The position numbers were made by a program, and so were the translations under genes. From the NCBI GenBank assembly GCA_029953675.1, contig JAMWBK010000006.1, positions 1,674,001 through 1,738,000 on the forward strand: 64,000 nucleotides of DNA. The letters run 5' to 3'. Below the pieces are notes generated by a model that was not told the origin of the DNA, searched no databases, and saw only the letters and a program-made list of their open reading frames with translations. Source of the DNA: Rhodosorus marinus CCMP1338 (Eukaryota; Plantae; Rhodophyta). Shown here one piece after another: positions 1 to 64,000 of this stretch; position 1 is the first letter of the stretch; the number at the start of each line of letters is the position of its first letter.

Positions 1-131
1 GCCCACCATCCCATCCTCGAGAACCCGGAAATGTTTGGCGTCTCGGTTCCAATGGGCTAGCAATCTTATCAGGCCATCGGGCAGATGCTGGTATGTGTCC
101 CGAGGAGGTTGGGTGCTCCTTTCCACGACAG

Positions 132-1269
132 TTAGTCCGGCAGAAGCTCGTTACCTGTAGGTTCGTAGTATGCTGAGCGTAGTCTTCCAAGCTGATACTT
201 TCTGTTTCTGAAGGTACCATGTTCCGCAAAGTGTGAGATCGCCCTGTCTGGCCGAAGCTTTGCATCCTTCGCGTATGGTAGAAAGGATTGATGCCTCATT
301 TCGAGCATCTCCTCATCTGTTGGCTGGCGCACAAGGACTAAAGAAAACGCACTTCTGTTCACCTCAATCCAGGGGAGCATTCCTGCCGTCGAAAAGTGCA
401 TGTCGCTTGAGTTAGTACCGCAAATCTTAGATGCTCATGGAGCAAAAACCTTAGAAGATCAATGCCTACCAGTTACAGATGTCCTCAACAAAGATTCGTA
501 TCCACCATTTTCCTCGTGCAGCTTCTTGGCTGCCGAGAGGCAGTGACGAACCGCGAGGTGCCAACCTTTCGGGTGCACCTATCATTTTCCGCGCGGAGAT
601 TTTTTAGTTCACGTGTCCCTATTATCCCAACCGATCAGATCTTCGGGCTTTGACGTACTATTATTAGATCCCCAACCTCGCAAGGACAGCGAGGGCCAGG
701 CACGCGCACGCCGTTCTTGAACACGTAGCCGTAGGAAACGAGTTGAGCAGCCTGACTGAAGTCGGCGCAAATGTGTGATCTAACAAGCAGAGTGTCTGTT
801 CGCAGTTCAAGTGACCTCATCAAGTTGCTTGCTGGGTCTCCTGACATGCGATGAGCTCTTATCATATGACCCTTGAAATGCTTATCGCGCAGGTTCCCGT
901 AGAAGTACTTCATTTTCTGCTTCTCTCGCAAGTTGATCCCGTAGCTAGCCTTAGGCGCAGTTTTGGTTTGCATCTGCCCAAAAATTTAAGGGTAAATTAG
1001 AACATGAGCTTCCAACGAAAGCAGATCACAATGTTTACGTTCCTCGGACTTACCATCCTTGGCACCGCCTCGTACTGAGTAAACCCTCGCCAAGATTCGT
1101 TGGTCGTCTTATTATCCCCGTCCAAGTAAGGAGAGTTAAAAGAATTCTGAATTTTCTGCTCATTCGGCAACCGAAATCGCACAGGCGCTCCCCTAGTTTG
1201 CTTCCATCTCTTCGGGATTCGGATCAACTCCGCAACCCCAGGCCTAAGGATCGGCGTCAATCTGTTCAT
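132..1269 (-). CDS. rps4: Nuclear-encoded mitochondrial-type ribosomal protein S4 (multi-exon)
   Basis: Exon 635-973 reads [17 protein letters not shown]...[38 protein letters not shown] (bacterial-type uS4 plus S4 RNA-binding motif). ATG at 1269; exon 1 ends at a gtaagt donor, and the intron has a ctaat branch point and a ggcag acceptor. The 3' end at 132 is taken from the last ORF. Confidence 0.8.
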
Positions 1270-2050
1270 CTTATCATATTTCACAAACCGTATGCAAAAA
1301 GAAATTTAAGAATTCTCCTCGAATTTCGTTCTCGATGAAAATCTTCAGCCCGTTAGCACCTGCCTGTCGCATAAGTCCGACGCAACTCTGCCCACATCTC
1401 CTCTCCAGTTCGCCCTCTTCACTGTTTCCGGGTCCTACGTTGGTCCGAAATAACTGCACCAAACACTAATGTCAAGCGAAGAACAGCCGGAGCTAAGTGT
1501 TCGTAGTCTGGATTAGCAGAGCGTTTAAGGATCTCCGCGTAGATGTCAGAATGTCTCGATTAGCTGAAACTCGTTTCTCAAGCAATGTTAGAATGCGATT
1601 TTTTGAAGACCTGTCGTTGTGAATCCAGGTGGTACACGACAAAGGCCAATTCAGGAGGAGAGTCTCGACCTTGAAATGAGTTTTTTTTTTCAAGCCCGCC
1701 AGATGAGAAGCTAGGACGCTGTAGAGAAGTTCGACAAGCGATTTGAAATACTCAAATTCCTGTTGAACAGTCCGTCCAAATTATTTGTCGCGAACCTCTG
1801 GAACTTCCCGGCCGTCCCTTGTCGAAGATGTTCGGCCAGCCTCCCTATAGGGCTCGAGAGGCTCGGAAGGCGGCGGGGGGCAAGAGACTTCGAGAATCTG
1901 GATCAGGTGCACCGATACGACTAGCGAAAGGGATAGGTTATCATAACGCGCCGTATTCACTTTATCAGATAAGCCGAGGCGGTCGGCTCTGAGGAGGAGC
2001 TTTTTGTCAGTTGGGGGCCCCTCGTCTTCTCCAGAAGCGGGTTGATCGTC

Positions 2051-2800
2051 ATGAGTGAGAAGAGGGTAACCCCGGCCAGAAAGGAGGTCATGGAGTCATC
2101 CTTGGAGCTTCTGCTGATAGAGATCGTCCGATGGTTCGTATATGGATGGAAAAATGGAAGAGATCCTCAGAAGACGGATGCTGGAAATGGTAGTGCTGAT
2201 GTGGATCAGATTGCCGGTAGTTTGAACCGTAAACTCGCGCTGACCAATGCGGTTCATGGCATGGGATACGACGTTGGTCAAAGGCTTATAGAGAGGTAAG
2301 ATGGGCTAGATCGAAGTTGATTAGGATGTTTAAACTCCTCATACCTAAATCCTGCCGAGGTGTCCGCTATAGGCTGTCGACCGATCATTTGAAAATGGAG
2401 ACGAACTTGGAAGTAGTGAAGTACATCTGTAAAGACTTTTGGGAGGAAACGTTCAAGAAACAAATCGATGTCCTCAAAACTAACAACAAGGTATGCAAAA
2501 TACGCACACCTTCCAATTCCAGTTCGTCAGGTTGTTAAGGCGGAGGGCACTTGCTACATGCGCGAGCAGGGAAGGTTTGTCCTTCAGGACAACAATTTCA
2601 GGTGGATCAGAAAAGCATCCAGAAACGATCCAAGCCAGTTAAAGGTGGAAGACTTTCTCACATTCCCCGCTGGTATAGTTTGTGGCGCCATGAATCGACT
2701 TGGTGTAGATTGTACAGTATCCGCAGACGCCGCGTCCGCGCCAATGTGCATCTTCACCGTGGAAATCGCACAGCCACCGAACAATTCCCGCCAACAGTAG
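2051..2800 (+). CDS. TRAPPC6: TRAPP complex subunit Trs33/TRAPPC6 (3 exons)
   Basis: MGYDVGQRLIER / LEVVKYICKDFWEETFKKQIDVLKTNNK / GRFVLQDNNFRW...FPAGIVCGAMNRLG are typical Bet3-family Trs33 motifs, joined by gtaag/gtatg introns. Confidence 0.93.
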
Positions 2801-3306
2801 AGAGATCTTCCCGCTGCTTTTGTTCTAACAAGGTCCCCACGAACATAGACAAACCGGTTCGTCGTCTCCGCGACAGGAAGCAACGAAGCGGTGGATTTTC
2901 TTTCTCGTCGGCCGTTTGGGACCAAGCTGACGTGAGACTCCTTACCCTCTAGAGTGCTGTTTTGAAAACTAAGTGTTTTTCCTTGGCCAAGAGGTCCGCT
3001 GGCAAATTGGCCGTGTGACTATCGAACTTGGCGAATGTTCCCTGTTTCGTTCATATTTACGTTTGGCCAAAAAGGAAACGTCTGACGTCTTGCCGCTCGC
3101 GCGTGGAGGATGATGATCTGGTCCAGATGTACAAGTTTAACGCTTACTTTCCTGCCGGCCAAAATTGGACTGGAATATTGGCCACGTGAGGAAACCAGTG
3201 ATTACATTTTCCTACAGGGGCACGAGGGGCCGTCCAGATCTCAGTTCCTAGCTGACCTGAGGCTCTGTTGCCCATCAAGCACGTAGGCGCCTGGCTAATG
3301 TGCTCT

Positions 3307-3310
3307 GAGA

Positions 3311-3344
<34 letters not shown>
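3307..3344 (+). repeat. (GA)n microsatellite
   Basis: About 18 GA units with minor interruptions, read directly. Confidence 0.95.
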
Positions 3345-3427
3345 CGGAGTGGACTATATTCTCGTGTAGATGTTATGCTATCCATCGTTCGGTTGTTGAA
3401 CTGATGTTACTAAAGTTTTGATGAGAG

Positions 3428-3760
3428 ATGGCGCGGAAGGGCGGTAGGTTAGGGCACGGGGCTGCGCCTCGTGATGTGGTAGCCCATCAGTTGAGCGAGA
3501 AAGTAAAAGGCAGGGTTGCAAAGCTTCGTAAGAAGGCTGCAATGTTGGTGGACAGTTCTGAAGCCAAGATTTGTGGAAGCAAAGAGCAGCTTCGTAAAAA
3601 ATTGTTAGTTGTTGAAAATCTTATTAGTCAGCACAAACGACTATCTCAGCAGGTGCAGAGACAGGTTCAACACCAGAAGTCCTTCATCAAGGAGGAACAT
3701 GCACGCGTCGCGACAGTCCTCCAGCAATTCGAAGCTGACATCGCAGAATTGCAGAGCTAG
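3428..3760 (+). CDS. Hypothetical coiled-coil protein
   Basis: ATG-initiated 110-aa ORF with heptad-like K/Q/E/L composition; no family recognised. Confidence 0.4.
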   Translation: MARKGGRLGHGAAPRDVVAHQLSEKVKGRVAKLRKKAAMLVDSSEAKICGSKEQLRKKLLVVENLISQHKRLSQQVQRQVQHQKSFIKEEHARVATVLQQFEADIAELQS

Positions 3761-4004
3761 CAGAGCCAGTGGCCTTGATCATTTCCGGCCGAATCTTGCG
3801 TTCTGGACACGGGTGTTCAGGGTCTTCTTGGGAGTACTTTACCCCCTTCTCACACACTTGATGCCCAAGTGAACCTGAACTCGGCAAGATAATGCTCAGC
3901 AAATCACCTGCTTTTCAAGCTCAGCTCCGTTCGCACAAGCTCAACACTAGCAAAGTATTAATAAACACTTGATGCAATGACCAAGAATAAAATTCTGCCG
4001 CACG

Positions 4005-7000
4005 CTACTCCTGGTCCCGGCGGAGCCCTGAGAAGAGGAATTGGGTGGACATCCTTCCGACGGAGGTCGCAAAAGAGGACGCGATTTTCACAACATCCGA
4101 CTCCTCCGTTCCGTTATTGTTTGACCCCACTTCCGAAGCCTTCACAATACCACCAGTCTCCACCTCGAGGGTTTGCAGGGCTGCTTTCGTGGAGTAGGCT
4201 CGCCGCTGATACGAAGATGGCAATGGCGCTGGCAGGTATTGGAATCGCGGCGCTGGCTGTGCAAGGTTCAGCAATGAAGATGCCTTAAAGCCTTCAGAAA
4301 GAGACTAAAAAGATGCCAGAAGGAACCTAAACTTAAGAGACTGCGACCGAAACAAAGTTTTCCAGCTCACAGGTCTCCCTTACCGGTCTCATTGCGGTCA
4401 CTCGCTTTCCTTGATGAGTGCGCGTAAACGCCCCGAGCACAACTGAAGATTTTGCGAAAGCAGCTTTAACCGCTGTCAGAATTTTCTCGTCAGAATACGC
4501 CAATTCGACGGGGTCGACCAAGTTGACCAAGGCCGCCTCGACTACCCTAAGCTCGTTCCTTCCCACCCCTGAAGTCGTCGCGTTCTGCTTGGCCTCTAAG
4601 CCCCTGAAAACTGCCCCCAAGAATCTAACATCGAAGATCGCTTGTAGAATGGCAATCTAGGAGGGAAAGGAGCGTCGAGCTTGAGCATCACACGCAGGCA
4701 AGGTACACAAGCTCTTGCTTACAATACCTTTCCAAAACGCCCTCCACTAACTTGCTTGTAAGCGTTGACGACCCCGCTCACAAGGCAATCAGCAAAGCTC
4801 CTCACAGCATCTATTGGCAGTGCAGAACCTCCTGCGTAACTAACTGTCCAACAAGAATTGATCGCAAAGTCATACGCCGGATAGGAGGGCATTGCTGGGT
4901 ATACCCACGGCCCAGAGTCTTCCTGAACTTTCTCCCAGCCGCGATCTAATTCCAGACCTTAGAAAGGGGAGCGAATGGGTCCGAGTTCAGATCGTTACAT
5001 AAGACCTTTCGAACACATATGAAGACGGTCGTCATACCGCTCTGATCTACTATGAGAGTCGTTAAAGTCCTCTCCAATTCCTGAGCAACGCCTCGCAATG
5101 CAACAGCGTACGTTTCAACCGCGATTTCCGTGGCCTGTGCGAAGAAAATCTGTGCAGCGTTTACAGAATCGTTGTACGACTCTGTGCCCTCATCCTCGCC
5201 GAATCGAAAGACTTCCGACAGGGCGTTCGATGTGCTCAGGTTCTGATACACGTGTGCTATCAGGAACAGCTTCTCCATCTGTTCCAGGTCGGAGGTTTGC
5301 AAGCAATGAGCATTTTGCCCAGAGATAATCAATTTTGAAGCCAGAGATTGCCGACGTACCGGAACTGAAAGTTCTTGAGATTTGACGTCACCAACTCCCT
5401 GACTTTCAAGCGCCATCCTCAATTCGTTACTCACGAGTCTAACAAGCAGCGGACGAAATCACCTAGATTGTAAGGGGATATCATGAACCAAAAATTTCAA
5501 GCTCCTCTTTACGTACTGATTTTTCATTTCCAGCAGCCTTGGGGCGGCCTCAGCGCACTTTGCTCTACACGCCGTTGCCACTTCAGGTATACTAGAGCTG
5601 ATCGCCGAGAGGTCCTGGACTACCGTAAGTCGAACCTGGTTGTCAAACTCTTCGTTCAGCTTCCCAGCGAGTCCGGGCTAAACAAAACGGACGAGTTGAA
5701 TCAGATATCCTTGCCTACCGACCGGAGCCGACCCAACACGTAGAGCGACCATATGAAAACCAGAATACATACCTGAGCGACGTACTCCTTGGTTAAACCA
5801 GATGCTCCCTTTGGTTTGCCAGGGCTAGGCTCCTGGTTCCACATGGTCTTCCCCAGGTTTCCGTCTCCTTCTTTCGTCTCGGAAATTGACGTGACCGTTG
5901 CAGCAACGTTCGTTAAGAAGGACCCAAAACATTTTTCGATGATTTCGCGAGTTCTTTGCTCCGCGCGGGACTTGATCGTGGGTTGGAAGAGAGCCTCGAG
6001 GCCATCGGGAGAGGTAAACTTGAACGCTGCTGACTTCGCCCTGTTCAGTTCTTCGTCACTAGTGTCTTTGGGAACGGACCAAAAAAAAGGTGCAACTGAG
6101 TCACCACTTGCAGCATTTGACGTCTTCGTACTGTTTCGTGCGTTCTGATCTAACAACGACGTCGGCCAACGACAGTAGCTCTTTTCTTTCAATGATCTTC
6201 AGAATACGTACCATACAGTGGCGCCAGCGCCTGCTGCGCCTCACGAAGCTTTCCCCCGGTTTTGGCTTCGGACAGGGATATATCTGTGGCTTTCTGAATC
6301 CTCGGGCTAGCCTTCTGCAGCCAGTCCGTGACGATTCGCGTCAACCGATCTGGATGTACATCATCGAATCTTTTCGTAGCAGAAACGACCCTCAAGATGT
6401 CCTCATCTGCCTCTTCCCGAGGTACTAGCAGGATCTTGTACACATCACAGAGCAGATCACGGAATCCTGATGTTGCCGATCGAATCGATTCAGCTGGTGC
6501 TGCTTTTCCGGTTGTAAGCGTCCTCTCAATCCCCTCAAGCCGTGCATTCAAGAATTCCCAGATCACGTCCTCGAAGGATGAGGCTGAAATAGTCAATAAT
6601 GCACACAGGGCACCAGTATATTCCTAGCAATTCGGTGAAGCAATTCCGCAACCGATGAGACCCACATGCAACAGCCAAGCCTACGACAACGACATTGATA
6701 AAATCGTCTTACCCTGGCTCCAAGTCCTTCCGCTCGAAATTTTTGTTTCGCAGCGCTGTTGATGTCCTCACGAAAGGGCGCAATTTCCTTCCATAAGAAA
6801 GTGACGAATGCTTTGGACGTCTTCGCGTTGCCATCCTCCAACAGGGACTAATTCCATTGTACACAGAGGGGGAGGGGGAGGATTTAGGTTCTTTCCGTTC
6901 TGGTACGTCCGGCTTAACAAGGGCATGTTGATCATCAGGGTGTATGAGCTTACCTTTCTTGCCGCCTCTGCACCCGCAAAGCGCTGGCTTGCTTCGAAAA

Positions 7001-7693
7001 TTTTATTCCCATCCAAACTCGCAAACAGCTGCTCTCGGGTATCTACCAGAAACTTCAGTTGAGAGCCAATGCTGTACGCTGCCTTCTGTCTCACTAGCTC
7101 GTTGTCTTCTTTTTCCCTGTATTCATATCACGCGAGTGCGGGTAACGTAAATTTAGCGCGGGGTATCATGTGTTCCTCTCCCGTTTAGCGAGCAAGGGTC
7201 CAAGCGTTGGATCCGTGCCACTAACTAACACCTACCGTGCGATTGTGAGGGTGGCTTCGTCTATCTCGCTTCTTAGCGATTTTTGCAGCTCTCGAGCTTT
7301 CCTCTCCACTTCTAGCATGACTTTCAGCACTGCTTCAACGCCTTGATCCATTGATGCAACACCGGTAGCTGTATCTATCAGATCTCGGTACCTGATCCGG
7401 GGAACAAAGAAGTTCACGATCGACAAAAATCAGCTCCTATCCTTGAAGAGAAAACTTGGCAATCTGATGGAATCACTCTCAGCTCACCTTGTGCCCAGCA
7501 TCTTTCTGAGCTGTGCACTCTTTTCGTCAGCATCGGTTCTCAACTTCACCTCAATATTCTTAATCTCCGCGACACGTTTCGTTCGAAACATCGCAGACGC
7601 TTCCGCAGCAGCAACAGGAGAGGATTCAGCATTTCCATCCCTCCCACGCCCCGAACCATCGCCAATGTACCCAAACTGCGAGCCAGCCTCCAT
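4005..7693 (-). CDS. COG1: Conserved oligomeric Golgi complex subunit 1 (Vps51/COG1 family), multi-exon
   Basis: N-terminal MFRTKRVAEIKNIEVKLRTDADEKSAQLRKMLGTR|YRDLIDTA and AYSIGSQLKFLVDTREQLFASLD match the COG1 N-terminus. Helical exons continue to about 4005; the 3' end is approximate. Confidence 0.8.
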
Positions 7694-8349
7694 CGCGAGA
7701 GACTGCCTCCTCCAACTCCCCAAAACAAAACAAAAGAAAAAACCCAAAACCCAACGAAATCTCCAGAATCCTAAGACTGCTTCATGATAGATACCGTCTT
7801 CAATCCACGACGATCCAAGAATACAGAGGCCCTTTTCTCTTAACACATATCAAAGTCCCTCCTTCTTACGCACGATCCCACGCACCCTAGAAGATCTCCT
7901 TCAGCAGACAAACTTCCTAACCAAAAACTTCCCACCCACGCAAGCTTAGGAACTTCAGGGTGAGAATCTCCGTCAAGCATCAGAAAGAAAGTATCTAACA
8001 TATCTTCATTATCTTCAGATATAGAGCCAAAAGAGAAATATATGTATAAATCTTATATATCTAAAAATTTGAAAAGATATCTTTGATATATTTAACGTGA
8101 ATGAACTGTTTCAGGGTGCGCAACGTCGATATCTGTTTCGTTTGAGGAAGACGACTATGGTGTGGTTGGTTGCTGCTCTTTTCGTAATGAACGGCTACTT
8201 TTCTTGTTGAGAGTTCGCCGACTTAGGTCTCGCACCTGCGCGACGACTGGAACCTCCTCATATGATCTTCAAGACGGGTCCGAATCGTATCGCAAAGTAT
8301 GCTGAAGGGGAAGGTCAAGCGTCGTCGCTTCTGGGGTGGTTGGGTAAGG

Positions 8350-11012
8350 AACGTTCACACATAGTGGGTTTTCTGTCTCGGCGGGGTTGGGGAGGCCAAA
8401 GATGAACGATCTAAGTTAAATAGTACCATTTATACTTGCTTTGAATAACTATCATGGCAGCAGCACATCACTAGGGTAAAACCTTACCTGTCTCACGACT
8501 TCTACGGCGGTTGTTGTGGATCGATCGCTGTTCCTTTTTGGTTTGCTGGATGAGGTACTGAGTGATCGGCTCGAGTTCGCTAGTTTTCTTCGATGGATCG
8601 GGGATGGCAGAAATTTTGAGCTTCTGTTTTTCGCTGTGGCTGTTCGTGGTGAAGCCCGCTGGTTGTCCGGGTCTGATAGAGTTGTGGTCGTGATGTCCAA
8701 ACTACGGAAGCTGCTTTGCGACAGTTTGGTCTCACCGACAGTTTACCGACGAGGGATTTTTGGGAGGCTCGGTGAAGAGCGGCTTGGAGCAGCGACGGTT
8801 GTAATTGACTATGAAGTTTCTGTCCCTCAAGTTCTATTTTGCACCTCGTGGGAGGCGCGCTCAGGTTCTTTCCGATGAATAGTCTGAAGATTTGGTGGTC
8901 ACCACGGTTGTGGACGCTTTGCTAAAGAGCTCCCTAGTGGAGCCCATCAAGAGGGAATAAGGAATCTATTTATGCGTTAAAAATAACCTAATGGGTTGCG
9001 TGGCTACGATCTACTAGAGGGACGATCTCATAGTTCCCCAGCCCTAGACTAACGTAATCCTAAGATGGCACTCAGCAGATCACAGAGAAGACTTGATGAG
9101 TGCTGTGTTTGAGGCTGAATTTTGGACGCCAGTTTGGAACAGAGCGAGTGAGAGAGTGCGTGTGAGGATTCGCCACGGTGAATGAGTGATTCGTTATGGC
9201 CTTCCGCCCAGCGAGTCTTCCGACACTTTCGAGCTGTATGTGGGATGATACTTGGTCACCGTGGTACCTGATGCACAGTAACGACTCAAGTTTCCGAACT
9301 ATTATTAAACGATTGGATGGTTTGGAGGCACAGATCGAGTCTATCGCATCTCGAAGCGTCTTTCTTGTTTCAAGCTAGGCGATGTTGAAAGAGGCAATCT
9401 GTTTCCGTCCCCCCGCAGGAATGCTACTGGGTTAGAGCGAGTCTTTGTCCAGGTAGAACCACACACGAATTGGTTAACTAGTGGCTGAATCCTCAGGACT
9501 TTTCGTTTGGTCCTGCTTGCTTTCGTTGGCAGCAGAGTACTTTTCAAAACACTTTGCAACGTCGATGCTACTGTTTGATCGCCGGGATTAACTTTCCAAC
9601 CTCTGATCGACGGGATCCGTCCCTTTCGAAGAACTCTGAAGAGGTTGTTATATGGCCCGGCAATAGTGAGTACCAGACTCGCAATTGTACCATGGTTCAG
9701 ATCAATAATTTACTTGGACGAGCCTTCACGCAGTTTGGGACATCCCGCTCGCTGTCTTGTCAACTCCTTAAATACTGCCAAAATACATTGAAGAGCAAGA
9801 CAACTGACAAACCTTGAATAGATGATGAGATTCAGTGTCTCTCTTGCTTTTTCATGGCCTCCGCAGCGCCAAGAAGCATCTTCAGAGCCCCGTGCCGATC
9901 CTCGTCTTCGGTATCATTATCTTGATCGTTTTCTTCTGTCTCGTTTGGAACCTAGAAGAAGCGGTTGACAAGAGGGGTTAGCATTAAGCTCAACATCAGT
10001 CGCGTTTTAAGCAACGAAAGCGTGTCTTGGAAAAGAGCAAATGTACCTCGCCTCCCTCGTCCTCACGCCTCGGCATGTCATACAACAGTTTATTATACAT
10101 TTTGAAGTGCCTTCTGCGAAACAGTCGAGATATATGTCCCGGTCCATTGAGTTTTCGTCTCAGAAAAGCAGGCATGGAAGACGTTAACGCTTCTTCCTTC
10201 TTCCCTTGACGCTTCGAAATCGGTCTGTTCACTGAACCTTTCGACCTTGTGTGCTCTCCGGGTGAAGGTTTGGTATCGCCTCCAGACAGGCCAGGTGGTA
10301 GTTGAAAGACCTTGAGGTCCTTCGTATTCCCGTCTTCGGACTCTTTCATGTTTTTTTCCTTCGCCGATGCTTTAGTGTCCTTGGGGAGGGTTGAAAAAAC
10401 AACTGGTTTAGTACATCCAGGAGAGCTCTTCAATGCAACCACCGCGCTCATGACAATACATATCCTACGCAGCAGCGGTGCAAACAACGAAGTAACACTG
10501 ACCTTGTCCTTGAGTATGTCCGGCTTCGAACCCGACGCTTTCTCTGGAAGCCTTTCAAGCACTCTCTTGTCAAACGGTATATCGGTTTCTTCATCGTCCA
10601 TTTGCGAGTCCTCAAGATTCTCTCTCCCATGGGCTGCGCAGAAATAGTGACAAGTCAAGACGAACAGCAGGATCAGTTTCCCGCAAGCTCTAAGAAAAGC
10701 CTACGGTATCCAATGGCTCGCTTTGTCAAACATTCGACGTACAAGGAGTCGGGCTCATCCAAAGGAGATTGACGAAATCCAAACCCACAAGCAACCAAGA
10801 AAAAGGCAGTTGAGTGTTTAACTTACCTTCAAAAAGGTCGTCAGGACTCGCATCCTGCATGAGAGAGTTCAATCTCTTCTGAAGGTCGGTATCTGAAGTC
10901 AGCAATCCAGGGCCTCGCCTTCTAAACCGTTTCCTCGGCTGCGGCGTTTTTCTCTGGGCCCCTCTCAGCCCTTGATCTTTCCTCTTTGGAAAATAATTAT
11001 CCATAGCCATCA
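8350..11012 (-). CDS. One or two hypothetical low-complexity proteins (exon structure unresolved)
   Basis: ATG-initiated K/R-rich exon near 11012, a 220-aa open frame at 9996-10658, an acidic exon ending at a possible stop near 9830, and further exon-like frames at 9200-9560 and 8450-8880. No family recognised. Confidence 0.4.
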
Positions 11013-12457
11013 ATATTGTTCCCTCAGCCCAACCCCACCCTCCTCCCAGAACTAAAACACGATCCCTCCGCCGAAAACCAACACAGCAAACGCAATCTCA
11101 CAAAGGCCCTTCCTCCCCACACCTCCTCTAGCAAAACTCTTTCAAACTTAAATACCCGCTTCTAAAATCTCTCCATCGGCTTTTCTCTTTCCTTCGCCTC
11201 GCGTTTTCTCTATGCCTTTTCAAAAAACAGCACCCTCCAGAAAGCCCCCCAACCTATATCTGGATAGAAACCCAAAGTCCCGTGCCCTCCTCCCCCCACA
11301 AACCGAAATGCTCAAAATGCCGTTTCCCAACTGCATGAGCGAAAAAAGGAGGAAACCCGAAACTAAGGCGAGGGTCCCTCCACCATACTGTGATAGAAGT
11401 CGCTGAAGAAATCAAGAAAAATTTGTTCACGAAACATGCAATTAGCGGATGTATATTTACCACTAATATTCTGCTACGTGTCCTACTCGATGTCGAAGTT
11501 GTGGAAAAAATATTTCGGAATTCCTCCTTTTGTTTTGTTGTGGCAGATTGAAACGGATCTTAGCCGTTGCATTTGATATCCTCCTTGCGGAAAACGAGGT
11601 TAGTTACCCCTTCATGTTTTATAGTGTTCTAGCAGCCCCTGAAGAAACGAACTGATATTTTGCGTGGAATCCATGTAAAGCTTTTATAATTGGTGATTCT
11701 GGTTCCTTCAGTTCTTGGGGTTCAGGGGGGAGTGATTGTGCTTCCTGGGCAGGTCGGTCGTGAAGGCTTTAGGGGAGGGGGGTACTAGACCTCTTGGCGG
11801 GAGTTAGATTTGCCATTGAAATGACAAATGATTTCGCTATGATGAAATTATATACCAATGAAAACGGTTGTTGTGTAATAAGTTCTTATATTCTCCAATG
11901 ATATGCTTGTTGGCGTTGGCATGAGCGATAATAATGTATGATTCGTGAACTTGGTGATGAAGTCATTGTTTTCGTTGTTTGACAGCGATTCCCGAACAAG
12001 CTGCTTCAGGTTTCAAGACTCAATAGGCTGGGATGTACTCCAGACCTTTTACCAAGCGTTTAAAAGGGCCGCCGATAGATGCCGCGCAACCGCCCTCGCA
12101 TAGCGCTCGTGGTTTTGAACAGAGTATGAGCGACTGCCGTGTGTCAATGTCAAGATAACGTAAAAGATCCGCTTTATTGGTCCTATCTCCCTCAACTACT
12201 CTTGCCGCGCTGAAGAAGTAAGTGGATTTTAGATTCACACACTTGTCAGTCCTTTTATAGAGGCCCTTTGAAATTGCCTAAGTAAGATTTTCTTTTCGAC
12301 TACCCGTGCAGTACCAGGAAACGAATCTCCTCATAGGCCTCAACTTCCATCCAAGACCCAGCCGGGATTACGAACCATTCCAGTACGATACGATTGAATA
12401 ACGAGTGCTCACGAAGTTTACAAAAGTCATCGTAATTCATAGTACATGCCAGTCAAA

Positions 12458-14273
12458 CTACTTGTATCCCAGCATGGCAAAGTCATCCTTGAACGTTGAT
12501 TTCACCTTGTTCTTGATGTCATCCGTATAATACTGTTCAATGGAGTCCTTGGTACCCCCGCTAGGAAACCTAATTTCATCCTGTGTCGGAAAGTGGTTCT
12601 CTTTGCCGCCGGATATCCACTCGATAATAGGCGGTGCATAAATTTCAACATCCTCGAGCTTGCCGACGAAATCATATGGGAAGAGCCCAATACCACACAG
12701 AAACGCCTGCGGGGCCCAATGCTCATTCATCTCCTCGTTTGACTTGTACGGAATCTGGTTGACAAAGTCTTCAAACGAAGGCCTAGCACGCAGTCGCAGC
12801 AGTGGTTGAGTAAAACATTTTAGAGAAAGTTGTGGGCATGGAGCTGAAAGTTCTGTCACGGGAAACACCCCAAGAACTCAGTGCTTCGAGCAAACCATAC
12901 CTCTCTTCGTTGACGATGTCATGAGTCTCTATATAATTCCAGTCGTAGAGCTGCGCCATAAATTCCTTATACTCGTCACCATCCTTTTCCTTGTTTACGA
13001 ACTTGTTCAGGTAGCACGATAGTGTTCTCGACAACGGATCACGGGCGAACGTGAATTTGAGTATGCTCTTATCTTCTAAAAGCCTCTTCAGATCGTCCTT
13101 AGAGTAGTGGTTGACGTATTTCAGCCCGTTCTTACTCTTATCATGTGCAAGCGCAAGGTCCTCAAAATCTTCAAACCCTTCATGTTTGCGGATCATCAAT
13201 TTCCAATTGCTGTTTGCCGCCTTTGGAATTGGGCAGTACATAACTTTCGCTTTCTCGGAAACTTGATGAAGGGTCAAAGAGTGTAACAAATAAGACGACC
13301 ACTCCCGCAGATCGCTTTCATGGAGAGAATTCCGTTTTCAATCTTACCGATAACGCGGTTTGCACAGGGATGCGCCAAAATGGCGTCGACATCCAGGCTG
13401 TCCGGTTCAACCTTAAATTCGCGAAGTTTGGCTAAGGGAGTGTCTGCTGGATCTTCCGGTTGAGCCTGATCCGCCTCTGCCAAAGAAAGGTCTTCTTCTT
13501 CTTCCTCAGATTCTGCTGTACCGCTCGAAGTTGTCATCTGCACATAGCAAAAGAAAATTTTGACATAGGAGAGAGCATAAGAGAGAGATCCCGTCGATTG
13601 GAACGCCTCTAGTTCTTTGAGTATATCTTTTCTTACCTGAGAAACGGAACTCTTCAGCTCGTCAAAGCTTTTACCGGATGATTGGATGCCCGAGCCTGTG
13701 CTCGCGGTATTTCCAGAATAAGACACGCTTGAGTCCGTCTGCATATACAAATAGATACATAAGAGCATGAAGAACAGGCACAAAGGTCTCCACGGTACAA
13801 GGTTCATGATGTTTGATGCCTTTCTGTACATCTTCGAAGGATTAAATCCCTGTCCGTAGGAAGGAAACGAGTTTCGGTGCTGGGCATAAGTCAAGTGCAA
13901 AAAAGCGTCGCGAACGGTCGCTCCAGTGAGCACAATCAAACTGTTCCCAAGGACCCCACTTCGGGACATCCTTCTCCGTGAATCAAAAACACCGGCCTTC
14001 GCTTATCATACGTACCTTTCCTGAGTCATATGCTGGTGGCGCGTACGTCGGCTGTTGCTGCGAGCGCTGAAACATCTGCGGAGGCTGGAAAGAGCCAGGA
14101 ATATACTGCATCGGAGGGCTCAGCCTATGCTCCAACCCTGGCGGGGACGACACCCTTCGGTACCCCGCATATCCAGGCCCCGCTTGCCCATCACCGAAAC
14201 TCTGTTGTCCCATCCCCGGACTGTCCATATTCCCGCTGTGATAGCTTCCATTAGGAAACTGAGACCCATCCAT
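12458..14273 (-). CDS. Golgi type-II membrane carbohydrate sulfotransferase (Sulfotransfer_2 / CHST8-14-like)
   Basis: 5'-PAPS-binding YCPIPKAANSNWK, 3'-PAPS-binding FTFARDPLSRTLSCY, HWAPQAFLC and YDFVGKLE motifs; single TM segment LCLFFMLLCIYLYM followed by an acidic stem. Confidence 0.9.
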
Positions 14274-16124
14274 CTTACAGAACCTTCTGCTCAGCCAAAA
14301 CCAAAACAAAACAAAATCCCCTCTAGGCCCCTTCTCCCCCTCACGAAACCGGAGACCCCTCCACAAAACCCAAACGTGCTCAGTTCTAGCTCAGTAGCAG
14401 ATGAGCCCAGCCCTTCTCTCCCTCCCTCCCCTCCCTCCCACAATCGGTTGGTTGCCAGTCTCAAAGAACTTAATCCTTCCCTTTGCCTATTCCCTCCATT
14501 GTCAGAACCCTCATCATCCAAGACCCAAAATTAAAAACACAAAAACTCTAAATCTAGATTGTTACCCTAGTTTATCGTAGAAACTCCCTAGCTAACACCC
14601 AACACACCGCCCCACAGATACAAAGAGACCCAGACTGTCCTTAGCAATGCCTAAATAAAAACCTCGACTTCTTCAGATTTTACACTTTCAGACACGTTAT
14701 TAACCAGACATTTTTTTTGTTTTCGAATCCCATTTTTTTTCTTCACCTAATTACAAACACCAAACGAGATGAGAAAACCCTATAACGATTATTTTTACAA
14801 GTATTCGTATCGCTGGAAAATTTTGTTTCCGTTTTTCAATACATCGAGAAATGTAGTGTGGCGACCAGGACCGTCGAATACGGACATTTTTCCTTTTTTT
14901 TACGACTTGGTTGAGGAGAAGCCACCGGAAGAAGATTGATAAATTCTCCCCCCCCCCCTTACATCGAACAAAAACTAATATTCACTTATAGTAGAAATAA
15001 AAAACGGGTTTCGTGTCGCCTCAAACTCAACGTTCAAAAGGGTCCCAAGAAATTAATTAGTGCGGATATGGTCGAAAAGTATTGAAATGACCCCCCAACC
15101 AACGGGAGCACGTGTCCCCTGTGAGTTGTTTTTGGTGTCCAATGCTTTTGTTTTGTATAGAGTATAAAAAAAAGGTCAGCCCCAAAATCTTTTGACGGGG
15201 GAAAAAAAAATTAAGCGGGCCGCTTGCTTAGAAAAAATTCTCAGGTTTAGAAAAGTTGGAAAATGATAGGGTGTAATTATTAGAACTATTCAAGTTGAAT
15301 ATCGTAAATACAGTGCCACTCATACAGAAGCCTCGATTTAGAGGACACGTGCTAGTGTTTTGTTTGTTCATATGACACGTAGGGAGTTGTTAGCACAATA
15401 CTATTGGCTACTGGAGACACGTTTCAAACTATCGCTTATCTAAGTGAGTTGACTAAATCATGTAATTTCTGGGGAACTAATCTTTTTGATTTGGCTCATT
15501 GCACGCTTGGAAAAGCTTGGGACCCCCTACTCTTTATCTGCCTTTTCTTGTAAATATCATATAATGGAAATCAAATGAAGATATTCTGAATTTCTAAATG
15601 GACAGACAGGTAGCCGACCTCGTGTTTCCTCAGGGTACTGACAAAGGGTTTTTCTGGGTCTAGTCAATTTCCAAGTATTGATTGCTTGTTCACTGATGTT
15701 GAGGGAATGTGATTCGGATGGCCTTCTAGTATCCTCAGTGCGTACCACTTGACAGATGGCGCTTACAAAAAAAAGCGAACAGGAGCAAAGTCCTCCAGAA
15801 TAAGCCCCAATTGGAAAACATGCAACCAGTTTTCAAAATCAATCTTCCCTTTATTTAGGCATTGCAAAGGACAGTCTGGGTCTCTTTGTATCTGTCGGGC
15901 GGTGTGTTGGGTGTTAGCTAGGGAGTAACCCCAGACTAACGTAACCCCAGACTAACGCACCCCGATACGGGGGTCGTCAATCGAAAAGTAAGCGGTCGTT
16001 GCTCAGCCTCAAAGGGAAGATTGATTTTGAAAACTGGTTGCATGTTTTCCAAGTGGGGCTTGTTCTGGAGGACTTGCTCCTGTTCGCTTTTTTTTGTAAG
16101 CGCCATCTGTCAAGTGGTTTCAAG

Positions 16125-17827
16125 ATGACTGTTGGCCAGGCAGTCCTGTACCACTTGGGGAGTTGCGAACAGCTTTGTCATATGTGTTGCATCTGGCCTT
16201 CCTGTCGCTCTTCGCATCGTGAAAAGCTTAACAGCGCTTTCATTATGATGCGTAAACGCGAACTTGTCCGTAGGGAGGTCAAGCTCACCCCAACCGTTCC
16301 AGCCCATCAGCCAGAACTCGATCACGCAAACCTCAGATCTCTACTGGTCCCAACGGAATCGATTTCGCTGATTGTCCACAGATTCCTTCCATTGATCTTA
16401 GCTGTGCCCCACCCTCTTGACAGCTAACTTGATCAGCAGTCTCTTGATCTTGACTGAGTTCGCATTGATTTTACCAAACAAGGGTTTCCAAATACTTGGG
16501 AATGTTCCTCGCCTGCGCCTGCTGAGAACTACGAAGGAGGAAAGCAGCTTGCACGGGTTATTTTTAACGTTCCGAAGAACGTTTCCAAATGTGAGCAGGG
16601 AGGGGCTGTGATGCTGGCAGGTGCCGATGGACCCATCGCGGAGTGTCGTGTTCCATTGCCATGTTCGTCAATTCAGACCTGGGCCGGGAGCAGTTCCTCG
16701 TTCGGCATTGTTGCTCTCTCTGGATCTGAAGCCAGCAGCAGGAGGTCTCCCCGCGGCCATGTGACTCTCGTGGACGTAAAGGGCCTAGCTTTGAACGTGC
16801 GCAGCTGTAAGCTCACAAACGCTCGCGTCCTCGACGGATGCTTGTTTGTTGTGGATTACCGCCTATATCTAGCTGCAGCGGACGCGCAGGGATATTTGAC
16901 AGTTTGGAATTATCTTGCTTTTGACTCTCCACTCAGAGCATGGCAAGCCCATACCGGATCGGTAGGTTTCCTCGACCACGTTCAACAATAAACGGGCGAG
17001 CAAATAACGGAAATTTGCTCTGGAACTGTTCTCCTAAAGGCTGAACGCGTCATTCGCAGACCACGCACCCCATTCCAATGCCTCTCGTGCGGCGGTGACG
17101 GGAAAGCAAGGCTATGGGATGTTCCAAGGGTCACTGAAATCCAAGCTTTCGGGTACGCCGTAACAAACCAGAGCCAACTCGCCCGAATGCTCTGACCCCA
17201 ACACCCTATCCACTCCCCATTCTGATTCTCAGCATAGGACGAGACCATCGACGGGTTGTAACGGACATGGCTTGCAGCCCTGCCGGCGACGCTTTTGGAG
17301 CTACAAGTGGCGAGGAATGCTATCTACTGGACATCCGCAGCAACAGAACCTTGTCGACGATTGGTATAAGGTCCGAAGCTTGCTCATGTGCTTGGAGCGA
17401 AGATGGGTCTACAATCGCCGTCGGAGGTGCGGATGGGGTGCTGGCACTGTTCGACGTACGGATGAGCGGTAACCCTTTTACTGCTGTTCAGACTTTCACG
17501 TACGTAGAAGAAAACTTACAGCTAGACCCCACCGCCAGCCAGACCAGTGCGTGAAGCTCACGAGCTGAAATTTCCTGGTTCCTGTGCAGTGGTAGGATAA
17601 GACGAGTTCGCTGGCATCGTGACAATTTGTTAACCTGCGGACAAGATGCACCTGCTGGAATCTGGAGGCGAGCATCTCAACTAGGAAACAGATTCGTGAG
17701 GACGAAGCTTCTTGACAGTCATCAAGGATGTTTATCGGATGTGGATTCTTTCAGCACTGATAACATTGTGACTTGCGGGTTGGATCGTAGTATGAAGCTG
17801 TGGTCGTATCCAGCAGCAAGAATGTAA
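16125..17827 (+). CDS. WD40-repeat protein, possibly with an N-terminal F-box-like motif
   Basis: WD repeats AHTGSVGFL, IAVGGADGVLALFDVR and SHQGCLSDV...IVTCGLDRSMKLWS. The N-terminal YHLGSCEQLCHMCCIW is loosely F-box-like. Start codon uncertain. Confidence 0.65.
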
Positions 17828-17942
17828 CCTTTAGGAAAGGGAACCAACAAACCTGGATCTATGAAAGCACGGATTTGTTGGAGGAGAACCATTCCGCGTC
17901 GTGTGTTCATTTTTGCAGCTTCAGCTTCTCCTAAGAACTTGT

Positions 17943-19701
17943 TCATTGGAGCTTTCCAACATTCTTCATTACCATAACTCGCGGCTCGGTCATGTCTTCT
18001 ATCGCGTACCGAATTCCTTCACGCCCCAGTCCAGAATCCTTAACTCCTCCATAGGGTTGGGAGTCAACTCGAACTGATGGCACCTCGTTGATAACAACCC
18101 CGCCTGCTTCGATATTCTCAAATGCGAAGAAAGCTTTGTTCACGTTCCGTGTAAAGACGCCCGCCTGAAGCCCAAACCTGGACGCGTTAACACGCTCAAC
18201 TACGTTCTCAAAGTCATCATAAGATTCAATACAGGCTACCGGTCCAAAAACTTCGTTAGAGTAAACGTCACACTGATGAGGAGCATTTTCCATCACCGTC
18301 GCCGGATAGAATCGCCCGTTGCGAACACCGCCACACAGTACCTGACATCGCCAAGGGCCGAGCTATCGTTAGCTACGATTCCGCTTCAAGGCGTGTAGGA
18401 GGCCCAGGCTTGTCTGTTCGTAACGCTCAACCCTCCGTAGCATTTGTGCTGGCATACCTTTCCTCCAGCGGCCTCTGCTTCTTCAACCCATCGCTCCACA
18501 CGGTCAGCTTCTTTTACATCGATCATAGGTCCAATGAATGTAGCTTCGTCCCGCGGGTCTCCCATTCTCAGCTTCTGTGAGGCTGCGACGATCGCATCTC
18601 GAACTCGTCCATAAATGCTAGCATTCACAAAGATCCTTTGAACAGATATGCAGCTCTGTCCAGATTGATAAAACGCGCCATGGATGACTGATTTCACAAC
18701 CGCATCGATGTCCGGTACGACCTCGTCGATGATGCACGCAGCATTTCCACCAAGTTCCAGCGTAACCTGATCGAAAAAACAAACCAGTTTCGGTGCATTC
18801 CTGAGCAAGGCCTCTCGAGTTGTGCGGGCATCTCGCCTGCCATAGTCCAGCGCTCACCTTCTTCTTGCCAGCGCGTTCCTTCATCTTCCATCCGACATCG
18901 GGCGAGCCGGTGAATGAAAGCATCTTGAATCTCGGGTCTACAGTGAAGAGGTCTGCGGATGCTCTGGTACACGGCAGAATAGAAAAGGCACCCGCAGGGA
19001 GCTCTGGAGCTTTCGAAAGGATATCACCAATGATCAGAGCTCCTATGGGTGTTCGGGATGCCGGTTTCATCACGAACGGGCACCCGACTGCGAGAGCCGG
19101 AGCTATTTTATGAGCGGCCAAGTTCAAGGGAAAGTTGAAAGGCGACACCATGGAAATAGCTCCAAGCGGAAAACGTCTCACGATCGATGAAAAGCCTGGA
19201 TCCGAGAGAAACGTTGTAATACTCTGAGCGAGTTTCACATGGGGGGGCACGGCTCGTAGCAGGTGAACAATGATTACCTTCGACTCTAGATGAAATATCA
19301 AGCGGAGCATACTCTCCGTAGATTCTTACTGACTCCTCCGCTGCAATTGTGAAGGTATCGATTAGACGACCAACCTCGCCACGAGCGTCCTTGATCGGTT
19401 TGCCAGCCTCTGCGCAGAGTGCCAACGCTAGCTCTTCGAATCTCTCCTTCATTTCGACTACGGCCCTCTCCAGCACAGCCTTGCGCTTGTAGCTCGGCAT
19501 TGCTGCCATCTGCTTAGATGCTCTGTCTGCCGCAGCAATTGCCTTATCGACAACTGCTTCATCCGCCTGTGCGCATACTGCGTGAACTTCTCCAGTCGCC
19601 TTGTCTATAACCTCAAGGTCCTCATTTGCGAACACCGGTACGTTGCCAAGGTAATATGGATACTTCAGCGGTCCTGTCGAGCCCTTAGGAGCAGCCTGTT
19701 T
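17943..19701 (-). other. ALDH21: ALDH21-family-like (NADP+ succinic-semialdehyde dehydrogenase-like) half of the fusion
   Basis: Close resemblance, from memory, to moss ALDH21: ESVRIYGE.PLDIS, AVGCPFV.KPASRTP, KERAGKKKV.LELGGNA, RVDSQPYGG.KDSG..REG..YA..DM, C-terminal MKNVGKL. Confidence 0.8.
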
Positions 19702-22007
19702 CTATTGGAAACATGTGCAATTGAGTGAAATAGGATACGGCGAAGGGCACAGCCAAACCAAACCAGCTCACCTCCACCTTCACTGGTACGGGGGCCGGGA
19801 CTGCTACTGGTGCTGGTTCAGGTTTCGGCTCTGGCTCCTTATCCATTGGCGCCGGTACCTCCACTGGCTCCCGTGCCACAGGAATCTTGGGCTTCAAGGA
19901 TACCAATTCCTTGACTCTCTCTGCCAGAACTGGGCCGAGAATTTCCGTTGATAGTGTGTAGTCGACCGGGATCTCTACTATGTGGACGCCCTTCAGATTG
20001 ATGACCTTCTCCAGAGTCGGCTCGAGCTCTTCTGAAGAATTGACCCTGTGGCCATGAGCGCCAAAGCTCTCAGCAAGAGCCACAAAGTCGGGATTCACGA
20101 TGCCTGCGCAGCAATTCGTTCTCCTCGCTTAGCTTACGACCAGCGAAGACTCTTAACCAGGGGTACATACCTAAGCCCCATTTTTGGAAACCAGCGGTGT
20201 GCTGTTTCCATTCTATCATTCCGTATGCATTATCGTTAAGGACTATGCACGTCACGTCAATTCCGTGCTCAACAGCTGTGGCAATCTCCTGACTGTTCAT
20301 GGCAAACCCTCCATCACCGCACACCCCGAAGACCTTATGGTCCGGATACTTCAGTTTGACGGCCATGGCGGACGGAAGTCCAGCTCCCATAGTTGCCAGA
20401 GCATTGTCTAACAGCAACGTATTCTGACGATAGGTCTTATACATTCGAGCAAACCTGAAGTTGTTTTTTAGACAGATCCATCCGCAGAGAACCAGTATCA
20501 TTGCTTAGAGTCGCACCAGATAAGGTTCTCTTGACGTGTTTATGGGTCCTTACCAAACCTTGTACATTCCATTGTCAAGACAAACCACGCCATCCTCTGG
20601 CATAGCCTGTCTGATAGCCGCAATTACGCGCTGCGGTGTAAACGGATACCTCGTATCCTGCCAGTGATCAGCAACATGCTTGTCCACAAACTGTTTGACA
20701 GTCATGAACCAGCCGAAATCCCAATGTGGCTGGGGTTCCTTTATCACCTCTTTGATTTGCCAAAGAGCGTTTGCTATATCTCCCACGACATCACAGTGAG
20801 GGAAGTAAACTTCATCCACTTCGCTTGCATAGAAGTTGATGTGCAAAACCTGTTGCCGATCGGCCATTTGACAACTCGGATCAGAACCGGGCCTACGGGC
20901 GGAGCTTAGGTGCTGCGAGGTCGGGTTCCAAGACACGTACCTTGGTTCTGTCATCCCTGTGCATGAAGAAAGGAGGCTTTTCCACAGTATCATGCCCACA
21001 ATTGATGATGAGGTCCGCCTCGTCGGAAGCGCAGTGGACGTAATCATTAGCGGATATAGCTGCTGTCCCAATGAACAGCGGATGCCTCTCGTCGATAACA
21101 CCCTTGCCCTGCTGGGTCGTAATAAATGGTATTCCGAGTGCATCGACAAATTGGCGGAGCGCTCTTGCAGTCCTGGCACGGTTTGCCCCAGCAGCGATGC
21201 AAAGCAGTGGGGATCGAGCCTCGACTATCATTTTCACTGCGGAATCGATCGCCTTCATCTCAGCAATAGCACGACGAACCTACGCGGGATTGGATTATGC
21301 AGAAATATCGATTTAGGATCGACTAAGGTGGGAGGGTTGCACAGATTTTCGGCTCAATGCCCACCGGGAAGACGGGAAACGGCGGATGGTAGGGAACAGA
21401 CTCGCCAGCTATATCCTCCGGAATTTCAAGGTGAACTGGGCCTGGTTTTTCAGTCTCTGCTATCTTCGTTGACCTGCGAACCAAAGATAGCAGCAGTTCT
21501 CCCTCTGAAACCTGCTTGGTGAACTTGCATAGCGGGGTCATCATCTGTACTATGTCGACGATCTGAAAAGATCCCTGTTTTGATGCTCTTATTGGCTTCT
21601 GCCCTGTGATCATCATCATGGGATAGCCTCCTAGCTGAGAATAGGCCGCGCACGTGGTGAAATTGGTAGCTCCGGGGCCCAAGGTACTCAGACAGACGCC
21701 AATCTTTTCAATTGCGAGCAAGGATCCAAATTTTCAGCTGAGAAGAAACAGTTTTTCGCGGGGAGCGTGGCCATAAACAGGCACGACGCACCTTTCCAGT
21801 GACCCGTCCAATCGTAGCAGCCATAAACCCAGCTGCTTGCTCGTGCTTGCATACTACCAGCTTGATTTTCTTGCTCTTTCGAAGGGAATCCAGAACATCC
21901 AGATTCTCCTCACCAGGCAATCCGAACACGAACTCAACGCCCTCGTTCTCCAAGCTTTCAACGAACAAGTCTGAAGCTCGGACCTCGGCTGCCATGGTGG
22001 TCATCAT
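17943..22007 (-). CDS. Fusion protein: ThDP-dependent acetolactate-synthase-like (2-oxoacid decarboxylase) domain + ALDH21-like aldehyde dehydrogenase; 10 exons, roughly 1100 aa
   Basis: All 9 GT-AG introns splice in frame when traced by hand. ThDP part: GLPGEENL, KHEQAAGFMA, GVCLSTLGPGATN, GDGGFAMN...NDNAYGMI. ALDH part: SPFNFPLNL, KPASRTP, SFTGS, LELGGNA, FYQSGQSC, EVFGPV, RVDSQPYGG. The junction intron 19771-19702 gives ...PVKVE|KQAAPKGSTGPLKYPYYLG... Confidence 0.88.
19772..22007 (-). other. ThDP-enzyme half of the fusion (ALS-large-subunit-like) including the Pro/Glu/Ala linker
   Basis: PYR, middle and PP domain motifs as listed for the whole gene; linker PKIPVAREPVEVPAPMDKEPEPKPEPAPVAVPAPVPVKVE. 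Confidence 0.9.
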
Positions 22008-23244
22008 CCAGCAAGCAGCCCCTGCTCAATACGCAAAACGAGAACTATCCCAACCCTCAACAACACCAAAACCCAGCCCTTCTACCCCTCCACGTATCGG
22101 AACGAACAGTGCTGGTGACTACCCCTCCCCCTCCTTTAATCGGAGCTTCTAGCACTATCCACCCTCTTCATCATAGCCAAGCTGTACACATCAGTGTCCT
22201 CTCTTCCCCATATCTTCTAGCCCAGCTTTGGACTATCTCTCCGATTGCGAACATCCACAAAGGCCAATCATCAAAACGCAGAAAACCTCACTAGATATTT
22301 TCAATCAATAATTTCTAAAATTGCTTTCTTTTACTAAATAATCAATCTTTTTGCTTAGTGGATACATATTTCAATTTTCTTATATAATTCTATGTATCTC
22401 TGAGTCATGTGTGTATTAAAAAACACTAGAAACACAATCTTTTTGGACTGCGGGACGCTGGGACTTCAGTTTTTACTTCGTATTTCAATATTTAAGTTAA
22501 CAGGTTGAGAGAAAAAAAGAGCGTATATTGATTGACTTTGATTATTGGATTTCAAATAACGAAAGAAATTGTGCATAGCTCTAATCGGAATAGATGATTG
22601 GCTAAAGGTTTCTTTTCTGTTTTTTGGTTAAGTATTGGTTGGTCGGATTGCTTGCGATGATGAATTGTATTAATCTTAGATTCGATTTGGTTTCCCTTTG
22701 ATGGGACAGCTATGGACAGCCATTTCTCTTTTGGGTTTGAAGGTTATTTTTGATTTTTACGATACATTGGGAGGGGCGAGATGCGGATGGATATTTTGGG
22801 TAGTGGATCGTATATTCCTCTTGGGTTTTGGGTTTGTTTCTTGTTTTGGGTAAATTTTGAAGCTTTTTGGCTGGTTGCCGAAGTGATCCAGGAAGTACAA
22901 TGGGCATTTTGAGTGGGACGCCACCGCTACCTACCTGAGTCGATTGAGCTCGCCGTCAACAGTAGTTATCGCGGCTGCTGGGAACCCGCCGGCTAAAAGA
23001 AACGCAATGATGAACTCATACGGGAGCCGAGCCGATGGATGCACCTGTGGAATTTCACTGGCCTCCAAGTCGAGCTCAAGGGGTTCTTTCCCGGGTCAGT
23101 TATTCGTCCTGACATTGTAGCGGCAATCAACGTTTGCACGCGCTGGACGTAATTGTGACATCCCCATTGCAACGTCACCAATTGAATCACGCCAGCACCC
23201 TCGGCTATGCCGCCGTTTCTCCAGCTGGCGTGCCTCAAAGATCC

Positions 23245-23878
23245 CCCATCTCCGACCGAACAGTTATCTCTGCTTCAAATTCGCGCCCTTGGTGCACAAC
23301 TGCGAGAGAGGCCTATGCGATCACGGTCTCAGAGCTCGAAGGCCTGTCTGGAGGACTCCTTCATCGCCAGGATACCACAGAAAGCGAGGCAGCAGCTGTC
23401 GAACAGCGGATCCGCCTAACCTGCCGGTCCTATTCAAAAAACCCTCCCTCGAGGATGTCACCATCACGCCTTTGAGGTCCTGACTCAAGATGCAACGCTC
23501 GAAGATGTAGCCGCACGAGAAATTCGATCGGGACAGGAGCAGGTTGTGCCGCAGTACACTTCTCAGACGTGCAAGAACACTGGACTGTGTGATGTTGTCT
23601 CGGAGACTACTCTGCTTCCACCCTGGTGGAAGGCGACGGGTTGAATCCGTGTCCGAGTAGTAAATTTCAAAACCCCCCAAAGGCAGGTTAGGTTGATGTG
23701 CTGTTCGACAGCCATGGCCTCGCTTTCTGTTATATCCTGGTGACAAGGGAGTCCTCCACACAGGCCTTTTTTTTTCCAGCTCCGAGACCGTGATCGCATA
23801 AGCCTCTCTGGCAGTCGTGCGCCCAAGAGCACAAATTTGATACGGAAACCGAGATAATTGTTCGTGGCGGAGACGGAG
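23245..23878. repeat. Imperfect inverted repeat (arms about 23245-23425 and 23682-23878)
   Basis: The arms align on opposite strands (e.g. GAGAGGCCTATGCGATCACGGTCTC vs GAGAGGCTTATGCGATCACGGTCTC) and translate to related peptides. Confidence 0.85.
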
Positions 23879-25561
23879 ACGTGCGGGTCTTACCCGCAGC
23901 CCCTCCAGGTGAATCTACCTACTCTATCTACTCCGAGGCACTCTGAGAGCGCTACGAAACCCGCAAAAACATTTAAATTTGCTTCAACAAAGTTGCCGGC
24001 TTCAAGAAACAAAAGGAGCATTGCTCCACTGAAGCAAATCACCCACGAGGGGTATAACCCGGGATGGCTATTTTACACGCACTCTAAAACGTGACGAGCT
24101 CTGTTTGGGATGTGATCAAGGGCTAAGAGGCTGGTAGGCTTCCATTGGCTCGAGCGCGCGCACGTACCCATAGGCAAGCTCCTCTCTTACAAGGGCTGGT
24201 GTGGGATATCCATCAGCGCGTTGCTGTTGCTTCCACCAAGTTCCTTGCTCAGTCAGAAGCGGGTCGGAGCAGCAGGCGGAAGCATGGTCAACCGATCGGC
24301 AGGTCATTCAGAAACGATCTGGCATGCAAAAGAGTCAACCTGAGAAACCAGAAGGTCACGATCCTTGGGAGACTGAAATTGCGCGTCTGTGACTACCTGC
24401 TTCCATTCAACACAGCAAAAAGGATCTGTCCGCGACTCTTTTCTGAGATAACCGCTTGAGTAGTCTGGCGTGGAAAAATCTTCAAAATGGCTGTTCCGAC
24501 AATAGTAAACTGGTATGGGACCATTCAGGTATTGAGATCGGCTGTTCCCTTTGTTTAAATAGATCGAAGAACACCACACTGCTTAAGAGCAGGATTTCCG
24601 ACCGTTTAACGCGACAATTACCAAATGTATGCGAAAACTCGACAGTCACGTTAAGCTTCCTTCCAATTAAAAATCTTCAGGCTTGCTCGCGATTCCTTTG
24701 ATTGCTTAAAGGCCAGGCAACAACCAGATCAACAACCCAAAGCTAGTACAAGTTGTGAAACTCAGGTTGTGCTCTGAGAGACAATTCTCATTTGGAGATC
24801 TGTACTAAGCACCGCGTCGTTTTAGTGTATTTTTCTAAGGGGTTGTGTAAGAAGTGGACTACCGAAAAGCTGGAATTATTATCAAAATAGAATGCTTTGA
24901 CTCATCAGCGTACAAAAGGCCGCTGCCCTCAGATTGTACAATTCGTTTATTATTTAATCTGTCATAACTAAAGCTGCTTAGAAAACAAGACACTTTTCTG
25001 ACCGGAAATATTTAGAAGTCACGCGAATCTCTATCGCTCTTGCTACAATCATATTACGTAGACCACAATTCTTTTCTATTTCCACCCCCCTACAAATAAG
25101 TCTGTAAGACGAGCATTCTTCAAACAAATAAATAAAAGTCAAACCCTTTACGTACTAAACGACACTCAATGAATTCTTACCAGGTCGTGCCCTGCCCGAC
25201 GTTTTCTACCCCCAAAACTACAGGGGGGCTACAAAACAGTCAAGAGTTTTTCAAAATGACTCCATATCATTTTTGGGGCGGTTCATTTTTACACGTGCTT
25301 AAGTATTATTGGATATCCTACGGACAGCTGGAACTGATTGAAAATACGAAATTTATTCAGGTATAAATTGAAACGACACGCGTAAAGCGTTGGTGATGGA
25401 CGAGTGTCTTTTTCGACTTGTTGGGACTAGTTGAAGAAGGACAGCTAAGTACTTTTTGGTTCGGGTGGGTGTTGTGGATGGGGGTTTTAGTTCCCATTTT
25501 TGTTTGCTAGGGTTTTGTAGAGGAAGGACAGGTTGTACTGAAAGAGAGAGGTGTTCTTTTG

Positions 25562-25563
<2 letters not shown>

Positions 25564-25596
<33 letters not shown>
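25564..25596 (+). repeat. (TG)n microsatellite
   Basis: About 16 TG units upstream of the bZIP gene. Confidence 0.95.
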
Positions 25597-25598
<2 letters not shown>

Positions 25599-25975
25599 AT
25601 TTTGTGTGCCGGGGATTGGGGAGCGGGATTATTTGGTGCTTTGTTTTTTGTGGTTCCCTGGGGTTTTGGCGTTCTTGGAGGAGCCGTTGGGAAGTGTTTT
25701 GCAGAGGGAGGATACAAGGTATGAGATTGAGATTTGTTTTTGCACGCTCTTACCTTGCAGTGAGCCGAGGCTTGCAGTTGCCTGGTGTTTGTTCTCCTTC
25801 TTCTGTTTGTTTTGTTTCTGGTTTACTGACAGGCAAAATGGGATGGGGGATCTTCTTATCTGCAAAGTAGGCGCCTGTTGAGGTGTTTCGCGTTTTGGTT
25901 TGCTGGTTGTAGACTACCTGCGAATTGCAGTTCTGCAAGAAAGGTTGGTGTTTTTTTCTCGAGGGCTATTTCAAA

Positions 25976-26786
25976 ATGGAAGTAGAAGAGATGGAGAAGC
26001 CTGTGGAAGTGATTGATGTGGACACTTCAAACCCACCGGAGGATATGATGATCAAAGACAAAGACAAGGAGAAAGAGGCGAAGAAATCGGCTGGTGTGGC
26101 GTCTGAGCGGCAGCTGATGCCGAATGTTGGGACGGTGAGGTCTATTTGCTGGATCTAGATCACAACGGATTTCAGGACAAGGTTCTGAAGGTTCCGCAAA
26201 CGACGTGGACTCCTTGGCATTTGTAGGTACCGATAATGCCTGCAGGTATGGCGGATGGTACGGCTCTGCAGGAGATGCCAATGCAGAAGGGTATGGCAGA
26301 GGGACTCGCGATGCAGAAGGGAATTCCTATGGCGAACTTTGCTGGGGCTAAGATGGGCATGGAAGAGGAACCTCGTAAAGGCAAGCGAAGACGTATCTAT
26401 CAGACAGATGAAGAGAGAAGGATGGCCAGGTACGCCTCCACGATGAGTTCGGCCTGATTTACTCTAATGGCGTTAGTAGAGACACCTTTCTCAACAGCTT
26501 TGTTACCATTTTTGACGATGAGCGTAGAATTCTAAAGAATCGAAGGACTGCAGAAGAATCTAGGCAGAGGCGCCTTCACAAGATGAAAGAGCTGGAAGCT
26601 ATCAGGGATGGGGCTCAGGAAAGGGAGAACAAGCTTCGCTGGGAAATCAACGAGTTGCGCGAAGAGCTCTCGCAAAGAGTTGCTGAGATCAACAGACTCA
26701 ACGTTGAAATGGATAAAGTGCGACGAGAGAACGAGATCCTGAAACAAGGAGGAAACGGCGAGTCCGCGGCTGCCAATGGTGATTGA
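25976..26786 (+). CDS. bZIP transcription factor
   Basis: Spliced basic region EERRMAR|ILKNRRTAEESRQRR followed by a leucine zipper (LEAIRDG...LREELSQRVAEINRL); Met/Gly-rich N-terminal region. Confidence 0.85.
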
Positions 26787-27309
26787 GAAGTGTGACGTGA
26801 TTTCAACTCTGCGTTGTCTATTCCTCCGGGGAACTGCAATATTAAATGTTAAAGATTTGTTCACTCCTTCATGTCGGTGAAGGTACCCAAAGTTGCGTTG
26901 AATCCATGGAGTCAAAGAGAAGACTCTCTTTGACTCCTTCTGGAATCGCAGGTGGAGAGAAGTGCCCGAGTTCGAAAACGCGATGCGATGCAAACTCGAT
27001 CTCGCACGACAAAGACTCAAACCAGATTTCTTTGGCTCTTTTCCAGCTCATATTGGAACCTCTTCTTCCTCCACGAGTTCAGACCATCGAAGAAGATAAA
27101 GGGATCCCAGAACGAGAATCGCCTCATAGTATTTTAAGGCCCGTACGATGCCTGAGATTCCAACCTATCATTTCCTCACGACTGCAGCCAAGCGATTTCC
27201 CTTAACTACTATTTTTTTGCTCCGAGCCCTTACTCTGATAAGGAGGAATCGATCCACGTACTGGATGGATGACAGCGTTAAATCGCTATGCGAATATGGT
27301 TGGGAGTCC

Positions 27310-27662
27310 TCCATCACAGGCTGACACCTGATCTCGTTTTCCATCATAAACAGTTTACATGAAACGCCCAGAGTTGCCCTTCACAGGCAGTTGACACAAA
27401 TACGCCTAACTAAGAGTATTTGTGTCAACTGCCTGTGAGTCCATCAAGAAGAGTTGAGATAAAACGCTTAAGAATTTTTCCGTCACAACCAGTTGATGTG
27501 AAACGCTTATAGTTATCCATCAAAACAGTTGACGTGAAAACGCCTAGAGTTATCCATCACCACTGGTTGACGTGAAACGCCTAGAGTTGTCCATCAAGCA
27601 GAGTTGCACAAGCCGCCAAGAGTCATCCGTCACGAAGAGTTGAAATAAAACGCCTAGCGTTG
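27310..27662 (+). repeat. Degenerate ~37-bp tandem array (about 9 units) with an internal perfect 23-bp inverted repeat
   Basis: TCC(A/G)TCA recurs at 27310, 27340, 27440, 27479, 27516, 27553, 27590 and 27626 (variant near 27377). Consensus is approximately TCCATCAnnnnAGTTGACGTGAAACGCCTAGAGTT. Confidence 0.9.
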
Positions 27663-27809
27663 CATTTGTTTGAAAAGGTATAAGAGCGGCTTCCATGTCA
27701 GGATAGGAAGACTTTGTCGGTTGGGAGAGGAGGTGCGAGGAGCTACTACAACCCAAGGCAAAGCTTTTATATTAGATGTCAGTTAGAAAACCCACGTGTC
27801 TCGGATCTG

Positions 27810-29665
27810 ATGTTACTAGAGGAAGAAGATGAAGTAGTAGCTGAGTACGATGTTCGGTTGGTGCCCTCTGATGGTGCTGTTTACGACTTGCAGTTCCCTC
27901 TTCGACCCAGGTGAGCTGATGCGCATAGCGGGCGTTTTGTTCGAAGATTGACCTCTTGAGGAATTCCGCGTCTGACATGTTCGTGTCTGTGTTTGGCAAT
28001 TCTCGTTTTCCTTGCCTTGCTTGTGCTCGTTGGCTTAGGGGTTTGGAGTTGGGAGCGGACAGAAAGATCTTAGGTGGAAGAGTTCGTCCCAGACAGCGTA
28101 GGCTGGAATTGAATATCGAACTCGTTTCTGAAAGTGCTCAAGGCAGCTTCGATCATGAAAGACTACGGTCTTTTGGAGAATACCCTCAACAGCGGATGGT
28201 GGGGGCGGCGACAACAGCTGGCCATGTCGCGAACCATGTTGCGACCATGTTCAATGGCAGATCGCTCACCCTCGTCCCCATCGATGCCATGCTTCAGTTG
28301 AGGCCGGATTTCTCCTATGTGGAAGATTTTCAAGATTCGGAAGCAAAGAAAGGAGAGGACATGGTAATTATAGCGTTCACAGTTATGGAAGCGTTGAATT
28401 CATGTGACTAAACAGTTCGCTTGCGAGCATCTGGTCAGTCTACCCGAATGGATACTGATCCCGTTGAGCACCATGGCGAAGAATCCGGCGTAGAGGCGAT
28501 AGACGTTAAATTTAGACGCAGAGAGACGGAGAAGGCTGAGCAGAGAAGGAAAAAGAGTCATGCCTACTTGGTGAGGAAACGAGAGGAGGAAGCATGGGTT
28601 GACCTGGATGTGCTCACGATACCCCATAAGGAGTGCGAGGATGAAAGATCCAGATTGTTTGATTCCGCTAAGGTATTGCACTCACCACTCACTGCAATCA
28701 AAGGAGCATTTGATAAGTCGCAGCTTGGTTTTAACATCCTTTACCATGACTACAATTTTCAGATGGAAAACGTACGAAGCGTTCCTTGTGTTCCAAACTC
28801 TGACTACGTCCGAATGCTTAGCCCGATGAGAGGTGTTCAATCAAGAAATCAAGGTACATCTGTTATGGACAGCTTTCTGGGTCCCCTATCTCGAGCAGAG
28901 ATACAAGCACTTCCTCTGCAATCAGCTGTTGAAGAGATTATCAAGAGGGCAAGGTACGAGACCTTCGCTGGCGCGTTCGCTACGATTTTCCCTCCGTGCG
29001 CTGACTGTGTTATCCGCTTCACTGTTTTTCTTCCTAAGAATTGTCTCCCTGAGTACTGTCTTCGAGATGCTGGAGCGCAGGTATCCCGTAAACGACGTCT
29101 TTAAGTCACTTGAGGCTCATGCCTTTACAATTAGAGGGAACTGGATAGCGTCGAGTCCTTCTACAGGCGGTGAGTAGAAGGGAAAAAGGACGTTGAGATA
29201 TTTTGTATGCATCCCTTATTTTTTTCCTACCCCTTTTTCCGGTGCCGTTCTAGTTCAAAGCGAAACCGTGCGCGCCGCAAGAGATGTGATTCTGTATATG
29301 CTTCGTGAGAGCACATTTGTGACAAAGGCTCAGGCGAAGGAGAGGACTTACGACTTCCTGATGGATTCTCTGATTGAGGAAATACTTGAAGAGGTTTGTG
29401 CTGAGGTGAAAGGAACCGGATGGAAACTCCGGTTACCAGGTAAGATTGAACACAGTATCTGCCGGCGGTTTTCAGTTGTCATGCAGGACCGACTCACGAG
29501 GGCTGATCTTTGACGCTTTTGTATTTTTAAGACGACAATGAGGTCATTGAAAAATACAGTGCTGCACTGACAAAGCACAGGCACGATCACGAGGATCGAC
29601 TGCACCGTGCGGATGAGCTGCTCGTTGAAAAGTCTGGCACTGTGAAACTATCCACAGATCCTTAG
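27810..29665 (+). CDS. POLR3E: RNA polymerase III subunit RPC5 (Sin-like)
   Basis: EDEVVAEYDV...YDLQFPLRP, RVRPRQRRLEL, LTLVPIDAMLQLRPDFSY and WVDL match the Sin_N/RPC5 domain. Start approximate. Confidence 0.85.
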
Positions 29666-29860
29666 TGACGGAGCCCAACAATTTGTAAAGGAAAAAACTA
29701 AAAGCATTCACCAAAGTCCGAGTCCCAACGGACGTGAAAACTAGTACCTGTACATGTCCTTTCGAGCGGTTGCTCGTTTCGCTGCTGGCTTGGGTACGGT
29801 TGAGAGCAATAAAAGTCCACTTGGCAGTATGTACATTCAGAAAAACTTTCCCCCATTCCT

Positions 29861-32453
29861 TCAGATGTCCGTCAGCGCATTTTCCTCAGCTACCTCGGTC
29901 TCGATTTCATCACCCGATTTCTCCTCAAGAGCCTTCTGATACGGCCTGTTGTTGAAGTGAAAAGCCCTGTCCAGGCTCCCAAACCAGTCACCCGTGTGAT
30001 CGGTCTTGTTGATGGTTGGGATAGGGTACAGACTCATTTGAACTACCAGTCCGTCACCTCTCCTGGATCCATTGGAAAAAGAAAGCCAGCTCAGAACAAA
30101 TTAGAATACTGCCGTAATGGATGAACGAGTCTCTGCCATACTTTAGGAGCTGCCTAAACTTCCCATCGAAGGAAGCCCAGGCATGAGATCTAGATTCTAC
30201 GTTAACGTCGACTCGGAGGGTTGCGGCATCTGGAAAGACGATTGGCCTAAAAGACAGACTGTGCGGACAAATCTAAGAGGCGAGGAAAACAAAGTGAAGG
30301 GAATAGTCGTCAGGGTAGGACTCTCCTGCCGAAAAAGTAAGCGACAGTACTGAAACGAAGGATTTTGCTTACCGGTGTGAACAAAATTGCGGGAACAGAT
30401 GGATGTACCATCGAGCCGCCAGCGCTCATGGAGTAAGCAGTCGAACCAGTAGGTGTTGACATGATTATACCGTCTGCTTGGACGGTAGTGATGAACTTTT
30501 CATCACAGAAACAATCCAAGTTCGACAGATACGGAGACGAGCCACGGTCAATGACGACCTCATTGAGAACCTTGGGTACCGGACGTGAAAACAATGTCAG
30601 AACTCTAGCCATTTGAAAACAAGTTTGAGATTGAGTAATGAGGTCGACTGACCTGAAATTCCCTGTCCTTCATAGACTTGTTTCCTTTTCCGCGAGTGAT
30701 ACGCCCATTCAGGCGCATTCTCAAGCTCATAAGACAGCTCCCCTCCAAGACATACTGCATCTCGTCAGCAAAATTTGCAAAATCGAAAGGTGTCAAGAAC
30801 CCCAGAGAACCCAAGTTGAAGCTGATCAGCGGCGGGACCGCGGTCTTGAAGAGCGTTGACGCGTGTAGAATAAGACCGTCGCCTCCAAGACACACAACGA
30901 GGTCGATCTCTCGGTGAAGATTATCGGCATTGGAGAATGATTCCAAAAACATCCCGTTTGCCAACGCTTCATTCTGCACGAATTGCTCCACTACCACGTT
31001 GAGCTGCTCCACCTGCGTGAGATAAGTCGCAGCCTCGAGCATAGTCGACATAATTTCTCTCGACTTCTTAACAAGCAACAGAACGTTCCTAGGCCTCTCG
31101 TTCCACACAAGCATGACCTGTCCAGAACAACAATTGAAACTCAGGACATTAACACCGAACAAGAGTTAAAGAGACGGACATCCTGCTCATACCTGCTCGG
31201 TTGCAGCTCCACGGAACTTGATGTCACTGCTTTGAACGCTCTCACGTTCACACATGTAACCATCACATCGAATAAGCGTGATTGGCGCCTTTTCGGCTCC
31301 AGGAGTGATTGTTACATTCCCTCTCGCTCCGTTTTTTGTGGATGTTCCGTTCGACTCCACATCTTCAGTTGTCTTCTCTGGTGTCCCGTTTGACTCCACT
31401 CCGTCTCTGTTGATTAGCCTGCCGTCCTGAGTGAAGGACCAACGGGAAAAAGCTCATGTCAGAGAGTTTGCAAGCAAATCGACCGGGATTTCTCACATGT
31501 GGACTCAAGCATACAAAAACTCCCGTCGCCTCGATCATCAAGGACACCTCCTTCACAACATCGGCTGGGGAACGGTCAGCATTTATGGCAATACTCCTCG
31601 GACCAATGAGCTCCCACAATGCTGACACCTCCTGCCCGTAGTTGGCTAGTTGCTCCATAATTTGCTCCTCGTCGTCCTCCTCTTGCTGTTCCAGACGATC
31701 CGTCACCTCTCTGCTCATCTAAGAATTTCGTTCAGAAGCGAGAAGAAGGGTTTTGAGTGCCGAGACCCTTTGCCTAGTCTCACATCATGTCCAGAAAAAG
31801 ACAAGAGAGAGCTGCTTTCGAGACGTACTGGTGGCAGGTATAGAAGGTTGTAGATTTCACCGTCTTCTGGATCTACACGCCTATAATGAAGACGCTTCTC
31901 GAGCACGTTCCTCTTCGCGTGGAGCATGAAAATCCTAATAAAGGTTATACCCGCTTCCGAAAGAAGCTGTTCTTGAAAAACTGATGGGAATCGAAATTTC
32001 GTCGTTGAATACGGCATGGACAAAGTGTGGGCGGGGTTAACCAAAGATTAGACATGTGGACTCCGCTGAGAAAAGATCTCGGAGGAGCTACGCACTGTTC
32101 TGAGGAATCCCATCCAAAACGTAGCCCTTATCGACACAGTCCTGAAGGATGATTCGGTTCTTGACGACCTGGATCATAAGTGAATCTGGCACACGATCTC
32201 CGGCCTCCAGCGACTTCTCGGCTTGCTCCCCGATCTCTGTGTGGTACTTCAGATGCGCTCTGATGAGGTCGTCCGTAGCGACATGAACAATCCCGAACCT
32301 CTCAGCAAGCTGCTTGCATAGATGACTTTTTCCGCTCCCAGGGGGTCCCAGGACTACAAACCCGGGCCCCTGCTCTGCTCGACAGATACATGTCCTTCTC
32401 GACCTGTTTCCTAAACCAAACCTGACTCCAGGCCACAAAAAGCTGGCCATCAT
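29861..32453 (-). CDS. NADK: Plastid-targeted fusion: degenerate adenylate-kinase domain + NADK2-type NAD kinase
   Basis: Transit-peptide-like [26 protein letters not shown]; AK fold ([35 protein letters not shown]); NAD kinase motifs [39 protein letters not shown] and [10 protein letters not shown]. The junction intron 31514-31427 splices in frame. Confidence 0.88.
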
Positions 32454-32680
32454 CTTGTTTCACTCCTCAAGCTCGAAACCAAAACAAATAGAAAAATCAG
32501 AATCCTCAAAACGGTCGACTCTTCAGAAGAAACGTCCGCGTTCCATCCGATACACAACACAAATCGACGTGCTCCTCTCCGTCTTCAATCCGCAGCAGCA
32601 AGACGACGCCTGTCCCTCACGAACACGAACACACCCACAGTTCTTCAACGGATAGCAGAAATCCTAAATCATCCAGAGCG

Positions 32681-32943
32681 AAAAGCTAGTCTTCACAGTC
32701 TTCACAACAGCAAGCCTTGTCGGTCTTGTTGCCTTCTTCCCAAACTCGACCACCACCTTCTGAGCCACCCCAAACACAACGGAAAAAACCACACCCTCTC
32801 CTACTGAGGACACGAGCACAGTTCTCTCAACAGAATGAAAGAAAACAAAAAAGCTGAAATCAACTGGATCGAAAGCTAGTTTTCACAAAGCAGCCCTGGC
32901 GGTCTTCTTGCTCCCTTCCCAGACTCCAGCACCCGTCACCTTC
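32681..32943 (+). repeat. Degenerate ~70-bp direct repeat upstream of AK-NADK
   Basis: AAAGCTAGT(C/T)TTCACA...GGTCTT(G/C)TTGC...CTTCCCA...CACCTTC at 32681-32760 and 32871-32943. Confidence 0.7.
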
Positions 32944-33349
32944 ATCAAAACCTTATCCGTTTTTCAGGGGAAGAAAACGGTTTCTGAGTAGATCTACGAA
33001 GACAACAGTTACCTCTTTAGGAAAGAGACTACTCAGAAGCGGAGCAAATTCCAATTTTTTATGAATTCATTATACAAAGACGTGAACTTTTTGTTGTAAC
33101 ACTTGGAACTTCAGTTCCCGTCGTCCTCCACATCCCGAATCCGTTCTCGTGGATCAGTCGCAACGAAGCGGAGGGGGTGAAGCTCCCTGCTTGTGCTCTA
33201 CTGCGCTTTAAATTTTCTTTTCTTTTCGTGTTATAGATAGATGAATAACAAGCAGTTCACTTCCAACGTCGTTTTTTTTGTGTTGATCTGACGATCAGAA
33301 AGGGATTTGTCCTACTCCGAAAGTGAAGAACCCTACACGCCCGAAACCC

Positions 33350-34335
33350 GATGAGAATCTCGTTCCAATCTCCATTGAAGAAGAATTCACCTTTTTTCGA
33401 AAATGATCAATGTCCGAACGTGAATGGTTTTTATTTTTTGGATGGTTTTGGGCAGGACTCGTTACACGCAGGATGTAGACTTCAGTTTCTTTCTGGATGG
33501 AACGATCTGTTCGTCTGCTTTGGATAGATTGGTGTACTTTTTTTTTACGACTTTGATCAAAACCGAGTCTGGCACGCGACCTCAAGCCTCCAGAGACTTC
33601 GTGGCTACTAAACCCCGATGTCAGGTGCAGTAATACAGATTCGCTTGGATGAGGTCGCCTTCCGCATGAACCTGAGCAATCCCAAAACCAACAGATAGTT
33701 GCTTGCGAAGATGACTTTTCCCATTCCCGGGGCAGTCCACGGACTGCCAAGGAGAAAACCGCCCTTTAGATTGAGAAAAGATATCCTCGTAAAAGAGGTG
33801 CGGAGCGCTCCGTCACGAACAGGACCCCTCGTCGTACGGCCTTGTGCGAGTTCGGGGAAAACTCTGATGAAAATTTGGCTTCCTGAAAGCGTGGATTTCT
33901 ATTCCTCTGCTTTCTGGAACATAAGAAACGATTCTCTTAGACCGAGAAAGAGATCCCCATACGCAGATGCCAAGCGCCGTGTTCACAAGCAAAGACAAAG
34001 CTCAGCTGGCGTGTTTCCCACTCCCCCGTCCCCCAACTGAGCTTGCCGACCCACACCCTCTGCGGGGAGCCTGATGTAGAATCTCGCTTATTGTGCTGGT
34101 CGATGAACATCTATTCCGTTGCTGCTTGGCAAGTGAGAGACTACTCTTTAAGAGTTGGAAAGAGTCATCCGAAGAGGGTATCAACTTTCTAACATCAGCA
34201 ACGTCAGAAGCTCTGCTAGGCCCCAGTATGGATCTCTACTGCTCAGCTTATGAGCTAAGCAACAACTCTTTAGATGGGGATAGATCCATGGAAGACGTAT
34301 CAACAGCCAAAGCAAGAGGAACACAGGAGGATTAG
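33350..34335 (+). CDS. Possible hypothetical protein (unresolved exons)
   Basis: ATG near 33350 and exon-like open frames at 33699-34040 and 34093-34335; no motif recognised. Confidence 0.25.
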
Positions 34336-34533
34336 TCGCAGATGATCTGCGTGTAATCCGGGTCTACACCTCTTGGTGTGGCTTTAAGGGGATCACAGGT
34401 TTCGTCATACAATCATACGACTCCAAAATAGGTTCATTTCAAGTTTTTCAATTAATATGATACATAAAGCGGCAAGACCTGCGAATGCTGTATGTGCATG
34501 TCAGCTATGTTGAATCGCTGTGAGTAAAGTACC

Positions 34534-36397
34534 CTATTCATCCTCATCAGAGTCTATGACGCGGCTGAGCTTCTTCCTCTTCCTTTCCTGCTCGCCCGAA
34601 CCTTTTATGCTCATGAGGCGCTCGCCGGCATCATCCTCTTCCGAGTCGCTTTCATACCTGGATTTTCTCTTTTGTTCATCTCGCGGCTCCTCCTTCAGGT
34701 AGTCACAGAAAGCTCAGGTCAGTGCCAATGTACGAAAACAACCCCACTGCTTCAGGACTTTGCTCAGTTCTTCTCGTACCTCATAGTCATCTTCGTCATC
34801 TTCCGTGTCACCACCAGCCCTGCTCCTCTCCAGAAACTTCGAAGTCATGCCGTAGCCATCTCGCTCGATGTTCTCGCGAAGCAGCTGTTCAATCACAAGC
34901 AAATAAGAATAAGCCGAAGGGTTTCAGTAGTGACCTTGGCGCCTGGCTTCCCAATTTCAAAAAAAAAACGCGAAAATTCTTGTACCTTCTCTTCTCGTCT
35001 CTGTTTCTCCCTCTGCCGTCTGAGATGAGCCCGCTGCAGTTGTAACCTGGATTCTTCCGCCATTTTCTCCTCTAGTTCTGGAGCGTTCGTAGTGTCTTCT
35101 ACCACGAGCATCCGCGAATTTCCGTGTCTCTTTGTTGGCATAGGCCGACGTAGTCCAGCGACGGATTGAGTTGAGGCTGGTCGCAGTTGCCACTTAGATT
35201 CCAGACACGATAGTGAAGTTTAGTTTGATGAAACAGGGCTTTCATGACTTCAGCACGCGCCGCAGTTTTCCTCAATACCTTCTTCTCGACGAGCCCCTCG
35301 GATACCTGCGTCTGGGGATGTCTTCGAAACAGGTATGTAAGGCCCTCCAACGTGTTCTGTTCAACAATCTCGAAGTGCTCCGAGCCAACCATCAGAGTTT
35401 TGGATCCATCGCTCCACTTGACCACTCGCGCGTTGCTTTCTGCGAAAGTCAGCGGGTCCCGTATTGTATCAAGGCTTTCGTTTGCCAGCTTTGCGGCACT
35501 CCATCCCTTCTTGAACCGCCATCTAACCGTGGTCCGGTTCTGACGATATCGGTCCTACGCACAATAAATGGTGAAGCGTACACAATTGAATACCGTCAAA
35601 CTGGGTGGGTTCTTTCCACAAACCTGCAGTGTCCGCACAACACACCTTCGAGCCGGTTTCATCCAGTTCATCAAACGTCGACGGATCGAAAGGGAAAGAC
35701 TTGAACGCGAGCTGGTTCGGGAGCCGCATCAGAGCGCGCTCCGACATTGGCGTTGTTGACAGCTGGTTTCAAAAACATTGCCCGTTACGATCTTAAGCGG
35801 AAGTCGACTTGCTAATCAGTTGCAAGAAGCTTCCTTACCCTTGGAATCTCCCTCTGGTCTGCAACGAGCCTGTAGAACTTGCTTCGCGCGGAGTCCTGTA
35901 GAGAAATTTCTTCTTCTTCTCCATGCGCAGTATCTCCTCTAGGAGCGTCCCCGTTGTCATCTTCTTCCTCATCGTCTGACACCTGAATCCTCCGATGCTG
36001 TCCTTGACTGGTACCATTGCCATGGCTTTCGTCATCTGAACCCTCTGCCGGCACCGATCTCTCCTGCAAAAAAACAAAAACGGGTTCAATCAGGCTAGGG
36101 CTCAGGTCTAAGACGTGTCGTATCAGGAATAACAGGATACAAGAATCATACCTCTTCTTCCCCTTCTGCCCTCTGATTCGTATTTTCAAGATCGGATTCA
36201 GAATCATCATCCCCGAAGATATCTCTACGCGACGCCTCGTGATCGCTATCTTCAGATTCCCCCGAACCACTCCCACTCTGCTTCTCATCCTTGCTAACCT
36301 CCTCATGCTCCTCCTCATGCTCCTCCACATCCCTTCTGTCTTCCCGTGTCTCCCCACCACTCCCGCTCCCGCTCTCCTCGTCACTGTCAGAACCCAT
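34534..36397 (-). CDS. LEO1: Paf1 complex subunit Leo1
   Basis: Acidic S/D/E-rich N-terminus; LMRLPNQLAFKSFPFDPSTF and ESNARVVKWSDGSKTLMVGSEHFEI match the Leo1 domain; acidic C-terminus ...SRVIDSDEDE*. Confidence 0.9.
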
Positions 36398-37531
36398 CTT
36401 CCCTCGAAAGCCCGCTCCCTTGCCTTATATCTCGATCCAAACTCTACAAGATCAACCAAAAACGGCTCGATCAGCCCTTGATCAACGCAACGATCCCGTC
36501 TTCCAACGAAAAGCCTTTCACCCGCCCCAACCCTCCCATTCATCTTGCTCTGTCTCTGTAGGCACTTTACTGAGGGGATCGGATCTCTTGGTTTCGGCTT
36601 ACCTTCCTCCTTTCAGGATTGGTTTCTCTGAACAAACGAGGACGAACAAGCAACGGATTGGTGTCCTTGGACAAAGCAAGGGGAGTCACAAGTGTGTGAC
36701 TTACTTTGGGGGTGAGGGTGGGGTGTGTGTATTACTGTGACCGCCCCGACGCTTTTCGTAGGCCTCTTTGAACTGTTTTTTTTTTGTGGCGTTGTATCGC
36801 GGCCCTAGTTTTGGAGGTAAGCGCTGTGCGGCCTTCCTAGTGAACGTCGCTCAGGGAATATGTATTCTCCTCCCGCTTCAAAGCGCAGCCAACTACCTAA
36901 TCGCAGGGGCAATCCTCGCACACAATAAAACTTCAGGGTGTGTTTGTACTGCGGACGAAAATTTACCGTAATAATGCCTCTACGCAATGTGTACATTATA
37001 GTTTAAATAAAATTTATAGAAAATATATACGTTACTACGATAAGCCGTTAAAATTGGGCTTGGAGAGGACAAGCTTGAAGGCAGACGCTTGTGTTATCAA
37101 CTGTACTGTTCTGTTTGGCTCAACCAGAGCTTGTTTTGTAAAAGAAAAAACCATCAAAATTTCACATCGCCTTGAAACGCTCCCTCACCCCCCCAAGAGG
37201 CCTCAGGGTGCTCCCATACAGTTGTTTTATAATAGAGAAAACAGACAACATTTGGGCATCGCCTTAAATTCGCTCAAAAACCACTTCAGGGTCATTACGC
37301 TGGAAAAAGGTATTATAGAAGAAAAAGGCACAGACGTTGTACACCGAGTTGGATGATAAAAAGAACTTCAGGGTGATTATGTTTTTTTTGTGTATGGGAG
37401 TTTTTTGTTTGTTTTTCGAAAGAAACATGTAAAATTTGTTTTTAACGTTGGCTTTTTTTTTCGAGGTTCAGTTGAGATCTTGAAGAGGATGAAGAGGATG
37501 AGGAGGGATGGGGATGATTGGGATGGGGAGT

Positions 37532-37549
37532 GGGGGGGGGGGGGGGGGG
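37532..37549 (+). repeat. G18 homopolymer in a purine-rich upstream region
   Basis: 18 consecutive G. Confidence 0.9.
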
Positions 37550-37877
37550 ATAAGTGAAAGGGAATATGGAGGTATGATGGAAAGGAAGTAAGGTTTTTTA
37601 CAAATTTTTTTGGAAAAGAGAAAATACATGTAAGATTTTGGATGGTGGTATGAATCTCTAGTCTTGGATGATGTTTTTTTTTTCTAGTTGAATGATTGCC
37701 TATGGGAAGAAGTTTGGGTATACAGATTTGGTAGAGTGAGGGAGGAGTTTCTGTTTTTGTTTTTTGGGGGGCGGGGCGGGAGAGGGGGGTGGGGGGTTGG
37801 GGGTGGTGGTGTTGGGGTTGCTATTATTTTGTTGTTTTGAGGAGGGTAAGATTAGTTGGAGAGGGTGCGCGTATTGT

Positions 37878-39184
37878 ATGGATTTATCGGGAGCTCATCC
37901 CTCTGGACAAGGGGATGAGAGGGTGTATGAGTTGATGAAGGAGTTGACAAACCCCGAGCTTGTAAGTTTTGCTTCCTTTTTTTAGATTTTACGCTGTCTT
38001 TTTATTTCGTTTACGCTTTTGGGGGTTTGTCCAGTCATCCATTTGGTTGTAGAGGAGGTTGTGCTTTCTCCCGTTTTCTGTATTTGTATAAGCGCTAACT
38101 CGAGTTTTCGTGGATGTGTTTTGCAGAGAGCGAGTGCGCTTTTGGAGTTGAGTAAGAAGCGAGAATCAGTTCGGGATCTTGCTCCCATATTGTGGAGGTC
38201 CTTTGGAACGATTGCAGCCCTGCTGCAAGAAATTGTAGCTATCTATCCACTCCTGAGTCCTCCAGCACTCACAGCTCAGGCTTCAAACAGAGTTTGCAAC
38301 GCACTAGCGCTTCTTCAAGCAGTTGCTGCGCACGGGCAGACGCGAGGTTACTTTCTCACGGCCCATATCCCCCTTTTCCTGTATCCATTTCTGGACACTC
38401 ATACAAAGTCGAGACCGTTCGAGTACCTTCGACTCACTTCGCTTGGTACGCATCCGGGATAAGGAACTACTACACTTGTCTACGTGCTTGAAGATGGGCT
38501 TAAATACTGACAAAGACCGAATCCTGTCTCACTCTTCTTTTGCCAATTCAGGTGTCATTGGCGCGCTTGTAAAGGTCGATGACTCAGATGTAATTCACTT
38601 TCTGGTGATCACTGAGATTATTCCTCTCCTCCTGAGGATCATGGAAACTGGTTCTGAGCTTTCCAAAACGGTTCGTATCCCCCGAGCCTTCATGGTGCGC
38701 TTTCCTTTCTGAGTATGAGCTCCGAGCTGATCGTAGGGTTCCCACGTGTTGTAGGTGGCAACTTTTATCGTGCAGAAGATCCTTTTGGATGACAAGGGCT
38801 TGAACTACATATGTGAGACCGCCGAGAGATTTTACGCTATTAGCACTGTGTTGTCAAACATGGTGTCTGCGTTAACGGAGCAGCCATCAGCAAGGCTTTT
38901 GAAGCACATCATCAGGTGCTACTTACGGCTAAGTGAGCATCCAAAGGCAAGGGAGGCGCTGACTCAGTGTCTACCAGAGGCCTTGGCTCAAGGAACCTTC
39001 CGCGCGGTATGAAGACAGCAACCCAGATGCTCCGCCTTGTTCCTTCTACCAACGCGTACATGTTAACGAAAGCACGTGTGTGTCTTGAAATTAGGTGCTT
39101 GAGGATGATCACGCGACGAACCGCTGGCTCGCTTCGCTGCTATACACGTTGGGGCTTTCCAGGATACAGACTGAGCCTATCTAA
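37878..39184 (+). CDS. CNOT9: CCR4-NOT subunit Rcd1/CNOT9 (5 exons)
   Basis: [10 protein letters not shown]...[20 protein letters not shown]...[12 protein letters not shown]...[19 protein letters not shown]...[20 protein letters not shown]...[14 protein letters not shown]. Confidence 0.97.
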
Positions 39185-39600
39185 TGTAATGTGAAGCAAA
39201 TCGATGGAGCGGGCGAGAGCAACAGAGGATTGTCGACGGCCAAGGTTTGAAAATAGGCTAAGTGAAGTATCGTCACAACTAGAAGCTTGCTTGCCTTGGC
39301 AAAGGCCTGCGATGCATAGTTTTTCTTGCGTGGGTAGATTGCGATGGCCACTACCACGGTGGTGGTTCCACTCACGAGCATCCTTTATACATAGTCTGTC
39401 GGCTTTTTTTTTCTTCTGATAATGGAATCAGTGCACAAAAAGAGTAGATTTCCTTCTTTTCTTAGAAACGACTTGGGAAGACCTCCTGTATCTTTTCGTC
39501 CTTCTTGCTTGTTCTTGGCACATTATTAATTACTTTCCAGAAGTCCATAAATGTTCAATAAAACGCGATTTCACAATCCGCTCGACCGGCTGGAAGTGGC

Positions 39601-40907
39601 TTACCACCCATACTTGGCCCCTAGGCAGAGTCACATGAACAAAAAAACTTCATGTCAGAACTCTTACGGGCGGATGGCTCTTCCCACGTGAGCAGTGTTC
39701 TTTGTGTGGATAGCAAGAAATACTGAAACATACACGTTTCGCGTTTAGTACGCATTCCACGATTTCGTTTGTCCTCCAGTTCCACTTGACGAGAAGCGAG
39801 ATCAGCAGCCAACGAAGTGATCTGGGACTTTCTCTTTTGAGTTTTTGATGATGAACTCAGGCCGCCGTGGGTTGACGCCTATTAGTTTCCAAAAGCAGGA
39901 GATGCTTAGCAAGTTTCTCTGCACGAGAGCCAAGCCAGGATCCAACTTACTGAGGCCAAACGCTGTTGCCGGTAGCCCTGCTCTTGTGACTTCAGTGTTT
40001 CTTCAGCGCCCTGTCCCCTAAAGTTTAAGTTGTCGGCTTGGTTCACCTGAGGAAAAGGGAATTTGCAGATCAGGAAAACAGTATGTGAAAAGAGGATTCG
40101 TGGAAGAACAGCTGGGGGTTCTTACCTCAAGCACATCACCGTCCAGTTCTATTCCATCTCGTTCCAGGTCCTTAAGGACCGCCGCTGGCAATTCGCCTGT
40201 GCTTGGTCTTCCAGCTGCGACTGTTTGCTCTTCATAGATATGATGTTCTAGAAGCAATGAAAAAGAAACCAGCCGACAGAGCAAGGGAATGAGGAGTCAA
40301 ACTTAAGAATGACTTCGCTTGAGACCATGCATCTAGTAAGACGCGCGACGTACCTGCTCGCTCCATGTCTTGCGCATTGGACTCTCCTGATCGCTCCACT
40401 TGGGCTGGACGTGGAGGTGCTCCTTCAGGCTCAAGGGCATTCTCTGACTGCACAACTTTTCGGCGAATAGAGAATGGGTCCCGGTGCAGTATTTTCCTCT
40501 TGCGTGTTTCAATAGATGCAGCTTTTCTCGTTGGCCTCGGCGCGGAACTTTCCACGTTCTTGGGGGTTGGCAAAAACGAGTTGAATTTCGACCTGCTCGT
40601 CTTCGCCTGCGGGTTGTCGGGTTTGCTACTCACAACCTTGGCCTTCACCTCCTCTACATCCTCATCATCTTCAAAAAAAGAGAAACCACATCACTATATC
40701 AGCAGCAGCTGTTTTCGGCCGAAAACCAACAAAGAAATACAACCAAATGAACATCTCACCCTTTACCACAGAAATCGCAGAACCACCAATCTGCCTCAAA
40801 GCCTTCACAACAACGACCTTCTTAGCATCCTTCTTTTTCTCTTCTATATCAGGCGCCTCCTCCTCCTCCGAGCTCGACCCGTAATCCGCTACCAAGTTTA
40901 GACTCAT
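39601..40907 (-). CDS. PRCC: PRCC-like protein
   Basis: N-terminal MSLNLVADYGSSSEEE and spliced C-terminal KRKSQITSLAADLASRQVELEDKR...RTKRETWAKYGW* match the PRCC C-terminal motif. Confidence 0.8.
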
Positions 40908-41220
40908 ACCTTAAAAATAAACACCGACCACGTCCCAAATCAAAGCCTGGCCTCACCTTTTCAAGCCTTTCACAAACCCTCCTCACTACTTAAAAAGCTT
41001 TTCCTCCGGCAAAAGCTCATCGACGTTTTCTAAACCACTGCAGTCGGAACCTGATACACGCTCTAACGCTCCTCTTCCACCCCAAAACAGTCTTGCAACC
41101 TTTTCCAAAAACAGCACGTAACAAGATGCTTCAAAAAGTCATTCCAGTCGGAACAACGTCACTAATCAAAAAGCACCCTCCTCTTCAGCTGTGTTGCCTA
41201 GTCCTTGAGTACAGCCACAT

Positions 41221-41870
41221 CCACCTCGACCTCTCGTCCAACTCCAGCGCTATGTGAGAGGAAGCTGATAGAGCTCTCAGCGGTTTCACTATCGTACCCA
41301 AACTAAAGACGACGACTTCCTAAACCCACGTCGTTGACGAAGGACTTCTCACACCCCGTTGTGGGTGAAGAAGGGCTTTACAAGTCGCTTAGCCACAAAC
41401 CACCTCAACCTCTCTTATAACCCCAGAGCTGTTGTGAGAGGATGCTGATAGTCACCGTACGCAAGATATCCTTTTCATCAAGAACTCTCACCGGCTTCAC
41501 TATCTCGCCCGTCAAAATTTGACGACATCCTAGTGCTATAAGAGGCTGATAGAGATCTCAGCGGTTTCACTATCGCACCTAAACTAAAGACGGCGACTTC
41601 CTAAACCCAAGTCGTTGACGAAGGACTTCACACACCCCGATGTTGATGAAGAAGGGCTTTACAAGTCGCTTTAGTGACAAACCACCTCAACCTCTCTTCA
41701 AACCCCAGCGCAATGTGAGAGGAGGCTGCATAGTAAACCGTACGATAAAATATCCTTTTCATCAAGAACTCTCATCGGCTTCACTATCTCACCCCATCCG
41801 AATTCGACGACATCCTGCCAAATCCCCGTCGTTGATGAAGGACTACTTTACCAGTTGTTGATGAAGAAGC
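41221..41870 (+). repeat. Higher-order tandem duplication (~281-bp period, with internal sub-repeats)
   Basis: Copies at 41264-41531 and 41545-41816 share long near-identical tracts; partial copies flank both sides. Confidence 0.9.
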
Positions 41871-42038
41871 AGGGGCTTAGAAGTCGTCGTCAGCTTAAGT
41901 CTTTTGGGGATGGTGATTGAACCATATCCTGAGAAGCTGCCTAAATTGGTTATTCTGGAAAAGAACCAGAGAGGCTATGGTAGTGCTCTAAGCATTAGGG
42001 TGGGTGGCAGCTACAGGCTGTTAGGGCTGTCCTAGGCA

Positions 42039-45000
42039 ATGGTTGGAACTGCGGATCCGGAGCTGATGGCTCTGGCCGAGTCATTTCAGGTGGCGTCGCA
42101 GGGTTTGCAGGTAAACTGAAGTGAACAGAATTCTCCTAGACCTTGTTTGGATGCTTTTTTTATTCGGGAGTTCTTAAAGTTTTCTGTTTTTGTTTTTTTG
42201 GGGTTTTTTTTCTTCTTCTTTGGTGGTCTGGATTGGCACAGGTTCCCTCAGCGAGAATCGATTCGGAGAGAGCTCTGCTTTCGCTTCGAGACCACCCGCG
42301 CTCTGTCGACCTGGCGATGTATATTTTATCTAGCAGCGGCGACCCATTAGCCAGGTTCCAGGCGGCAATCGCGCTTCAGCATGCAGTGGCGACGAAATGG
42401 GTTGGAATGGACGCAGAGTTCCGCTATGGCTCGAACAGTTTAAGGGTTTGGATAGTGACATCTTTGGCACAGCTCTACTCCCGAATGGAGAACTATGGTG
42501 AGTCACCCTTGCGGAGTTTCTGGACTTTTTGGGCGCTAGTCAGCAGTTGCCTGAACTCACCTTTCAATACCTAGAGCGCCGGGAATGGCTAAGAATAGAG
42601 GGAAAGATCTCCTCTGGAGCGATGGAAGAGGAGCCGCGAGAGTCCTTCAGAGGCTTCTTGTCTTATTTATGCGATGGTCTAAACAGCGAGGGAGGCTCAG
42701 CGGACTCAAGCACAGTATGTGCACAGGCATTGTCTGAGATCGTCGACGAGCTCACCGCAAAGGATCCAAGGAAAGCGGACAAATTTGAAGCTGACGAGGA
42801 AACTGTTTCAAGCAAGAGGTATAACTCGGACGCAAATTGGAGATCCCTCCGCACCGGGTCAGGAGTCAACTTAGTTCCGCTTTCCGTCCCATTTTAACGT
42901 CCAGGCGCACCTTCACTCGAGACCACCTAATTTTCATATTTATTGCAGCGGCGAAAGCTGTGGCAACGTTTAGGACGAATGTGATTCCGCCATGTGTTGC
43001 TATCATTGAACGAGTAGGTTGCCAGCAGGGTCTCTCGCTCCCATCTACTTAGAAAACAGGAGGTTGTTGGATTGGTTTGACTAACCAAAAACTAGCATCT
43101 TGGGCAATCACTGCTTAGGTCCTGAGCTCACAGATTGGGACGAGAACGTTTTATACCAGCGTGGCAACGGACCGAGAGGAGGCTAACCATCTCGCGCATT
43201 TGCTCCATAGTTGGCAAGAGGCTCTAAAGGTCTTGCCGGATTATGTCGATCATCTTTTCAAGATTTACGATGCATGCAAGACAGCTGGTGAGGCGAAACA
43301 GTCCGAATCGTTGATGACAATGCAGTGGGTTTCATTTCTCACGATGAACTGCGTTCGTGGTTTCGTTTTGAAGACGGCGATATGTCCGATCTAATGAGAT
43401 CATGCCAAAATTCGATGATTTATGCGAGCGGAATACAGCCGGAAGTTCTCGGGCAGCCAGGGACAGTCATTCTGAAGGTATTGCTGCTCGCGGTTTTTGC
43501 TGTCCTTGGAACTATGGGAAGGAACGGATTTTGTAGCCGACTGAGAACGTTTTCTGTGATCTTTTGCGCTTGGATTGCCTAGATCGTGCATCAAATGGAG
43601 GAGAGGAACTGGTCACATTCTGAGTCAAGAGACGAGAGGCTTGCGTACGCGGAGTTCACGAAAAGCCTGCTCGGGACGTATAACCTTGAAGGCCTGATTG
43701 AAATGGAATCTCGACTTTTGCAGTGTGAGGCATCCGCACCCGTCACAACTATGCTACCTCCTTGTTTGATCGTTCTGGGGTTATTCTGAACTTCCGTCGC
43801 TCCAGGCCTCGCAGAGCGGACAGTATCCAGCATCCCACTTCTTGCCAGAGGAGGGGATGAAGATGATAGGAGCTTCAACATTGAGACCCGAGACGTTTAT
43901 ATGGAGGCATGGGCAAAGCTTTGCCTATCTTGCGGTCCCCAGCTGCGAGAGGAGCTGAATGAACCTGTGGACACGATTTTTCGAGCGTACGTGCGGAGCG
44001 AGTTGCTGGCAGCTGAGTATGTAGTTGAGGAGCAGGATGAAGAAGAACAGGAGGAGCTCGAGGACGAGTCCAGGGAAGAGGTCGCTTTGGAATGGGCTGC
44101 GATCTTAGCTCGTTTCTCCGTGTCTCGCGGGACTCTGAACTATTTGGGGGATCTCATCTCCAACTATGCCGACAGCTATGAACGGCAGGCCAATGGGTAT
44201 GACTTGGTCCCTCCTGGAAAGTGGAATGACGCATCTATGTTCAGCATGTTTCGCTGTGCTGACTGATACATGAGTGATACCCTTTTTCAGCTCAATCATC
44301 ACACAGGAGCAATTCTATCGACTTGTCATGCTTGCTGGATTTGTTCTAGCGGACGAGTATGATAGCTACCCGAGCATCCCGGCAGCTTTTGGAGTCCTTG
44401 TTGAAGTTAATAATCATGGGAATGAGAACCACAAGTCTGTGCACAAGGCAACCGATGTTCTCAGATTGTACGAGGCTCTTCTTCGCACCGTAGAAGCGGA
44501 AAGAAACCTCATCCACAGTGTGAACGTTGGATCCGATCTCGCCTCGCCGCGACTGGGTTGTGCAATTGTCGCCTCCCTTTCTCGAGTATCATCTACTTAC
44601 CTGCTTCCAATATCTCAGCTGGAGGGCGGCGCTTTCGACTTGATTCCTCATGAGAATCGTGTGCGAGGAAGAACCGCGGCGCTCTCCTGCAGCGCGTTCA
44701 ATATTGTCTATCGGCCTTGGGAGCCCAGTCTAGCGGTAGGTGGGAAATTCGTACCACAGAGGAGCTGTTCTCTTCTAACCTCATGATTTCTTGGTACAGG
44801 ATGCGGCTTCATCTCTGCTGCTCAAGCTTGCCAAAGCCTTGGCGCCGCTGAGTGATCAAGGCCTTCGCATGTTTCCTGAACTACGCAACGAAGAATTGTG
44901 GTCCTCCTTGTTAGAATCCTTGTTCGGGGACGAACCTGGGCAGCCTGGATCATCCATGTCTGCCCTTCCTAAAAGATCACAGCGCTCTGTCGGTGAGGCA

Positions 45001-46687
45001 CTGATTAGTGGTCGCCGTTCCACTTCTTTGGAACTTGTTGAGGGGTTGTTCAAGGGCTTGGAAGCCGTGCTCAAGGTTGGTCCGGACAACCCGGCGGCCC
45101 TGGACGCGGCCAGTGTTTGGGTAAGCACTACATCTCAAACTTTCATGACATTGCGGGAGAGGAGGGTTCACTTTTCCCCAATGACTTTGTTGCTCTGAGT
45201 TTCGAGCTTCTTCCCCCGTGGATTAGACAAACGTGCTCGCTGGATGCGCCAAGAGCGATCTCGTAATGCAGCGGGAAATTGCCCCAGTGTTCCTTCGCGA
45301 GTTGCGAATGTCGGCAGTTCACGTGGTCAAGCTGTTCGCAAGGTCAAGACCCGAAATCTGCCGTGATGTTAACAAGCTAACAGAGAGGTGAGTGATCCTA
45401 CAACCTCGGATTCTTCTCAAGTCCGGTGTGTTATGAGCCCGCTGACAATTTCCACGAGTAATTCGTGATTAGATTTTCCTCGAGTTTCCTGGTTTGCGCT
45501 AGCCAGCAGGAGACAGCAGCTTTTATGACTACATGCGCATCGATTTGCGCTTCCCAGGCGGAGTTCATGAAGGAATCACAAAAAGAGCTCCGTGGGGATG
45601 ATCGGGCAGCGATTTCTGCCTCAATATTCAAGCTCCTTAGAAGCCTTTTAGAGAATGAGGTTCTAGATGTTAACACGGAAAGTCTGAAGAAGTGTGGATC
45701 ACTTGGTACGTCCTGTGAAGTTCTAAGGACTCCAGCAACTCGTTGGCTTTCGGGGTTTTCTCATTCGTCATTTGCTTTGAAAAGCAGGAGCCTTGTCGAT
45801 GCATGATGCTGCAGATGTTGTCTTCTTTGTTCTACCATTGCTGATTCCGTTGATAAGTGATGACTTGATGCTGCCAAAGGTAGGAAGACGCTTCTCCCCC
45901 TCATCTCCACGCAGTGTCTCAGATCCGTGTTTCTTCCCGCTTTAGGTGCGCGCGAGGTACACGTTTGTTATTGCTTCACTTGTTCTCAACCACCCTGGTG
46001 GGGTGGTTAGCTCGAGTGTAGAGATGCTTGGGCACGTGATTATATCGCTGCAGACGCAAATGGTTGACCTGAACCAAGAGATCTCACGACGCGCTTTTGA
46101 AGCGGTCAGCGCGCTGGCGGGGTACATGCGAGGGAAATCCATGAGAGGAGAACATAGCAACTCAAAGGCGGAATCGGACTGTAAAGAATTTTTGCTTCCA
46201 ATGGTACGGATCGCTTGTTAAGCCACAGGGTAGCTTCTTCGGATATCGCTTACCCTGCAGTCGTTTCCATGTCTGCTACTTAGATCGTTGAAGGTATCGC
46301 AACTGGGAATATGAAGGTGCAAGGCCGGAATTGGTGCGCGAACGCGCTTCTCGATCTGATGATTTTGGATCAGGATTCTTCAACCTTTCGAAGTGCTGGT
46401 GAAGCACTCCTTGCTCGCTGTGGTACCATCAGCGTTTTTCATCCCCTCAATGTAGTTTTGACGAGTATTGAATCTATCAACTCGACGCCCTTCGATTAGG
46501 AAACCCGGAGAATCGTTCAAGGATGCTACACGTCCTTCAGTCAATTCACGAGTCTGCAGAGAAGGCCAAACAACAGCTGCATCATGGCGACGTAGGAAGA
46601 GCGCACCAAAGAAAAGCTCGCGAAGATTTCTTCTCCGACACGTTGGAGTTCAGTAGGAAAGCTCAGGCCATTTTTGGTATGGGCTGA
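42039..46687 (+). CDS. XPO4: Exportin-4-like importin-beta family protein (many exons)
   Basis: N-terminal ALLSLRDHP...LARFQAAIAL..AVATKW, central QEQFYRLVMLAGFVLADE..PSIP, and C-terminal LLDLMIL...SAGEALLA resemble XPO4; HEAT-like helical exons throughout. Confidence 0.75.
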
Positions 46688-46810
46688 TTGTCCGCACCGG
46701 TGGTTTGGCAGACGACCCTCACTCGGTGCGGCTCATGCCGCGTGGTATGGTCTCGACCTTAAGCATCGTGCATGCGGGTGTAAATATCTCAGTAGGTGTA
46801 AATATCGGGT

Positions 46811-47570
46811 TCAAAGGTCAGTTTTTGTATTGCGGATTGGAGTCATTTTGGAGAGCGCATAGAGCAGAAACGTGAGGTGATACCGATTCCCTGGGAGTTT
46901 GATCAGGATTTTGAACGCAGGCGACCGTTTGCAGGCACCGGCACACGGACTGTCCGTTGTTGGGGTATTAAACCGACTAGGATGAGACTTGAACAAACGC
47001 ATAGCAGCGTTTAAGCGATGTTGCACCAAGGCTTTTGGTGGGCCTGTGAAAGACAATGGGAGATAGATCGGAGGAGAGGCCTAGCCGAGTTGTCGCACGT
47101 ATCCGACGAATCATTAAAGAAATTTCCCAGGGCGGGAATTTGATAACTTGGGAACGCAAGCTTGTACCACGAAAACATGCCCGCCTAGTTCTAGTACGAC
47201 GGAATTCTGCCACATGCTCCCAGGTCATGTCTGATTCGAACCGAAGACGTGGGGTTTCACGGAGAGTGGTCGTGTACTTTACGAAGTTCTCCCCTTTCTG
47301 CTGTAGCAACGCGCGGGTGCCGACGACTATTGACGCGTCCATCCTGCGTAGTACTACTGACAGCGTCGCCTACCTTCGCCATACGAAGCTTCAGATTTTC
47401 AAACAGAGGAGGTACTCTACCGGAGCCTCCTGCTTCGTTCGGAGTGAAACCTCGGTACGATAGATTAGCGGTTGCTTCGGATTCACCACGCCCACCAAGT
47501 CAGAGTCAGACCTGACGTCATCACTGACTGGGATGCAAACTCTGAATGGAAATCCTCGCGAGTAGTAGTC
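46811..47570 (-). CDS. Hypothetical protein (unresolved exons)
   Basis: Exon-like frames (LLQQKGENFVKYTTTLRETPRLRFESDMTWEHVAEFRR; KALVQHRLNAAMRLFKSHP) bounded by plausible splice sites; no family recognised. Confidence 0.35.
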
Positions 47571-47606
47571 GTCGACATATCACCGTTTGTGGCCCATCAG
47601 CCTCAG

Positions 47607-48851
47607 TCATTGAGTCTTGTCTTCGCTTTTGGATGCAATTCCCCGCAAGACCTTTTCAGAGAAAAAGCCATAGTTGGTCATGAACAGACCATCGATGGCT
47701 CTCCTCATTAGAATAGGAAGCGAGGAATAGAACTGCGCTGCTGCTTCCATCTGGTAAGGAAATCCAATTGTTGTTCGTCCTCGTTCAACTTCTGCAACAA
47801 TGTACCTGCAGGAATGGAAAAGATTAATGCCCATTAAACTGATCGGTGTAGATTAGAAACCACCTTAGAGAGCTGATGAGTTGTTCGTACTTGGCCGCGG
47901 TGGCAGAGTCCCAGACCGGAACTATACTCGGCAGCGTGCTGCTGAAGCTATCTACCATCGGAGTTTCCACGAAACCGGGAGTAACCACGTGAGATTGCAC
48001 TCCCCACCTTCGGAGATGCTCCACAAGACCTTCCATCATTTTGAGCTGTGCGGCCTTCGTAGCCTAAGAAAATCGGATAGATGTTTGGCAATGAGACTAT
48101 GAAGCGGTTGCAGTTCCACGTGATTGCAGCCAAGCTGTGGAAGGAGTCGATGCTGATCTGAAAACTTATACCGCGTAGATGGGCGCAACGCCGGAGGAAA
48201 TATACCCGAAAGTACTGGCTACGATGACCACGTTTCCAGATCCTCGCTTAACCATCAATCGAGCAGATGGAAAAATGGTGTTGATGGAACCGATAACGTT
48301 CGTTTCAATAACCTCTCTTGCCGCGTCCAATCCATCCTTCTCCGAGGATGCTTGCGTCTGAACAAGACGAAAAGGAGCTTCTGAGCTGAGCAGTCGAAAT
48401 CAAACAAACACAACTGAAAATTCTGGCGTACGATCCCGATCCCAGCGTTTGCTATGACGATATCGACAGGATGCTTCGTCCAGATTCCTTCGATGCAACT
48501 TTTCATCCGTTTCTCGTCCGCAACATCAACGATCTCGGCGATCACGTCACTTGCGCCGAGAGTCAGGCACTTGGCCTTCACTTTATTAAGCCTGGTAGTG
48601 TTTCTTCCAGTTATTATTATTCGATCTCCGCGGCTGGAGTATTCCTCTGCCAATGCTTCACCAATCCCTGACGATCCGCCGGTGATGAGAACCGTGCGCG
48701 GACCCGCAGATCTTGCTCGAGAAGGCCTTCTAAAGTACTCGTACGCCACGAAGAGAATCGAGATCGGAGCTATAGCCACAAACACAATTCCAAACACCAG
48801 CAGCTGCAGGTAGGTCCCGAGCGCATCGATTAGGAAGCTCTTTGTTTCCAT
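47607..48851 (-). CDS. Short-chain dehydrogenase/reductase with N-terminal membrane anchor
   Basis: TVLITGGSSGIG (TGxxxGxG), DIVIANAGI, ETNVIG and VVTPGFVETPM; hydrophobic N-terminus. Confidence 0.9.
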
Positions 48852-49096
48852 CTGAAAGGCGCCTCCCCAACTTCAATAGCACGCCGTACCTCAAGGAACT
48901 GTAAACACTAACGGTTTGGTTGTTCTATCGCTCCTTAGCAATCAGCTCGGGCAGAACTGACAATCCCGTTGACTTGCCTCAAGACCATTAGCATCCGCCT
49001 TTTCGTCAACACCCTTTCGGCTCAGTGATGAAGACCCGCTGTAGAGCCATTCAGGCCGTCGTCTGGAAAGCTTGTTGCTGGGTTCGTGAACGACTT

Positions 49097-49273
49097 AGCT
49101 CGACCAGAAGGTTCACGACACTTTGCTATGCCGCTGGGACCACGCATGTCATGAGAAAAACGGCCAGCAGTTGAGCTACTTCTTAGTCGGGAGGCTTCTT
49201 GTCGGGTGCTCTGGGGGGTGTGCGACTCAGCTCGACCAGAAGGTTCACGACACTTTGCTATGCCGCTGGGACC
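49097..49273 (+). repeat. Perfect 45-bp direct repeat pair, 132 bp apart
   Basis: AGCTCGACCAGAAGGTTCACGACACTTTGCTATGCCGCTGGGACC at 49097-49141 and 49229-49273. Confidence 0.95.
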
Positions 49274-49529
49274 GTGCAGTCTATGGAAAAACTTGAGGCT
49301 TGCGCCGTTATGGGTTTAGAACAGCTTGTCGTTCGAGGAGAATTCCGATGTGCAGCGTTTCTCGGCAGTGTCGGACTGATCACCGAGATCTTCCAAGCGA
49401 GAGGAGCTTCCACGGCACGGACTAAAATTTCGGTTTTCTGCCTACCAATCAGCTGTAACTTTCGCGTCTCGAGTCAATGACAAGCTATTCTTTACATCCC
49501 ATTACATACAAATAAAATTTCCCATAAAA

Positions 49530-50696
49530 CTATGCTATTTCAGCTGTTTTACCATTAGAGTATGTTCCGGCCGTGACATACTTCTCAACCACTTCGGAGG
49601 TAGTCCCGGATACCTGGTAATTGAAAGCCACATTCAGCACGTTGCGGGGGGCTCCTTCAACGAGCGATTCCTCGAATCCAACTCTTACCTCTCAAAGCCA
49701 CAGCATCGGTAAAGCCATACAGCAGGTTTGTTCTCCCACTCGACGTGAAGATACACCTCACTTACACCTAGTGTCTTCGCTACGTCCAAAACTTTGTTCA
49801 AAATGGTTCTGGCTATTCCTCTTCTCCTCATATCTATTCTCACCGCCATACTAGAGACGTAAATCTTCTTGTCCTCCTGCTTGTCCTCTGGATTTCATGA
49901 AAGACAAACAGTTAGCACGCAGATCCGTGAAAGAAGCCAGACTGAACTTCTCGTACCTTGCGGGAAAAACAGGAAGGACTGGCGTCGGGAAAATTCGTTA
50001 ATAGTTGCGTCACAGGTTCCAACAATTTCCTGGGACTCCGGATCTACTGCAACAAGGCAGTAAGCATTTGGGTTTCTCCATCTTCCCAAAACCACGTCTC
50101 TTATCTAGAACAGTAAAAAAGCATGGTTTTTTAAGAAACTCATTTATTGAGAGTGTTGCTGTCGACACATCTCACGTACCTCGCGCTTCCTTTGAAAATA
50201 CAAATACCTATCGTCCGCTAAATACGAATAAAAAGAGTTACATCTTACTTCGGTTACTACATCAAGCTCATCGACTCTAGCCGAGCGGATAACGTATTTC
50301 GTCCTGAGGCAACAAGGTCAAAGTTGAGTCGAAGAATCGCGGTTTGACAATCAGCTCTCGGAGCGTGCTCACCCTGGCTTGCTAAGCTTTTGTAAGTCCG
50401 AGACTTGAGTACCGCTCGCGAATAATTCTCCCGATACATCGACGGGTCTCTCCTCGAGCGCGGATGCATACACCTGGCACCTCTAATCACAGTCAACAAA
50501 AGCCATTACCAAACTCAGCAAACAAACCCAAGCCATCCATAACAAAAAAAACAGAAGAAGCGCCTCTCGGTCTCGGCACAACAAGCCATACCTTACGCGC
50601 AGAAACCCTATTCCCCTCGTTGACCCTCAGGCATTTGCAAGACCCCGTCCAACGAGTCGGAGACACCAACCCATTACTCACAAAGCCCACATTCAT
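49530..50696 (-). CDS. Plastid-targeted GNAT acetyltransferase
   Basis: Transit-peptide-like MNVGFVSNGLVSPTRW...; YVIRSARVDELD, CLVAVDPESQEIVGTC, motif A YVSSMAVRIDMRRRGIARTIL, and LHVEWENKPAVWLYRCCGF. Confidence 0.85.
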
Positions 50697-52608
50697 AACA
50701 CTCCACCGTCCAAATCCAACCCCCTCACCAAAACCAGCGCTCACCAAACCACTGTCTTTCAAACCAACACTCTCCCTCTCCTTCCAACCCGACCACAAAC
50801 CCTCAATTCAAATTTGTCGATCACCCTCCCCCGCTCCTCCCCCCAACCCCAACTCCGTCCCCTCCCCCTCCCCCCACCCCCCACCTCTTCCCCGCCCCCT
50901 CCCTCAACGACTCAAATCTAACTCCCAATCCACTCCTCAAACCTCCCTTCCCGACATTCAAATTCTCCTCCTCAGCCCTCTCACTCTTTCACCATCCTTT
51001 ACGAAAAGCCCCTCAGACCTAAAAATCCGCTGACCTCCCACACAGATTGTCAAGCAATCTGGAAAACGTTTCTTTTCATCCCTTTTTTCCCCCCTCCCGT
51101 CCGAAAAGTCTTTTATAAACAAAAAGAGCTGATGCTATGAATTACGTCTCTTCCTCTCCCTCCCCCTCTCCCCCCCTTGGGACTTGCTAATATGAAAATG
51201 GACAAAATAAAACCCATCCTAACGGCATCAAAATTGTTGATTTCTTCGGCTCGAGGAGATGCGAAAAGAAAACCCGCCTACCCTCTTCGCTGTTGATTTA
51301 ATCGACTTGGCTTCAATCTAAACATCTTCGAGTTTTGAAATATTTTGATTAAGATTCTACGCAACGGCATTTGATTGGGATTTGCATGCCATGAATGAGA
51401 ACATAATTTGAAGTTAATGCATTTTTTCTTTCATTTTAGGCCAAAAGTTGTGATAGGGGTAAACCGTTAAAATTTGGCGCGTTTGATTTATTTTTTTATA
51501 GGCGATTTTTGAAATTGATTTTAGTATTAAAATTATGTAGGGGTTGCGCGTTTGCCCAATAGAATGTGGTGCTGAGATCCGAGGAAGACAAATTTTTCCA
51601 GGCACGCCTTTTTATTTGCCGAGTTCTGCATTTCTGATAAACCAATAGTAGAGCCCGGCGGAATCTAAAGAATCCAATCGTTGAGCGAATGGTAATCTGT
51701 GCTGTGTTTTTATTGGATAGAAGGTGATATTTGATCATATCTGAGACATCATCTGATGGAACTAAAAAAAGTCGATGGTGCAAGGCCTTCTAGCCACCTC
51801 AAAAAAAAAACCCTTCCCTTTCAATATTATGGAATTCAAAGTACGGTTCGGTCCAATTGGTTTGAGGCGCTTTCCTTTCTTCTTCAGATAAATAAAAGCC
51901 AACGAAATCCCGCCAACGAATTTTGCATGTGTTTTTCCGTGCGTTCGGGTTGTTCCGCAAAGGCCGTAAAAAGTAGCTGATATTGCAATTTTAACATGAT
52001 TTTCAGTCATTTAGTGGCGTGGAAAGCTGTATGGAGGGAGGAGGGGGGATATACATTCCGTCAGGAAAGAAATAAAATACCTCAATCAGCAGCATAGTGA
52101 TTTAATTTACAACGGGATTGAGGTCGTGTTTCGGTCGCGCCCAATTTTTTTTGGGCCGCTTGAAGTAAGCTCACACGCATCCAAGCAAGCTCAGCTCGGT
52201 TTTCGGCGACTCCAGATTGTATGGGATTAAAACCATGTATGTAGCAATTTATCGGTATAGATAGTTAGAATATTGAAATAAATTTGTCGCTTGGCTCTGT
52301 ATAATAAAAATTACAGTATGAGTTTTAGCTTTGTGCAGAGGTACACACAATTCGGGACAGACTTTTTGTACGAGGAACGGTGGTGTTTCCTTTTTGCACG
52401 TTACCCCTCTTATCCAGTCGACATAGTTTCTAGGCTAGACCTTTTTTTTTTTTAAGGACAAGTTTTGCCCGCAAGTCTAGCTACAGCAAAAGGGGGGGTA
52501 GGAATAGCTGATAATCACCTTCTGCTTCCAGACCATCGAGAGCGGTAGGGAACAAATTACTATTTCTTGAATTTTATCCAATAGCCCAATCAGATTAGTA
52601 ATCGCCCC

Positions 52609-52652
52609 GGCGATATTTGGCGGGCGATATTCTGGCGGGTAATATTCTGGCG
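52609..52652 (+). repeat. 14-15-bp tandem repeat x3 (GGCGATATTCTGGCG-like)
   Basis: ggcgatatttggcg ggcgatattctggcg ggtaatattctggcg. Confidence 0.7.
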
Positions 52653-53931
52653 TGCAATGTACTAGTGCGGAGCCTCGCCGACTGTTAACACAATAAAAGT
52701 AATCTAAAACGTTCATAGGTAATTACGAAGGAAATATACCTCACTGAATATATGGTTCACGTACCTAAAAAACGATGATAGATCGTATAAAACGGTCTTC
52801 TTTGCGAATGCCGCCGTTCTTTCCCGGGATTCAGGTTTCGGGGAGGTAACCACCGTGGACCGGAAGGGTAGTGCATTCCGTGTGGAACGCGGGCCAAAGT
52901 CATGTTTGGGCTGGATTCTTGGTCCCGAAGAACATGCGGTGTCCACAGTCGTGAAGTTGCTGGCATCTAATGCTGAGTTAGCACTAACGGTCTTGAGAAG
53001 GATGAGGGCCGTGGATTCTTAGAGTATCTATGAGCTTTCTATAAATGCAAGATTTCTCTGGCAGCCGCATCCCACCAGGCTCCGCATTTCATGATGCGAA
53101 ATATTGGCGACTTGTTGCGGGTGCACTACCATCAACCTAGACTACGCTCTGGATTGATCTATCTATTTTGAGACGCCTGTTTGAGTTCTGAGCTATACAG
53201 GCATGATCTTTTTTTTCCGGTGCATGGTTGGCTTGGAATGGATTCAATCGAACATCTCCCCGAACGAGTCCTGAGTTTGAATGCCTTTACAACGACTGGA
53301 TTGATGTATTAGTCTTCGAAACGAAATAGGCTTGAAATAGACGCTGTTAGGGGGACCGCTTTTTCGCTGGAGGAAGTTGGCGAAGACTACCTCCGCTTTT
53401 CACAGGTTTCATTCATGGAGTGGATGAAAACTAAAACCCTGAGTGTGCGAGTTGTTTAAGCAAGGAAGGCTGAACATATTGAACTTCACGGATTCCGTAA
53501 GAGCTCTCTTTTAACCTCGGACATAACGATTGCGCCGAGCTTCTACGGATAGAATCCCCGCCCCGCAGCATGATCTTTGCTCGACTGGAGTCGACTCTCC
53601 CTTTCCGCCCTGCCAAAAATGAGATAATCTACCGAATGTGGATTGCGGTACTCAAGCGACGACAAATCCGGATTCCACTGAAACCAAAAGATTCCGCACT
53701 TCTCTACTACCCCACTACTGCGTACCGTCCGTTTCACCGAGTCTAAAGATGGTTCAGGCCTCTTCCCCCGTTGCCCGAATATCCTGTCCAACGTGAAAGT
53801 CATATTGGAGATGTCTTCACGAGACTCAAACTTTCTCGCGCAGAGCGTGAGAGGTGGATGTATAGGGTTGGTTATCAGATGTCTTGTCTTATAAGCATGT
53901 GACAGGGCCGATAACGTGTGCTGCAAACAAA

Positions 53932-56580
53932 ATGCCTAAGAAGGGGAACGTGCAGGACTTCAAGAAGAAGAAGAAGAAAGTGGGCAAGCGGAAAGCGGAC
54001 GAATTGGGTACATCTACAAAGGTACGATTGGGTGATGAATTTTTTTATTCTGGATTTGCGGTTACGAGAAGGAGACGCTAAGATTTGCATATTGATCTTC
54101 AACCGTGTGAGTCGAGCAGACCAAGTCCAGGAAGATTTTCGTCCCCGCGCAGATAAGAGATGCCTCATCGGAGGAGCTGTTGAACCCGAACCTTGTCAGC
54201 GGAGGAAGACGACTAGCTTTGAACGACATCTTGTCTCGGTGTGGGCACCCTGCGGGTAAAATGCGGTCCGATGCATTGTCATCGCTGGTGCTGCTGGAAA
54301 GGCAAGAATTTAGGAACGCAAGTCTGAGCAGGAGCATGTGGATTGGGCGTGCAGTTGAAAAATGTATTACCATGCTTGAAGATAGTGGTAGGCTCGTCCG
54401 GGCACCTGAACTCCTTCAGTGGCCTTTATTAACACGCAGCTCTCCACCTGAATGTGAATAGAGTTTGCTGTCAGGAAAAACGTCAGAAAGTTTCTGACAA
54501 ACGGCTTAGAACTGCTTGGGCCGTACCGCGAGATTTTGGCTGTGAGACTTGCAGCTGCCGCATGCTCCATTGATGTACAAGTACGGGTTGATGCTGTACG
54601 TACGATCGAGCCTCTTTCCGGACTACTAATGAATACAATCATGTCAGCGGAGCGGATTGCGTCAGCGCTGAAGGACGTTTTGGGCAGATCGCAAGATTTC
54701 TCTCCGGACAAACGGCGAGCAATTGCTATCTCCATCGGATCGGTAATACGCAGTACAATGGAGCAAGACCAGAAAGATTGTGCTAGTGTTAAAAAAATGC
54801 CGAAGTTTTATGGCGCTGCTGAGGGTAATATGTACCATTGCTTGAGAAGCCTCAGCAAGAAAGACCTAAAGGGAGACGTTTTCTCACACTAGCCGTCAGC
54901 GCTGACTCAATTCATTTGTAGTTACTCGTGGTGCTGCACCCGGAGGCCGAAGCTGGGAAGTGGAGACTGTCGTTGTTGACCTCGCGCTTGTCGCGATCAG
55001 TACGTTTACTTCCTGGACTCAAGAAGTCGGTGCCGCGGAAGATATTGTCGCAAGAAAGGAGCTAGCCGAAAAGGCTATCATCTTCGTTGAAGCCTTGGTG
55101 CTGATATCGAAGATTGAAACGGATCGCAGGGACGGTATGAATGTGCAGCAGTGAGAGAGCGCTTACAAGAGCCGAGAGTTCGATCATTGATCCTTATTTT
55201 CTCGCTTCAGAGGTGAACGCAGCGTTCGAGAAAGAGTTCGAAAATCTGTATGTATACCTCTCCAAGTCCAGAGCTTCTGTAGTGCAAGAAGTAGCGATTT
55301 CGGTCCAGCGCTTCGAGGACACGCTCGTTGAGCTGTTTAGTTCGGTTGGGACGGAACTAGAATCGACGCGAGACTGTCTTGCCGAGTGGATACGAAGCGG
55401 TGGAGGTGAGAAATTCGATTGTGATGATTCATCGGTACAAATTGTATTCTAAAAGCTTCTCGCTGAAACATCCCGGTAGGATTGAGTGTGGTTCCACTTT
55501 CCCTGGCCTGTCAGATGGTTGGAAAGTTCCTTTCTGATGAAGAGAAAGTTAACCACTGGGAGATGTGGCTTGAGCGATGGAAAAAATCGTCCCACCATGA
55601 TAAAGTACGACCAGAGTGCTTGGATTATTTTGAAGAATCGTTTCGAGCGATACACGATAGATGCGATTCTTCAAACAAATTGAGCTTAGAGGAGAGGTGA
55701 CGTCCTTTTTGATTGCATTGGATGAGCTTGCCGACAGCATCTCACTGGTTTGTGTTCTCAATGGTAGGTCACGGGAGGCTTCGTTGTACAAGTCATTCGC
55801 CGGAGCTTTACCACGTCTGCTCTGGGAGCTAGTGAAGAGCCAGGCTGCAAATGCCGATATTGAACTCGCGGCGGGAAAACTCTGGGCTGTTGCTCTCTAT
55901 AATCGAGAAAATCCAGTCGGGGAGTCAGCGTTGGCGTCTGGCATCCTACGATTGATAGCAGGGAAAAAGGGGTAGGAGTATCCTGTCAATGCTTTGACAT
56001 CTGTTGGCCTCAGCTCGCTAACTGGCTCTTCATCACGCCAGGGGACTGACAGTACCCGGTCCAATAAGTTATATGCCAGATGCTGCTCGTTCCAACGTCC
56101 TGGGTTGTGTATGTTTCATCAATTGTTTCTACGAAAGCGCTGACCGCGGAGATAAGCGTGAGATGAAAGACCCATTCCTAGTTCAGCTACTTGACGCCTT
56201 TCGTTGCTGCTTCGCCAGCGAGGAATCTCTAAGGAAAGGGTTAACAACGGACTTGGTGCATCTGATGACTTGCATTCCGTTGAGTGTATCATTCCTTCCA
56301 AATTTCCTCCGCACGTATTTGACGGCAATTGAAAGATGCATTGTTTGGTCACGGGAAGATGCCGGTGAGTTTGCCCGGAACATGTCTCAAGGTGACAAGC
56401 CCGAATAGTTTGAAGAGAGTCTCAACGCTGTGCCTTGCAGGTAAGTATGCAGCTCTCACCGCTGCTGCTCTGAAGGGATTCGATGCGTCTGGAACGAGTA
56501 TCTCGCAAGTGCTCAGGAATGCAAAGAATTCGATCGGGGAGGACAATCGGTTTCGAGCCGCTATTGATCTTGTTTTGTGA
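53932..56580 (+). CDS. IPI1: Pre-rRNA processing protein Ipi1/TEX10-like
   Basis: N-terminal DFKKKKKKVGKRK and RRLALNDILSRCGHPAGKMRSDALSSL match the Ipi1/TEX10 N-terminus; ARM-like exons follow. 3' end approximate. Confidence 0.75.
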
Positions 56581-56791
56581 AAGCATTTCGGTGAGATGAG
56601 GAGGAGATCGTCCACAGGATCGACGTAGTAAGCGGTCTTACGTTGGAGAACGCGCGGATATCCGCCGCTGGTTCGAAAATTGTTTATTTTTATTTATTCA
56701 GCTCGGGACTGCCCGAATTGGTTTCTAGGTATGGGTGACTTGGTCAAGTTCTAATAAATAAGTAGATGCGTGGATGAGGAGTCGTCAAGTA

Positions 56792-58727
56792 TTACTCAAG
56801 CCACTTGAGAGTACCGGCCATCAATATTCTAGAAGGTAGCTCTCCGGGTGCCGGCGCCAACAGAGTGAGCCGCTTAGCTTGCATGTCAACCTACGTCGTG
56901 GGATATCAAAGCAAAGGAGAAGATGAGAAAGCGGCTACAAGATCTCTGGCGCTCGCCATTTCTGTTTCTTTTACCTTCGCCACGTGAACATATCCAGCAA
57001 CTGGGGCATCGCTGACTTCAGATTCTTCCTTCGCCTGCGACACGGCTAGGATCGAGTGTATTAGATCGTTTTGAATGGCAATGGGAGCGATTCTGTTCGG
57101 GTCCAGGGTTGGTTCAGCTCCAATGGGTAAAGCAGAAGCTGGAATTGCAGCTCCTCCCCCAACTTTGTACAGTGAGACCGAGGAGAAATCAAGAACTGTC
57201 TTGAACGGGTTCAGCGTTGAGTTCAAGCCGTAGAAGTACTGTTTGAACCGATCCTTATTGGTCGACGCTTTATCGTGTCGGACAACTCCCCCTGAACGCG
57301 GCAGATCCACGACCTGTTCACAAAACCCATGGAGTAGGCGTTTAGAGCCTGTCCTTTGTCATTTGTTTTTCCATCAGACTCGCAGGACGCACCTCAATGT
57401 TCCCCTTGCCCTCGACGGCCTGCTTAACATCCGCAAACATGCGCTCTGCGCCAATTACCAAAACTACGTCTGCTCGCATGCTTTCGATTAGTGAGCCGAT
57501 AAAGTCACGGGAGCACGACTCGATCCATCCACCGACAGAAGCAATGTAACCGCACCCATTCATGTCCGGGTGTGCAAGCTTCTCCGCCACCTGAGCAAGA
57601 CAATCCACGCAGCATGATGAGCAGATGTTCCGCTTACAGGCAGTCGATTGACGTTAAGCCAAGCGGGATCATCCCAAGAAACGCTTACCACAGATCCCAG
57701 GCTCGCCAGCAAACGCTCCAGCTCTGCTCGATTCTCGTTTGGGTCGAGGTATCCGTAGAAGAAGGAGAGTGACGCATCTAATAGTGGTCCTTCCTCGATA
57801 TCAACCTTGGAAACCGTTGAGGCTGAGATTGAACCAGGAACGCTGATCTGCGCGGTAATAAAATCGGCGAACGAGCATGAGCGATGGCTAGAGAAAGTGG
57901 GGGATTTTTTTGAACGTAATAATCCAGAGGAATGTGTTAATACACCTTCCTTCCCCCCCCCCCAAGAAACGTGTTCAGAAATAGTTGATCTTCAGATCCG
58001 TCTTACCGCGTTTCTGGTAATGTCAAGATCCACGAAAAGTGACTTGCCGCATGCCTTCACCGAGTAGTTTAGCAAGAGGCTGGCTAGTGTTGATTTACCG
58101 CTTTCAGGGGGTCCCATGATGATGACTCTTGGTCCCAGTCTAGCGGGGTCGGCCTTTTCGGATTCAAGTCCGCCATTGGCTATCGTCGCTTGATCTGTTT
58201 TATTTGCGATTTTAGAATCCGATGTGGACTGGGTTGTTTGAACTGAGGGCTCCTGTTCGTTCGCTACCGATTTGCCGTCTCGTGAAATTGATTCTCCTTC
58301 CAGTCTAGATTTCTCAATCAACGCCTCGGCCTGTTTTCTCCGACTGTGAATGACGCCAAACGTATTGGCGTAGACGGGCATCGGAGTCTCGGATGCGGTG
58401 TATGCAAAGTCAGTGGGACCGCTCACCGACAGCTCACATCCGTGCCAAGTGAAGACGGGGAGCTTGCGGTTTGAAATACTATAAGCCTGAGACACAGGCG
58501 ATGAAAGAAGCAACATGTTTTAGTGCCTGGATGCGCTCCACACGTGATCGGTCTTATGATCAATTCACCTTATTCTGCGCCATCTCCACACCGAGAATTT
58601 CTGCCTCCCCAGAAAGCAGCGTCACCGTTACTGCATGGCCTTGAGTAGCCTCAATCCTCAACTCGGATTCCTTCGAGAGCTGAAATTTTGCCACAGAAGG
58701 GCGACTCTCATCCCTCACCGCGCTCAT
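56792..58727 (-). CDS. CLP1: Polynucleotide 5'-OH kinase / cleavage factor Clp1
   Basis: LSKESELRIE, LLSGEAEILGVEM, VFTWHGCEL, ETPMPVYAN, P-loop IMGPPESGKSTL, LPRSGGVV, QYFYG, SILAVS and C-terminal TLLAPAPGELPSRIL..LKWLE*. Confidence 0.95.
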
Positions 58728-59324
58728 CACTATAAAAGCACCCTCAGCACCTCCGCAAAACCCCCTACTAATCGTCAAGCTAACCCCTCAAAAGCAGCCA
58801 GAACCAACCAGGTAGATAAAAAAACAGAAAACGACCGCTCGGCGATCAAAAACCCGTCCAACCCTCAACGCTTGAGCTATGAGCCCACCCAAACATAGCA
58901 GAATCCATTCATATGATTCCAAACCCAAGTCAAAGCCAGCCCCAAAAACTAGTTCTTCGATCGCGAACTCCCGCACCAGGCTTCCGTGTCAGAACGACGG
59001 AAGAAGAACGGAAGCTAAAGAACAACCGCGAGAGCAACAAGAAAACGGAAAGCTAGGCGTATCGAAGATCAGTTTCACTCAACACTGCCGCTTGGATCTC
59101 CGGAGACGAATGAAAAAAAAAATCCTTCCCGCTCGAACGAAACCCCGAACCCGGACAAAACCTCGATCGCAGGCCACGTGCAAGCTTAAGAAGAAAGCCC
59201 AGATGCCAAACGACCACTACTAAGCAGTATTTTTATTGTACAGCAGTTGCGCTCAACCCTCTCCGCTTTGATCTTTCAAGACGAAGACAACTCCCTCAAA
59301 CCCCTCGACCTCCCGCGCCGAAAA

Positions 59325-59680
59325 TTCCAGAAGAAGAAACCGACGCGTAAACGATAAAGAAACACGGCCGAAGTAAACTATTAGTCGTCTTTAAAGCTCG
59401 ATCGCCCGCGGCGAAACCCCCAACCCCGACCCCCCCCCCAGAGAAGAAAGACAGGTGCTAAACGACAAACAGAGCTGGCCAAAGTAAACTCCTGTCGTAT
59501 TGAACCTCGATCGCCGACGGCCGACGGCGAAACCCGAGAACAAGAAACCGATGCTAAACGATAAAGACACCCGCCAAAAGTGAGCTCTAGTTTTATTGAA
59601 AAGTAGGTTCGAGATGACAAACTCCACTCCGACCCCAGCGATCTTCAATCGACTCACCAACTCTTCCCTTCGATCGCCGC
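59325..59680 (+). repeat. Degenerate ~100-110-bp tandem repeat (about 3 units)
   Basis: TAAACGA(T/C)AAA at 59348, 59459 and 59555, followed in the first two units by AAGTAAACT...TCGATCGCC...GGCGAAACCC. Confidence 0.8.
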
Positions 59681-60043
59681 CTTCAGGATCCACTTGTTAA
59701 AGTTTACCAGCGCTGCCAAAGAGCACCAACAGTTGTAAGTGCTTTTGCGGTGAATGACATTATACAACGAAATCGTCTTGCGGATCGAAGTTGGAGCAGG
59801 CACTGTTTGGTGACGTAGACCTACTAGTAGAACCAACCAATGTAGCCGTTGAGCTTTTAAACTGAAGGCTTTCCTCCCACCGAGCGGGAGGTGCAGGCGC
59901 TTTGGAGTTGGGAGCGTTGAGCGTACGGATCTTGAGGTGGAATAGTCCCGAGGATCGAGCTCTGGGTCAGAAGATTATGGAGACTGAGTGTCCTTGCTCT
60001 TAACCTCCGCTTTGAACGCAGCTGGTAGTAAATCCTGGCATAC

Positions 60044-62180
60044 ATGGGGAATGACGAGTGCGACATTTGTCGTATGGATCTCGAACTGTTGTCTGGGCTT
60101 GAAAGGCAGTCGCATTTGAAGTCGTGCACTGAAGCTAAGCCTACGCCGGCTCCTGAGAAGCCGGCGACAGAGTGTCATATCTGTGGAAAGCGCCTTGCTC
60201 ACTTGCCGAAGCATACTGCTCTGAATCACCTGAAGAGGTGTGAACGGAAAATCACTCCCGTCGAGCAAAATGGGCCTCCTAAGAAGAGGCAGCGTAGGTC
60301 CTCTAGGAAGTAAGCTAGTTCGATGCAAACGGTTGCGGTCGCGTTGGGTGGATTGTCTAAAGTAACTGACGACTACGTTCATGTGCCGCATCCATAGGAA
60401 ACCGAAAGCTCCCACCGACAACGATCTATGGAGATTTCTGACGTCGTTGGGCCTTGGTAGATACTCTGAAACCCTTACCATGGAAGGCGTGGACCTTGAA
60501 GCGCTAAGGCTTCTATCTGACGGAGAACTGTCGGCTCTGAGAATACCGCTGGTTGCGAGAAAACGCATTTCAGAGTCACTACCGCTCCTCGCTGGAAAGG
60601 GCTTTAGTTCGGTGGATGCCAGTGCTTCTCTTGGTGAAGAGGACGCAGAAGAGGTGAGATGCCGGTGCCACCTGAGATAGCGCTCGAAGCCACTTTCTGC
60701 AGGTTAGATGATCTCAGACACATGTTGAACTCGGGTTTTTTCAACCCAGGATTTGATTCTGACTCAGGCAATGAACGATAGCCGTCTGCAACTTGAACGC
60801 GGGAGTGACTTTGGACCAAAGCTCTGGCTAGCAACAAAAATAGCGGATGAGAACCCTCTGCCCACGGACCACTCCCGATCCCCCGAACTCGATGAAGTGA
60901 TTCATATCGAAGACAGTAACGGAGAAACGGAGAGTCGAGTTCTTAACGCAAGCCAGAACCTATGGCACTCAACAGACGACAGTCAAAGTCGAGACTCGGA
61001 GAAGCTTGACTCTACCACGGGTCGCTCAATAGCTTCAGGCAGTCCGCGAAGTCCTCCCGACAGTGTTGGCATCCTAGCAACGGAAGACGGTGACTACCCC
61101 AATCCAAAGATGGTTGATGGAGTTTCAACCAGCGGCCAGAAACCTGGAGGTGTAGCTGGTGACTGCCAGGTTGAAGATTCTGAGAATCCGAGTTCGATGA
61201 CGGCTCTTGTTCCTGAGGTGAACGTTTCCGAAAGCCTACACTGTCCTGTGAAAATCGGATCCGCACATGAGGAGATCGATGTCAGCTATACTGATCCGGA
61301 AAGTAGCAGTCGGGTTCACAGTGGGAGCCAACGTCTAAATTCTGCTGCAGATCAAAGTCATTGTGGAGGTTCAGAGAACCTTGTTTCTAGAACTGGTCAT
61401 CTTCCTCAAAAAAGGCTCAGCGAAAGCAGGAAAGTTCCCTTGGACGCAGAAGCCCCGCAAACCACCTTTCGTGAGGACGACCGGTGAGTCAGCGACCTTG
61501 ACCCTCGAAGTTGCATGGTTCATTTGTTCCTGACTCACTCTAGATGAGTGTGAATTGTTACTGTGAAGAACTCCTGCGCAGGAGGTAGTGAAGCGGCGCA
61601 CTAATGTACTTGAAACAATCCTAGAAGAACAGGTATGGAGATCGCGTTCACTTTCCGCACAGAGCTTGCACATAAGATGAATAATATATTAGTCTCCCCA
61701 TCTGTACTGCCTCCGAAAATCGTAAGCTAAAGCGTGGATGCCTTTGATAAACAGACGGACGTAGGTTACAGTATGCTAGGTGGGAGCCAGGGCAGTTGGC
61801 GTAGAAAACCTTTGGCAGAGAGGTCTAATGTCACTACCCGGGAAGAGTCAAGTTCGGAGTCGGAGCACCTACCTGATCCGTATGGTGAGCGCGATTTGCC
61901 TTCGAATATCGAATAGCTCTAGTCGCTTTTTGTTGGCGCATGCGTTTTTCACTGAACCGCTTATCTTGCGTTCGTTGTAGAGAAGCGATGGTCTGGGTAT
62001 TGCGACGAAGAACTGTGTGGTGTGCTCCGAAACTCGGATCTCTATGACGACCTGTTGCTAAGAGCGCATGTGGAATTCAGCCGTATCCATAAGCACTTCC
62101 AGGATGCTGGTGTGAAACTACCCAAGACCGTGTTGGCAAGATTTCTTGTAGACCAGGGCCTGGGATGGAAGCACAGCTGA
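60044..62180 (+). CDS. SLX4-like scaffold: two UBZ4-type zinc fingers, SAM domain, disordered region, SLX4-like C-terminal domain
   Basis: CDICRMDL...RQSHLKSC and CHICGKRL...ALNHLKRC (C2HC); SAM-like LWRFLTSLGLGRYSETL..EGVDLEALRLLSDGELSALRIPLVARKRI; last exon LYDDLLLRAHVEFSRIHKHFQDAGVKLPKTVLARFLVDQGLGW. Confidence 0.6.
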
Positions 62181-62483
62181 TCAGCTCGCAGGGGCTCAAA
62201 CCTGAACAAAGGAGTGACTGAGAAAAGTTTACCATAATATCTAATTGACTGGAGCCTGCCCAATCAAGAGACTCCCGTTTTTTGGTGGGCTTTGTCGAGG
62301 CATATTTGACGAGCTCCATCCTTCTTTCTAACAAAAAGTTGTAAAATTAATTGGCGAGAAGAAAAAGCAGAGCCCCAAGCAAACAATGCTGGCTGGTGGA
62401 GCAACATGGCCTTAATAATTTTCAAGAAAATGCAGATCTTGGACTCCAACATGTGCACTGATCATCTTCCTCCGTCGCTCGTG

Positions 62484-64000
62484 TTAGTCACTAAGGTATT
62501 TGAGTGTGTCTTTCGCCACCTGGATTCCGGACGAGATAGCACCGTTCACTGTTGGGGTTGATCGATGATCGCCGCACACAAAAACACCTCGTCCAACCTG
62601 TGAAAAAGCCAAGCGTAGCCGTACGTCAAGACCAGCCCATCTGTGAAACAGCGCAGGGTTCCAGGTCGTGCATACCTCAACGCCCTTGCTCGCAGAGAAG
62701 GGTACATTCTGGGCGGGCTGAGAATACGGAATCTTATACGTCCTCAAATGTGTCCACTGGTTCACGTAGTCAGAACCCCACCATTCAGACATGTGAGATT
62801 TCACCAACCGTTCGAGCTCTGCGTCAGATCGATGTACGTCGTCGCCAATAACCGTGGTTGAAACGAGTGTCTTTCCTACAGGAGCATAATTCGCAGAGAC
62901 AGAACTTGGGAAGCAAGTATTCCCAACAACTCCCGCAGAACGACCTTCTCCGTTGAGGAATAGGATGGGTTTCTGTCCAGAAGGCAAAACATGGCAAAAA
63001 CACATCAGCCCCTGAACCTGACAAAAACTCAGGTCGGAAGAACGTACAGAAATTGGGGGAGGTTGATCCGACGAAAAGTACAAATTGGCGCAACCACGTG
63101 GCTTTGATGACTCAATTCGATCTCCGAAGAGAGCTGATGCCGCTGGTGGATCAGCGGCCACGACAATAACCTTCGCTTCAATTCTCTGGCCATCCTCAGT
63201 CTCAACCGTTCCTCCACCGCTTTCATTCATGCTGATGGATTTCACCCCTGTGTTTAGCTGAATTTTGTCCCTCAAGGGACCCGCAACATGCTGCGTTACA
63301 GCCCCGATACCTTTGAGAGGATTGTTTTTCCAACATGCTTAATGCAGTGAGCCATAACTGCAGCTTTTCGACGGTCTTCGCGTTTCCAATTTACCTTTGG
63401 ACGGCAACGATGCCGGAGCAGACAAGAACATTCTGAAAACGTATTCAAACATCCTTGAAGATTGTTCCTCCAGTGGTGCGAGGAAGATGCCTTGATAGAA
63501 AGGAGTGAAAAAGCGATCAATCATGCTCGAGGTGAACCCTTCTCTGCGGAGATATTCAGCGGTCGTATATTCATCCCTTTTGAAGCCACAGATTTTCACA
63601 GAGAAAATAGTAAATGATGTTGCCAAGACCAAGGCCCGAATCATTTCATGTTTCGTTTTCTTCGCACGTTGTCCTACCTCTGCAGGATGCTGTCCAAAGG
63701 GAGATTGGCGATTTTGGTGCGAAGGAGGGCTACTCTTGCCTTGTCCATGAAGGTACCAACTGGTGATACCAATGATTCTGGAGTGTCCTGGATTCTTCGG
63801 AGAGGGTCCTAAACATTTTGATATAGATTCTCAGTAAGTATACGACCAACTGCTAGTGAAAACGTTGTCCCGTTGCCCACAAAGACGCGGTTTCGAGGAG
63901 CGAACGAACTGGACTTACTGAAACAAGATGGTGAGCTCCTTCGCAGTAAACGAGCGCCCCGGGGAGGAACGGCTTCAGATCTAGTTGCTCGTAGTCAAGG
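62484..64000 (-). CDS. FAD-dependent oxidoreductase of the amine-oxidase (PF01593) family, 5' end outside the window
   Basis: LDYEQLDLKPFLPGALV, RFFTPFYQGIFL, SSRMFEYVFRMF, LRTYKIPYSQP and VFVCGDHRSTPTVNGAISSG resemble a cyanobacterial/plant plastid family. Confidence 0.85.

Follow-up and report, generated by a model that had tools for sequence, protein, structure and literature searches.

The nearest assayed relatives of the N-terminal, thiamine-dependent (ThDP) half of the protein analysed here come from cyanobacteria. Among them, MiKGD has been characterised biochemically as a 2-oxoglutarate (2-OG) decarboxylase (PMC10418658), and the group, called KGD, OgdA or 2-OGDC, includes SynPCC7002_A2770, sll1981, MAE_06010 and MiAbW_01735. 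These proteins are three-domain ALS-like ThDP enzymes of the NCBIfam family NF006187. They show the N-terminal signature GLPGEENL...GVCLSTLGPGATN (GLPGEENLDVL...GVCLSTLGPGATN in MiKGD), the motif NDxxYG(L/M)IEWK, lysines equivalent to Lys386 and Lys471 of MiKGD, and a genetic coupling to an aldehyde dehydrogenase (ALDH). KGD and the succinic semialdehyde (SSA) dehydrogenase (SSADH) are encoded by separate genes, and in 45 of 69 informative loci the SSADH gene lies directly upstream of KGD.

In the case of ALDH21, the moss enzyme PpALDH21 is a cytosolic, NADP+-dependent SSADH and the sole member that has been assayed. Its Arg121, Tyr296 and Arg457 bind the carboxylate of SSA (bioRxiv 10.64898/2026.01.13.699213). 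The Physcomitrium patens protein, ALDH21A1, stands alone and has about 500 residues. Its Arg228 reportedly belongs to the loop closing over the 2'-phosphate of NADP+ (Kopecna et al. 2017).

A eukaryotic case in which a 2-OG decarboxylase and an SSADH replace the 2-OG dehydrogenase (OGDH) complex is known from Euglena (PMC10418658, PMC6630311). The chemistry of the Euglena and mycobacterial Kgd enzymes with their SSADH is the same as the one proposed below. These Kgd proteins are homologues of the OGDH E1 component and not ALS-like, and to our knowledge they are not fused to a dehydrogenase.

The protein described here shares the listed features of cyanobacterial KGD. It differs in being fused to its ALDH, in its host and compartment (a eukaryote and probably its cytosol), and in the ALDH itself: the cyanobacterial partner is of the PRK09406 type, shows about 31% identity and has other residues at the substrate-binding positions.

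Gene structure and the junction between the two halves

The gene occupies positions 22007-17943 on the minus strand of the window, i.e. the whole stretch of 64,000 nucleotides from Rhodosorus marinus that was analysed, with the start and stop codons at the exact ends of this interval. Nine introns of 67-116 nt, all GT...AG, interrupt the raw reading frames. In the splice model the ten exons form an open coding sequence of 3270 nt, corresponding to 1089 amino acids. Its features are the following.

17943..22007, minus strand: whole coding region, ATG to TGA, 10 exons, 1089 aa (splice model, Pfam, transcript P0001)
21792..22007, minus strand: exon 1, aa 1-72, start of the ThDP pyrimidine-binding domain, GLPGEENL, predicted catalytic Glu56 (21842-21840)
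21365..21703, minus strand: exon 2, aa 73-185, GVCLSTLGPGATN and remainder of TPP_enzyme_N (splice model, Pfam)
20941..21279, minus strand: exon 3, aa 186-298, TPP_enzyme_M central domain (splice model, Pfam)
20554..20849, minus strand: exon 4, aa 299-397, last part of the middle domain, first part of TPP_enzyme_C
20561-20559, minus strand: in the exon 4 motif DNGMYK, Lys395, equivalent to MiKGD Lys386 (alignment)
20171..20454, minus strand: exon 5, aa 397-491, ThDP/Mg motif GDGG (Asp444, 20315-20313) ... NDN (PMC10418658)
20207-20205, minus strand: in the exon 5 motif YGMIEWK, Lys480, equivalent to MiKGD Lys471 (alignment, PMC10418658)
19772..20103, minus strand: exon 6, aa 492-602, ThDP fold ending near aa 561 (window position 19895)
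from 19894, minus strand: linker in exon 6, rich in Pro/Glu/Lys/Val, no stop before the donor site
19696..19771, minus strand: intron 6, 76 nt, GTGAGC...AACAG, phase 0 (splice model, transcript P0001)
19278..19695, minus strand: exon 7, aa 603-741, last part of the linker and, beginning near Leu612 (19668), the ALDH fold
19368-19366, minus strand: in GEVGR of exon 7, Arg712, equivalent to PpALDH21 Arg121 (alignment)
18858..19195, minus strand: exon 8, aa 742-854, SPFNFP, cofactor domain
18965-18963, minus strand: in CTRASAD of exon 8, Arg819, equivalent to PpALDH21 Arg228 (alignment)
18458..18766, minus strand: exon 9, aa 855-957, predicted general base Glu858 (18757-18755)
18670-18668, minus strand: in exon 9, Tyr887, equivalent to PpALDH21 Tyr296 (alignment)
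18652-18650, minus strand: in exon 9, predicted catalytic Cys893 (alignment)
17943..18341, minus strand: exon 10, aa 958-1089 and stop (splice model)
18071-18069, minus strand: in PSVRVDSQ of exon 10, Arg1048, equivalent to PpALDH21 Arg457 (alignment)

Pfam identified TPP_enzyme_N (11-126), TPP_enzyme_M (196-329), TPP_enzyme_C (390-536) and Aldedh (627-1078); the E-values lie between 6e-27 and 3e-138. A Pro-rich linker of 50 residues separates the three ThDP-enzyme domains from the complete ALDH. The critical junction between the ThDP/linker part and the ALDH part is intron 6. Exon 6 ends in ...PVPVKVE and reaches its GT donor without a stop codon, while exon 7 opens with AAPKGSTGPLKYPYY... 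and the first ATG appears only well within the ALDH fold. The protein P0001, derived from a Rhodosorus marinus transcriptome (MMETSP) and 95% identical, spans the junction (...PVPVKVEAAPKGSTGPLKYPYY...). Its splice is that of the gene model, and the fusion is therefore carried on one mRNA.

A single gene thus encodes the ThDP-ALDH fusion, an architecture far beyond chance. The fusion had been proposed in the sequence-only reading, and it is upheld by the open spliced frame, the junction-spanning transcript and the recurrence of the architecture. The motifs quoted there were all found as well: the ThDP half has GLPGEENL together with GVCLSTLGPGATN, and the ALDH half has GEVGRLID, CTRASAD, FYQSGQSC and PSVRVDSQ.

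Relationships and active sites of the two halves

The ALDH half, which makes up the C-terminal half of the 1089 residues, is 57% identical to PpALDH21 (PDB 5mz5) over the whole ALDH fold. This alignment scores 620 bits, compared to 267 bits for E. coli GabD (3jz4) and 212 for human ALDH5A1. In the tree, the query lies within an ALDH21 clade of 42 rows (SH-aLRT 98), together with PpALDH21A1 (PDB 5mz5/5mz8/5n5s). The fold is complete (Aldedh 627-1078 at 3e-138), with Glu858 in ELGGNA and Cys893 in GQSC. Arg712, Tyr887, Arg1048 and Arg819 align with Arg121, Tyr296, Arg457 and Arg228 of PpALDH21, and these four residues, like the catalytic Glu and Cys, are shared with the moss enzyme and kept in every eukaryotic fused homologue examined. 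Alignment and tree place the ALDH half in the ALDH21 family, as had been suggested from the Arg/Tyr/Arg trio and the Arg228 equivalent, and it probably prefers NADP+.

In the case of the ThDP half, the NF006187 model (cut-off 509) gave 779 bits for the query, 878 for MiKGD and 870 for the ThDP half of a Melainabacteria protein. By these profile scores, the ThDP half belongs to the cyanobacterial 2-OG-decarboxylase family. The N-terminal signature, named in the sequence-only reading as that of the cyanobacterial enzymes, is indeed common to the query and the characterised 2-OG decarboxylases, and the query and MiKGD both pass NF006187. In the ThDP tree, whose deep branches are weakly supported, a superclade of 57 rows containing the query is separate from the KGD group (42 rows), and the AlsS clade is also separate. 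A tree joining the query superclade with KGD and leaving AlsS outside was 44 lnL better than a short free search (p-AU 0.84), again with weak deep branches. The affiliation of the ALDH half with ALDH21 was recovered; the ThDP half fell in a sister superclade outside the KGD clade.

To describe the pocket at the residue level, the query was aligned with MiKGD. Glu50, Lys386, Ala408, Met410, Asp435, Asp462, Tyr465, Lys471 and Tyr531 of MiKGD are kept in constant register. Three of these, Glu50, Asp435 and Asp462, for which mutagenesis has been reported (PMC10418658), align with Glu56, Asp444 and Asp471 of the query. Lys386 and Lys471 are modelled 2-OG contacts; AlsS lacks both and has Tyr/Gln/His and Gln there, and as these lysines occur broadly across the family outside AlsS, they are not finely discriminating. 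Five pocket positions differ systematically from MiKGD: Q254S, V382N, A384M, H385Y and L467M. Within the 2-OG pocket, which was described from an AlphaFold model with docking and not from a crystal structure (PMC10418658), Lys386, Ala408 and Lys471 are kept, while Gln254, Val382 and Leu467 are Ser, Asn and Met in the query; the modelled ThDP contacts Ala384 and His385 are Met and Tyr. A literature search found no assayed protein from the ThDP subclade to which the query belongs. Given an identity to MiKGD of only 41%, a place in the adjacent clade and the changes at these five positions, 2-OG as the substrate of the ThDP half is an inference.

The same pocket differences and the separate subclade would fit another reading, in which the two steps are alike but the ThDP half decarboxylates a different anionic 2-oxo acid, such as 2-oxoadipate, oxaloacetate, 4-hydroxy-2-oxoglutarate, sulfopyruvate or phosphonopyruvate, and the ALDH half acts on the semialdehyde that corresponds to it (glutarate, malonate, sulfoacetaldehyde or others). 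An Arg/Arg/Tyr trio could bind any distal anionic group, and the second-best NCBIfam match of the ALDH half is the sulfoacetaldehyde dehydrogenase SafD, although at 331 bits it is far below the cut-off of 700. Against this, the sole assayed ALDH21 is an SSADH, 57% identical to the query and with the same intact trio, and the nearest assayed relatives of the ThDP half, the KGDs, are reported to be strictly 2-OG-specific (PMC10418658). ALDH21-type genes also accompany both a KGD-type enzyme and an SSA-producing aromatic pathway. In Phycisphaerae, a KGD-type ThDP enzyme (52% identical to MiKGD) is clustered with an ALDH21-type ALDH (63% identical to the query). In Marinomonas, an ALDH21-type gene (62% identical) adjoins the HpcH/HpaI aldolase gene of a homoprotocatechuate cluster, and in this pathway the aldolase releases SSA. 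Overall, we regard a different 2-oxo acid as rather unlikely.

It is much less probable that the ThDP half is an acetolactate synthase or similar carboligase, fused to an unrelated ALDH for co-expression. The names point this way: NCBIfam calls NF006187 'acetolactate synthase large subunit', and 13bb_A, at 42% identity the closest entry with a solved structure, bears the name 'acetolactate synthase' from its depositors. The HQ motif of KGD and AlsS is moreover FQ in the query, as in AHAS. However, MiKGD scores higher than the query on NF006187, so that the family name is no evidence for ALS activity. The query did not pass the AlsS models NF006378 (401.6 vs 510) and TIGR02418 (353.9 vs 551.1) nor the AHAS model TIGR00118 (361 vs 538), and all isozyme models were far below their cut-offs. 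AlsS and AHAS share superfamily and fold with the query (270-290 and 200-230 bits, respectively, in the PDB search), but they are not coupled to an ALDH, and a regulatory subunit is absent here. As acetolactate is not an aldehyde, a carboligase would also leave unexplained the repeated fusion and adjacency to carboxylate-aldehyde ALDHs.

Fusions and gene neighbourhoods in other organisms

Among eukaryotes, a query-type ThDP enzyme fused to ALDH21 was found in 29-31 clusters, counted at 90% identity. It occurs in labyrinthulomycetes and, among photosynthetic lineages, in red algae, chlorophytes, streptophyte algae, liverworts and ferns. That two neighbouring, separately transcribed genes were misjoined by annotation is extremely improbable: the junction does fall within an intron, and Physcomitrium carries both activities as separate genes, but the ThDP part has no stop and the ALDH part no start codon ahead of its fold, a GT-AG intron restores the reading frame, the Rhodosorus transcript crosses the junction, and about 30 eukaryotic clusters, several from transcriptomes, show the same architecture. 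The stand-alone Physcomitrium ThDP homologue P0079 (61% identical) is nested among the fused streptophyte proteins, a position that points to secondary fission.

Outside eukaryotes, a query-type ThDP enzyme is fused to another ALDH with the Arg/Tyr/Arg trio in 42 clusters of Melainabacteria/Candidatus Obscuribacter. These proteins of 1016-1048 aa, named 'acetolactate synthase large subunit', share the order of the query, with the ThDP part N-terminal and the ALDH C-terminal. Their ThDP part is of the same subfamily (57% identical) and forms, with the stand-alone P0128, a close outgroup to the eukaryotic fused clade. In contrast, the linker is short and the ALDH is of another subfamily (33-35% identical), with EHGG instead of ELGGN and an Asn at the Arg228 position, so that it is possibly NAD+-linked. 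The Melainabacteria fusion is independent of the eukaryotic one. One ThDP subfamily was therefore fused independently to two different carboxylate-aldehyde ALDHs, which argues for consecutive steps. The sequence-only reading had spoken of the fusion in one eukaryote; it is in fact widespread among eukaryotes and not a one-off.

Similar associations could be detected between separate genes. Query-type ThDP genes of Acidobacteria and of one further genome are followed 19-25 bp downstream by a gene for the ALDH type of the Melainabacteria fusion, with the Arg/Tyr/Arg trio. One of the three standalone bacterial ThDP homologues checked had no ALDH neighbour. The fusion proteins carry the names hypothetical protein, acetolactate synthase or GAPDH in their annotation. 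As proteins named 'acetolactate synthase large subunit' under NF006187 include proven 2-OG decarboxylases, that name is likely a misannotation. We found no paper describing a ThDP-ALDH21 fusion.

Proposed reaction and its wider meaning

The reading that we favour, with moderate confidence, is that of a bifunctional and probably cytosolic enzyme that would convert 2-OG via SSA to succinate while reducing NADP+. Firstly, the N-terminal ALS-like ThDP/Mg domain would decarboxylate 2-OG non-oxidatively to SSA and CO2. Secondly, the C-terminal ALDH21 domain, held on the flexible Pro-rich linker, would oxidise SSA to succinate and reduce NADP+. The net reaction would be 2-OG + NADP+ to succinate + CO2 + NADPH, without CoA or the OGDH complex. 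The reactive aldehyde would be kept near the domain that consumes it, and channelling may take place. Both parent enzymes, KGD and ALDH21, are homotetramers, so that a fused tetramer would be geometrically plausible. The Km of PpALDH21 for SSA, 181 uM, is rather high and counts against the conversion of 2-OG to succinate.

Regarding localisation, the protein starts without any N-terminal extension when compared to its relatives in bacteria, and its C-terminus (...NVGKLQ) carries no SKL-like signal. The missing extension, together with the cytosolic location of moss ALDH21, makes a cytosolic shunt likelier than closure of the mitochondrial TCA cycle, and the 'TCA bypass' initially envisaged is better read as such a shunt. 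The fusion protein is thus probably cytosolic.

On a larger scale, we consider it an evenly balanced proposition that a single-polypeptide, cytosolic, NADPH-yielding shunt from 2-OG to succinate is old and widespread in photosynthetic eukaryotes and labyrinthulomycetes, that the stress-inducible moss 'ALDH21' is a fission product of it and not primarily a GABA-shunt enzyme, and that the same coupling was fused independently in the non-photosynthetic Melainabacteria. If true, the 'cyanobacterial' TCA bypass would reach far beyond cyanobacteria. The natural fusion would also offer a ready two-step cassette for the production of succinate or four-carbon chemicals. Should the proposed chemistry apply, many algae as well as early-diverging land plants would bypass the OGDH complex on the way from 2-OG to succinate, gaining NADPH in place of NADH and succinyl-CoA. 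ALDH21, already used in transgenic work on drought and disease tolerance, would then be half of a 2-OG shunt, beyond its role as an outlet of the GABA shunt, and the carbon/nitrogen balance, through 2-OG, would be tied to redox supply under stress.

Structure of the fused gene and its transcript

On the minus strand, between positions 22007 and 17943 of the window, the raw ORF list consists of short ORFs chained across shifting frames, whose translations are first pieces of a ThDP enzyme and then pieces of an aldehyde dehydrogenase (ALDH). Exon boundaries of the fused gene were set at canonical GT...AG sites by reading the DNA. This gave 10 exons and 9 introns (67-116 nt each). The spliced coding sequence of 3270 nt is divisible by three, contains no internal stop and encodes a protein of 1089 aa (the query). 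The main features are:

Query aa 11-126: TPP_enzyme_N domain (Pfam)
Query aa 196-329: TPP_enzyme_M domain (Pfam)
Query aa 390-536: TPP_enzyme_C domain (Pfam)
Query aa 627-1078: Aldedh domain (Pfam)
19771-19696, minus strand: intron 6, at the join of the ThDP and ALDH halves (splice model)

The linker, residues 562-611, is rich in Pro, Glu, Lys, Ala and Val (KPKIPVAREPVEVPAPMDKEPEPKPEPAPVAVPAPVPVKVEAAPKGSTG). Exon 6 has no stop codon ahead of the intron 6 donor site, and exon 7 encodes a normal ALDH N-terminus (LKYPYYLGN...) from which an ATG of its own is absent.

In the database search, the spliced query matched P0001 best, a protein derived from an MMETSP transcript of the red alga Rhodosorus marinus (95% identical), which points to Rhodosorus or a near relative as the origin of the window. 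Across the junction it reads ...PVPVKVEAAPKGSTGPLKYPYY..., in exact agreement with the splice model. Its C-terminus, ...AAGGKVFQHKSYGGLRA, is a read-through of intron 9 (window translation GGKVCQHKCYGGLSV); the protein ends inside this intron (18457-18342) with ...GGKVFQHKSYGGLRA, and the final 132 residues of the ALDH domain are missing. The mRNA was therefore incompletely spliced or truncated at its 3' end, and the read-through also bears out the 3' boundary of exon 9. In the protein collection, all four Pfam domains were found together in proteins of about 1000-1400 aa in seventy-odd clusters (90% identity). Altogether, the spliced coding sequence, the junction-spanning P0001 and these further clusters bear out the single-polypeptide ThDP-ALDH fusion proposed in the sequence-only reading. 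Database names on the fused proteins include ‘hypothetical’, ‘acetolactate synthase’, ‘NADP-dependent GAPDH’ and ‘probable lactaldehyde dehydrogenase at C-terminal half’. The ThDP subfamily also occurs in other combinations in the cluster representatives P0094 and P0110, one with glutaredoxin/GST domains (649 aa) and one with an HSP20 domain (815 aa).

Regarding the surroundings of the gene, exon-like WD40/beta-propeller ORFs on the plus strand (16608-17827) converge on its 3' end with a gap of about 115 bp; none of their single-exon Pfam matches reaches the cut-offs, the E-values being weak at about 1e-3 to 6e-8. An inverted repeat (23291-23823) precedes the start codon by about 1.3 kb. Its arms of 87 nt (83% complementary) and 50 nt (88% complementary) are nested round a core of about 256 nt, which accounts for look-alike ORFs on both strands in this region.

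Identity of the two halves

In the case of the ALDH half, a PDB search returned Physcomitrium patens ALDH21 (PpALDH21; 5mz5/5mz8/5n5s) at the top with 620 bits, with three Burkholderia ‘aldehyde dehydrogenases’ close behind. The next families scored far lower (Methanocaldococcus lactaldehyde dehydrogenase, 291 bits; E. coli GabD, 267 bits). In PpALDH21, Arg121, Arg457 and Tyr296 are reported to bind the carboxylate of succinic semialdehyde (SSA) (preprint, bioRxiv 10.64898/2026.01.13.699213). After applying the offset of 18 between PDB chain and native numbering, query Arg712, Arg1048 and Tyr887 align to these three residues and Arg819 to Arg228, and the catalytic pair is Glu858 and Cys893. 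All these SSA-binding, Arg228-equivalent and catalytic residues are kept in every eukaryotic fused homologue aligned. Thus, alignment to PpALDH21 upholds the earlier view of an ALDH21-type dehydrogenase with two Arg and a Tyr intact, together with the Arg of CTRASAD. The tree of this half that had been called for was also built, and it placed the query inside a 42-row ALDH21 clade (SH-aLRT 98), which includes PpALDH21 and many stand-alone bacterial enzymes (60-65% identical).

Among the bacterial ALDH21-type genes, that of Marinomonas fungiae is part of a cluster for homoprotocatechuate meta-cleavage, where it adjoins an HpcH/HpaI aldolase gene. As the aldolase of this pathway releases SSA, the cluster fits an SSA dehydrogenase (SSADH) role for the ALDH21 family. 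In Permianibacter, the stand-alone ALDH21-type gene has a gene for an ATP-dependent PEPCK 1.4 kb away.

For the ThDP half, the best NCBIfam model was NF006187 (PRK08322, ‘acetolactate synthase large subunit’), with 778.6 bits against a cut-off of 509. This half fails both AlsS models (401.6, cut-off 510; 353.9, cut-off 551) and the AHAS model TIGR00118 (361, cut-off 538). A reference for the cyanobacterial ALS-like 2-oxoglutarate (2-OG) decarboxylase, KGD, was retrieved by translating the mutagenesis primers of the Microcystis KGD paper (PMC10418658) into three peptide stretches, which led to 80 cyanobacterial loci. The enzyme assayed in that paper, MiKGD of M. aeruginosa NIES-4325, is a 550-aa ORF at 6779-8450 of the Microcystis locus L025. 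This ORF matches the paper's numbering exactly (Glu50, Gln254, Val382, Ala384, His385, Lys386, Ala408, Met410, Asp435, Asp462, Tyr465, Leu467, Lys471 and Tyr531), so the identification is secure. MiKGD itself scores 877.8 bits on NF006187. The query and the assayed KGDs thus belong to one curated family, whose name is no indication of acetolactate synthesis; proteins named through this ‘equivalog’ model, fusions of Melainabacteria included, are probably misnamed.

The N-terminal signature is common to query and MiKGD (GLPGEENLDVL...GVCLSTLGPGATN in the latter), as had been stated for the cyanobacterial 2-OG decarboxylase, but the two share only 41% identity (222/543 aligned positions). Using the residues placed around 2-OG and ThDP in PMC10418658, Glu50, Lys386, Ala408, Met410, Asp435, Asp462, Tyr465, Lys471 and Tyr531 of the MiKGD pocket are kept in the query. 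It differs at five positions (Ser for Gln254, Asn for Val382, Met for Ala384, Tyr for His385 and Met for Leu467), and where KGD and AlsS have the motif HQ it has FQ. We considered whether Lys386 and Lys471 could serve as a signature specific for 2-OG. Among 134 family members, the AlsS clade (Tyr/Gln/His and Gln instead) and E. coli IlvI lack their equivalents, which are common across the rest of the family. This wide occurrence outside AlsS weakens the idea of a specific signature: the two lysines are compatible with a dicarboxylate substrate but non-diagnostic. PDB entry 13bb_A (‘acetolactate synthase’), 42% identical to the ThDP half, was treated as functionally uninformative.

To place this half, a tree was built from the full-length representatives that an exhaustive HMMER search recovered with the moss homologue as seed, together with the fused proteins, eight cyanobacterial KGDs, PDB 13bb, E. 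coli IlvI and an ancestral AlsS sequence transcribed from the displayed PDB-search alignment. A clade of 17 rows unites the eukaryotic sequences (SH-aLRT 96), and the stand-alone cluster representative P0128 is the first to join it. The following fork splits three ways, in unresolved order, and takes in the fused bacterial group; a group with Edaphobacter comes after it. The cyanobacterial KGDs form a tight clade within a separate 42-row group. A short free search put the AlsS clade beside the 57-row superclade of the query (weak SH-aLRT of 85). When the search was instead forced to unite the query superclade and the KGD group, AlsS excluded, the resulting tree had a log-likelihood 44 units higher (p-AU 0.84), and the AlsS placement was set aside for this reason. 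Our reading is that query-type and KGD-type enzymes would be sister superclades inside NF006187 with AlsS outside, the deep nodes being weakly supported. Regarding the proposed kinship with KGD, the better tree groups the query with the KGDs apart from AlsS, but outside the KGD clade itself.

Gene association across lineages

The strongest argument for the proposed chemistry is gene association. In Cyanobacteria, KGD is immediately preceded by a same-strand ALDH ORF in 45 of the 69 loci with enough upstream sequence. This SSADH is of the PRK09406 type and shares about 31% identity with the ALDH half of the query. In Phycisphaerae (locus L088), an ALDH21-type ALDH (63% identical to the ALDH half of the query) clusters with a ThDP enzyme that carries DVGAHKMW and YGLIEWKQ and shares 52% identity with MiKGD. 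ALDH21 partners both KGD-type and query-type ThDP enzymes. Between the two Phycisphaerae genes lies a pair of small ORFs (106 and 186 aa; L088 5937-7001), both hydrophobic and each terminating in a CxxCDY...G motif.

In Edaphobacter sp. (Acidobacteria; locus L084, 6103-11228), the order is PEPCK, a query-type ThDP enzyme (52% identical) and, 25 bp downstream, an ALDH. The PEPCK, a GTP-dependent PEP carboxykinase, is encoded on the strand of the ThDP-ALDH pair and 45 bp ahead of it, and the three genes may form an operon. In a second genome, a ThDP gene (57% identical) is followed after 19 bp by an Edaphobacter-type ALDH, with a DctP-family binding protein nearby. This ALDH type (EHGG motif) shares 33-35% identity with ALDH21; its Arg/Tyr/Arg trio is intact, but Asn takes the Arg228 position. 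Of three stand-alone bacterial ThDP homologues whose surroundings were inspected, one lacks an ALDH neighbour.

Query-type ThDP enzymes fused to EHGG-type ALDH make up 42 clusters. Their named members are Candidatus Obscuribacter and Melainabacteria, a lineage that is sister to cyanobacteria and non-photosynthetic. In eukaryotes, the fusion is to ALDH21 (29-31 clusters) and includes Mesotaenium, Spirogloea, Riccia, Calypogeia, Marchantia (partial gene model), Ceratopteris, Adiantum, Ostreobium, Bryopsis, Coccomyxa, Elliptochloris and Hondaea. Therefore, one ThDP subfamily was joined twice, independently, to two different ALDHs equipped to bind a carboxylated aldehyde.

Proposed function, evolution and meaning

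In the proposed mechanism, the ThDP half would decarboxylate 2-OG to SSA in a ThDP/Mg-dependent step, and the tethered ALDH21 domain would then oxidise SSA to succinate with NADP+. We consider this two-step chemistry of the query reasonably probable, although its key activity is one we infer. Since KGD and ALDH21 are both homotetramers, a tetrameric fusion is plausible, and SSA might be channelled within it.

Regarding location, the query begins nine residues ahead of the first conserved block, a start position shared by P0001 and by the cluster representative P0002 (74% identical). As there is no N-terminal extension and moss ALDH21 is described as cytosolic, a cytosolic shunt would be expected rather than mitochondrial cycle closure. 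Of the TCA bypass suggested at the outset, the two-step conversion is supported through gene association, and a route in the cytosol seems likelier than one that closes the cycle in mitochondria.

The groupings of the ALDH half (Rhodosorus with P0002; ulvophytes with trebouxiophytes; streptophytes; labyrinthulomycetes) mirror those of the ThDP half, a pattern that fits an old fusion inherited as a unit. The stand-alone moss ThDP homologue P0079 (P0079-P0082, Physcomitrium patens; 61% identical to the query) nests in the fused streptophyte clade (SH-aLRT 100), which suggests a secondary split in mosses. The separate moss ALDH21 could accordingly be a fission product of a fused ancestor, the position of PpALDH21 itself being poorly resolved in the tree.

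The two-step bypass in cyanobacteria and ALDH21 in moss are already known. In the searched literature, we found no description of the fusion or of a bifunctional KGD-SSADH in algae or Melainabacteria, nor of its breadth in eukaryotes and the parallel in Melainabacteria. Fusing consecutive enzymes is a familiar theme; in conclusion, the fusion described here is a solid lead that, if true, would change the understanding of ALDH21.

Follow-up and report, generated by a model that had tools for sequence, protein, structure and literature searches.

ALDH21 is an "orphan" family of aldehyde dehydrogenases (ALDHs) from non-seed plants, which has so far been assigned to the GABA shunt or to stress responses. 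Its residues Arg121, Tyr296, and Arg457 reportedly bind the carboxylate of the substrate. Acetolactate synthase (AlsS), an enzyme with the three-domain thiamine-diphosphate (ThDP) fold, releases no aldehyde and is not known to be paired with an ALDH. In cyanobacteria, a 2-oxoglutarate decarboxylase (EC 4.1.1.71; SynPCC7002_A2770, sll1981, and MAE_06010) and a succinic semialdehyde dehydrogenase (SSADH) together form a bypass of the TCA cycle, as the work of Zhang and Bryant (2011) is cited in PMC4224347 and PMC10418658. For the Microcystis enzyme (MaKGD), Lys386 (by a hydrogen bond) and Lys471 (by a salt bridge) were placed against 2-oxoglutarate; these contacts were obtained by docking to a predicted structure rather than from a crystal, and no mutants of the two lysines were made (PMC10418658).

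The locus described here lies in a window of 64,000 nucleotides—the whole stretch of DNA that was analysed—from the red alga Rhodosorus marinus. The interval in the first row of Table 1 is almost certainly one nuclear gene, a single real fusion of a ThDP enzyme with an ALDH. The protein computed from the model consists of 1091 residues (119.1 kDa) or, with the alternative acceptor of intron 6, of 1089 residues (118.8 kDa). The former is identical, residue for residue, to GenBank KAJ8904227.1 (P0121; Rhodosorus marinus NDN08_000752, 1091 aa), and the latter is identical to the second deposited isoform, KAJ8904228.1 (P0122, 1089 aa). The fused gene structure is already known, since the GenBank annotation holds the same model and the 6-nt acceptor variant, and the gene-structure call itself adds nothing new. 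Further entries for the same gene in UniProt/MMETSP are A0AAV8USX0, A0AAV8URN8, and A0A7S3EJD2. The deposited names are "hypothetical protein" or "NADP-dependent glyceraldehyde-3-phosphate dehydrogenase"; they were assigned automatically and leave the ThDP half unmentioned. In the ORF track, the two parts are listed apart (19685–20098 and 19108–19635), just as the preliminary description had observed, and a real fusion hidden by such a prokaryote-style track can be recovered from reading the sequence.

Table 1. Features of the fusion gene, in positions of the window; a slash marks the splice junction in the protein
Feature	Position	Strand	Description
Fusion gene, complete coding region	17943..22007	(-)	10 exons; 9 introns, all GT-AG, 67-116 nt long
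Exons 1-5	22007-21792, 21703-21365, 21279-20941, 20849-20554, 20454-20171	(-)	
Exons 6-10	20103-19772, 19701(19695)-19278, 19195-18858, 18766-18458, 18341-17943	(-)	
ThDP enzyme half	19970..21977	(-)	Residues 11-536, split by introns 1-5; Pfam
Inter-domain linker	19663..19945	(-)	About residues 545-616; alignment A1, columns about 640-790
Intron 6, upstream acceptor	19702..19771	(-)	70 nt, phase 0, GTGAGC donor, CCAATAG acceptor; VKVE/KQAAPKG
Intron 6, downstream acceptor	19696..19771	(-)	76 nt, AAACAG; VKVE/AAPKG
TAA stop if intron 6 is retained	19685..19687	(-)	ORF list
ALDH half	17979..19623	(-)	Residues 629-1080, split by introns 7-9; ALDH21 type
First ATG of the ALDH reading frame	19507..19509	(-)	Residue 667, context ...RASKQM

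The ThDP half carries the Pfam domains TPP_enzyme_N, _M, and _C and belongs to the NCBIfam family NF006187, which it matches at 778.3 bits (cut-off 509). AlsS comes second, at 401 bits, and stays below its own cut-off of 510. The best PDB match is 13bb (E 1.7e-139). The cofactor-activating Glu56 sits in HEQAAGF, and the diphosphate/Mg motif (GDGG...ND, residues 443–471) extends from G443-D444-G445 through N470-D471; Glu56 and the GDG/ND motif are invariant or nearly so in alignment A1, which takes in 16 fused proteins. Cyanobacterial sequences were sought by peptide tags translated from published primers, and fragments of 52–98 residues were recovered. Those with a perfect copy of the 18-residue peptide from the characterised Microcystis 2-oxoglutarate decarboxylase have their highest scores on NF006187 (128, 141, and 116 bits) and reach only 88, 95, and 70 bits on AlsS, the family link to the cyanobacterial enzyme being drawn from fragments of 85–98 residues that are 39–48% identical to Rhodosorus. 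By a constant offset of +9, Lys386 and Lys471 of MaKGD map to Lys395 and Lys480 of Rhodosorus, both of which are invariant in the 16 fused proteins. M410, D435, D462, Y465, and Y531 of MaKGD map by this offset as well, and the motif YG(L/M)IEWK is common to Rhodosorus and the cyanobacterial enzyme. His385, Ala384, and Val382 of MaKGD are not conserved. The ThDP-pocket motif around the Met that supports the V-conformation of ThDP differs as well, with SNGFAAMG in Microcystis and DNALATMG in Rhodosorus.

The ALDH half matches Pfam Aldedh (PF00171) over model positions 7–459 of 461 (E 3.3e-138). The catalytic residues Asn764 (oxyanion), Glu860 (general base), and Cys895 are invariant in A1. The top PDB match is the ALDH21 structure 5mz5, with an E-value of 2.8e-186 and 56.7% identity over 483 residues; the best NCBIfam match is the archaeal lactaldehyde dehydrogenase, which at 426 bits falls below its cut-off of 650. 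The ALDH21 residues Arg121, Tyr296, and Arg457 correspond to Arg714, Tyr889, and Arg1050, one numbering offset fitting all three (5mz5 chain). Neither Arg714 nor Arg1050 varies across the 16 fused proteins, and Tyr889 is nearly invariant.

These features suggest a route from 2-oxoglutarate to succinate, a chemistry to which we give about even chances on the strength of homology and conserved residues. Removal of the spliceosomal intron in the flexible linker joins an acetolactate-synthase-like ThDP enzyme to an ALDH21-type ALDH in one protein of ~119 kDa. The N-terminal half would decarboxylate 2-oxoglutarate to succinic semialdehyde, and the C-terminal half would oxidise the latter to succinate with NADP+—in sum, 2-oxoglutarate + NADP+ + H2O -> succinate + CO2 + NADPH. 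2-Oxoglutarate dehydrogenase and succinyl-CoA synthetase would be bypassed in the same two steps as in cyanobacteria, and the tethering would hold a reactive aldehyde beside the enzyme for which it is the substrate. Homotetramers are reported for both parent families. The protein is probably cytosolic, judging by the lack of an N-terminal extension relative to its bacterial homologues. Taken as a whole, the explanation by a fused gene with this function is held with rather better than even confidence, a compromise between the near certainty of the gene and the balanced standing of the chemistry. In the open literature, no paper was found that names this ThDP enzyme and ALDH21 together, and no enzymatic data were found for the Rhodosorus protein or any fused homologue.

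It is possible, if somewhat doubtful, that the fusion is real but serves a different chemistry: the ThDP half would act on another 2-oxo acid (such as pyruvate, hydroxypyruvate, or 2-oxoadipate) or as a carboligase of the acetolactate synthase kind, and the ALDH half on the matching aldehyde or as an unrelated detoxifying enzyme. NF006187 (PRK08322) bears the NCBI name "acetolactate synthase large subunit", and catabolic acetolactate synthases come next among both the families and the structures. A fused or adjacent ALDH, however, makes sense only if the ThDP enzyme releases an aldehyde, which acetolactate synthase does not. The below-cut-off match to lactaldehyde dehydrogenase speaks for another substrate of the ALDH half, but succinic semialdehyde is the reported substrate of its closest characterised relative, and the equivalents of the carboxylate-binding Arg/Tyr/Arg are conserved. 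The deviating motif around the V-conformation Met likewise favours a different reaction, whereas the invariance of the two lysines proposed for the distal carboxylate of 2-oxoglutarate argues against it. Finally, bacterial ThDP genes of NF006187 pair with two ALDH subfamilies that are 30–37% identical to each other, so the aldehyde may vary.

The fusion itself depends on intron 6, which lies within a linker rich in Pro, Ala, Glu, and Lys. The preliminary description had the two halves joined without a stop by a 70-nt phase-0 intron, and this is borne out by reading the minus strand, where the junction is ...AAGGTGGAG/GTGAGCTGG...TTTCCAATAG/AAACAGGCTGCT... with the donor GT at 19771–19770 and the acceptor AG at 19703–19702. 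The donor is preceded by 1806 nt of coding sequence, which gives phase 0, and the joined frame runs stop-free as ...APVPVKVE/KQAAPKGSTGPLKYPYYLGNVPVFANEDLEV... A second acceptor AG occurs 6 nt downstream of the first, at 19697–19696, and CACTCAAT is a candidate branch point about 20–28 nt upstream of the acceptors. The other eight introns of the gene measure 67–116 nt, are all of the GT-AG type, and end in CAG in six cases. Since 32 different GT-AG combinations of 40–150 nt would join both domains in frame, the sequence alone neither proves splicing nor fixes the junction; both are settled by homology and transcript evidence.

The junction is covered by five MMETSP-derived proteins (P0001, P0123, P0124, P0125, and P0133), all of which are spliced and fused and read VKVE/AAPKG or LKVE/AAPKG. 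Their source is two other R. marinus strains, so that the RNA evidence for splicing comes from strains 95% identical to the sequenced one; P0124 (1086 aa) and P0125 (1088 aa) are the fused, spliced products of these strains. A 74%-identical relative, P0002, is also fused, on a 3.7-kb contig. The single fused transcript proposed earlier is thereby supported, as it is by the identical GenBank model. The exact junction holds only in part: the acceptor of the 70-nt intron yields the KQ form, which is the 1091-aa isoform of the deposited annotation, whereas the transcripts favour the downstream acceptor of the tandem pair in five of five cases and lack KQ.

Two independent genes are highly improbable at this locus. 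The junction would then normally stay unspliced, a ThDP-only protein would end at the TAA stop, and the ALDH would start at Met 19509 on a separate transcript. With 32 in-frame combinations, the GT-AG pair could be due to chance, and retention of intron 6 would indeed give a ThDP-only protein that ends in ...VKVEVSWFGLAVPFAVSYFTQLHMFPIETGCS. The five junction-covering proteins, all spliced and fused, stand against this. The MMETSP assemblies also contain secondary ORFs that start with MAAMPSYK... (P0131 and P0132) and could derive from intron-retaining isoforms. An ALDH that begins at Met667, the first Met of its frame, would miss the first 38 residues of the domain (the Pfam match begins at residue 629), and the 70–76 nt between the coding parts leave no room for a promoter; both points had been raised in the preliminary description, and both stand. 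The moss Physcomitrium does have a separate ThDP-only gene and an ALDH21 gene, which are unlinked. An ALDH21 gene adjoining the moss ThDP-only gene was considered and rejected, with no ALDH within 10 kb. In other eukaryotes, however, continuous ORFs or exons encode the fusion: one intronless ORF of 1153 codons in Hondaea, and a single exon over residues 559–730 that spans the junction in Riccia. In Coccomyxa, an intron lies 3 residues ahead of YPYYL, and comparison of Coccomyxa, Riccia, and Hondaea with Rhodosorus revealed no shared "fusion intron". An assembly or annotation artefact joining two unrelated loci is next to inconceivable: nothing was found in its favour, the same architecture recurs in independent genome assemblies, transcriptomes, and metagenomes of many lineages, and a single unbroken part of the window holds both domains together with the linker.

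The single fused gene belongs to a larger group. All four Pfam domains (TPP_enzyme_N/M/C and Aldedh) occur together in at least 70 protein clusters, whose sources are red, green, and streptophyte algae, liverworts, ferns, a labyrinthulid, and Obscuribacterales. In a neighbour-joining tree, the ALDH halves of the eukaryotes group as a single clade, and the linker varies between species in length and sequence (alignment A1). Among eukaryotes, the fusion is of old origin and has been conserved.

In bacteria, the halves occur as adjacent, co-oriented, separate genes, the pattern sought by the Rosetta-stone criterion. In 61 of the 80 best bacterial loci, the ALDH gene comes directly after the ThDP gene and has the same orientation. 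The spacers between the two genes are mostly 1–60 nt long, many with a GGAG-like motif. A search for neighbours, aimed at naming the pathway of the pair, revealed no conserved gene beyond the pair itself in an all-against-all BLAST clustering of 717 ORFs from the 80 loci. The eukaryotic fusion corresponds to this self-contained two-gene module, which is widespread in bacteria. In 30 of 49 bacterial pairs, the two genes are in one frame and only a single stop separates them. Read-through or recent fission as the cause of this excess was rejected in favour of a probable ranking bias, because the selection of best matches by tblastn favours alignments that run across one in-frame stop, and same-frame loci crowd the top of the list.

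Tentatively, and with somewhat less than even confidence, the Rhodosorus protein and its fused counterparts in green and streptophyte algae, liverworts, ferns, and labyrinthulids may all be a single-polypeptide 2-oxoglutarate decarboxylase/succinic-semialdehyde dehydrogenase. They would provide a cytosolic, NADPH-yielding bypass in the cyanobacterial style, derived from a bacterial two-gene module that was acquired and then fused, with ALDH21 as its split-off half. If the proposed chemistry is true, it offers a directly testable explanation of the purpose of ALDH21 and would suggest that algae and early land plants can convert 2-oxoglutarate to succinate by a second route. The biology—an NF006187 ThDP enzyme fused to an ALDH21-type enzyme—is of more interest than the junction.

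The bacterial module, found for example in Paraburkholderia, Alteromonas, and Sphingomonas, resembles Rhodosorus in its gene order, and its halves are 52–61% identical to those of Rhodosorus. It differs in consisting of two ORFs, with a stop codon and a ribosome-binding site in between. Three Burkholderia ALDH structures (5JRY, 5KF0, and 5J6B), compared by sequence, are about as close to the Rhodosorus ALDH as moss ALDH21.

The fusion of Candidatus Obscuribacter and other Obscuribacterales (about 1016–1054 aa) features the same domain order, and its ThDP half is 55–58% identical to that of Rhodosorus. Its ALDH half, however, comes from the other partner subfamily and is only 33–35% identical, and its linker is much shorter; it is therefore an independent fusion event and was rejected as the ancestor of the eukaryotic fusion.

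AlsS (PDB 1OZF and 4RJI) shares the three-domain ThDP fold and the cofactor motifs with the Rhodosorus half but is a far weaker match, with 401 against 778 bits in NCBIfam and 269 against 469 bits in the PDB search. The ALDH21 of the moss Physcomitrium patens (PDB 5MZ5, 5MZ8, and 5N5S), which reportedly oxidises succinic semialdehyde with NADP+ as a dehydrogenase, has the same catalytic Glu and Cys as the Rhodosorus protein; it stands alone, whereas the ALDH21 domain of Rhodosorus is the C-terminal half of a fusion.

The cyanobacterial decarboxylase is, like the Rhodosorus half, an acetolactate-synthase-like ThDP enzyme paired with an ALDH. Its SSADH partner is absent from the top 60 PDB matches of the Rhodosorus ALDH half and is not a relative of ALDH21; the analogy therefore holds for the ThDP half only. 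In cyanobacteria, decarboxylase and SSADH are two separate proteins, whereas in Rhodosorus the ThDP enzyme and the ALDH form one polypeptide.

The fusion gene lies in nuclear DNA of R. marinus and encodes a protein of 1091 residues that features two enzyme halves: a thiamine-dependent (TPP or ThDP) enzyme with the Pfam domains TPP_enzyme_N, _M, and _C at residues 11–536, and an aldehyde dehydrogenase (ALDH) with the domain Aldedh at residues 629–1080. The model is identical in every residue to GenBank KAJ8904227.1 (locus NDN08_000752; genome in PMC10250338), and the second product of this locus, KAJ8904228.1 (1089 residues), equals the model with an acceptor 6 nt downstream. The AGs of the two acceptors lie 6 nt apart in TAG/AAACAG/ (19696–19703); the deposited annotation uses each of them, giving products with or without Lys-Gln in the linker. 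GenBank, UniProt, and MMETSP already contain this junction together with its two isoforms and the domain architecture.

On the minus strand, the junction reads ...CCAGTGAAGGTGGAG/GTGAGCTGGTTTGG...CACATGTTTCCAATAG/AAACAGGCTGCTCCTAAGGGC.... The preliminary description had proposed that a 70-nt phase-0 intron joins the two enzyme genes, and its donor, acceptor, intron length, phase, joined frame, and first ATG are all found in the DNA where it placed them. Six-frame translation has the thiamine-enzyme frame entering the intron interval and stopping at TAA 19687–19685, and the dehydrogenase frame open from 19701. Exons 1–6 sum to 1806 nt; hence, the upstream exon closes on a whole codon, the intron is of phase 0, and the joined frame reads ...APVPVKVE/KQAAPKGSTGPLKYPYYLGNVPVFANEDLEV.... 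Enumeration of all GT..AG pairs of 40–150 nt yields 32 combinations that keep both domains in one stop-free frame—among their donors, only GTGAGC at 19771 resembles the other donors of the gene. An in-frame GT..AG pair at the junction could be due to chance, and inspection does not establish exactly where the junction lies; because of the 32 combinations, the sequence alone is little proof.

Positions of the fusion gene, its junction, and neighboring features in the window
Feature	Position	Strand	Description
Fusion gene	22007–17943	minus	10 exons, 9 GT-AG introns of 67–116 nt
Junction intron, form of the preliminary description	donor GT 19771–19770, acceptor AG 19703–19702	minus	70 nt
Alternative acceptor, AAACAG	AG 19697–19696	minus	76-nt intron
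First ATG of the dehydrogenase frame	19509–19507	minus	residue 667; Pfam Aldedh match from residue 629
Intron 8	18767–18857	minus	retained in P0123, which ends ...KKKVGS
Intron 9	18342–18457	minus	retained in P0001, which ends ...GGKVFQHKSYGGLRA
Exon-like ORFs	16608–17827	plus	weak WD40/beta-propeller matches; on the other strand from the fusion gene
Inverted repeat	23291–23425 and 23682–23823		~1.3 kb upstream of the fusion gene start codon

What decides the matter is the evidence from transcripts and from other species. For two further strains of R. marinus (~95% identical), the MMETSP transcriptomes contain fused full-length products of 1086 and 1088 residues and, in addition, three partial products with later introns retained. 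In all five MMETSP products covering the junction, it reads VKVE/AAPKG or LKVE/AAPKG, corresponding to the downstream acceptor only. The fusion as first described is supported except for a 6-nt detail at the acceptor: the transcripts use the downstream site instead of the one giving the Lys-Gln form. Two transcript-derived products end in retained introns (P0001 and P0123), and a further one, P0133, departs from the gene model after ...LIDTFTI, within exon 7, which indicates that the MMETSP assemblies contain incompletely or alternatively spliced isoforms. A 3.7-kb contig carries a fused protein 74% identical to the Rhodosorus fusion.

The last of the WD40-like ORFs ends at 17827, and only 115 nt separate it from the fusion gene's stop codon (17943–17945). 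The two are thus convergent genes with a probable overlap of their 3′ UTRs. The arms of the inverted repeat on the other side of the gene are ~135–140 nt long and 83–88% complementary in two collinear segments.

Four-domain proteins of this kind occur in red algae, green algae (Ostreobium, Bryopsis, Coccomyxa, and Elliptochloris), a streptophyte alga, liverworts, ferns, and the labyrinthulid Hondaea fermentalgiana. The fusion is conserved and the intron position is not, since the gene structures differ at the junction: Hondaea carries its entire 1153-residue fusion in one unbroken ORF, the liverwort Riccia sorocarpa has residues 559–730 in one exon, which begins at the TPP domain end, crosses the linker, and reaches into the ALDH domain, and Coccomyxa has an intron three residues ahead of the ALDH domain. 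The moss Physcomitrium patens features a TPP-only homologue (CM009341.2, locus L081; isoforms of 604–626 residues) with no ALDH or ALDH21 gene within 10 kb. The gene pair is split or duplicated in mosses, with liverworts and ferns retaining the fusion, and the stand-alone, well-studied ALDH21 is thus one half of a pair that is fused in other plants.

In the best-matching bacterial loci, the two enzymes are mostly encoded side by side. A scan in which each bacterial species was represented by a single genome gave at least 597 relatives; among the best 80 loci, 61 have the ALDH gene directly after the TPP gene on the same strand, as two ORFs with a spacing of mostly 1–60 nt. Clustering of all flanking ORFs of these 80 loci revealed no other conserved neighbor, which makes the pair a self-contained module. 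Thirty of 49 bacterial pairs share a reading frame (L002, L005, L008, L022–L026, L043, L054, and others), in many with one stop codon as the sole interruption—an excess that probably stems from the way the locus search ranks its matches. Locus L039, from a Pirellulaceae MAG, has an 862-nt insert with an ORF-like stretch between the two genes. Clusters with all four domains also exist in bacteria; in the two largest of those examined, most members with a name belong to Candidatus Obscuribacter or Obscuribacterales.

Neighbor-joining trees separate two kinds of ALDH partner. The ALDH21-like kind, 56–61% identical to Rhodosorus, is found in Alteromonas, Caballeronia, Sphingomonas, and others as well as in all eukaryotic fusions, whose ALDH halves form one clade. 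The second kind, 30–37% identical, occurs in Arcobacter, Bacteroidota, Methylophaga, and the fused Obscuribacter proteins. The TPP halves are 52–61% identical in nearly all sequences compared, the exception being one metagenome protein at 45%. With different partners on like TPP halves, the fusions of bacteria and eukaryotes are independent events; joining of this TPP enzyme to an aldehyde dehydrogenase has occurred at least twice. Between bacterial loci L019–L063 and L002–L018, one TPP family is paired with two ALDH subfamilies that are 30–37% identical to each other, and bacterial lineages may differ in the aldehyde they process.

On the NCBIfam family NF006187 (cut-off 509), the N-terminal half reaches 778 bits, as against 401 bits on catabolic acetolactate synthase. 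Its alignment features Glu56, which activates the cofactor, and the GDGG...ND motif, and the linker that follows is long, proline-rich, and variable among fused proteins. The best solved relative of the C-terminal half is moss ALDH21 (PDB 5mz5; E 2.8e-186, 56.7% identity), with three Burkholderia aldehyde dehydrogenases in the PDB nearly as good. The catalytic Glu860 and Cys895 are conserved. Kopecna et al. reportedly identified, in 2017, Arg121, Tyr296, and Arg457 as the succinate-binding residues of ALDH21; one numbering offset fits all three in the 5mz5 chain, and their equivalents Arg714, Tyr889, and Arg1050 are conserved—both Arg residues invariant and Tyr889 nearly so in 16 aligned fused proteins.

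The union of an ALDH with a ThDP enzyme is understandable if the latter frees an aldehyde, as a 2-oxo-acid decarboxylase would. ALDH21, the closest characterized ALDH, acts on succinic semialdehyde, and the only simple ThDP route to this compound is the decarboxylation of 2-oxoglutarate. The ThDP half would decarboxylate 2-oxoglutarate to succinic semialdehyde, and the ALDH half would oxidize it with NADP+ to succinate. The net reaction, 2-oxoglutarate + NADP+ to succinate + CO2 + NADPH, is a proposal that we rate about evenly for and against; most of the remaining probability falls to the same logic with a different 2-oxo acid as substrate. The fusion may reasonably be proposed to help by keeping the reactive aldehyde close at hand or channelling it. 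The two parent families are reported to form tetramers. Among open papers, none was found that treats ALDH21 together with an acetolactate-synthase-like partner, nor was an assay of any fused TPP-ALDH protein found; the novelty is confined to this functional hypothesis.

Cyanobacteria run this two-step route from 2-oxoglutarate with an "acetolactate synthase" homologue—SynPCC7002_A2770, sll1981, or MAE_06010—and a semialdehyde dehydrogenase (PMC4224347, PMC10418658). Four peptide tags were derived from the published mutagenesis primers of MAE_06010, the Microcystis enzyme, and retrieved short cyanobacterial fragments with the exact tag PFVTLIFNDGGYGLIEWK, for which NF006187 is the top-scoring family by a wide margin. 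In a docked model of this enzyme, 2-oxoglutarate lies against Lys386 (hydrogen bond) and Lys471 (salt bridge), roles that stem from docking and neither from a crystal structure nor from mutagenesis (PMC10418658). At a constant offset, these residues correspond to Lys395 and Lys480 of Rhodosorus, both invariant across the fused family. Four points speak against 2-oxoglutarate chemistry in the Rhodosorus fusion: the lysine roles stem from docking, the fragments are only 39–48% identical to the fusion, one pocket motif is SNGFAAMG in the Microcystis enzyme and DNALATMG in Rhodosorus, and the cyanobacterial dehydrogenase partner, unlike the Rhodosorus ALDH half, is not of the ALDH21 type.
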